From positions 124,001 through 170,182 of the forward strand of contig MU005992.1 in assembly GCA_010093745.1 (NCBI GenBank): a stretch of 46,182 bases of DNA, written 5' to 3'. Of this stretch, positions 1-46,182 are shown piece after piece; the stretch's first letter is position 1, and every line of letters begins with the position of its first letter. A model generated the notes under the pieces. It had not been told where the DNA came from. It did not search any database and was given only the letters and a program-made list of their open reading frames with translations. A program made the position numbers and the translations under genes. The DNA comes from Piedraia hortae CBS 480.64. Taxonomy: Eukaryota.

Positions 1-708
1 GGTGTTAAACAAACCAGCAAGAGCAAATGCTCCAAGAATACAGACATTTGCCCGGTATACGGGGGGAAGGGGGGGGGGGGCTGCGAAGGATGGTAAACTG
101 CCCCGCAGTGATTTATCTGGATGATGCGCTCTAACTTGTTCGTTCGTAGGCCGTGCAGGAAGATTCAGCCCGAACTGGACGGGGCTGCGTTGTGGGGTGC
201 CCCAACAGGCCACATGCCCAGCGAGACTGTCCCGTCTTCGGTTAATTTGATGAATCCCAGCAAGATCAGAGGCTTGGCGAATTCCCCAGTTGGTTATACA
301 TCTGCTGAACATACTCCACTTTGTGTAAAAAAGGACTCTCCTCCGCGGCGTGATCTCGTTGTTGGACTCGGTGTCGTCTGTGAGGGTAAATTTGAATCGG
401 CCTGGGGACGTGTCGTGCTTTAAATGCCTCATGGTCGACTTCATGTCCTGCTTTTCTGGCCGAATCGTCTACGTAGACGCTTCAGCTCCGCATCAGTGAA
501 AGTTCGCTCAACAGTAACGACGCGATACCAAACACGGGTTGTGGTGAACTATGCCTTCTCGCAGTTGTGCCATATGCCAATGTAGAGGACAAATTCGTTT
601 CCGAAGAAGTAGATGTTTGGCAGCAAACATTCCACCGCAACAAGTTAACCTTTCGCCAACGACGTCTACTTGAGATTTTTCAGTATCAAGTTTATACTTT
701 CTGCAATA

Positions 709-3681
709 TCATACAAATCTACTATACCCACCCAACGAACCCCTCCGTCTCGCCCACTCCTTCCTGACTTCATCGAAAACGAGCACCAAGCTCGCAACAC
801 AGGTTAATCTAATCAAGTCATTGAGAGAGAGAGCTTCAGTTTGGAACACTCTTTGTAGTGGGGGAAGGTAGATGACAAGGCCCTGACCGATGAGCGAACC
901 CGAGACGGCGAGATTGAACATTTTGTTCGAGAGGAGCGGCACTTCGCCGCGGAAGACGGACTTGCGGGCGCTTCGACAGCTCAGGGCATTGAACATATCG
1001 AAGAGGACGAATTGGGTAAAGGTCAAAGTGGTGTCGCGGGCCGAGACGGCTCGGGCGGCGAGGTCTTCGGCTGTGAGGTTTGTGACGTAGGTGTAGAGCG
1101 TGCCGCAGAGGATGACGAGGGCGGATTGGAGCACACGGCGGATGAGACCGCGGGTGAGGACGCGGGCATGACGCGGACGGGGTGGTAGCTGCAGCAGGGC
1201 GGGATCAACGGGTTCGACGCCTAGGGATTGAGCCGGTGGACCGTCCATGAGGATGTTGATCCATAGGATCTGCATGGCGTTGAGAGGGTTCCGCCAGCCA
1301 CCCAGCGTGCTGAGCATGACGAGGCCCAACGCAGCGACCGACGTGCTGAGCTGAAAGGTAATGAAGTTTTGGATGTTGTGAAAGATGCCTTTGCCCTCTT
1401 CCATGGCGTGTAGGATTGTGCTGAAGTCGTCGTCGGTGAGGATCATATCGGCCGCTTCCTTGGCCACGTCGGTGCCCATGCGGCCCATGCTGATGCCTAT
1501 ATCGGCCTTTTTCAGTGCCGGTGCGTCGTTGACGCCGTCGCCCGTCATGGCTACAACGTCGCCGCGTTCCTGCAATGCGCTGATGATTTTGAGCTTGTGC
1601 TCGGGCGAGGTGCGGGCGAATATCAGGGCGCGAGGTATGCACTCGGCCAGATCGTGGGCCGACATGGCATCCAACAGGGGACCAGTGATGACGGGCGATC
1701 CCAGAGCCGAGTTGGGATTGATGGGCATGCCCAGCTTCCGCCCAATGGCCACCGCAGTCGCCTCCGAGTCGCCCGTAATCATCATCACCTTTACGCCGCC
1801 CGCCATCAAGCGGCGAATGGAGCGGTCGACGCCTTTTCGGGGAGGATCGGACATGCCTACGAGTCCTACGAAGCAGAGACCGTTATAGACCTGCTCGTTT
1901 AGGGTCGAATGCTGCTCCTCCGACGCAGTATCAACCGGCCCCGAGGCGAAACAGAGCACTCTCAAGCCATCATCAGCCATGGCGCGGGCAGCCTGGTCGG
2001 CTTCTTGTCTGCGAGCCTCATCCAGGACGATTTCACAACCGTTGGCGGCGAGGAAGGTATCACAGCGGCCAATAACCATCTCCAAAGCGCCCTTCACATA
2101 TGCCGTGTCTTTGCCGCCCTGGCCGGAGACGGTCACCCCCATCCACTTGCGCGTGCTGGAAAAGGGGACATTGAGCTTCCGCGGGCCAAGGCGATTCCGC
2201 ACGTCTTCCTCGCCAAAGAGATCAAGGAGATCACGAAGGGCAACGTCTGTTGGCTGTCCGGCCCAACGACTCTTCAGACCAGCAAGCTCTTCACCGCCTG
2301 CGTTTGCCAGGACGGCTTGGCCGCCAGCTGGGATGTGCTGCTGTGCATGGTCGCTCAGACGGGCGTCGTTGACTATATTCGCCGTGCGCAAAACAGCCTG
2401 GGTGGTGGCGCCGTTGGGGGCAATGCGGAGGACGGTGGAGACGTCTTGAGGTCCGTTGTCGCCGAAGCTCCACATCTTGGTGGCTGTCATGTGGTTGACC
2501 GTCAGGGTGCCCGTCTTGTCGGAGCAGACAACGTTTACCGAGCCCAGCGTCTCGACCGACGGCAGGCGGCGCACAATGGCGTGTCTCCGACTCATGCGCA
2601 GCACACCGAGAGCCAAAGTGACGGTGACGATGATGGGAAGCCCCTCCGGGATGGCGGCCACGGCCAGCGAGACGCCAATCTGAAAGAGCTCGAGAAAGTG
2701 CAGACCCCGCCAGAAGCCGACCAACATGATGAGGCCAATGACTCCAAACGACATGTAGCTAAGCTCCTTGCCCAGCCGATCCATGGACAACTGCAGCGGC
2801 GTCCGCGGGGATTCAATCTCACGCAGAGAGGCGCTGATGGCGCCAAATTCCGTCTCTCCGCCGGTGCCAACGACGATGCCCTGGCCGTAGCCGCTGCGCA
2901 CCAACGTGCCCATGAAGGCGATGTTGGTCTGTTCCGTTAGCCGCAGATCTCCGTGGTAGGAAGCGTTGCCATTAGGCATGCTGCGCGATACGCAGTCTGG
3001 GAACTTGTGCACCGGCTCATTCTCGCCTGTAAGGTTGCTTTCGTCTATGCTAAGATCGACCGCGTGCGTGATGCGAACGTCAGCCGGGATGCGGTCACCA
3101 GTGTGAAACAGAACCAGGTCGCCCGTAACCAATTGCGATGCTGGAACTGTCGTTGACGTCGTCTCCGCCGCCTTTGCCCTTCCCCTATCCACGGAGCCCC
3201 GAATCACATGCGCGCTGTGCGGCACCAGCCGGTTCAGAGCCTCCAGACTCTTCTCGCTGCGGTATTCTTGCACAAAAGCCACAGTGACAACGATGGTGAC
3301 GGCAACGGCAATGGAAACGGCATCGTCATAGTTGCGCATCACAGCCGAGATAGCGGCGCTGGCAAGCAGCAGCACGATGAGCGTTTCCTGGAACTGCTTC
3401 ATGAATCGCTGCCAGAGCGGCTCCGCCTCTTCCGATGGCAATTCATTGGAGCCCTGAACCTGCCGACGTGCTGATGCATCCCCCGGCGACAGGCCAAGTG
3501 TCAGCGATGTCGAGTGTCTGTGTGCTACGTCTTCCAGTGCCAGCTGTGCGTGTTCGGCCGTGATCGACTGCTGTCCGGGGAACTTGACACGGCTTCGCGG
3601 TCGGCCGGGCATGACCGGCTCGGGGGGTGGCAGCGACACATGTCCGGAGAATTTAGCCTCATGATGGAGCGGAAGCGACAT
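709..3681 (-). CDS. PMR1: Secretory-pathway Ca2+/Mn2+ P-type ATPase
   Basis: Intronless ORF with P-type ATPase motifs [18 protein letters not shown] (phosphorylated Asp), MITGD and [13 protein letters not shown], plus the PMR1/SPCA-type segment [24 protein letters not shown]. The ORF-track start at 3819 is GTG; the first in-frame ATG is at 3681. Confidence 0.93.
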
Positions 3682-3817
3682 GCTACACAGCCCATACGGG
3701 GCCGGCTGTCTCGTTTTTCTTGAAGGATGAGGTTGCGAGAATGTCCGAAAGAAGCTTGGCGTGGGCGGGACGGCGCGTGGCCGAGAATTGCGGGGCCACC
3801 AGCCACTAAAATCCGTC

Positions 3818-3905
3818 ACGCGTCATGGCAACCGCGGCGCAACCGACAACAACGTCAACGACAACGACGCGATCGACGCGTCGCTATCGCAAAGCAGTTA
3901 TATAA
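3818..3905 (+). promoter_or_regulatory. MCB (MluI cell-cycle box) cluster and TATA-like element upstream of RAD21
   Basis: ACGCGT at 3818-3823 and 3876-3881, ACGCGA at 3867-3872, TATATAA at 3899-3905. Yeast MCD1/rad21 are MBF targets. Confidence 0.6.
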
Positions 3906-3942
3906 TAGCGCAAAACAGAAGCAATAAACAAACGAGTCCCCC

Positions 3943-5706
3943 ATGTTCTATTCCGACGCGCTTCTGGCGCGTAATGGGCCGCTGGCCCGCGTCTGGCTGG
4001 CGTCGAACCTCGAGCGCAAATTGACCAAGCAGAATGTGTTGGCGGAGAAGTTGGAGACCAAGGTGATGGATATTATCGGTCGCGACAGCGCGCCGCCAAT
4101 GGCGCTGCGCATGAGCGGCCAGCTGTTGCTAGGCGTCGTGCGCATTTACAGCCGCAAAACGCGTTATTTGCTGGACGACTGCTCCGAGGCGCTCATCAAG
4201 ATCCGCATGGCCTTTCGCCCCGGCCAGGTTGATCTTCCCGCGAATCAGATGCAGGCTGCCGCACGCGACGCGCAGCCGTTGGCCGAGACTGTTGCCGAAC
4301 TCGACCTTTTGGCGCCGCTGCCAGATCCCGAGGAGTTGCTGCGCGAGCCCGAAATCGCGCGCGGCCTCAACAGGGACCCGACATTGTTAGATGTGGATGT
4401 TAGCCAGCTGTTGCCCGAGTCACAAACGCCGCGACGCAAGCAGCGGGAACTGTTGATGGAAGATGACGACCTCGGTCTTGACTTGGGTCTGAGTCCGGGC
4501 CTTGTGGACAGGAGCATTGAAGTCGGGCGTCGCGCAGAGACTCCGGCCCACGCCGATCAGCCTAGTATCCTCCTACCGACCGATGACGACCTCGGACTGG
4601 ATCTCGGAATGGGAGAAGACAACACCGTCGGTCCAGTGCCTTTTGACGACGACGGGGATATGATGATGATGATGGACGATGGACCGTTGCCTCGAGAAGT
4701 GACGCCCAAGGCGAAGTCTGTGCCGCGGGACACGGCCACACCTCTGTCATCCATTCCTGCTCCGGACGTCGATCAGCAGAGCTTCCACGCACAGCAGGAC
4801 GAAGAAGAGGAAGACGCGACCATTCGGCACCAGCACCGGGCCAAGCGGCGAAAGGTGATTCGCAGTGATCCAGAGACGGAGCTCAAAAACAGCCAGCTGC
4901 TCAGCCACCAGAATGACCGCTCGGCCATCACAAAGCCCACATCGTTTCTGCCTCGCAATCCTCTCTTGCTGCAGCTGATGGAGATGCAAAAGGACGGGGG
5001 ACTGGTGTCCAGCGTGATTGGCGAGGACCGTCTACGTGGCTGTGCGCCCGAGCTACGCGGAATTCTCTCCCTCGAGTTGGTCAGGAAAGCCGGCGAAAAG
5101 AAACGTAAACGACTACAGACACGCGAGGAAGAGGCGCTGGAACAGCCAACACCGCGTCTTGAGCTTCCACAAGACGAGGACGATGGCTTCGTTCCCGCGC
5201 CAAGAGGCGATTTCGATAACATGGGCGGCGACTCGAACCTCAACTCTGATGCTGCAGTAGTCCCCTTGCCCATGTCAGATGACATCGCCGTCCAATTCGA
5301 CGATGAGATGCCTGCTCCCGCTGGAGCCACTCCGCCGCCATTCGACGCTACCGAAGCGCCATTGGTCCATCCGTCACAGTCGGGACCAGTTGCCCTAGGA
5401 ACGAAGAATGCCGTCCAGTTGCTACGGGGACATTTGGCCCCAAACCATCCAGTAGACGCGACTGAGCCGCCGACGCCGGGTTCAAGGGTACGTTCCGAAG
5501 CGTTATTCACAGACCTGTGTCCAGAGGAGACAACAACAAGACAGGACGCGACTAAGATGTTCTTTGAGCTGCTGGTCCTAGCCACAAAGGATGCAGTGAA
5601 GGTTGAGCAAAGTAGCGAAGAGCTGGGGCGGCCGATTCGATTAAGAGGGAAGCGAGGCCTTTGGGGCGAATGGGCTGAAATGAGGACCCAACCGGAGACT
5701 GTATGA
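3943..5706 (+). CDS. RAD21: Cohesin kleisin subunit Rad21/Scc1
   Basis: N-terminal Rad21/Rec8 domain (MFYSDALLARNGPLARVWLA...ALRMSGQLLLGVVRIYSRK), C-terminal winged helix (TRQDATKMFFELLVLAT) and separase-type site SIEVGRR. Confidence 0.95.
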   Translation: MFYSDALLARNGPLARVWLASNLERKLTKQNVLAEKLETKVMDIIGRDSAPPMALRMSGQLLLGVVRIYSRKTRYLLDDCSEALIKIRMAFRPGQVDLPANQMQAAARDAQPLAETVAELDLLAPLPDPEELLREPEIARGLNRDPTLLDVDVSQLLPESQTPRRKQRELLMEDDDLGLDLGLSPGLVDRSIEVGRRAETPAHADQPSILLPTDDDLGLDLGMGEDNTVGPVPFDDDGDMMMMMDDGPLPREVTPKAKSVPRDTATPLSSIPAPDVDQQSFHAQQDEEEEDATIRHQHRAKRRKVIRSDPETELKNSQLLSHQNDRSAITKPTSFLPRNPLLLQLMEMQKDGGLVSSVIGEDRLRGCAPELRGILSLELVRKAGEKKRKRLQTREEEALEQPTPRLELPQDEDDGFVPAPRGDFDNMGGDSNLNSDAAVVPLPMSDDIAVQFDDEMPAPAGATPPPFDATEAPLVHPSQSGPVALGTKNAVQLLRGHLAPNHPVDATEPPTPGSRVRSEALFTDLCPEETTTRQDATKMFFELLVLATKDAVKVEQSSEELGRPIRLRGKRGLWGEWAEMRTQPETV

Positions 5707-5749
5707 CTTTCCCACCGATTTTGAATAGTATGTAGCCAAAAGCTTTGCC

Positions 5750-6727
5750 TTAGATCAACTTAAAAGGCCTCTGCCACGACCCATGGTGCACACCGGACAT
5801 GTACCTCCCTCTCAGATCCGGTTTCTGCAACCTCCTAAACGCCTCTAGAATATGTCTCGGTCCAACCGGCGTCCTCGTATCAGCCGTCTGGTCAAACAAT
5901 CCCGGCTCTACCCTCCTCCTCTTCCTCTTCCTCTGTTCGCTCTCATCATCCGCCCCTCGCTTGACCGCATCCTCCGCCGCTTTCACCTCCAACGCCTTCT
6001 CCGTCAACAACGTCACAATCTCAAACGTCAAAAACCCCAAAATGTCAATAACATCATCACTCGGCTTCGAATCGGTAACAACCCCAAAACCCGCCCACTC
6101 GCGGAATCTCTTCCCCTTCCTAAAAGTAAACGACGCTTGCCTACACTCCGAGAAGTGAAGATACTCCTCCGGACTCATCGACTTTGTCCGCTCATCCGCC
6201 TGCTTCAACCTCTGCAGCGTAGCAGCCGTCAGCTCCTCCTCCTCCTCATCCTCCTCATCCTCCCTTTCGGGAACCTGCACGTTATAAAAACTATTAACGT
6301 CCCACGGCAATCTGATCTTGGCCTTCTTGTTCTTACTCGTCCGTGTACCGACGCTTGGTCCCGCTCCGAGCGTAGGATCCGCGAGTTCAAATTCATCAAC
6401 ACCGCCTCCATCACCCCCTCCCGCGCCCTTTTCATCACTATCCTTTGCCGTCTTGCGGACGTCTTTCCACGATAAGAACGTCTTGAGCCGTGACGTCTTC
6501 GCTTTATTATGTCTGATCAAGAAGAATAGATCTTCGGTGGTTATGGTCCGCGAACCGCGTAAACCAGCCGTTTCGGATGCTCGTTTAAGCATCTCCATGA
6601 CTTGTTGCTGGACGAGCCCTTCGATCATGGTGGTTGTCTCTGCGCCTACTTCGCCCGTCTCGCCGCACACAAACATCATCTGCTGGATTTCGGTGCGGTA
6701 TTTTGCTTTGTTATTCTGTTGCGCCAT
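5750..6727 (-). CDS. SPT3: SAGA complex subunit Spt3
   Basis: [65 protein letters not shown] placed at 6727. Confidence 0.93.
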
Positions 6728-6905
6728 TGCAATCCCCCCAATCCTGTCCGTCAGGTTGTCTGGTGTTGGTGTAAGGCAGTCGATTACATAATCAGACAGC
6801 CTGCCAAGCAAACTAACCCCTCCCATCCACCATCCAAAAAAAAAAAAAAGAAAGAAAGAAAGAACCATATTAGCCTCGCCAACTCACAAGTACTACCCAA
6901 TAACA

Positions 6906-7807
6906 ATGCTGAATATAATCGGCCTAGGCCTCTCCAACGAACGCGACGTCACCCTCAACGGCCTCGCTGCCATTCGCCGGAGTAAATACATCTACCTCGA
7001 ATCCTACACCTCCATCCTATCTGTTCCGCTCTCAACCCTCGTACTTATTACATCCCCCCTTATCATCCCTTCCATCTAACCCCCCAGGAAAATCTCTACG
7101 GAAAAGAACTCATCCCCGCCGACCGCGAAACCGTCGAGTCGGGCACGTCGATCCTCTCCCACGCGGCAGCGGATGAAGTATCCCTCCTAATCGTCGGCGA
7201 CCCCTTCTCCGCAACAACACACACGGACCTTGTCCTCCGCTGTCGCGAACACAACCCTCCCATCAAGGTGAAGACTTTTCCCAATGCGAGCATCCTCACC
7301 GCCATCGGCGCCACGGGACTCAGCCTCTACAAATTCGGACAGACGGTGAGTATGCCTTTTTTCAGCGAGAACTGGAAACCGGAGAGTTGGTATGATCGTT
7401 TGAAAGGGAATTCTGAGCTGGGGCTGCATTCGCTTGTACTCCTGGATATTAAGGTGAGGGAGAGGGATTGGGGGGAGATGGTTAAGGGTAGGGTTGTGTA
7501 CGAGGAGCCGAGGTATATGTCTGTGAGGGTTTGTGCGAGGCAGATGGTGGAGATTGAGGAGGGGAGGGGGGAGGGGGTCTGTGAACGGGGAAGATTGGGG
7601 GTGGGCGTTGCGAGGTTGGGGGCGGAGGATGAAAAGATCGTTGCGGGGACGTTGGGGGAGTTGTGTGATGTTGAGCTTGGGGAGCCGCTGCATAGTGTCG
7701 TGGTGTGTGGGAGGATGCATGAGATGGAGTGGCTGTTTTTGAGGGAGTTTGCGGTTGATAAGGAGGGGTTTGATGAGGCTTATAAAGAGAGGGGGTATGC
7801 GGAGTAG
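6906..7807 (+). CDS. DPH5: Diphthine methyl ester synthase (2 exons: 6906-7040, 7088-7807)
   Basis: [20 protein letters not shown]...YLESYTSIL spliced across a 47-nt intron (7041-7087, CTAAC branch) to [17 protein letters not shown]...[13 protein letters not shown]...LYKFGQTVS...[11 protein letters not shown]. Confidence 0.95.
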
Positions 7808-7931
7808 AAGAACCACACTGCGTGCACTTGTTTAACTAGTTTTTTTTTTTTTTAGTTTTTTTTTTTTTTTTTTTAAGGGGAGGGGGTGGGAGGTGGTTGG
7901 TGGTTGGTGGTGGTTGGTGATGTTGGGTTGA

Positions 7932-10900
7932 TTACTCTAGTTTGAAGCTGTCTTCGTTGAGGGCCCCGTATAGGGTCTCGATTTCGATGCTGACGGAGCG
8001 GATGTCTTCTGCTAGCTGGCCTGTTACTAGGACTATTTCATGTTAGTGATGGTACTGATGGGAGGGTTGGACCCACCGTAGGCGTATAACAGCTCATAAT
8101 CCTGCTCCGTAGCCTCATCCCTCCACTCTGCTGCATGTCTAAACTCCGACACCTTGGTCAACAGCCTCTCCCTGGTATGATCAATCGACGGCAAGACATC
8201 GCTGAGAGGATACTTCAACTTGAGACTACTAGCCAAGACGAAGAACAAATGGCTTATCCGCGCCGAAAGCGCCGCTCGCTCCTTTCTTGTATACCGCAGG
8301 ACAGCAGCCTCTCCCGGCGTATATGCCAAATTCTTCGAAATGACAATATTGATGACGTGGAAAGCGTCCAGCATTCGTCCTGTAATCGTCAAAATCCGTC
8401 TGATCCTGTTATCCGGAAAAGCACCCGACAGGCCGTATTCCGAATTCGCCGCCTTGCGCAGAGTCTGTAAATTCAGCAGACTAGACCGCAGCGACGACTC
8501 CTCCCGAATGTCCATATACCTGCAGCTAGGCTCGCCCTGGAGGAGCATAGCCAACGGGTCTCGCTTCCAAATCAATCCCATTCGCAGCCAAAGAACGCTC
8601 AGTCCATCTCTCAACTTCCTCCTGGCTGAAATCGGCCAAATGATGCGCGTGATGATGATCGCCCAGATGCATCCAACCACGACAGCCACCACACGGTGCG
8701 CAACAATCTCCCATATGGCGGGGTCTATGCCTCCTTCGTCATCATCGTTATCGCCATCCTGCACGGATAGACTATACGAGTAAAGCGCCACAAGATTGTA
8801 AGTAAGCATGATGAATCGTCCGAGAGGTCCGTTGTTCTTGGCCAGGATGATGTAGAAACATCCTATCGAAACCAGCCAGCCGAACAGGCCCAGAATCCAG
8901 GGATTTGCATCGCCATTGTGGTGGGCAGCAAGCCATCCTACAATCGACAGAAACGCCCCGACGAACGTGCCCAGAAATCGTTGGAACGAGGTCGTGTTGG
9001 ATGCGCCGACTGTCATCGAGCAGACGACCATGTAGGATACAAGTCCCCATTCCCCTCGCCATTTTGAAAATATAGGTCGAGTTCTGGGTATGAAAGCTGG
9101 AAGAGCATATAGCATTGCTCCAAGACCGACTTTGATGGCAAATTTGACATCATCCCTTCCGAAAAAGCGTGCAAGATGACGGATGTTGTGAGACCATGTT
9201 TTCGTCTCCCCCTCGAAATCATAACTCCTTAGTCTTTCCAATCTTGTGGGCAGTGATTTCAAGGATTCGGAAGCAGTTTGGCCCACGGAAAGAGTGGCCT
9301 CATGCTCTGCTTGCGGGCTTGTAGATTCCGAAGGTGGGCTCCGCCTATACGATATAAGCCAAGACCAGGTGCGTCGTGGTGATTCCACCACATCCCGCAA
9401 GTCTTCGAGTGCAGAGAGGAATGACAGCACTTCTTCTGCAAAGTCTAGCAGGGAGAATGAAAAGTGGCCACAACATGCGGAAACCTGTGAAGGATGTTAC
9501 TTTGTGTCAAACACTTGGGAACAGAGGATTTACCTCCTCCATGTTCGCCTTTGCGCTTTCTGGGGCTGGGTTGAACGAGCCACGGCGTGGTGTAAACTGC
9601 CCAGAGAGTGATCTTCGTCGTACGGTCAAGTTCCCTTCTCCTGGAACTCTGATTGAATTGCCATCCTGTGCCGAGTTTAGTATTGCACTCGGGGCTCTAC
9701 CGCGGTAAAGATTCTCAAGTGCCTCCGTTCGTGACTGTTTATAAAGATCAATGGCTCGTTTGAGGCTTGAAAAAAAAAATTAGCAGAGTTCTTAATCGGT
9801 TAGAGAGTGTGCACCTGGAATGGAAGTTTTTGTTAACGGCAACTTCGACGTCGGCATTTCTCCACCAATGGCGGAATGTAGCCTACTTTATCGTCAGCCT
9901 TGTAACATCCCGGCAGTGCTTTTATACCCTCGAGCTATCGTTCTTCCTGAATGGCAATTCGTCAAGGATTTGTTTGATCATGAACACGAGTGATTTCGTA
10001 GGTGGAGCCAACTCCTCCAAGAACGCATAGAACAATCCGCTGGGCGACTTTGGACAATTGCTGACAATGGAGCCTTTTCTGAGGCCACTGTTTTCGTCCT
10101 CTGTCTCGTGAGGAGACTCAGCAATAACCTGGAGCTGACGAGTTGGCGGCCTTGAAGATTCATGAGCCGTAGGCGCCTCCAATCCCTGTAACATGGCAAA
10201 CTGAGCAAAAGCAGCGCTTCTGAGTCCCCCAAGATCTTGTGACATACCAATAAGGCATTCCACAATCCGGGCTTCCCGCTTCCATTGATGCTCCCTTCCC
10301 AGCAAGAAGAGCTCTCGCTTGGCTTCACCCAGATCTTTAGTCATAACAGCCGACGACGCATCGTGTTCACTCGTCAGACCTTGGAAGTAATTGTCATGCA
10401 AGTCTCCTTGACGTCCGGAAAGAAAAGCTTGGGTAATGGAGATTAACATGTCACCCAAAAGATCGGTATGTCGTTCCATGTCCTTGACAAGCTGGTTTCG
10501 AGCAAAGACTGGGAAGACTAGCATGTTGATTGCAGTGGTTGCCGTGACTCCCATGATGACCATCAGCAGCACCTGGGCTACCTTGTCGTTGGAAAATTCC
10601 CCGGCCTGCACGGAACCTTCCTTTATCATGACAGTTATACAACCTATCGACGCCAGGGAACAGGCAACATTGACCAGTGGATGACCAAGATGCTGCTTGA
10701 CCCAAGCAACGAGACCGAGGCCTAGTTCCTGGTCAGCTACATGTAACCAACAACATCGATGATCACCTACCCCCTCCAATGAACACAACCAAAACAACGG
10801 TATGTCCCACAATCAGCAAACCCCGCAACCCAAAAAACATGCTTATCCCCATACTCGTAAAAGAAACAATTCCAGCGTAGCAAAACGCAATAAACGTCAA

Positions 10901-11344
10901 CGCCGTCGCCTCATGCATGCTCCCAATACTCCTTGCTGGATGGAACCATACCGTAACCGTAGCCACAAGGTGTTTGCTATCCTGCCTCTCCCCAATCAGC
11001 CGCGCGATAAACGGAATAAACGTCGCGAGCGAACCCAGAAGGTACGCGAGCGAACACTTCAAGATCCCAGATCCGGTCTTCGAAGCCGCAAACGTGCGCA
11101 CAACCCGTATACACCTCTGTAACACCCCCTGAACGACGGGCTCTTCCCGCCGAACCCGACCATTAAGCAGCAGCGGCGTAACCTCAGACGCATTACTCTC
11201 GGCCCCATTGGAGGCATCCTGCAAGGTAAACGCTCGTTTGACACGTTCTCCCGTCAGCGGAGAAATATACGAAGCTCTGCGGATGGGATGGTTCCAGAAT
11301 CGGCCTCGGAATTGGTCGTTTGAGGGCGCATCGCCGGTTGCCAT
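7932..11344 (-). CDS. Multi-pass membrane protein, aromatic acid exporter / fusaric-acid-resistance (FUSC)-like family (6 exons)
   Basis: Three ORF-track pieces join in frame through introns 10722-10770, 9883-9927, 9766-9814, 9485-9533 and 8033-8076. Motifs include LKCSLAYLLGSLATF, KFAIKVGLGA, WRGEWGLVSY, RFLGTFVGA and IWPISARRKLR. Confidence 0.82.
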
Positions 11345-11349
11345 GACGG

Positions 11350-11384
11350 TTTTTTTTTTCTTCTTCTTCTTCTTCTTCTTCTTC
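11350..11384 (+). repeat. poly-T plus (TTC)n microsatellite
   Basis: A T run followed by about 9 TTC units, immediately upstream of the minus-strand ATG at 11344. Confidence 0.9.
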
Positions 11385-11579
11385 TTTAAGGCTGAGTTAT
11401 GTCATGGTTGGTAAGGACTCCATCACACCACTTCTTTCTGTCTGGTTCTCTGGTTGTTCGATGCAGGGATGGCGAGGTGGAGCCCCGGATTCCGGCCGTC
11501 TGGGACAGCCAATCAGAATTCACCAAAGGTTTACCCACCCCTGCGCGTTTGAGTTCGCATCGCAGACCTCAAGCAAACC

Positions 11580-14390
11580 ATGTCAGGACGGAAAGACTTC
11601 CTCAGCCAGCCCGCGCCGGAGAACTATGTCGCCGGTCTCGGTCGCGGAGCCACGGGCTTCACAACGCGCTCGGATTTAGGCCCCGCGCGGGAGGGACCGA
11701 GCGAGGAACAGATCAAGGAAGTTCTTGCGAAACGCGCTGCCGCACTCGGAGCAGCTGCGCCGACGGCCTATGGGGTTAAGAAGAAGCCTGAGGAAGCGGA
11801 TGACGATCAGTTCGCGGATGCGGAGAATGAAGAGGGGCTTCTAGCCACCGGCAGTTATGATAAGGAAGATGAGGAGGCCGATCAGGTCTACCAGGCTGTT
11901 GATGAGAGGATGGATCGGAGGAGGAAAGGGAGGAGAGAGGAGAGAGAGCGGCTGGAGAGAGAACAGTATGAGAGAGACCACCCAAAGATTCAACAGCAGT
12001 TTGCTGACCTCAAGCGGTCCCTTGGGACGTTGAAGGATGAAGATTGGGCGAATATCCCAGAGGTGGGTGATTTGACGGGTAAGAATAGACGGAGCAAGCA
12101 GAATGAGAAGAAGAGATTCTATGCCGTGCCGGACTCGGTTTTGGTTGGGGCGAGGGACCAGGGACAGTTGTCTACGGAGGTACAGGACGATGGGACAGCG
12201 ACCGAGGCTGGTCGCGAACAAGCAGACGGTACAATGACCAATTTTGCGGATATCGGGAAGGCCAGAAATAGGGCCATGGAGGGACGATTGGATGCTGCTG
12301 CGCAGTTGCAGGCCGCAGGAGGCGACTCGGTGGCGGGGACCAGCACCAACATCGATCCTCGGGGTTATCTTACCAGCCTAGGCAAGAGCGAGGCCAAGGC
12401 AGCAGAGATGCAAGTGCACGATATCAAACGCACTCGGGTACTGTTCGAGTCCATTATCAAAAGCAATCCCCACCACGGTCCCGGCTGGATAGGGGCTGCG
12501 CGATTGGAAGAGTTTGCGGGTAAACCTGGTGCGGCAATGGCAGTCATCCTCCGAGGCGCAGAGCAGTGTCCCAAGGATGAAGACGTCTGGTTAGAAGCCA
12601 TGCGTCTGCACGCCCAACATGGCAACAAACGCAACGCAAAAGTCCTCGCAGCCAAGGCCGTCCAGGCAATTGACAGGAGCGTCAATATCTGGATCGAGGC
12701 TATGAAGCTAGAGGAAAACGTTGCGGCAAGGAAACGAGTGCTGCGCAAAGCCCTCGACCATATCCCGCAGTCGGTGACGCTGTGGAAAGAAGCCGTTAAA
12801 CTCGAAGATGTCGAAAGCGCAAAGTTGATGCTTGCAAAGGCTACTGAAATGATTCCACTGTCAGTCGAGCTCTGGCTGGCTTTGGCTCGACTGGAAACAT
12901 CGGAAAAGGCACAGGTGGTGCTTAACAAAGCTCGCAAAGCGATCCCAACGTCTTATGAGATTTGGATCGCTGCAGCACGTTTGCAGGAGCAGACGGGAGC
13001 TACAGATATGGTGTTCAAGATCATGGCTCGCGCTGTTAATGCCCTCGCCAAAGAGTCTGCAATGCTGAAGCATGAGGAATGGATCGCTCAGGCGGAAATC
13101 TGCGAGGAGGAGGGAGCTGACGTGACGTGTCAGGCTATCATATTTGAGACGCTGGGATGGGGATTGGACGAGAGCGATGACCGTAAGCAAATCTGGCTGC
13201 ATGATGCCAGAGCCAGTATCAATCGAGGCAGGTACAAAACGGCAAAAGCAATGTATGCTCATGCAGCACGCTCTCTACCCGCCGACAGCAGCATCTGGCT
13301 TGCCGCGACAGAGTTGGAGAGACAGCACGGCTCAAAGGAGGCTCTTTGGGCACTGCTTGAGCAAGCAGTTCAGAGTTGTCCAAACTCCGAGGTACTCTGG
13401 CTCCAGCTTGCTCGTGAGAAATGGCAAGGTGGACAGATTGATGAGGCGCGCAAAGTGCTCGGCCTCGCGTTCCAGCAGAACCCGGGCAACGAAGACATTT
13501 GGCTGTCCGCTGTCAAGCTTGAGGCTGACAATGGAGAAGTGGAGAAGGCTCGGGAACTGCTGGCAGAGGCACGTTCTGAGGCGGGAACAGAAAGAATTTG
13601 GATAAAGTCGGTGGCTTTTGAACGACAAATTAAAGACGGATCGGACGAGGCACTGGCACTCGCCAACGAAGGTCTACAGCTGTACCCCAAAGCGGCCAAA
13701 TTGTGGATGATGAAGGGCCAGATCTACGAGGCACGCAACATGCTCCCACAGGCACGCGATGCTTACAGTATGGGTACAACGAAATGTCCCCGAAGCGTGC
13801 CGTTATGGTTACTGGCGAGTCGATTGGAAGAACGAGCTGGAACAGCTATAAAGGCTCGCTCAATCCTTGACCGTGCTCGGTTGGCCGTCAAGCGCAATCC
13901 AGAGCTATGGACAGAGGCCGTCCGGCTCGAGATCCGGAACCAAAAGATTGCAGTGGCGAAACAAAAAATGGCGGTGGCGTTGCAGGAATGTCCGACCTCT
14001 GGACTCCTGTTGAGTGAGCGCATCTGGCAACTAGAGGAACGGACCCAACGTAAGCCGCGAATCCACGAGGCCATCAAGACAGTGGACACGGACCCAATCC
14101 TCTTCGTCACAGCCGCACGCATCTTTTGGGGTGAACGCAAACTGGACAGGGCCGATACCTGGTTCCAAAAGGCCGCCGTGCTGGACCCGGATCAGGGAGA
14201 CACGTGGGCTTGGTGGTACAGGTTTGCTCTACAGCATGGCACAGCAGAAAAGCGAGAGGAATTGATATCCAAATGCGTCGCAAACGAGCCGCGGCATGGA
14301 GAGGTCTGGCAGCGGGTGCGCAAGGCACCGGAGAATTCACATCTCAATACCGAACAGGTGTTGGCCAAGGTGGCTGGAGAGTTGGGATAG
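11580..14390 (+). CDS. PRP6: U5/tri-snRNP splicing factor Prp6 (HAT/TPR repeats)
   Basis: DFLSQPAPENYVAGLGRGATGFTTRSDLGPAR N-terminus, PKIQQQFADLKRSL, many HAT repeats, C-terminal EPRHGEVWQ. Confidence 0.96.
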   Translation: MSGRKDFLSQPAPENYVAGLGRGATGFTTRSDLGPAREGPSEEQIKEVLAKRAAALGAAAPTAYGVKKKPEEADDDQFADAENEEGLLATGSYDKEDEEADQVYQAVDERMDRRRKGRREERERLEREQYERDHPKIQQQFADLKRSLGTLKDEDWANIPEVGDLTGKNRRSKQNEKKRFYAVPDSVLVGARDQGQLSTEVQDDGTATEAGREQADGTMTNFADIGKARNRAMEGRLDAAAQLQAAGGDSVAGTSTNIDPRGYLTSLGKSEAKAAEMQVHDIKRTRVLFESIIKSNPHHGPGWIGAARLEEFAGKPGAAMAVILRGAEQCPKDEDVWLEAMRLHAQHGNKRNAKVLAAKAVQAIDRSVNIWIEAMKLEENVAARKRVLRKALDHIPQSVTLWKEAVKLEDVESAKLMLAKATEMIPLSVELWLALARLETSEKAQVVLNKARKAIPTSYEIWIAAARLQEQTGATDMVFKIMARAVNALAKESAMLKHEEWIAQAEICEEEGADVTCQAIIFETLGWGLDESDDRKQIWLHDARASINRGRYKTAKAMYAHAARSLPADSSIWLAATELERQHGSKEALWALLEQAVQSCPNSEVLWLQLAREKWQGGQIDEARKVLGLAFQQNPGNEDIWLSAVKLEADNGEVEKARELLAEARSEAGTERIWIKSVAFERQIKDGSDEALALANEGLQLYPKAAKLWMMKGQIYEARNMLPQARDAYSMGTTKCPRSVPLWLLASRLEERAGTAIKARSILDRARLAVKRNPELWTEAVRLEIRNQKIAVAKQKMAVALQECPTSGLLLSERIWQLEERTQRKPRIHEAIKTVDTDPILFVTAARIFWGERKLDRADTWFQKAAVLDPDQGDTWAWWYRFALQHGTAEKREELISKCVANEPRHGEVWQRVRKAPENSHLNTEQVLAKVAGELG

Positions 14391-14918
14391 GTGGCTTGAG
14401 TTTTAGCTAGTAAATTCACGGTGATGTGGCTTTAGTTTGTGAACATTCACACTGTGAGTTTAGGGCTGTCAGTTGTCTGCCAGGCACACCGCCGACCGTT
14501 CTGTCATGACCCGCAATAGTGGGGCAATGTGACGTGGCTCCCTCCACGTGCCATTGTGATTCTCGATAAGCTTGTGAGTGTTGCGGCACGCGCCATGACA
14601 GGAACAGCTACTGTGCCACCAGAAACCGGCTCCTGCAGCTGTCATGTCGCGGGCAGGTAACCGCAAATGCAGGTTGTAACAATCAGCAACTGACCAGACG
14701 TCTCCGTAGCATCCCGCGATGACGCATAGGTAGAACTTATCACATCTTTTCACTTTGCCGCAACGTCCGGTGGCCATGTCTTTCTTTGTGCCACGCGCTG
14801 GATGACCGCCAGTCCATGTGACGCGGGCCCGTATTCATCGATTTCGTCACAACGGCTACGCAAAATGACTCAGGCTTCTTATACCCTTCACGCTTCCATC
14901 TGCTCTCCAGCTTTCACA

Positions 14919-16691
14919 ATGTACAACACTGAGCACTCGTCGGACGAAGATTCCCCAAGCAGAAAACTGGATAAACGACATGCCAGCATAAGCTCACTTG
15001 GGACTGCGTTTAAACACTTTCCATACGCCAGATCGCAGGATTCGGGCCGTTCCTGGAGGCGCAAATCCTCCTGCTCCACTGGAAAGGCGCAGGCACCGGG
15101 CATGTGGTCTTGTTTAGGCGTCTCTTGCGGACGTGGCGCCTACATGGCCGCAGAAGAGGCTCAGCCGTCCAAGTTGTTGCTGGAAGTTGAGGAACGACGG
15201 TATGCTAGGCCGAGTATGTTAGGAATGAAGTGCTGATTGTGTAAAGGAAATCATCACATACACCGTCTAGAAGGCAGCTAGCAAGCGTCCTACGACGAGC
15301 TGAGACCAAGGATTCATACAAAGCCGGACGAAGCTGGGCTCGTTCTGTCGATGACCCGTGGTGGCCCTGCATTTTGACACTGGATGGTGGAGGGATTCGA
15401 GGTATGTTCATATAGATCCCCTCTTGAATTTCCGTTAATTGTCATAGGATATAGCAGTCTCTTAATTCTCAGCGAACTGATGCACGAGGTCTGGCTGTGG
15501 GAGCAGCAGCTTGACCGCGAAGAAGGCATCGTGCGGGAAGTGGTGGAAAAAGACCTTCTACCCTGCCACTACTTTGACTTCATGTACGGCACATCCACTG
15601 GCGGTCTGATAGCCACTCTACTAGGCCGTCTGCGCATGACTGTCTCTGAGAGTCTAGAGCTCTACCGCCATGTAGGCAACGACCTCTTCGGCAAGCAACG
15701 ATCCCACATCCCCCTGATGACCAAATATCGCCACCAACCGCTCGAACACGCCGTACAAGAAGTCGTCGCATCACGCTGCCACCACCACACCTCCTGCCGC
15801 GGCACCGACGACCCCTACATGTTCGAGACGGAACGATTCGCCGAAATGATCGTCCAACAAGAACCCCTTAACGTCGACGAACCCCGCGTATGCCAATCCG
15901 CCTGCCTTACCGCAACCCACGACCAAAATATCAACAAAGCCTACCTCCTCCGCTCCTACCCCTTCTTCTACCCCGCCAACGCACCCAACTGGATATCGCG
16001 CTACAACGAAGGCGCAGACCTAATGCCAATGTGGAAAGTCACACGCGCCACGACCGCCGCGCCCTTCTACTTCGAAATGGTCCATGACGAAACGAACGGC
16101 GAGCCCAAAAACTTCAAAGACGGCGGCATCCGCGAAAACAACCCCAGCTGGGCCGCCCTCAGCGAATTTGTAGCAATGTACGTTGACAAAGCCGACGCAC
16201 CGGCCCTCCTCCTAAGCATCGGAACCGGACGACCAGACCAATCCCACGACGGATTCGCGGATTCCTTCCCCGGACCCCTCGGCCGTGCGCCTCTGAGCCG
16301 AAAAGCGCTCGAAAAACTCGCTGTTCTTTCTAATCTAATGATCAAGTACACCGAAGGTGAGCGCCAACATCGCGATATGCGCACCAAAGCCGAAGGCGAA
16401 CATACGTGGTATAAACGCCTTAACGTGGACAGGGGACTGGAACATATGGGGCTAGATGAGTGGAAGAAGGGGGTGTATTGTTCCCGGAAAATCCCTGGGG
16501 GGGAGACGCTGTCGAGGATGGAAGAGGCGACACGCAGGTACCTTGAGAGGGAGTTTGATCCGGATATGGATACCTACGCTCCGCCGAGGGTTATGCTCAA
16601 GCAGGCAGCGGAGAAGATTGTTAGGCAGCGGAGGGGCAGGGAGAGACTTGGAGGGGAGAGATGGAGGGTTTTTTTGGAGGGTTGGGATTGA
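14919..16691 (+). CDS. Patatin-like phospholipase (3 exons: 14919-15199, 15247-15401, 15448-16691)
   Basis: Splicing introns 15200-15246 and 15402-15447 builds ILTLDGGGIRGYSSL (oxyanion loop). Also GTSTG nucleophile elbow, RATTAAPFYF, DGG and LLLSIGTG. The ATG at 14919 was chosen on context; upstream in-frame ATGs exist. Confidence 0.88.
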
Positions 16692-16717
16692 TGTATGGTT
16701 ATTTCATTGGGGAAGGG

Positions 16718-16757
16718 GGTTGGTTGGTTGGTTGGTTGGTTGGTTGGTTGATTGGTT
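16718..16757 (+). repeat. (GGTT)n microsatellite
   Basis: About 8 perfect GGTT units plus a degenerate tail, just 3' of the patatin gene. Confidence 0.9.
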
Positions 16758-17094
16758 GTGATACCCAGGATGTGATTGTTATTTGGGAGGTAATGTTTGT
16801 TGCATATACCCGATAGAATGAGACAAATAAGCTGGATGAGGACGTGATTTTTTCACATTACAACCCCACATGGAAGATGAAAGTTTATTCTGTGCGAAGC
16901 TCTACCTGTATCTCATCCCACGAGGGAAACAGATAAGTAGGTAAGTAGGTATACCTTCCAAGAACCATGACTCGAAAAACACAAACCTTTGATAGATCGC
17001 TCCGAAAAAAAAAAAGAAGATAATACTGATTGTGACTATACTCATATCCTGCTTCTACCCAAACGTCTTCCCCCTAACCTTCAACGGCTTAGCT

Positions 17095-17634
17095 TCAACC
17101 TCCTCCTCCTCCATAACCAACGAAACTTTTCCCATATTTACATTGCAGGGGAAAATCACAACTTCCCCAGCAATCGTTTCTCTTCCTCTGTTGCTTGCCC
17201 CTCCTCCACTGTCCGTGTTGAGCCCACCCTTCATAGTCGAATTCGCTGGCGCAGGCTTTATTTGACGTGCGCCTTTTGCACCGGAGTTTTCCCATTGTGG
17301 TTGTGGGTGAAGATGTGAGTGTGCCGGGGCAGAAGCAGTGGCCGTCGTCGAGAAAACAGCGGGTTGTGCCCAGTCAGTAGACTCGTGTGCAGATGTGGCA
17401 TTGCCAGAGCCAGTCTGCGTGGCGGGCGGGAGGGAGGGGTTTAGATGGGGTTGTGAGGGGGGAGGTTTGGGGGTAAGATGGGGCGGGGTTTTTTGATGGG
17501 TGATTGTGCGCGCGGATGAGGGTGGAGATGGCGATGGGTTCCTCGGGAGTGAAGGAGTATATCGCCAAGGGGGAGGGGGGGGGAAGGGGGGAAATGGGAA
17601 ATACGAAGGGCCTGTGTCTGATAAATGTGGCCAT
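17095..17634 (-). pseudogene. Cys/His-rich (putative zinc-binding) protein gene interrupted by one in-frame TGA at 17374-17376
   Basis: ORFs 17374-17634 and 17095-17295 share a frame. Reading through gives WLWQCHICTRVY*LGTTRCFLDDGHCFC...ACASEFDYEGWAQHGQWRR...DCWGSCDFPLQCKY. Confidence 0.6.
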
Positions 17635-17912
17635 GGTGGTTTAGGTGGTGATATTTTGGTGTTTGAATGGACTTCGACCTCCGGGCCGGGCATTTTATTA
17701 TAACCTCGTCCATGATTTCAAATGATTGACCCTCGTCAAGAACGGAGATTTGTCCTTGCATTGTTATTGTTATTGCGTCGCTGCCAAGATTCGATGGAGG
17801 TTCATAGTGCATTCTTCCATATTTTAGTCGGCGCTTTCTTTGTTGCTGACAGTACATCGACAAAGGCAGCAACACAATCTTCTTTGTTAGGAACCGAGGC
17901 AGCTTCTCAGGT

Positions 17913-20441
17913 TCAGTGGGTAACAATGCGAAGTGCTTGTAGTAGTAATCCAAATACTAGGCCTTTGCTGATGGCTGGTATTTGTAGACAATCAAAGACT
18001 TTGCCCATGGCTTCTCCAGATGCTGCAGCTCCCATGACGCTTTGCAGTGCTAGAGGCATGCCTTTGGTTACTAGCAGTTTCCTAGCATGTATACGGAGCT
18101 CTTCTTTTTGCTCAGCAGTCTTATCCGGATACTGCTTGCTACAAGCTTCACGCTCTTCCGAGGTTGGACAAACGTTGCTGCGTAGTTGGGCGATGCGTGC
18201 GGCTATGCCTTCATCAGAAAGATTTTTATCCAAAAGATCAGTCTGAAGCATGGACATGATTGCCGTAAGCTGGGGGTTGCCGGGACGGAGAAGGTAGTTC
18301 TTGGCTGCAACAAGGAGTGTCCGTCGAATCTGCCAGGCAGAGGACAAAGTGTAGAGTTCCGTGATCATGGCAAACAAAAGCTCCACAACGACGGCTGTTT
18401 CGGAATAGGTCAGGGGTTTCTTCGTCTCATCCTTTGCCACGTGGGCTTCGGTAGTCTCTTCCGACGTGTCAACTCCGTTCATGCCATATGGAAGGTCAAC
18501 TACCGAGGCTGTGCAAGACGGCGTGGCCGCTTCTTTGTCAGATGAGTAGGCATTGTTTGTGCGTACACTTTCACGGCTGATGCGTGGGGCCAATTCATTG
18601 TCCTTGGCAGTGACAATTTCCCTTGGAGGCAAGCTGTCTTTTTGTGGAGAACTCTGAGAGACGCTATCTCTCTGGGAATTACTGTCGTTCTTCTGAGCAG
18701 AACTCTGGGACACGGCTTCGCCCTGACCGTTGTCAATTCTGGTTGGACTGGGCGAGGCGTTCCACGGTGTCCTCGCCAGCAAACCGCCAACACCGCCAAC
18801 GACCTGCTTCGGGGCCTTTGTCAGAACATTCATCATGTCACCGCCAAACTTTCCAAATGCATCTGGAGCAGGCCACCCGAAGCCTTTGTTCCCGTCAGAT
18901 GACGACTTTGGCAGTCCGCGATCTCTCTCGAGGAACCGTTTCATGCCCTCGCTCTCGGCAAGTGGTTGGAAGCGGACTGCATCAGTGAGATAGCGCTCGA
19001 GTTCGGAGCGGAGTGAAGCCTTTGTATGCGTCCTCCACTTGGGCAGTTCTGAATGTGCCTGTGTGAAGTGCGGCACCCCTGCAACGGCTGATATCCTTCG
19101 AAGCACTTCATGGAGTGTCTCAAAGTCTGCATATTTGCGTGCAATCATCCAGCCGGAGAAGTCGGCGTTTGCCGGCTCTATCTGGACAAGGTAGTCGGTA
19201 TTAGGCTTGGCTTTGAGCGACGTCCTTTCACCAGGCGCACTGTCATCAAAAATTGAAATATTTGCATTGTGCAACGTAAGCTGAGCTTTCGGGGTTTGTG
19301 TTACAATCTGGTCAAATGAAGTAAATTGACTCATGGGCGTTTCAGGACGATCTTTTTCCGATGACGCCCGCGTTGACGCTGGTGTGGTAGAGAGAGAGAC
19401 GTCTTCCAACGACGCTCGTTTCTGGTCCTCTTCTAGCATCAGCTGCGTCAGGCGTTGAGCCTCCCGCATGGCCTCATCCATGGCCTCTTCGGCACGGCTC
19501 ATCTGGCCTTTCTTTGGCGCCTTTTCTGGCTGACCCACGCTGGCATCCACAATCTCCATGACCTCTTTGGTCGTCTCGCTCTGCTCAAGTCCATAGACGA
19601 TCCATTCGTTGATAAAGTCCGCTGATGAGCAATGGTCTACCGTGTACTCTAGAACCAAATGTGCGAGAATCTGCTTCAAAAATATACGAACAGGCGGGCA
19701 ATTGTAGGCTTTGGAGTCGAGGTTCGGTTGGATAATACTTTCAGCAGCCTCGTCCAGTTTCCGATTCTGAGATTTCTCATCCAAGAGATACGCCAAGCTA
19801 CTCTCGGGCTTCATTTCAAGGTAGTGGGTAATGGCTTCTTCGGCACTGACATATGGCGAGGCATTGAGGGCGGCAGCTAATTCGTTGAGAACAACGATGA
19901 GCAGACTGCTGGCATTGGTAACAAAGTCAAGGAAGACGTCGGCAGCACGTTTTCTCTTGAGGTGACCGGCGAGGGAGAGCAAGAAGGACACAAGCGTGTT
20001 CTTGCAGGAGGAAGGAAAGGATCTGTCAACCACCAGAGGATCATACCAGTATTTTACGTAGTCCCTTATCACGGCATCGGTGAAACCATCCAAAGCCCTG
20101 CCTGTTTGTGGCTCAAAGGCCGAGAAGGTCAAGTCTGGACTGTTGCTGTCCTCCTCATCTACAGCTTGTTGAGCTTTCCAGTCCAGGATCCGCGTCACAA
20201 CCTGCAGCCCCGACTCTTTCGGCTTCGGGGATAGACCCCTCGAGCCCTCCCACGTCGCATGAAGAACAACCCCGCCGGCAACGCCCATTACAACGAGACC
20301 AACGCGTCCCAGGACGAGATACGTGGCCGCTCCGAGACCGACAAGACATGCGCCGAGCGTTTCGTTGCTGGCCCGTGCAAGGAACTCCATGGCCGAGTCG
20401 ACCAGGCCGTGGCCGTCTGCGTCCGCCTTCGCTTCGTCCAT
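17913..20441 (-). CDS. PXA-PX-Nexin_C domain sorting-nexin-like protein
   Basis: N-terminal transmembrane segment, PXA-like IRDYVKYWY, PX domain (YLVQIEP...WMIARKYADFETLHEVL...LERYL...MKRFLE) and C-terminal ELYTLSSAWQIRRTLL. Confidence 0.82.
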   Translation of the reverse strand: MDEAKADADGHGLVDSAMEFLARASNETLGACLVGLGAATYLVLGRVGLVVMGVAGGVVLHATWEGSRGLSPKPKESGLQVVTRILDWKAQQAVDEEDSNSPDLTFSAFEPQTGRALDGFTDAVIRDYVKYWYDPLVVDRSFPSSCKNTLVSFLLSLAGHLKRKRAADVFLDFVTNASSLLIVVLNELAAALNASPYVSAEEAITHYLEMKPESSLAYLLDEKSQNRKLDEAAESIIQPNLDSKAYNCPPVRIFLKQILAHLVLEYTVDHCSSADFINEWIVYGLEQSETTKEVMEIVDASVGQPEKAPKKGQMSRAEEAMDEAMREAQRLTQLMLEEDQKRASLEDVSLSTTPASTRASSEKDRPETPMSQFTSFDQIVTQTPKAQLTLHNANISIFDDSAPGERTSLKAKPNTDYLVQIEPANADFSGWMIARKYADFETLHEVLRRISAVAGVPHFTQAHSELPKWRTHTKASLRSELERYLTDAVRFQPLAESEGMKRFLERDRGLPKSSSDGNKGFGWPAPDAFGKFGGDMMNVLTKAPKQVVGGVGGLLARTPWNASPSPTRIDNGQGEAVSQSSAQKNDSNSQRDSVSQSSPQKDSLPPREIVTAKDNELAPRISRESVRTNNAYSSDKEAATPSCTASVVDLPYGMNGVDTSEETTEAHVAKDETKKPLTYSETAVVVELLFAMITELYTLSSAWQIRRTLLVAAKNYLLRPGNPQLTAIMSMLQTDLLDKNLSDEGIAARIAQLRSNVCPTSEEREACSKQYPDKTAEQKEELRIHARKLLVTKGMPLALQSVMGAAASGEAMGKVFDCLQIPAISKGLVFGLLLQALRIVTH

Positions 20442-20508
20442 TGTGGTCTACATGAAGCTGCGGAAGAAATTCACATGCCCGCGGTGATGTGACATCAATG
20501 TGACATAT

Positions 20509-20528
20509 CACACACACACACACACACA
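20509..20528 (+). repeat. (CA)10 microsatellite
   Basis: CA dinucleotide run in the 129-bp divergent intergenic region. Confidence 0.9.
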
Positions 20529-20570
20529 TTGAAATTGACACACAAAACACGCTGATATCGAGGTCCCAGA

Positions 20571-21827
20571 ATGGCCTCATCCATGGCCAACACCCCGGCC
20601 GAAAAGCTCGCACTTATCACCAAAAATCTCCAAGAAGTGCTCAACCCCGAGATCATCCAAGCAGTCCTTGAGGAGAACCAGCGGCCAGTCAAGATCTACT
20701 GGGGAACAGCCACCACGGGAAAACCTCACTGCGGATACCTAGTCCCTACGCTGAAAATCGCCGAATTCCTAGCCGCAGGCTGTGAAGTAACCGTCCTCAT
20801 CGCCGACGTCCACGGCTTCCTCGACAACCTCAAGGCTCCCATAGAACTAGTTGAGCAACGCTCCAAATACTACACCTATGTCATCACCGCCCTCCTCAAA
20901 GCCATCGGCGTCGACATCTCCCGTCTAAAATTCAAAACCGGCAGCGACCACCAGACCAAAAACACCGGCTACTTCATGGACTTTCTCCGCCTCTCCACCT
21001 GCGTATCCAGCCACGACGCAAGCCGCGCAGGCAGCGAAGTCGTAAAACAAGTCAAAGCCCCTCCGGTGAGCGCACAAATCTACCCCATCATGCAGAGTCT
21101 CGACGAAGAGTACCTCGGTGTAGACGCCCAATTCGGCGGTCTCGACCAACGCAAGATCTTCACTCTCGCATCCGAAATCCTGCCCCGAATCGGCTACAAA
21201 CGACGCGCTCACCTCATGAATCCCCTCATCCCCGGCCTCCAGGAAGGAGGCAAAATGAGCTCCTCAGACCCGGACTCCAAAATCGACCTTCTCGATTCAG
21301 AGCAAGTCGTGACCAAAAAACTGAAGAAAGCGTTCTGCCCGCCTAAACAAGTCGAAGGAAACGGCGTTCTCGCGTTCGTGCAGTATGCTCTCCTCCCCGC
21401 CTCAGCTCTGAAATCACCAAACGGAATCCCCCACTTTATCGTCAAACGCCGCGATGGAGAGGATCTAGTCTACTCCGACTTCCGGAAAATGAAAGACGAT
21501 TATGAAAATGATATCCTACAGCCCCAGACGCTGAAGCCGGCTGTTACGGAGGCATTGCAGGCTATTCTAGCGCCGATTAGGGAGGCGTTTGCGGAGGACA
21601 AAGAGTGGCAGGAGGTCGAGAGGCTTGCGTACCCTCCCCCGCCGGAGAAGGTGAAGAAGGTTAAGAAGGCGAAGGAGCACGGGCAGAGGCCGGTAGATAA
21701 GGCAAGTAAGGATCGGGTGGCGGCGAAACCGGATGGGAGTCTGGAGGGGGAGGAGAGTAGGGTCAAGGAGGCGAATCTAGGTCAGGTGCCTCGTGAGGCG
21801 GTGGAGAAACTTACCGTTGCCGAGTAG
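20571..21827 (+). CDS. TYS1: Cytosolic tyrosyl-tRNA synthetase
   Basis: YWGTATTGKPHCGY (HIGH-type motif), LDEEYLGVDAQFGGLDQRKIF, KMSSS. Confidence 0.96.
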   Translation: MASSMANTPAEKLALITKNLQEVLNPEIIQAVLEENQRPVKIYWGTATTGKPHCGYLVPTLKIAEFLAAGCEVTVLIADVHGFLDNLKAPIELVEQRSKYYTYVITALLKAIGVDISRLKFKTGSDHQTKNTGYFMDFLRLSTCVSSHDASRAGSEVVKQVKAPPVSAQIYPIMQSLDEEYLGVDAQFGGLDQRKIFTLASEILPRIGYKRRAHLMNPLIPGLQEGGKMSSSDPDSKIDLLDSEQVVTKKLKKAFCPPKQVEGNGVLAFVQYALLPASALKSPNGIPHFIVKRRDGEDLVYSDFRKMKDDYENDILQPQTLKPAVTEALQAILAPIREAFAEDKEWQEVERLAYPPPPEKVKKVKKAKEHGQRPVDKASKDRVAAKPDGSLEGEESRVKEANLGQVPREAVEKLTVAE

Positions 21828-22117
21828 TTGAATTCATGGCTGCTTCTTTGTGCGTAAGTGCTTTCGGTGTCGGGGTTTGTCTTCTAAGCAGATCCGTGTC
21901 AGGTGCGCTGAACTAAGTTGGAAGTGTCTGGCGGGAAAGTCTGTTCAGTGCGCTTTATACGACCGAATATGAATACAACGGATACATCGAACGTGTGAGT
22001 GAACACATGCTCGACGAGGCTGTTCCAATATACTCGATACCCACCATGAGAACCCACTCCCCACCGCCGGACCAAAGCCCCCCTCATATCTACATCGTGC
22101 TCTTCCATCCCCCCCCC

Positions 22118-23770
22118 TCACAAATCCAACAACTCCTCCACAAAATCATCAAGATACACGATCCTAAACCTCCCCGCGTACCTCACCTCCAAATTCTTCT
22201 TCTTATAAATCCCACTCACGGCCGAACTCCACGTCACAAGCTCGACTTTCCACCCTTTCTCCAGCGCTCTCACAACCTGAACCATAAAACCCGGCGAAAA
22301 CTCCGATTGCGCCCCATCCCCCGTCGCAAGCACAATAGTTGTCGACGGAACCGTATCAACCAACGACTCCAAAATCTTCAATTGTAAAATCTCATCAACG
22401 CCTTGCTCGATCCTTCGAGCTTTAGTATCATCGATAGTTTTTCCTTTTTGCCGTTTGAGATCTCGAAAGTAGATTTCCCGTTCGGTTGGGAGTTTGACTT
22501 TTTCGACTTTTTCAAGGATGGAGCACTCGTAGCCCACGTCGCGCGCTTTGTCAAAGGGGTGCATGTGCGGTGTTGAGCCGACGAGGACGCGCTTCGCTAT
22601 GGGCCTTCGACGCTCCATGAGGAGGGCGAGGGCGTCAAAGGAGAAGCGCACTGGTGGCATGAATAGTCCGCGAGAGCGTCTTAGGTGCTCGGAAAAGCCG
22701 ATGAAGATGTTGCTTGCGTCGACGAAGACGTGGATCCCCGAGGGTTCGGTGTTGTGGTTGGTAAGGTTCATTGGTGCGACGATGTGCTTGCGGTCTTCGG
22801 GAAAGGTTTGGACGATCTTCATGAAGAGGTCCCAGTGTCTGGCTTCTGGGTTGTTGGCTTCCACGTTTGGTAGTAGACGGGGGAGTTTTACTGTTTTTGC
22901 GGCTTTTTGGGGGGTGGGTTGAGCTGGTGGTGCTTCTTTTTTCAGTGCAGCCACGCTTTGTGCCACCCTTGATGTAGCGAGATCAATCATTTCTGGGGTG
23001 ATGATGGCTTTGCCGGTGGTGTTGTCGCCTTCATGCTGAATTGGTGGTTGAATGTGCGATGCGATGATGTGAGCGCTAGCTAGCCTTGCTGGAGCCTTCT
23101 TGGAGGTCTGGTCTCCCTCGGCCTCGGATAAGGTCTCGGGCTTGAGTGCTGCTTTCTTGGCTGCTCTCGCTTTACGTCGCTGCTTCTTTCGTTGAGTCTT
23201 CGTTAATGATTCACTAGGCGTTTCCACCGCGGCCTCTGGGCGTTGGCGACTGACTGGTTTCGCATAAATAGCGCCGTCAGATGCGTACTCAATCAACGAT
23301 GACTCCTTCAAGCAACGGTCAGTTGCGTTTTTTAGCGACGACAACTCCTCTGCAGCCTGTTCTCTTCGCCGCAGCTTCTTCTTTTGAGTTTTGGTGAGGG
23401 AAGCGACGTCTGGCGATTTGATCGAAGGTGCAATCAAACCTTCAAAGCCAATGAGACTAACACCTCCATCTTCGGGACTGGACTGCGACGCTGATTCAGC
23501 GGAGCTTTCCTGACTGGACGGCGGAGAATTAGGCTCAATGAAGGTTTCTTGACTTGACAGCGAAGCCTTAGAGCCGGTGGGATTTTCTTGCCCTTCTGAC
23601 GCAGTTCCTAGGAATGTCCAAAGTGCGCTGAAATCTCCCAGGCCGGTAGAGGTAGTACGAACTCGTTCCCCATTATGTCCATTTATATTTATCGGGTTGA
23701 CTGGTTGGAATGATTTCGCCAATTCAATCACATCAGAAAGCCACGGCTTCGCCTCTTTTTGCGGACCCAT
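22118..23770 (-). CDS. NYN/PIN-like domain protein with a low-complexity basic N-terminus
   Basis: C-terminal HVFVDASNIFIG...EQGVDEIL...IVLATGDG...GWKVELVTW matches the NYN/LabA-like acidic-residue pattern. Confidence 0.78.
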   Translation of the reverse strand: MGPQKEAKPWLSDVIELAKSFQPVNPININGHNGERVRTTSTGLGDFSALWTFLGTASEGQENPTGSKASLSSQETFIEPNSPPSSQESSAESASQSSPEDGGVSLIGFEGLIAPSIKSPDVASLTKTQKKKLRRREQAAEELSSLKNATDRCLKESSLIEYASDGAIYAKPVSRQRPEAAVETPSESLTKTQRKKQRRKARAAKKAALKPETLSEAEGDQTSKKAPARLASAHIIASHIQPPIQHEGDNTTGKAIITPEMIDLATSRVAQSVAALKKEAPPAQPTPQKAAKTVKLPRLLPNVEANNPEARHWDLFMKIVQTFPEDRKHIVAPMNLTNHNTEPSGIHVFVDASNIFIGFSEHLRRSRGLFMPPVRFSFDALALLMERRRPIAKRVLVGSTPHMHPFDKARDVGYECSILEKVEKVKLPTEREIYFRDLKRQKGKTIDDTKARRIEQGVDEILQLKILESLVDTVPSTTIVLATGDGAQSEFSPGFMVQVVRALEKGWKVELVTWSSAVSGIYKKKNLEVRYAGRFRIVYLDDFVEELLDL

Positions 23771-24549
23771 TCAATGTCAGAGCTCAGTAATTACGGGGCA
23801 AAGCCCCGTCGGTTGCAACAAGACGAGTAACTCGCTTAGGAGGTTTTTGAATGGCAGCTGTCACACAGGTATTGGCAGACGTTTTTGTGGGTTGAGGAGC
23901 GATGACGTCTCGAGTCATGCAACGGCCCTGCTCCGCTATACAGTTGGCGTTGACGGAACTTTCCAACCATTGTCTGACATCCGAACACTCTGGCATGTGA
24001 AACATGTATTCTCATGATCCAACTTCAAAGACACTTCGGAAAAGTTCATGACAGAGATATAAGCCACGTAGAGTGAGCTTATGCATTCATGCAAAGTCGT
24101 TGAATCTCTGTAGCTTTGAATGCAGGGGACGACCCACCTGATTATACCAGAATTCTCATTTCGAACCAGTTCGTTACAGTTGTTCTATAAACTTTTCATG
24201 TACCTATTAGATGAGCAGGGGTTCCAATGCAAAATGAAAGACCAGTATGGACCAAGTCCTGGCCAGCTTGAGACACTGTCATCAGATACCAACCGAAAAG
24301 AAGAAACCCTCCCAAGTTAACTAGCACATAGCAAACTTTCAACTGCCTACCAATTACGTAGGATGACTCACCAAGGCAACTTACAAATGAAACATCGACA
24401 AAAGGAAGACATCAGTGGTCAATGGAACCTTCGTGCTGTCTTCCGAAGGACATGAGATGGGTACATACCCTAAATTACATGAATTGTATGTAATACGATT
24501 CATACGAACTGTTTCGCAGAATGTTCACACTCGCATAGAGGTGTACTTA

Positions 24550-26570
24550 TTACATCATCTGCTCTTGCAGATTGCCCATCGTCTCCGATCCGTCCATGTC
24601 ATTGCCCTGATTAGTGTAGCGGCAGTAGTTAAGGCCAAGGGGACGACCGCCGTATTGATAGCCCTGGAACTTTTGGATAGCCGTCGTGGCCTCGTCGATG
24701 GAACTGAATTCCACAACGCCGGTGCCGGTTGAGCGACCTCCCATGGACTCGTACTTGATCTCAGCACGCTCAACTTTCCCAATGGTAACGAACAGCTCGA
24801 CGAGGTCGTCATTGCTTGTACTCCAGGGCAACTGTGATGTGTGAGCCAAATTTACCTTCATAAGATACGACTTACGTTGCGAACAAAAATCCTGGTGTTC
24901 GGCTCGCTGCCAGAGGTACTGTAATCAGTGAACGGGTTAGGAGGATTGGCAACTGGCATAGGAGCATTGAAATTGCCCCCATAACCACCACCTCCAAAAC
25001 CGCCACGACCACCAAAGCCGCCACCAAAGCCGCCACGAAACCCTCCGTAGCCTCCACGACCAGCAAAACCTCCGCGGAAGCCACCAGCGCCGCCACGACC
25101 CCCAGAGAAGCCTGGCCCGCCACTAGCATACCGATCCTCACGGACCTCAAGCACACGACCCTGCCAGTCGTATCCGTTAAATTGCTGAATAGCGTTGGCC
25201 GCATCCTCGGGGTTATCAAACGCCACGACTCCAGTACCCTTCGGTCGGCCATCGGGTGTGGTATGTACATCGGCGCGTACAATTGTTCCGGACACGACTA
25301 CACGCTTAGCAGGCCAGCCTATGCAGATGCTCACAACACTTACCCGCTTGACGGAAAAGATCTTTCAGATCTTGCCATCCAATTTGATAGGGAAGCTAAA
25401 CAAGTCAGCATCTGCAAAGAGACGATTGAGTAGGGCACACGTTTGTGATGTAGATCTGGCGGGCACCTGTGCTGGCTGGTGGCATGAATATGCCACCAGC
25501 GTAACCACCATTGTAGCCACCGAAGCTTCCGCGTGCATTGTTAAGCCCTCCGCGACCGGAAGGGTTTCCGAAGCGAGGTTCGGTTTCACGGTCCTGTCCA
25601 CAGCGGTGAGTAAGGCATATGGAATAGCACAGAGCCGACATACCTCCCGAATGTACACAAGTCGTCCCATGAATTCCTGGTTGCTCAAGGTTTCAATCGC
25701 CTGCTGAGCGCTTTCGCGAGTGAAGTATTCCACGATTCTGTCAATTCGTTAGCAGACAATGATTTGCAGGGACATTCAAGCTTACCCGCATCCCTAAATG
25801 TCAAATAAAATCCTGCTGTCAGTTACCGTTTCCTCAAATAAAGCGGCTAAGCACTCAGCTGAGATCAATGCTAACCTTACTCATCCCATTAGGCAGAAGA
25901 AGAACATCTGCAAAATTCACCTCACCGGCTGAAGCAATGTTAGCGACTTTGTTCAAATGATAGCCATGTTCACATACCTTGACGCATGAAGTCTTTGAGA
26001 TGATGCCATTTTGTATCGTATGAGAGGTTGCCGACGTATACACGCCGGTCCTGTGATGAAGGCTCGCGCTTGTTGTCGAGCATTGGATCTTTGGCTGAGT
26101 GTTCGCCCCTATCATCGATAGACCGCCTAGGCCGATCTCGTTCGCGGTCACGATCCCTATCACGATCGCGACTCGAAGCACGGTAACCGTTAGGCGAACG
26201 CTCTCGACGACTTTCGCGATATCTATCTCGACTAGGGGAACGACTGCGATTGTCGTACCTCCCTCGCCGCGGAGAGCGAGACCTCGAACGCTATAGCCGT
26301 GTTAGATATGGGATGTCCTCATGCATTGGTTTTAAGATGCAGAGGCCGTGTTTAGCGAATGCAAAAAGTACTCACATTGTGATTGCGCTCACGGTTTGGG
26401 CGGTAGTTGTTTTCTGCAAAGAGTCAGCTGTGTGCTTTTCCTGGTGCAACAAAAGAAGAGGAGAGTAGCTTGTCGAAAACAAGCATGGGCTGTGCACGCA
26501 GTGGAAGAATTGACTGGGCGAGGCAAAAGGGCGCACAACGTAAGCCCAAGACAGAGTCTGACTTACCCAT
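24550..26570 (-). CDS. GBP2: SR-like three-RRM mRNA-binding protein Gbp2/Hrb1 (10 exons)
   Basis: Introns at 26414-26566, 26291-26375, 25929-25977, 25794-25875, 25738-25785, 25594-25643, 25396-25440, 25298-25343 and 24832-24875 give [18 protein letters not shown] repeats, [27 protein letters not shown]...[22 protein letters not shown], an RGG box and [19 protein letters not shown]. Confidence 0.88.
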
Positions 26571-27677
26571 TTTGCGTATCGAAGCGTGTAAAGCGTCGGA
26601 TTAATGCCTAAACGACGTTTGTTGATATAAGCCCTTCAATGACCAACAGCCCCGATGAAATTCTGCGTCTACACCCCTCCGTCAGCGCATGTCCATTTCC
26701 ATCTCTCCAAAAAGAAAAAAACCCATCCATAGCCATTGCGCTCGAGACGCCAAAAGCAGACGAAGGCTATGGCTGGCCTGCGGTGACCGCACCACGGCAG
26801 ATTGTCGCCGCGCGGAACCGCTCCAAAACCCTGCATCCGCTTTCCGTCGCCCCGGCCAGTACACCTGCGTACATACCTCCGCCTCCAACCACGTGCTGTT
26901 AAGTAACGATTGGCGAGCGCTGTTGAAGTGCGGTCGACTAATTACAGGCCGGGGTGCCGTCAAAAACTTTTTGGAAACGCGCACTGCTCGTCACCGTCAG
27001 AATCTGAAGAGCGTGATGCGCAATGCGTGTGCTCCTCGCACATGTGAGAAGCGATTTGGCGATTGCGCAAAAGTGAAGTTGACGGTCTCAGGATGGCCGT
27101 AGTTCGCGGAGCCCGGAAAATTTCCGCGAGGTAGATTGCCAAGATTGCACGCTGCGCTTCCGCACTTGTCAGATAAGAATTTCCTAGCCGCTGTGGACGC
27201 TGACACTATCGCATGTAACTCATGCCATCTCACGTATAGGAAGTCTATAGGGTAATGCTGGAGCGAGACGCGGAGTGCTACTCTACTTTACGCAATGTAA
27301 CTGCGAGCTGACAAATTGATTTGTCTATGAACCGTCTGTTGTGTAGCCAAGGGTTGCACCAGACGTCGATGGGCACGTTTTAAATGCGGGGAGGCTTTGT
27401 GACAAGAGTCTTTGACATATAGCCAGCATCACGCAGAGCTGATAGAAGACGACGTTGTTCCGTGAACTGGAAGTCACCAACTTTAATTTGTATACTTGAG
27501 TATGTACGACAGTAATAAGTATGCTCTGTTCAGATCAGTCTCTAACATCCGGTTGAACCCAATCAGTTCAACACCACCGCATCTGCGTTGCTCAGTCGAG
27601 CGGCTCGTGCCGTCCCATCAACGCTTTTCCCGAGCGGGCCGCGAAGACTTCAAGGACCGCGCAAGTTGACGACAAGC

Positions 27678-28556
27678 ATGGCGGAGACGGAGGTGCAGCA
27701 GCTTATATCGCAGCTCTCCAATGCAAGTCTCGATGAGGTGCCTCCGCTTCTTTCCAAAGCTAAGCGGGCTCTTCTCCACCTCAACGCCCTTGTACCCGGC
27801 CCCGAAAGCAAACCGGCGCATTTACTTCTCGCCACCACAGTACTTGAAGGCGGCGCGCTTGCCAGCATACGCCTAAAGGACACAGACGCGTTTACGCGCT
27901 ACTATCAGCAGCTCCAGCCTTTCTATACGCTGCCGCGAGAATCATGGGGCAACGCGGGCTATCCGCCTAACCAAAGTAAAGTAACGGGGCTGTATCTACT
28001 GCTACTCCTTAGCGTGGGAGACTATGCCGGGTTCCATACGTTGCTGGAGGGACTGGAAATGACTACGAGCAAGAGCGTACTTGACAAGGACCAGTTTATT
28101 CAATATCCTATCCGGCTGGAACAGGCTTTCATGGAGGGTAGCTACGACAAGGTATGGGGAGAGGCAAAGGGCGACAAGGTGCCAAGTGAAGAATTTGCTG
28201 TCTTTTCAGAGGTGAGTCCTTGACGTTTTGGGTCAAGCGGTTGGGCGATTAGGTGACCAGACGGCTAATATTTCTAGGTGCTCATCAACACCATTCGGTC
28301 CGAGATCGCATCCTGCTCCGAGCGCGCCTACCCGTCGCTGCCCATCTCCAATGCCAAGAACCTCTTGTTCCTGGAGTCTGACGGTGCCGTCATCGACTTC
28401 GCGCAGTCGCGGGGATGGATAGCCAAAGAAGGCCGCATCTACTTTCCGCAGCAGGAAGAGGAGGTGCAGGCAGCGGAGAAAGACGTCATGTGCAGCAGCG
28501 GTTTGGTCATAAACAACACGCTAGGCTACGCCAGACAGCTGGAGACGATTGTGTAG
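27678..28556 (+). CDS. RPN12: 26S proteasome lid subunit Rpn12 (intron 28212-28277)
   Basis: FTRYYQQLQPFY, GLYLLLLLS...FHTLLE, YPIRLEQAFMEGSYDKVW, TIRSEIASCSERAY, C-terminal LGYARQLETIV. Confidence 0.95.
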
Positions 28557-28573
28557 GCAATAGGTGTACCAGT

Positions 28574-29288
28574 CTAATAATGTTTGTTGCCCTCTTGTCG
28601 CCGCAGAAGCTCCCGTCGCAACAGCTCCGGGTGGCGGTGAACGCTGGGCAAGAGCCCAACGCCAATCGCTCTCCGCACTGCCTTTGCCATGCGCCGCTGA
28701 TTCGCGGGCCTCAGCCCCGTTAGGCTGCTATGTTTGATGCGTCCCATGTCCGTCACAAACTCGTTCATGATGCTGAAGTTTTTGTAGTGATCAATTGGCC
28801 GAATTCCCGCCACGTCCAGCACATCCGGTCCACTGCGAGCCGTTGGCCTGGGTTGTCGTGGTGCCCGCTTCCACTTGGCCATTTCGTAGCCGGAAAGATC
28901 GCGCGGCGAATACACGTCTCCGCCTCGCCATTTGCGCTTCATCTGGTAGTCGAGGTCTTGTCTTGTATACTGTCGCTGAAAGTCGGCCATGGCCTCGTCC
29001 GCCGCTCGCTTTGCCTGTGGAGCGCCGGCCTTCTGGACCATGCGGGTGGCTACGTCAAACGAGGACGACTGCTGTTGCTGCGTAGGCGAGGCCTCTACAT
29101 GCCGCTTTGAGCCATTCTTGCGACCGTCACCTTCGAGCTCTGCGACCGGTCAGTTTGACGCGTTCCCTGCGAGCAATAGACCTACGTGATAAGCTGTCCA
29201 AGGCACTAAATGTAGATGACAGCCGTGTTCGGAGTATGGAGTAGCTCGGACAAAGTGAAAGCCGTTGAAGCGCTTGTTTGAAAGGCAT
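28574..29288 (-). CDS. RSM18: Mitochondrial ribosomal protein bS18m (intron 29140-29185)
   Basis: Presequence-like N-terminus, W..GDVYSPRDLS and an S18 core (YKNFSIMNEFVTDMGRIKHSSLTGLRPANQRRMAKAVRRAIGVGLLP). Confidence 0.9.
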
Positions 29289-29524
29289 GGCGTGGTTGGT
29301 TGGGTGGTGCGGTGGTGCGGTGGTGGACGGCCAGTGTATTGCGGCCTCAGGCAACCCGGAGGTCCGCAAGTACTGCCGCCAACCTACAGGCCAAGTGTTG
29401 GACGGTGTCTGCCCAGTTCTCGACAAATCGGTCGCATAGTATTCGGGTTCTGGCCCTTGAAGACCTCTGCCACCTTTCTTCTGCCGCAGGCCAAGTTGTC
29501 CAGCGCTCGTTAGGCCTCCAGGCC

Positions 29525-31915
29525 ATGTCTACTTTGCTCACACGGCGCATTTTCCGCCAGCTGCTCAGCAACAAGACGCTTGTATTCCGAGGATGTCTAC
29601 GATCCCATCGGCTACCCGTTGGCAAAATCACCGAGTCTCGCCGGACGCTCCTTGATCTGGCCACGGTGCTTCAGACGTCCCGCAAGCCACAGGGCCCCGA
29701 GACACCGCTTGGGCTGTCCGAACTTCTGGAACTGGAGAAGCGAAAGCGGATGCGTGCTCGGTTGCCGTCCCCGGAATCAGTAAAGCATGCTTTGACCCAG
29801 TTTATTCACGCAAAATGCTCAAGGGCAAGGGCAATCGGCCAAGTAGTGATGGATAACGAAGCCAGACTGCTGCTGGACGGTCTACATTATGTTCTGGAGT
29901 CATCAGAGGATCAAAGAACCCCAATCCAGTTCTTCCGCCCCTTTGCCAAAGCTGGGATTCAGCTGTTTCCCTCGGCCAACAGTCTCACAGAAGCTCATAT
30001 GGAGTTATTTGCCCTTATCTACGAGCAGAGGCCGTATGAAATCTCCGAATCAGAGAGCCAGTCCATATCAGTGACTTACTGCGCCCTGCTGTGTCGTTTG
30101 GGAAAGCGGAAGGAGGCTCAGGAACTTGTGCTCGAACTGGAACAGCAGCCACAGATCTCAGGAGACTCTGGCACCTCGTCCCCTCGAGAGGCCAAGTGGT
30201 TCATGCCGCACTGGAGGATTATCATCGAAGCAGCAGCCAGCTCTGGAAGTGCGGCGGAGATTCACCGTATATATGACTTGATGCACCAAAGAGGCCTGGA
30301 CAGATCGGGTGGCGTGAAATGCACAATGTTGAAAGCAGCCATCCGGCATGGAGACATGGACGGAATGCACAAGTGGTGGCAGGAGTGGAAGTATTGGTCG
30401 GCAATGCAAAGCCCCAGCAGCCATCCACGACATTCTGCTCGCCAACGCAACTTTGCTCTCACTGTCCAACAGCTCCTGAAGCTCTGTGTTGAGAGAAAAA
30501 ACCTCGTCTTTGGACAAGAGATTGTCCGAGAAGTTGCCCAAGGCAATCCTGATAAACTGATATGGGACGGTATCATTCAGTTTGCGGCTGCATCAGGCAA
30601 AGATGTTGACGATATTTCACGCCTGCTAAAATCAATGCCTGGTGATACGGCACCTGATAGCGCAACCATCAACGGGCTGGTGGAGGTTGCAGTTGCCAAT
30701 GGCGACCACCTCTTGGCTGAACGCTTCACAGCCCTTGCACAGGACCACGGCATTAGTCCAGATGTGAAATCGTGCATCCTACAGATTGATAATCGCACGC
30801 ATATGGACGACCTGGACGGTGCATTAGAAGCATACAAGAATATGCAGGCGTGCGACTACGATGGTCATGAAGATGTGCCAGCTATCAACAGGCTTATTGT
30901 AGCCTTGTGCAACGGCCAGCGCCATAGTTTCGAGACTGTCATGGAATTGGCTGCTGGCCTATCCACTCGGAAAGCCCAATTCGAGCCGGCAACAGTATCG
31001 ACCCTCGCAATCCTGCACCTCTGCCGCGAGGAGGCTCAGGATTTTGCGGATCTCCTCTACACCCACGCATTTTCTCTTACCTCTGCCGGACGCACCAGTG
31101 TTTGCAAATCTCTGGTCGACCACGCCGTTGACGATTCCACTGATACAGAGACTGCATGGCTCATTTATACAGTCTTAGAGGACGTATTTCACGAATTGCC
31201 ACGAGATCAACGCACAAGACTCCTCGCCCACTTTTTCTCGCGATCGAGTCCCTCCAAAGCAGTGCGTGTGCTCTCGGATATGCGTGCACATTCCCGCCTA
31301 GATGTAATCCCCACGCCGGATACATACACCACAGCATTGCTCTGTGCCGGCAAGCATGGGGAAATAGATGATCTGGAAGTTGTTCACAATCAGCTTCGCC
31401 TAGATTTCCGCATAGACATGACCACACAAGTGCGCAACGCTCTCATGCTGGCGTACACGGCCTGTCGTTGCCCTAATGAAGCATTGACGTACTGGGACGA
31501 CATTGAAAATTCGGTCGAAGGACCAACATACAACAGCCTCCACATCGTCTTTCGCGCATGCGAGTATGCGGAAAAAGGAAACGCCAAGGCACGGGAACTC
31601 TGGTGCAAACTTGTTGATATGGGGGTAGACCTCGACCCGTCCCTCTGGGCCTCGTACGCGGCTGCAATCGTCTCAGATGGAGATGTGACTGCCGTCACTC
31701 GCGAACTGGACCAGGCACATGAGAAAGGAGAGGTGGAAATCGATTCCTTCATCCTTGCAAGTCTCTTCATGGGTGCTCCGAACCCGCTGAAGCAGAAAGA
31801 GGTGGAGGCCTGGGCGAGGGGCTATTATCCGCGTGCCTGGGCCAAGTTGGTGGTAGAAGAGGGGGAGTTCAATGAAAGGGTCGTGGTTAATGTCGACAGA
31901 AGCATGAGTCCCTGA
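29525..31915 (+). CDS. CIA84: Mitochondrial PPR-like protein, complex I intermediate-associated protein 84-like
   Basis: Presequence-like MSTLLTRRIFRQLL and PPR-like helical repeats (PDSATINGLVE, PTPDTYTTAL, TTQVRNALMLAY, GPTYNSLHIVFRAC). The orthology call is from recall. Confidence 0.72.
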   Translation: MSTLLTRRIFRQLLSNKTLVFRGCLRSHRLPVGKITESRRTLLDLATVLQTSRKPQGPETPLGLSELLELEKRKRMRARLPSPESVKHALTQFIHAKCSRARAIGQVVMDNEARLLLDGLHYVLESSEDQRTPIQFFRPFAKAGIQLFPSANSLTEAHMELFALIYEQRPYEISESESQSISVTYCALLCRLGKRKEAQELVLELEQQPQISGDSGTSSPREAKWFMPHWRIIIEAAASSGSAAEIHRIYDLMHQRGLDRSGGVKCTMLKAAIRHGDMDGMHKWWQEWKYWSAMQSPSSHPRHSARQRNFALTVQQLLKLCVERKNLVFGQEIVREVAQGNPDKLIWDGIIQFAAASGKDVDDISRLLKSMPGDTAPDSATINGLVEVAVANGDHLLAERFTALAQDHGISPDVKSCILQIDNRTHMDDLDGALEAYKNMQACDYDGHEDVPAINRLIVALCNGQRHSFETVMELAAGLSTRKAQFEPATVSTLAILHLCREEAQDFADLLYTHAFSLTSAGRTSVCKSLVDHAVDDSTDTETAWLIYTVLEDVFHELPRDQRTRLLAHFFSRSSPSKAVRVLSDMRAHSRLDVIPTPDTYTTALLCAGKHGEIDDLEVVHNQLRLDFRIDMTTQVRNALMLAYTACRCPNEALTYWDDIENSVEGPTYNSLHIVFRACEYAEKGNAKARELWCKLVDMGVDLDPSLWASYAAAIVSDGDVTAVTRELDQAHEKGEVEIDSFILASLFMGAPNPLKQKEVEAWARGYYPRAWAKLVVEEGEFNERVVVNVDRSMSP

Positions 31916-33295
31916 GATGGGCACGAATCAATCATTGCGTCAAAATATTCTCACAGCTGGCATATTCCAATTGTGCGCCCTGACTCATGTCAACTTCAAG
32001 GGACCGGCTACAGTGTTAAAAGTGGCTTCAATTGGGAGATCGGCTCGGAGTCTGAAGCATGGTACGTTTAAGCATACCACTTGCGAACTCATCGCAGGCA
32101 AGAGACACCTCGCGGTATAAATGGGCCAGTGTCATCGAAAGGGACCTTGATACAGCAAATTTGAAAACATACTGATGCGGCCACTGCTATGAAGCAAAGG
32201 CCACAGAATATTCGCGAGAAGAACCCTCCGTACTTTTCCACTGCATTCCAACCAAATCCTCCCACCGCCTGATCCGAACCAACCACGCATTAACCAAGAA
32301 CCGAGGGGAACTTGGAGGAATTGCATCTCCGCCGCAAAGCGATTTATGGCTCGCCAGGCCGTGTACTTGGAAAGCACCGTGGCAGCAATTTGCATGCCTG
32401 TGTCTCGTGGTTCGGTGCGTGAACAGGGTCGTGGTGAAAGCATTAGACTATTTGTTCTTATGGGTGGCCAGTGCCATTTGGGGAGAATCAAGGGACGAGG
32501 ACTTGGTACCCATCCCGAGATCCTGTTTAAAGATCAAATAATAGTTCACGAAAGGAACAGTTAACTGCATTACCGAGCCATTGGTCAGGATCATCTTTAG
32601 GCAGATAACGCACAAGGCAAATGCACTTCTGAAGCAACTAACAGTTGCATCACGGCTTTCCGTATCCTAGCTGAGTTGATAAAATGGATAGTGGACACGA
32701 TACATCACTCTGCGGGTACGCAAGCAGGTAGCTGCATTAAATCTCATCAAGCCGTTCCCAAGTGAATCAAGCCACGAATAAAGATGAAGGCACCGTCCGA
32801 CCAAGTGGTAAATAATAGCTAGGAACTCATCCTTGTGGTTCTCCGAATGAGGAAATTGCTGCATAGTTTAGTGATATTCAAACGTTTGCCATGCAACATC
32901 GCGTATTTGCCCAACTGCTCTTCCGCCAGCTTCTACCCGCAAAAGGGTTTGTACTGTAGATATTATGCTAGCTGTTATGCAGGTCGCCGCGGAGCAATTC
33001 GCAGGTGATGACCCATATCCCTGACCAGGGTTTTGATCACTTGAAAATATTCCTGTGTAGGTAGCTCTAGATAAGCGTATATACGGACACATCTGCAAGG
33101 TGCCGCTGCTTATTAGAATAGTAACTAAGATGGCTCAAAAAGTCACTTCGCAGCCGATTGTGCGGATCATCACCTCATCTACTGCGTGGGTACTTGCCTT
33201 GCATGAAGTGGGAAAAGACAGTGTAGTTTGATGACGAGGGGCTGTCTTCAATCATATATAGTCCCAAGTTTCCTTGGCGATTCGTTTCGTCAGTC

Positions 33296-33781
33296 ATGGG
33301 TTTCATCACGGATGCAGTCGATCAATTCACTAAGAAAGTCGGACATGCGATCACGAAGTTTTTCGCCAGGGCAGGTGATATAGTTCTCAAGAAGCCTCTA
33401 CAAGCGATACCAAGTCTCGTTCAATGGATAAAAGACAACAAAGTGGCACTTCTCGCCATTGCGGGTGTTATTGTTCTTGTTCTACTCCTAAGTTTAGGCT
33501 TAAGATTCATCTTGTCCGCGTGTGGTTTTGCCTTTTATGGCATCGTAAAAGGTAAAGATACCACCCAAGTCGTTTGATTCTGCTCTGACGCATTGTTAGG
33601 ATCGGCGGCGGCTGCCTACCAAGCCGCCAATGGGGCTACAATTGCCTTTAGCATTCTTCAAAGCGCGGCTATGGCGGGTTATGGAGGCCCAATTCTCGTG
33701 TCAATAGTATGTATAATCGGATTGATCGCAATTATTGCGATTGCTTGGGGGACATGGGGAAAGGTCGCCCCAGGGCTGTAA
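33296..33781 (+). CDS. Small IFI6/IFI27 (ISG12-motif)-like membrane protein (intron 33552-33599)
   Basis: A 48-nt GT..CTGAC..AG intron joins two ORFs into GFAFYGIVKGSAAAAYQA...FSILQSAAMAGYG flanked by hydrophobic segments. Confidence 0.7.
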
Positions 33782-34177
33782 GACTATTTGCTAGTTCCGT
33801 ATACTGCTATTGTTCCATCTCAATCTCATCTTGTGCGGAAAGTTACCGCTGCCATCTATGAGATTCGGAGCTGTCAACAAACGTTGCGTCATAGACGCGT
33901 GGTGACGTTGCGGGGCAGTGTCCGTGCGCCTGTGAAAACTGCCATGTGATTAGGTGGGGCAGCGCGAAGAGGCTGGGCCAAGAGTTGCTTCCTCTCCAAC
34001 ACCACCTCATTCCGCACCCTGTGGCTTGTTAACAGTATCGCAACGGAAAATTCAACGGGACTCGCAACACCAGCCGCCCACTGCGTGACTCTTGGGTCCG
34101 TTCGTCCTGGGCGGGGTCTCCTCTGGCCCGCCCTCAGCACAAAGACAGCAGTGCAACAACCAGGTAGAGTATTCAAG

Positions 34178-37147
34178 ATGTCGGTGCGCGAGGAGCGAGT
34201 CGTGTACCACGAAGTTGATGAATACGATGAACCGCCGAGGCGCCAGAAGGTCAAGCGCTTCGTTTATCCTGATCCTCCGTCTCCTGCTACCGCAGTGCAG
34301 ACTGTCGTCCGAGGCCCCGATGAAGTTGAGACGGTCACTATTCGCCGGGAGCAGCGAAAGACAGATGATTATCCGACGGCCGCAAATCGCTACAGTGTTC
34401 GTGAGTGCGAGCGCGACGTCTCGCCCAAGCGCGATATCACCTACCGCGTAGTTGAGCGCGGCAGCGACACGGGTCGTCCGCCTATCCAGCGTTCAGTTCA
34501 CAGCGGCGAGCGCCGCATGTCTGATCGACACGAGGATACGGAGTGGGTTCGCGAGTACCGCTATGAGCGCGAGCGGGATGTCTCGGCCCCTCGTCGCCGC
34601 CCCGACGTGGACGACGACTCGACTATCAAGCGTTACGTTAAAAATACCGAGTACTACACGCAGCCTCAGCCCCAGCCTCCTCCGATTGTCATTCGCGAGC
34701 CTGTGCCGCAGCCGATCATCATTCGCGAAGAACGCCGGGCGCCAACAGTCGTGAGCGAGAAACGCAAGGATACCAACCTCGATTTTCTCGAGCGCGAGGA
34801 GAAGCGGGAGGAGCAGTCGCTAGTCAAGCACGATGACACGCCGTCACCGCTACCCCCTACTCCGTCTAATCATGCAACCGCCGGAAGCAACCTCCGTCAA
34901 CCGGATGATAACCAATATTTCTATGAGAGGCGCGTAGTGAGGGCCAACCGCCGCGACAGCCGCGATGATTACGACCGCCGCACCGAACTTGGACCGCGGG
35001 ACAGCCTTTCAAACTATAGCAGCGACAGCAGCTACGAGTATCACCGCCGCACCTACTCGCGCTCTCCTTCCCGCTCGCGTTCACGTTCGCCGCGCCGCCG
35101 CCGCCGCCATATTGCCCAAGGCATGCTGGCTGGCGTTGGTGCCGCCGAAGTTCTACGCCGCCATCGTCAAAGCGAAGGTAAGATGGTGGGCGGCAGGTTT
35201 CGTGACGACATTGCCGGCGCAGCAGTTGGAGCCATTGGCGCTGAAGCCATTAGACGTGCGCGCAGCAAGAGTCGCGCTCGTTGGTCGCGCAGCCGATCGC
35301 GCAGCACGTCTCGCGGTCCGCGCAGACGGAGGTCTCGCAATCGAAGCCGTCGAAGCCGCAGCCGTAGCCGGTCTGCGTCTCGCAAGCAGAACCTGGGCAG
35401 CGTGGCCGCCATTGCGGCTGCCGGAGCGCTGGCTGGATATATGATCACTAAGAACAAGAACAAGGAGACAGTCATCGTCAGCGATGCACCCCGCAGCCGC
35501 AGCCGCAGCCGTCGTCGGGGTCGGGGTCGCAGTGTCAGCAGTTATTCCAGCAGCCCTTCTCCTCCCCGTGGCGGCGGTGGAGGTTCATCAGCGCAGGAAC
35601 GAAATAGTCGAGTCGCGCAGGCAGGTCTCGCGACGGCGACGGCAGCAGGGATGTTGAGCCGTATGCGCTCGAAGAGCAGGTCGGGCCGATCCAAGAGCAG
35701 AGCCCGTTCGAGAAGCAGACTTCGGACGGGTGTTCCGATGGCGGCAGCAGGACTGGGAGGCGCAGCTCTCGCCGGTCTCTACGAGAACAAAAAGGCTAAC
35801 AAAGAGAAGAAAAAGCAGGCCATCATCGAGGACGAGTTGAACCGGGGCAGAAGAAGACGAAGCCGATCTCGGAGTAGGTCCGTTCTATCGCACCCCGCTG
35901 ACCATTCGCCCGTTGACGAGGGGGGCTTGATAGAATATGGCCATGAGCCTATCCGTCCCGAGGGTCGTGGAACTCGCGGCGATGAGGAGCCGGGCAGCTA
36001 CCGCCGTCGTCATGGTGGTGGCAGCGGCAGTAGCAGCAGCCCAGACGCGAGGCCGCGTAACAGCTCACGTGGTAAGCGTATGACCGAAGCGGGTGCTGTT
36101 GCAGGCGCTGTGGCGGCCCACGAACTGTATAAGCACGGTCGTGATCGTTCGCGTTCTCGCTCGCGCTCCCGTTCTCGTTCTCGTCCCCGGCCTCTTTCCC
36201 GTGAGGACCCGCGACGTAAGGTCTCCTACTCTTCCCGCGTGTCTGATGCTGAGAGTTCTTCAAAAGAAACAGAACACGCTCGCTCGCGCTCGCGAGATGG
36301 ACGTCGAGACCACGCCCCCCCCGAGCCGTATCCATCCGACAGCTACTTCCCACCGCCGCCCACAGGGGCCAACAGCCCGCCGCCGCAGTCGCCGTACCCC
36401 GATGACTCGCCTTATCCGCCCTATGTACCGGCAGATTATGCGGCAGACCCCCGTGCTCAGCTCCCGTACCAACCAACCGACTACGCCGCCGGCAACTATC
36501 CGCTGTACGAGGAGCCAGTCCGACAGGCGCGCCGTACGGGGAATAGAAACCCAGAGAATGTGAGTGCGCCCACAGAATCACAAGTTCCCAGCCAGAAAAA
36601 TGCACCAGTCAGCCTTGAACCCAGCGCTAGTACCCCCAAGAACGTCACTGATGTTGATCCGCTATCCTTAGATGGTATGACCCTGGCGGCCACTCCAACG
36701 GCTCCTCGATCTCGTAGCATGAGTCGGGTTCAGTTCGACCTGGCCCAAAACACTGCATACTCGCCCGAAGTCAGCCGCTCATCCAACTCAAGCAGCACCG
36801 ATACCCCGTCCAGCGACTGGGATAGTCACCGTCATCGCAACTACCCCTATCAACACCGCTACGACGACCACCGCCATGGTAACAAACGAAATGACCATCC
36901 CCGCATGCACGATCGCTACCAACGTTCCCCCTCTCCCCGTTCGCTCGAAGAACATAGACTTGCCTCCCGTTACGACCGTTTCGCATACCTCGACCGCCTG
37001 GGTTATTTCGACGGCCTAGGTTACTATCACCGCTACAACTCCATGGACAGGAACCGTCACATCGCCCAGGCAATCCATTACATCATCGGCCCGGATTTCC
37101 TCGGAAACCTCTTTACGCGTGGGGGTAAGCGTCATTGCGAGCGTTAG
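34178..37147 (+). CDS. RS-rich low-complexity protein, DUF3824-type
   Basis: Long ORF with repeated RSRSRS tracts, GA-rich helices (AAAGLGGAALAGLYE) and a YFPPPP/YVPADY region typical of this fungal family as I recall it. First ATG at 34178. Confidence 0.68.
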   Translation: MSVREERVVYHEVDEYDEPPRRQKVKRFVYPDPPSPATAVQTVVRGPDEVETVTIRREQRKTDDYPTAANRYSVRECERDVSPKRDITYRVVERGSDTGRPPIQRSVHSGERRMSDRHEDTEWVREYRYERERDVSAPRRRPDVDDDSTIKRYVKNTEYYTQPQPQPPPIVIREPVPQPIIIREERRAPTVVSEKRKDTNLDFLEREEKREEQSLVKHDDTPSPLPPTPSNHATAGSNLRQPDDNQYFYERRVVRANRRDSRDDYDRRTELGPRDSLSNYSSDSSYEYHRRTYSRSPSRSRSRSPRRRRRHIAQGMLAGVGAAEVLRRHRQSEGKMVGGRFRDDIAGAAVGAIGAEAIRRARSKSRARWSRSRSRSTSRGPRRRRSRNRSRRSRSRSRSASRKQNLGSVAAIAAAGALAGYMITKNKNKETVIVSDAPRSRSRSRRRGRGRSVSSYSSSPSPPRGGGGGSSAQERNSRVAQAGLATATAAGMLSRMRSKSRSGRSKSRARSRSRLRTGVPMAAAGLGGAALAGLYENKKANKEKKKQAIIEDELNRGRRRRSRSRSRSVLSHPADHSPVDEGGLIEYGHEPIRPEGRGTRGDEEPGSYRRRHGGGSGSSSSPDARPRNSSRGKRMTEAGAVAGAVAAHELYKHGRDRSRSRSRSRSRSRPRPLSREDPRRKVSYSSRVSDAESSSKETEHARSRSRDGRRDHAPPEPYPSDSYFPPPPTGANSPPPQSPYPDDSPYPPYVPADYAADPRAQLPYQPTDYAAGNYPLYEEPVRQARRTGNRNPENVSAPTESQVPSQKNAPVSLEPSASTPKNVTDVDPLSLDGMTLAATPTAPRSRSMSRVQFDLAQNTAYSPEVSRSSNSSSTDTPSSDWDSHRHRNYPYQHRYDDHRHGNKRNDHPRMHDRYQRSPSPRSLEEHRLASRYDRFAYLDRLGYFDGLGYYHRYNSMDRNRHIAQAIHYIIGPDFLGNLFTRGGKRHCER

Positions 37148-37737
37148 AGAGATCGGTAATTCTGTAGACCCATGACCCGTATGCATTCGCACTGAAACTT
37201 TGCCTCTGCTGATGTGATGTTGAAGCATGAGTGAGATGGTTCGATGAATGGTAAGTATACTGACGTGAGTAGGGAATACTACTGCTCGACTGTAGGATGT
37301 ACGATGCGGTATAATTGATAGGTACAAAATGTTTTTACAAGTGGAACAGGACGGAAATTACCTAATCGAGTTGTAGGACGGATTCCTTCACGAGGTTTGA
37401 GAACGACCCTTACCTGCCTGGATAGGGTCATATCGCCTAACCTTGTGAAAAAAGGTCGGAACATCCTCACCTTTTTGTGGGGGAGCACAATCTCTGCTCC
37501 CTTTCCCATATGTACATAGTAATCCTTACCTTGAATAATGCCACGTTGCCCGACCTTAAAGTGTCGAAGCATCCTTACCTTGAGAGCACAAGCTCAGCTT
37601 GCCCTCCGTGTAAAAGATTCAGACAGCTCATCTCGTAGGATGTCAGAAGGTCTGTTCAGAGATGAAACGATGCAAATTCATCTATTTAAGAAGAGTTGCA
37701 TGCCCATCTCTCAGCCACCACGCTGGATGAAAGATAT

Positions 37738-38305
37738 CTACGCGACAAGCTGGACAACACCGCCAGCCTCTTTGATCTTGCGTTCAGCGTCCTTGCTGAA
37801 GTAACGCGCACGGACGATAAGAGGGCACTTCTCGGGAAGACGACCCTTGCCGAGGACTTTGCTGTAACCGAGGGGGAGGAGGTCGAGGACCGGAGCGGTG
37901 TCGCCGGAAGCACCCTTGGCAAGGTACTTTTCGCGCTGCTCGAGAGGCACTAGGGACCAGAGCTGTGATAAGATATCAATAAGGGTTCAGCACATTTTTG
38001 AGAATGCCACGCACCTTGTCGAGGTTGATGACCGGCTTCCAATAGTGATTTCCCAGTTTGTGGAAATGGCGCATGCCGACCTTTCCAAAGTACCCAGGGT
38101 GATACTTGTCAAAGTTGGTACGGTGATGGTGCTGGCCACCGGCGAGACCGCGACCACCAGGGTGCTTGCGGTGCTTTCCGACACGACCGTGACCGGCGGA
38201 GACGTGGCCGCGGCTGTTATTAAGTTAGTTGATTAAAACTCTTCTTCGGAAATCGCAAGGCGATGCCACGTACTGCTTGCGAGTCTTGGACAATCGGGTA
38301 GGCAT
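37738..38305 (-). CDS. RPL28: 60S ribosomal protein uL15 (L28/L27a); introns 38214-38273 and 37963-38014
   Basis: [33 protein letters not shown]...[12 protein letters not shown]...NLDKLWSL...KVLGKGRLP...[13 protein letters not shown]. Confidence 0.97.
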
Positions 38306-38541
38306 GATGTCCGATGCTTGCGGTGTTGGGCGATCGAATTTGCAGCAGAGTGTGGAGTCAAGCAGCCTTGGCACTCGCACGTGATTTGGGCGGAACGTGC
38401 CGTGCCGCTGTCAGCTAGATCACAATTGTCACAGCTCTCGAGATGAATCTACCTGAAGCGGGGAATGCAATAGGAAACGAATAGCCATGTCAACGCCATT
38501 ATCGGCTCAATTGTGTACAGTACATGTATCCCACAACTCGT

Positions 38542-38838
38542 TTATTTCCGGTCATGCTTCTTCGATAGTTCTTCCATCTCCTTGCGATCCTTTGCTAGCT
38601 GACCCTCATTGGCGGCGATCTTCTCCTTCAGAGCCTTGAGCTTTTCCATCTCACGCTGTCGAACGGCGTACTCCTCTTGAGCATGTTCGCGCTTGGTCCA
38701 CGCATCACCCTGTTGAGAGCCACCTGAACGCGGTGCACCTGCATCCCCTCCGGCCATCTGACGTGCGGCCATGCTGAAGGTGCGCAATGACTGGCGCATG
38801 GTAGGCAGTTGGCGGGAAACAATCTGGGACAGAGACAT
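38542..38838 (-). CDS. INH1: Mitochondrial F1F0 ATPase inhibitor (IF1)
   Basis: Presequence followed by GDAGAPRSGG...GDAWTKREHAQEEYAVRQREMEKLKALKEKI coiled coil. Confidence 0.9.
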   Translation of the reverse strand: MSLSQIVSRQLPTMRQSLRTFSMAARQMAGGDAGAPRSGGSQQGDAWTKREHAQEEYAVRQREMEKLKALKEKIAANEGQLAKDRKEMEELSKKHDRK

Positions 38839-39322
38839 TGCTGTAAACTGAGCAAGAGTTCTCTCTGGAGCGGGGGCGCGTTGATTACCTTTTGCAGTTG
38901 TAGACGCTTGTCGTTGACTTTGACGTGGTTTGCTGGACAGCTGCCTCGGGTATGCCTGGCCCGTGCACCCAACAACTGATCCAAATCCTCGCCTAATACT
39001 TCGAAGGTACTACAATTGCTCGTGGATTCTACAGATTAAAGAATGTCTACAACCATAATACTAGCTCTCTACTCAATCTAACCCGCTTCTAGTAAGAGGA
39101 CTCCACGTATCGATGGACTCGCGTAGAGAAACACCCTTGGTTGGCAGGACATGATCTTGTAATACGTGAGTCTGCCAAGCCAACAGGCAGCGAAAGGCGT
39201 GAGAAAGATATGGCGGACACGAAGACGCTTTGGAGTTGACAAAAGTTCCCCCCCCCCCTTTACGTCATAGCAAGAATTAACGATCGCCCCGCCATGCTGT
39301 CCAGACAAAAGACAATATCAAG

Positions 39323-40900
39323 ATGGCCACAATTCCACCTCGACGACGGCCGAGCCGTCGTGGCTCCATGGCAGATATGCCCAAGAGTCTTTTGCAGCAG
39401 ATCCAGACGTTGGAGAAGGAGTTCATCGTTGGGACGGCCAAGCTGAAGGAAATTACCGAGCACTTTGTAGCTGAGCTGACCAAAGGACTGTCCAAGGAAG
39501 GTGGCAATATACCAATGAATCCAACGTGGTGCATGGGGTTCCCGACAGGCGAGGAGACAGGCAAGTATCTCGCCCTGGATATGGGCGGAACCAATCTCCG
39601 AGTGTGTGAAGTCACCCTTCTCGAAGGTAGTGGCGAGTTTGACATCACTCAAAGCAAATACAAGCTCCCGGAAGAGCTCAAAACGGGCAATGCTGAGGAC
39701 CTTTGGGGGTATATTGCGGACTGCCTCGAACAGTTTATGGAATATCACCACGGTGGTGAACAGTTTTTGCATATGCCGTTGGGTTTCACGTTTTCGTATC
39801 CCGTCACTCAGCTATACATCAATCACGGCGTCCTTCAGCGCTGGACCAAGGGCTTTGATATTGATGGCGTTGAGGGCCACAATGTTGTCCTGCCCTTTGA
39901 AGCTGCGTTGAAAAGCCGCGGGCTGCCAATCAAGTTGACAGCGCTGATTAATGACACAACTGGAACCCTTATTGCTAGCAACTACACGGATCCGGAGATG
40001 AAGATGGGGTGTATCTTTGGCACGGGCTGCAACGCGGCCTACATGGAGACTTGCGGTAACATTCCCAAGCTCAGTGATATGAAGCTGGACCCTAACCAGG
40101 AGATTGCTATCAATTGTGAGTGGGGGGCGTTTGACAATGAGCTCAAGGTCCTGCCGCGGACAAAGTATGATGTTATGATTGATCAAGACTCCCCCCGGCC
40201 TGGTCAGCAATCGTTTGAGAAAATGGTTTCAGGCCTCTACCTCGGAGAATTGTGGCGATTGGTCCTTGTCGATTTGCACGAGAACCAGGAGTGCAACATC
40301 TTCAAAGGACAGGACATCTCGGCCCTTAAGAAGCCTTACTCGCTTGACGCTTCGTTCCTCTCGGATATCGAGAATGATCCGTTTGAGAATCTGCAGGAAA
40401 CAGATGACTTGTTTGTGCAGAAGCTAAATATCAAGGCCAACAAGCCTGAATTGGAGTTGTGTCGCAGGCTGGCCGAGCTCATTGGGACACGAAGCGCTAG
40501 GCTCAGTAGGCACTATCATTTGAAGGCAATTTTACAAAGCTAACGTCATTTAGGTGCGTGTGGAGTGGCAGCAATTTCCAAGAAAAAGGGTTACAAAACG
40601 TGTCATGTCGGTGCTGACGGGTCGGTGTTCAATAAATACCCTCACTTCAAAGCGCGCGGGGCGCAGGCATTGAAGGAGATTCTAGACTGGGAAAAGGGAC
40701 GTGATGGCAAACCACTCGGAAGAGGCAACGATCCCATTGAGATCTTGCCCGCCGAAGACGGTTCAGGTGTGGGAGCAGCGCTCATTGCCGCTCTGACGCT
40801 TAAGCGGGCCAAGGAAGGTAACGTCACTGGCATTGACAACCCCGAAGCCATGCTTCACGTCTGCAATACCACTGCCGCTGCTCCGTCGGGCCACAAGTAG
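39323..40900 (+). CDS. HXK: Hexokinase (intron 40506-40553)
   Basis: RRPSRRGSMAD N-terminus, LALDMGGTNLRV, LGFTFSYP, WTKGF, INDTTGTL, INCEWGAFD, FEKMVSGLYLGE, ARLSACGVAAI across the intron and EDGSGVGAAL. Confidence 0.96.
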
Positions 40901-41051
40901 TGCTTGCTGCCGACGGCTGTGACGTTGGCACAGGCATCAACTGGTTTGTTGTTAGAACCAATATCACGCAGACAACCTGTACACATAGGCTATGTAGTGC
41001 AGAGCTTGTTCTCGTTATTGCAAGATACTTAGAGACTACACTTTCCCTCCA

Positions 41052-42176
41052 TTAGTGAGCCTCATGGCCGTCCCCCATATCCAGTACAAACGGGACCACA
41101 GCACCGTCACTGTCGTTTGAGGTCTCAAGACTTCTCAGACTAGCGGGTCTACTTCGTAGGTCATCCAGCGGGAGACTAAACCAATACGAAGTATCCAATG
41201 GGTCATGGTGAGGGCGCAAAGCCGTAGGCGGCATCAACAGCTCATCCAACCTGGGACACGTTTCCGACACGGCCGTCATCGTTGTCTGCAACTGCAACGT
41301 GTTTCCCAGCTTCAAAGTCTTAAGTCGCGGCCACTGAATACGCGACGTATCCGGCAAAGCCAAGGGCGTGGGACCGGGACGATCGAGCCAGACAAAGCTC
41401 AAGGATAGAATCGTCGGCGCGAAACTGGCCAGATATCCCCTCAACGAGACGAAAAATGTATGTTTCTGCGACTCTGTGAGCGACGACTGTGGGTTACGAA
41501 CATGGAGGGTCAGATAGGTGATTCTCTGCCATATGCATGGTACACGCATGTTGTGCAAAGCCGGGGGTCCAAACGCAGAGAACCCATCCCAGCGTAGGGC
41601 GAGCACGCCCATGGCCGTTACGGCGTCCACCCGAAGCGTTTCTAGCTTCGGTAGACTGGACTCATCCAGCGCGCTGCGGATCGTGATGAGCGTGTTCTCA
41701 CACTCTCCGAACCCCAGCCAGCCTGCATCGCCTTGAACTTGGATAATGAGGCTTTCCAGCTGCTCGAACTGCTCTAACATGGCTACCCAAACTCCCCGCT
41801 GCGCACGGTCAATGTTGCTGGTGCTGCGGCGTCGGTCCTGCGAGTAGATTGATGTTGGGCTGGGTAGCGCTGCTTGACCCGCGGGGGTGCCGGAAAAGGT
41901 CATGGTGAGCTCGCGGCAACAGCCCGCGGCTGTGCGGAGCGTCCAAAGGGTTTCAGGATGTGCGACCGGGAAGTTGATGTGCACCCTCCCAAACATCTCG
42001 CAGGCGCGTAGCTTTACCAGGTGTTGAAGCGGCCATGATACACCTCGTAGAGTCCGCAGATCGACAGCGCCCAGGTACGGTAGGAGTCTATGCCGGATTT
42101 GCTGGGTCTGGTCGTAGGTTTCTGGCATGCACAAGGTATGCTCGAACAGAGAGAGTTTTTTACGACGGCGGTACAT
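41052..42176 (-). CDS. Hypothetical protein with an F-box-like N-terminus and LRR-like C-terminus
   Basis: 374-aa ATG ORF with LLPYLGAVDLRTLRGVSWPL (F-box-like) and LxxLxL segments (LPKLETLRV, WPRLKTLKL, CPRLDELL). Confidence 0.6.
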   Translation of the reverse strand: MYRRRKKLSLFEHTLCMPETYDQTQQIRHRLLPYLGAVDLRTLRGVSWPLQHLVKLRACEMFGRVHINFPVAHPETLWTLRTAAGCCRELTMTFSGTPAGQAALPSPTSIYSQDRRRSTSNIDRAQRGVWVAMLEQFEQLESLIIQVQGDAGWLGFGECENTLITIRSALDESSLPKLETLRVDAVTAMGVLALRWDGFSAFGPPALHNMRVPCIWQRITYLTLHVRNPQSSLTESQKHTFFVSLRGYLASFAPTILSLSFVWLDRPGPTPLALPDTSRIQWPRLKTLKLGNTLQLQTTMTAVSETCPRLDELLMPPTALRPHHDPLDTSYWFSLPLDDLRSRPASLRSLETSNDSDGAVVPFVLDMGDGHEAH

Positions 42177-42568
42177 TTTTGTCGCCAGTGTGCGTTGCTG
42201 CCAGTGTGTGGTGTTGTTTTGGAAGTCTCATTTTGGCCTTGAACGCGTGTTCTGAGCTCTTGTGCGAATCTGTGAGTGTTGCTGATTGTGTGCTGTAATT
42301 GTTGCAATAGGCGTGACTTGAGATGATACTTTTAGACCAGTTGTTGGCTGTTTCCGTGGGCGAAATCATTTCCATAAAACGAAGCTCGCGTGTCTAGCAT
42401 CATGTCGTGGCTGCGGTCATGTAACCTCGCATCCGGTAGTCTGGCTAGTGGCACCTTATCAGTGAAGAATGATCTGCACAGCCGTTTAAATCGGGCCAGA
42501 GGGGCCGGCGTGAACTCTGCCCCTTCGGCCGAGGAGTCTGCAATCGAGCAAATACAACAATCACCATC

Positions 42569-44135
42569 ATGGCAGCCCCAGGCGGTAAATTCTGGTCAGT
42601 ACCATGTACATACTTTTTCCATGCAGAATCCTTCGCTGACACAAAGGCAGTATGCGGGACCCTCCACCTGCGTCATCTAGAATAACATTCTCACCTTCGC
42701 TGCAACAGTCGTTCAAGATAACCTCGCGGTCAAGGCCCTGCACCATGAAAGCTTCGAGCAGTTGTGGAAGGTCAAGTGGCAGGCACTGGTATGTGTACCT
42801 CGAACTATGGAAAAGTGTGACTGATCCTTGATGCAGTGCCGCATGGGCGTGTATCCGTTCATGTTTGCCAAATATGAAGATTTCGTACCGATTGCTGATC
42901 AGTTGATAAAGGTATGTGGGAAGACGATGAAGCTAGCAGTCCTAAAAGTGAACAAGGAAGGCTTCAAAGAACCATATAAATGGAACGAGTATGCCCAGGT
43001 CTTTTGTAGGTGTTCTTCTGATGTGGAAGAGGTAGGAGCTAATACTATGTATAGTCCCAAAAGCCGAAGAATTGGTGCAGGAAGCCAATAAAGCTGAGAA
43101 AGCAGGCGAAAAAGAAAAGGCCTCGGAGTTTTACCTGCATGTAACACAAGTCAAACACTAAGCCCTCGCTGACATTTTTCCAGACGAGCGTCAGCTGTGT
43201 ATCGAATCTCACGCTTCCCAATACCACGAAGTGAGAAGCAGCGATATGCCTGGGAGCAGGGCAAAAAAGCAGCACTCAAAGGCCTGGAGCTGAAAGAGCG
43301 GCCAACAAGGGAGGTCACAATTCTTCACAAGCACGGCCTCGAGCACGAAGGCAAGGAAATCAAATTCTTCTACCATCTCCCACCCGAAGCCTCCAAAGAG
43401 AAGCCCGTACCGCTGGTCATAATCTTTACCGGCCTGGATGGTTACCGAACCGAGCTCGCAGTCTGGGTCCAAGTCTGGACAGCCAAGCAAGTAGCTGTCG
43501 TGATTCTCGAAGTTCCCGGAACGGGTGACTCGCCCGCAGATCCCAAGGATGTGAAATCGCCTGACCGTGAGTGGTCAAGCCTCTTCGACTGGATCGGTCA
43601 GCAAACCGAGATCAACCAGCGATCGATCGCCCTCTGGGGCTTTAGCACTGGGGGCTACTATGCCATCCGCATAGCACATACCCACCACGACCGTCTCGCT
43701 GGCGTTGCGGCCCTAGGCGGCGGCTGCCATTACATGTTTGCTCCGGACTGGTTGGACCAAGTTAACCATCTCGAGTATCCCTTTGACCTCGCCAATGCCC
43801 TGGCCCACAAATGGGGCTATGGAAACGACGTGGAAACCTTCAAAAAGGAAGCCATGAAGAACTTTTCCCTCGTAGAGGACAAAACACTCGACAGTCCCGA
43901 CTGCACGCGTTTGCTCCTAGTCAATGGAGAGAACGACGAAATCTTCCCCATCGACGATTATTACGAGTGCCTGTTCCACGGCAAACCAAAGGAAGTTCGC
44001 TTTGTTCATGGGAGGAAGCATATGGGTGAACCGGAAAGCTTTTCAATCGTAATCAAATGGATCTATGACCTCTTCGGACTCGAAGGTGAACCGAAAGATG
44101 TGCTTAAGCTGCTACCTTTCAAAGCCAAGTTTTAG
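42569..44135 (+). CDS. AYG1: Ayg1/Yg1-like alpha/beta hydrolase (polyketide-shortening enzyme of DHN melanin synthesis); exons 42569-42593, 42709-42788, 42837-42911, 42957-43005, 43055-43136, 43184-44135
   Basis: Spliced product MAAPGGKFFVQDNLAVKALHHESFEQLWKVKWQALCRMGVYPF...YLRASAVYRISRFP...TGLDGYRTE...WGFSTGGYYA...DEIFPIDD...HMGEP. Confidence 0.88.
42594..42708 (+). other. [D1,2] spliceosomal twin intron (internal intron 42595-42650 inside the donor of an external intron)
   Basis: G|GTCAGT...GCTGAC...GGCAG|TATGC...CAG. Only two-step removal keeps the AYG1 reading frame. Confidence 0.8.
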
Positions 44136-44181
44136 ACTGTGTGTCTGCAAAGAGGAAAAAGTACGTAGATGATTGAACGAT

Positions 44182-44484
44182 TCAGTTTCCTAGACCAGTT
44201 GCAGAATTGAGCACCTTATCGCCACCATCAACCAAATCCTTCCAGGGATCTTCAATAAAACTTGGCATAAAGTAGATATCATCACCCATTTCGTTCTGTT
44301 TCTGTTTAGGTCGTTTATCTTCTTCCATTACTTTTTGAGATTTGCTGGGAGGTGGTGTGACTTTGGCTGGAGCAGTGGAAGAGAAGTGATCGTCGGTGTA
44401 TGCGCGCTTCGTACTGGCTTTCTGCATCCCGAACGAGCCAAAGCCCATTGCTTGGGCGACGTCTATTTCCTCTGGTTCGGACAT
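44182..44484 (-). CDS. Small protein with AMGFGSFG and YFMPSFIEDPW motifs (MPLKIP/TTDN1-like C-terminus)
   Basis: 100-aa ATG ORF with two conserved-looking motifs separated by a low-complexity linker. Confidence 0.65.
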   Translation of the reverse strand: MSEPEEIDVAQAMGFGSFGMQKASTKRAYTDDHFSSTAPAKVTPPPSKSQKVMEEDKRPKQKQNEMGDDIYFMPSFIEDPWKDLVDGGDKVLNSATGLGN

Positions 44485-44923
44485 CGCTGGAAAGGAACGT
44501 TTTTCTTCGAGAGGGAGGCACTGGGAAGTGTTCTGAAGGCCTGGCGGCGATGCACACTTGCCGCTTCTGGAAAGACGATGCGCACGCGCCAGCCCAGGAT
44601 TTCCCAGTAGCACTCACACGTTGGCACCTGAAAGGGAATATCATTAGCCATCCCTTCCAGTTAAAGGGGGCGGACTGATGGTGTGAGTACTCTGAGACGT
44701 GAATGTATGTATAGTTATCTATACTGCATACATGGGAGGACGTTGTTTATGATCGTCACGTGACACATCCTTCAACTCTTTCCTGATCGCGTTAAAGTCG
44801 ATCTAATCAAGGCCATGCCAATGACTTGATATTACACTTTGCAATCCATAGCTTTTAGATACGAGAACAAGAACGCTTCAGCAACCAAACTAATGTACAG
44901 TCTCGCGAGTGTACAACTCTTGC

Positions 44924-46054
44924 TCAATTACTCGACAGTTTCTTGCTTGCAGATTGGTGTTCCAATTCGTCTGGCACGCTACTAAGGTCCAGCGAATCGT
45001 CGTCGGCATGATCATAATGAGCAACCCCGTCCAGCTCGCTGCCCGGGATCACTTGTGGGCTGGGAGATTCATCCTTATGTTCGAATTCCGGAGCATCCTC
45101 CATTGACTCTTCCCCAGCTTCCACTTCCATTTCGCCATTTGCGCTGTGGTCAGTGTGGATGTTATCTTGCTGGTCTTCAGAATCCTCCTGAATTCTTTCC
45201 ACAAGCTCTTCCAGCAGAATCTCCTGCCCTTCCTCAGGTTTTGGTGCCAGCTCCTCAAATGCCGGAGCCTCTTCCATCTCTACATCCGCTTCGGGAGCGT
45301 TCTGCACTGCCTCAAGTACCTCACCGGGCGAGGCGGCGCCTATCGTGCTCCCCCTCGGCAGAGGTGAGTGTGCAGGCATTGGAGATTTTGCCAGCAACGA
45401 GGAATGACCCGGCAGTGGCGACTTCTCGGGCGGTGAATCCGGAACCTTAAGAGCATCGTCTTTTGCGGCTTTTATAGACCTGACCATATCCTCGCTGACC
45501 TTTGCCACATTCTCAAACAGCTCTCTCCTCGTTGCCCAAATGCCTTCATACCGAGCTCCTTCAGCTTCCAGTTCCGCAATTTCCCTCTCCAGCGCTGCAA
45601 TCTCTACCCTACGCTCCTCTCTCGCCTTCAGCTTCGGATCATCCAGTATTTTTGCCGCGAGCTCGTCATAGCCCTTGCGCTGGCTTAGCACCTGCTGCGC
45701 ATCCGCTAGCTGTGCGCGAAGCGCAACCGTGCTCTCGCGTACGGAGCTGGCGGAAGAGAGGATCCTGGCTTTTTCGGCCGCATACCGCTCCCTTTCCCGC
45801 GCGTGAGAGGTCTGGATGCTCTGGATGCGAAGAATGCTGTTGTTGAAGGCGGCAAAGTCGAGAGATATCTCGGCGTAAAGCTTGTCCGGGTTGGTAGTGT
45901 CGCGCAAGAGGGCTTTGGTGAGCCGTTGGAAGGGCCGCTCCTCCACGTTCAGTAAACGCGTCGCGTGTAGCGCGTCTTCTTGAGCTTGCTCCGGGAGTGG
46001 GCCATAGTGGTAGCCATGCGTGGGGGGCAGATCGGTCATGGTGTATGGAGGCAT
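44924..46054 (-). CDS. THOC7: THO complex subunit 7 (Thoc7/Mft1-like) with an acidic tail
   Basis: EDALHATRLLNVEERPFQRLTK...LDFAAFNNSILRIQ...ERERYAAEK...RKGYDELAAKI coiled coil. The start could be 46054 or 46039. Confidence 0.78.
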   Translation of the reverse strand: MPPYTMTDLPPTHGYHYGPLPEQAQEDALHATRLLNVEERPFQRLTKALLRDTTNPDKLYAEISLDFAAFNNSILRIQSIQTSHARERERYAAEKARILSSASSVRESTVALRAQLADAQQVLSQRKGYDELAAKILDDPKLKAREERRVEIAALEREIAELEAEGARYEGIWATRRELFENVAKVSEDMVRSIKAAKDDALKVPDSPPEKSPLPGHSSLLAKSPMPAHSPLPRGSTIGAASPGEVLEAVQNAPEADVEMEEAPAFEELAPKPEEGQEILLEELVERIQEDSEDQQDNIHTDHSANGEMEVEAGEESMEDAPEFEHKDESPSPQVIPGSELDGVAHYDHADDDSLDLSSVPDELEHQSASKKLSSN

Positions 46055-46182
46055 TGTCGCGCGGTTTGAAGGTTGCGGTGGATGGGTGTAGTCACAGTGT
46101 GACCCCATGTGAAGCGGAAGGTGTATTATAATTGTGAGCAGATGTGTACCTGCATACAAATCTCTACGGAAAACTAGTTGAC

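Follow-up and report, generated by a model that had tools for sequence, protein, structure and literature searches.

[D1,2] stwintrons, a class defined by Flipphi, Fekete and colleagues, carry a canonical inner intron between G1 and U2 of the donor of an outer intron, and hundreds are already on record (PMC12403724). Pezizomycotina examples include those in lipS/AN7524 of Aspergillus nidulans, in a DHA1 antiporter gene and in the alternative oxidase gene of Helminthosporium solani (PMC12403724, PMC5639578, PMC5587772). In these cases the splicing intermediate ("splinter") is shown by RT-PCR, and the authors describe the lipS stwintron as having originated from an existing canonical intron (PMC5639578, PMC12403724). 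A further group, the "sister" [D1,2] stwintrons of Hypoxylaceae and Xylariaceae, comprises sequence-similar elements with terminal or near-terminal inverted repeats (PMC8469720, PMC12403724).

Our analysis supports, with a probability of roughly 0.87, the reading of intron 1 of an ayg1/yg1-like hydrolase gene of Piedraia hortae as a [D1,2] stwintron that arose by gain at a new intron position. The gene lies on the forward strand of the window, the whole 46,182-nucleotide stretch of P. hortae CBS 480.64 DNA that was analysed. Like the Pezizomycotina stwintrons, its first intron has a canonical inner intron between G1 and U2 of the outer donor, giving an apparent GG..AG intron; each half has its own branch element and acceptor; and excision in one step leaves a single G behind and disrupts the reading frame. 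Four of the five features of the class are present (the GG start, the inner intron, the rebuilt donor and a non-functional one-step product); the splinter belongs to the Pezizomycotina cases, whereas the P. hortae case is known from its mature junction and its sequence. The intron differs from those examples in its host, an ayg1/yg1-like hydrolase gene, and in its lineage, Teratosphaeriaceae/Piedraia; unlike lipS, the P. hortae site has no canonical intron in any relative examined.

The element shares with the sister stwintrons of Hypoxylaceae and Xylariaceae the [D1,2] type, a new intron position and a seamless insertion (TTCT^TC). In contrast to them, its folding is ordinary, and its position is common to a family-level clade, not confined to one species. 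Membership in the sister (NTIRE-type) group was rejected: inverted repeats are absent, and neither the 46-kb window nor the best 80 related loci contain a similar copy, though copies may lie elsewhere in the genome.

In the recursive splicing of long animal introns, successive canonical reactions also remove one intervening sequence, with a donor regenerated at the first ligation. Recursive sites regenerate that donor from the end of the upstream exon and serve very long introns. The P. hortae intron shares the successive canonical reactions and the donor remade at the first ligation; unlike recursive sites, it would use a single intronic G as the retained half of the donor, and each step would remove an intron of less than 60 nt. 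A literature search found no paper combining "stwintron" and "ayg1", and supplementary tables could list further host genes; in the available parts of PMC5639578, PMC5587772 and PMC9024468, no mention of ayg1 or melanin was found.

The last exon of the gene (43185-44132) matches the deposited protein P0001 (420 aa, "alpha/beta-hydrolase [Piedraia hortae CBS 480.64]") at 100% identity. P0001 matches PDB 8qd7, "Yellowish-green 1-like protein" (E 2.5e-167, residues 6-419), PDB 8qd1, "Pigment biosynthesis protein yellowish-green 1" (E 1.8e-99), and Pfam PF06500 (FrsA-like, alpha/beta-hydrolase fold; E 1.7e-13); the host gene is therefore an ayg1/yg1-like hydrolase. Homology suggests a role for the P. 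hortae protein in DHN-melanin synthesis.

Transcript evidence comes from one contig of one public run (X1), whose kind is not on record and which a program guesses to be RNA. The run contains 0.75 of the sampled words from 42400-44200. The contig, 2764 nt long at a depth of 488, aligns in six pieces with five joints across 42200-44400 and is 100% identical to the window; assembled contigs lose rare forms, and the view of transcripts that they give is that of the main form. At the 42593-to-42709 joint the contig skips 115 nt with the ends GG..AG and 0 shared letters, and the shorter side measures 79 nt. Positions 42594-42708, 115 nt that start GG, are missing from the mature message, and the resulting junction, an apparent GG-AG intron, is the one that the earlier note had predicted. 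The four other joints skip 48, 45 and 49 nt (GT..AG) and 47 nt (GC..AG), and none of the run's contigs lies in any of the five introns. When the six-exon CDS is assembled from the five joints, its translation equals P0001 exactly, and the N-terminus of that protein, MAAPGGKFF, is the consensus of 19 relatives.

Exon 1 (42569..42593, 25 nt) holds the ATG, the first eight codons and one base (MAAPGGKF, then T), as read from the sequence, the contig and the CDS. It is followed by exon 2 (42709..42788), exon 3 (42837..42911), exon 4 (42957..43005) and exon 5 (43055..43136), all set by contig joints and the CDS check, and by exon 6 (43184..44135), which encodes the alpha/beta-hydrolase core and the stop codon (sequence, P0001, Pfam and PDB). 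The contig joints also define intron 2 (42789..42836, 48 nt, GTATGT..CAG), intron 3 (42912..42956, 45 nt, GTATGT..AAG), intron 4 (43006..43054, 49 nt, GTAGGT..TAG) and intron 5 (43137..43183, 47 nt), a GC-AG intron (GCATGT..CAG). The GC donor of intron 5 is GT at the same position in L006, L018, L033, L034, L036, L039 and L061. In this comparison, which uses nine rows, GC thus looks like a change peculiar to the Piedraia lineage; a classification of all loci left 28 undecided and mislabelled the cDNA-like L002.

Within the 115 nt of intron 1, G42594 would be G1 of the split donor of the outer intron. The putative inner intron (42595..42650, 56 nt) has the donor GTCAGT (42595-42600), which departs from the GURWGY consensus at the third base, the branch element GCTGAC (42635-42640; branch A 42639, 11 nt from the 3' end), a perfect RYURAY, and the acceptor CAG (42648-42650, YAG); both consensus strings are those of the Fig. 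1 legend of PMC12403724. The remainder of the outer intron (42651..42708, 58 nt, or 59 nt with G42594) begins TATGC, which completes a rebuilt donor, GTATGC, that fits GURWGY. Its candidate branch element is CTCAC (42690-42694, 15 nt from the 3' end) or alternatively AATAAC (42682-42687), both imperfect, and its acceptor is the CAG at 42706-42708, after which the contig resumes at 42709. Only one nested parse is possible, because 42649-42651 is the sole AG-then-T within the 115 nt. The two halves (56 and 59 nt) are near the sizes of the other introns of the gene; a single 115-nt intron would be the odd one out beside introns of 45-49 nt. Sequence reading and a coordinate script agree with every position that the earlier note had given for this architecture.

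In the proposed route, under intron definition, the donor GTCAGT at 42595 would pair with the nearest branch element, GCTGAC, and the CAG ending at 42650. Excision of these 56 nt would ligate G42594 to T42651 and create the donor GTATGC; a second canonical reaction, with a branch element close to 42690 and the CAG that ends at 42708, would then remove the remaining 59 nt and join T42593 in frame to T42709. We infer this order of the two reactions; among the assembled contigs of the one run, the intermediate lacking just 42595-42650 was not seen. The coordinate script gives non-functional products for the shorter routes: one-step excision of 42595-42708 leaves one G, shifts the frame and brings a stop after 12 codons, as the earlier note had said of this route for its frameshift and stop, and excision of the inner 42595-42650 alone is also out of frame. 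The earlier note had further held that an [A2,3] order is closed, and the claim survives: were the native GTATGC..CAG (42650-42708) removed first, no AG acceptor would be left and the message would be out of frame.

Relatives were sought by scanning metagenome contigs with an alignment of 19 orthologues, which yielded 277 pattern matches, 163 of which encode a relative. The comparison set was the best 80 of these 163; 14 of the 80 do not cover the site and 66 are assessable, and several loci are identical copies, so that the independent count is lower than 66. No intron is present at the site in 63 of the 66 assessable loci (best 80 of 163), where the ATG reads straight to the HHES motif. Fifty-five of these 63 are genomic, as other introns are present; the remaining 8 of 63 lack introns altogether, and they may be either cDNA or genes without introns. 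Only L018, L033 and L036 have an intron at the site (3/66 assessable loci from the best 80 of 163). L033 and L036 are closely related, and the comparison with P. hortae therefore covers about three lineages, not four.

The nested [D1,2] parse can be made in each of L018, L033 and L036. TTCT-G-GT (TTCTGGT) is read in each, followed in the middle of the intron by a branch element and AG, then TAGGTG or TATGTG, and at the end by a second branch element and AG. L018 has an inner intron of 56 nt (GTACGC..CTGAC..CAG) and an outer intron of 52 nt (G + TAGGT..CTAAC..AAG; rebuilt donor GTAGGT); the inner and outer introns measure 76 and 67 nt in L033 and 80 and 70 nt in L036, both with the rebuilt donor GTATGT. 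The protein is conserved in these loci (KFF, then I or V, then Q), and GG..AG excision is therefore required. The look at the first intron in relatives that the earlier note had proposed finds the nested design in 3 of 66 loci, all within the Teratosphaeriaceae/Piedraia clade. Beyond the splice signals, the four introns have little in common in a MAFFT alignment, and intron 1 of the window had no match in the 80 loci (blastn, E <= 0.01); a blastn search of its 115 nt against the 46-kb window returned the self-hit and chance matches of 10-14 nt only.

Deposited models may point to a wider distribution of the arrangement. Those of Teratosphaeria destructans and Meristemomyces frigidus read MAAPG.KFC and then continue into wrong, unrelated residues, as expected of a predictor using a GT one base too late, which suggests the same GG arrangement in these two species. 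Among the deposited models, only such "KFC" ones are informative on the stwintron. Several Teratosphaeriaceae orthologues thus have wrong or truncated N-termini in public records of relatives (P0002, P0004 and others), namely the two "KFC" models and others that start at the exon 3 Met, and one orthologue is filed under Quercus suber as a 480-aa model, probably from fungal DNA in a plant assembly. Truncated public N-termini were considered as a stwintron marker and rejected: the Vermiconidia model starts at exon 3, and its sister L061 has no intron at the site. The deposited P. hortae model already encodes the right protein, and the GG..AG junction is therefore implicit in public annotation; in the literature searched, this junction was not found named as a stwintron.

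Chance was gauged with shuffled sequences. Among 20000 dinucleotide shuffles of the intron interior, the full nested design arose 13 times for the window, 34 for L018, 47 for L033 and 24 for L036; in a conservative version that shuffled the middle only and asked for a branch element and AG followed directly by TNNGY, the counts were 185, 559, 755 and 496 of 20000, respectively. A loose regular expression for the nested design, run over both strands of the window, has one match, which measures 115 nt and begins exactly at 42594, and block-shuffled windows gave a mean of 1.0 match (range 0-3; 30 shuffles, 92 kb over both strands). The nested motif alone is not rare per 92 kb; what goes beyond chance is its coincidence with RNA-defined ends and its recurrence in relatives. 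Folding energies of the four stwintrons are ordinary against shuffles (z -0.12 to +0.93), and no inverted repeats were found in 42560-42740. A hairpin or NTIRE-type element was rejected on these two observations, the lack of inverted repeats and folding no better than that of shuffles.

The same joint could also arise by one-step splicing of a truly non-canonical GG-AG intron at 42594-42708, with the inner signals accidental. Such an event would accommodate the RNA evidence, which consists of the final joint with its ends GG..AG, and the frequency of the loose nested motif, about one per shuffled 92 kb; we nevertheless consider it unlikely. A mid-intron branch element and AG followed by T(A)(T/G)G(T/C) are kept in 4/4 otherwise unalignable introns, the conservative chance rate is 0.9-3.8% per sequence, and U2-type splicing requires a U at donor position 2. 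An error in the genome sequence is still harder to credit. A single base added to the GG run would give exactly this picture, and, without that base, an ordinary GT-AG intron of 114 nt would directly follow T42593; however, the same GG, in TTCTGGT, stands in three other assemblies (L018, L033 and L036), so the G at 42594 is not a base error. The T. destructans and M. frigidus models also imply a TG before the GT that the predictor used, and an extra G would leave the mid-intron signals unexplained.

A conventional gene model has a comparably small chance of being right. It would either join the canonical donor GTAAAT (42585-42590) to 42709, which the coordinate script shows to be an in-frame route with a 124-nt intron, or use another start (ATG 42621 or a later exon), in keeping with several public models of relatives that begin at the exon 3 Met. 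The GTAAAT route bears on the earlier note's statement that the intervening sequence must begin GG: the GG start stands, on the contig and the MAAPGGKFF N-terminus, but it is not forced by the sequence alone, given that in-frame alternative. The contig has the 42593-to-42709 joint and no other there, leaving GTAAAT unused; splicing from 42585 would lose the conserved GKFF residues; the GTAAAT donor is missing from L018, L033 and L036; and ATG 42621 runs into an in-frame stop at 42678-42680. Another first exon or start, at ATG 42621 or inside exon 2, had been named in the earlier note as the readings opposed to its own, and both the contig and the conserved N-terminus contradict them. For the main transcript the conventional model is already contradicted; GTAAAT could be used in a minor isoform. 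Least probable of all is a DNA origin of the joined sequence, such as a processed retrocopy among the run's sequences, in place of splicing of a message from this locus. The unrecorded kind of run X1 leaves room for this, but the contig's complete identity with the window continues unbroken for at least 369 nt upstream of the ATG (42200-42568), and a DNA run of P. hortae should cover the five introns, which the run's contigs leave uncovered.

Phylogenies of the last exon place the [D1,2] stwintron in a single part of the family tree. The first tree had 76 rows, made up of the window, 23 named proteins and those 52 of the 80 loci that match over the full length (28 loci omitted); a second, careful tree had 45 rows. 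The four stwintron genes fall in one clade in both (support 98 in the 76-row tree and 99/97 in the 45-row tree), together with proteins of Teratosphaeria, Oleoguttula, Meristemomyces, Elasticomyces, Friedmanniomyces, Baudoinia and Vermiconidia; L036 is identical over the last exon to a Friedmanniomyces endolithicus protein. The clade also holds loci with no intron at the site, namely L061 (sister to Vermiconidia) and L006/L007 (near Baudoinia), which read TTCTTCAT. With the backbone inside the clade unresolved, the tree needs three changes, well-supported branches force two, and an AU test of four rows against 17 intron-less loci did not reject the four stwintron genes as one group (p 0.388).

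These data point to a gain within the Teratosphaeriaceae/Piedraia lineage or at its base, either as a single gain followed by exact losses or as a gain inside the clade. A route in which an inner intron invades an older intron is unsupported, because a plain intron at the site was found in 0 of the 66 assessable loci (best 80 of 163). Judging from the alignable positions, the splice signals alone appear to have been preserved since the gain, with the other intron sequence turned over. It is possible, though we hold this only tentatively and think it doubtful, that a ready-made [D1,2] unit entered an intron-less TTCT^TC in an ancestor of Teratosphaeriaceae and Piedraia, and that its six splice signals alone outlasted family-level divergence.

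Several features surround the gene. The spliced contig runs unbroken through a 340-nt spacer to a divergent minus-strand ORF (41055-42227) and reaches about 1.2 kb beyond 42200; the extension is either a long leader or an overlap of two divergent transcripts. In the case of a long leader, the ATG at 42402, upstream of the main start, begins a reading frame that overlaps that start. At the other end, the T-rich loose end of a low-depth contig lies immediately before 44040, and another contig, of high depth, begins at 44045; a convergent transcript from the minus strand (ORF 44185-44613) may have its poly(A) end here, overlapping the final ~95 nt of the ayg1-like coding sequence. The large ORFs of the window (1-42000 and 44900-46182) include neither a polyketide synthase nor any other melanin gene. 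The neighbours look like housekeeping genes: a P-type ATPase, Rad21, TFIID 18 kDa and a Prp1/Prp6-like splicing factor (11553-14387), as well as a patatin, a PX/nexin protein, a Trp/Tyr-tRNA synthetase, a hexokinase (39281-40540) and THOC7 (44927-46180, minus strand).

The [D1,2] reading has practical consequences for annotation: predictors that insist on GT-AG cannot build the 42593-to-42709 junction, and a hand check is advised when the melanin genes of black extremotolerant fungi are compared. It also offers a natural series within one clade: four diverged genes carry the stwintron, and its absence from the sister lineages L006/L007 and L061 is exact. The full turnover of the intron sequence with the nested signals kept is comparative evidence for selection on the inner signals, and the clade is a test bed for the gain of [D1,2] units as wholes. 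If the entry of a ready-made unit proved true, propagation of [D1,2] stwintrons as units, described to date in Xylariales, would have operated in Dothideomycetes too. For P. hortae itself, the host gene would need two consecutive splicing reactions in its first 140 nt and would have two ways to fail; as a side possibility, competition of the productive two-step route with the two frame-breaking routes may tune the expression of this pigment gene.
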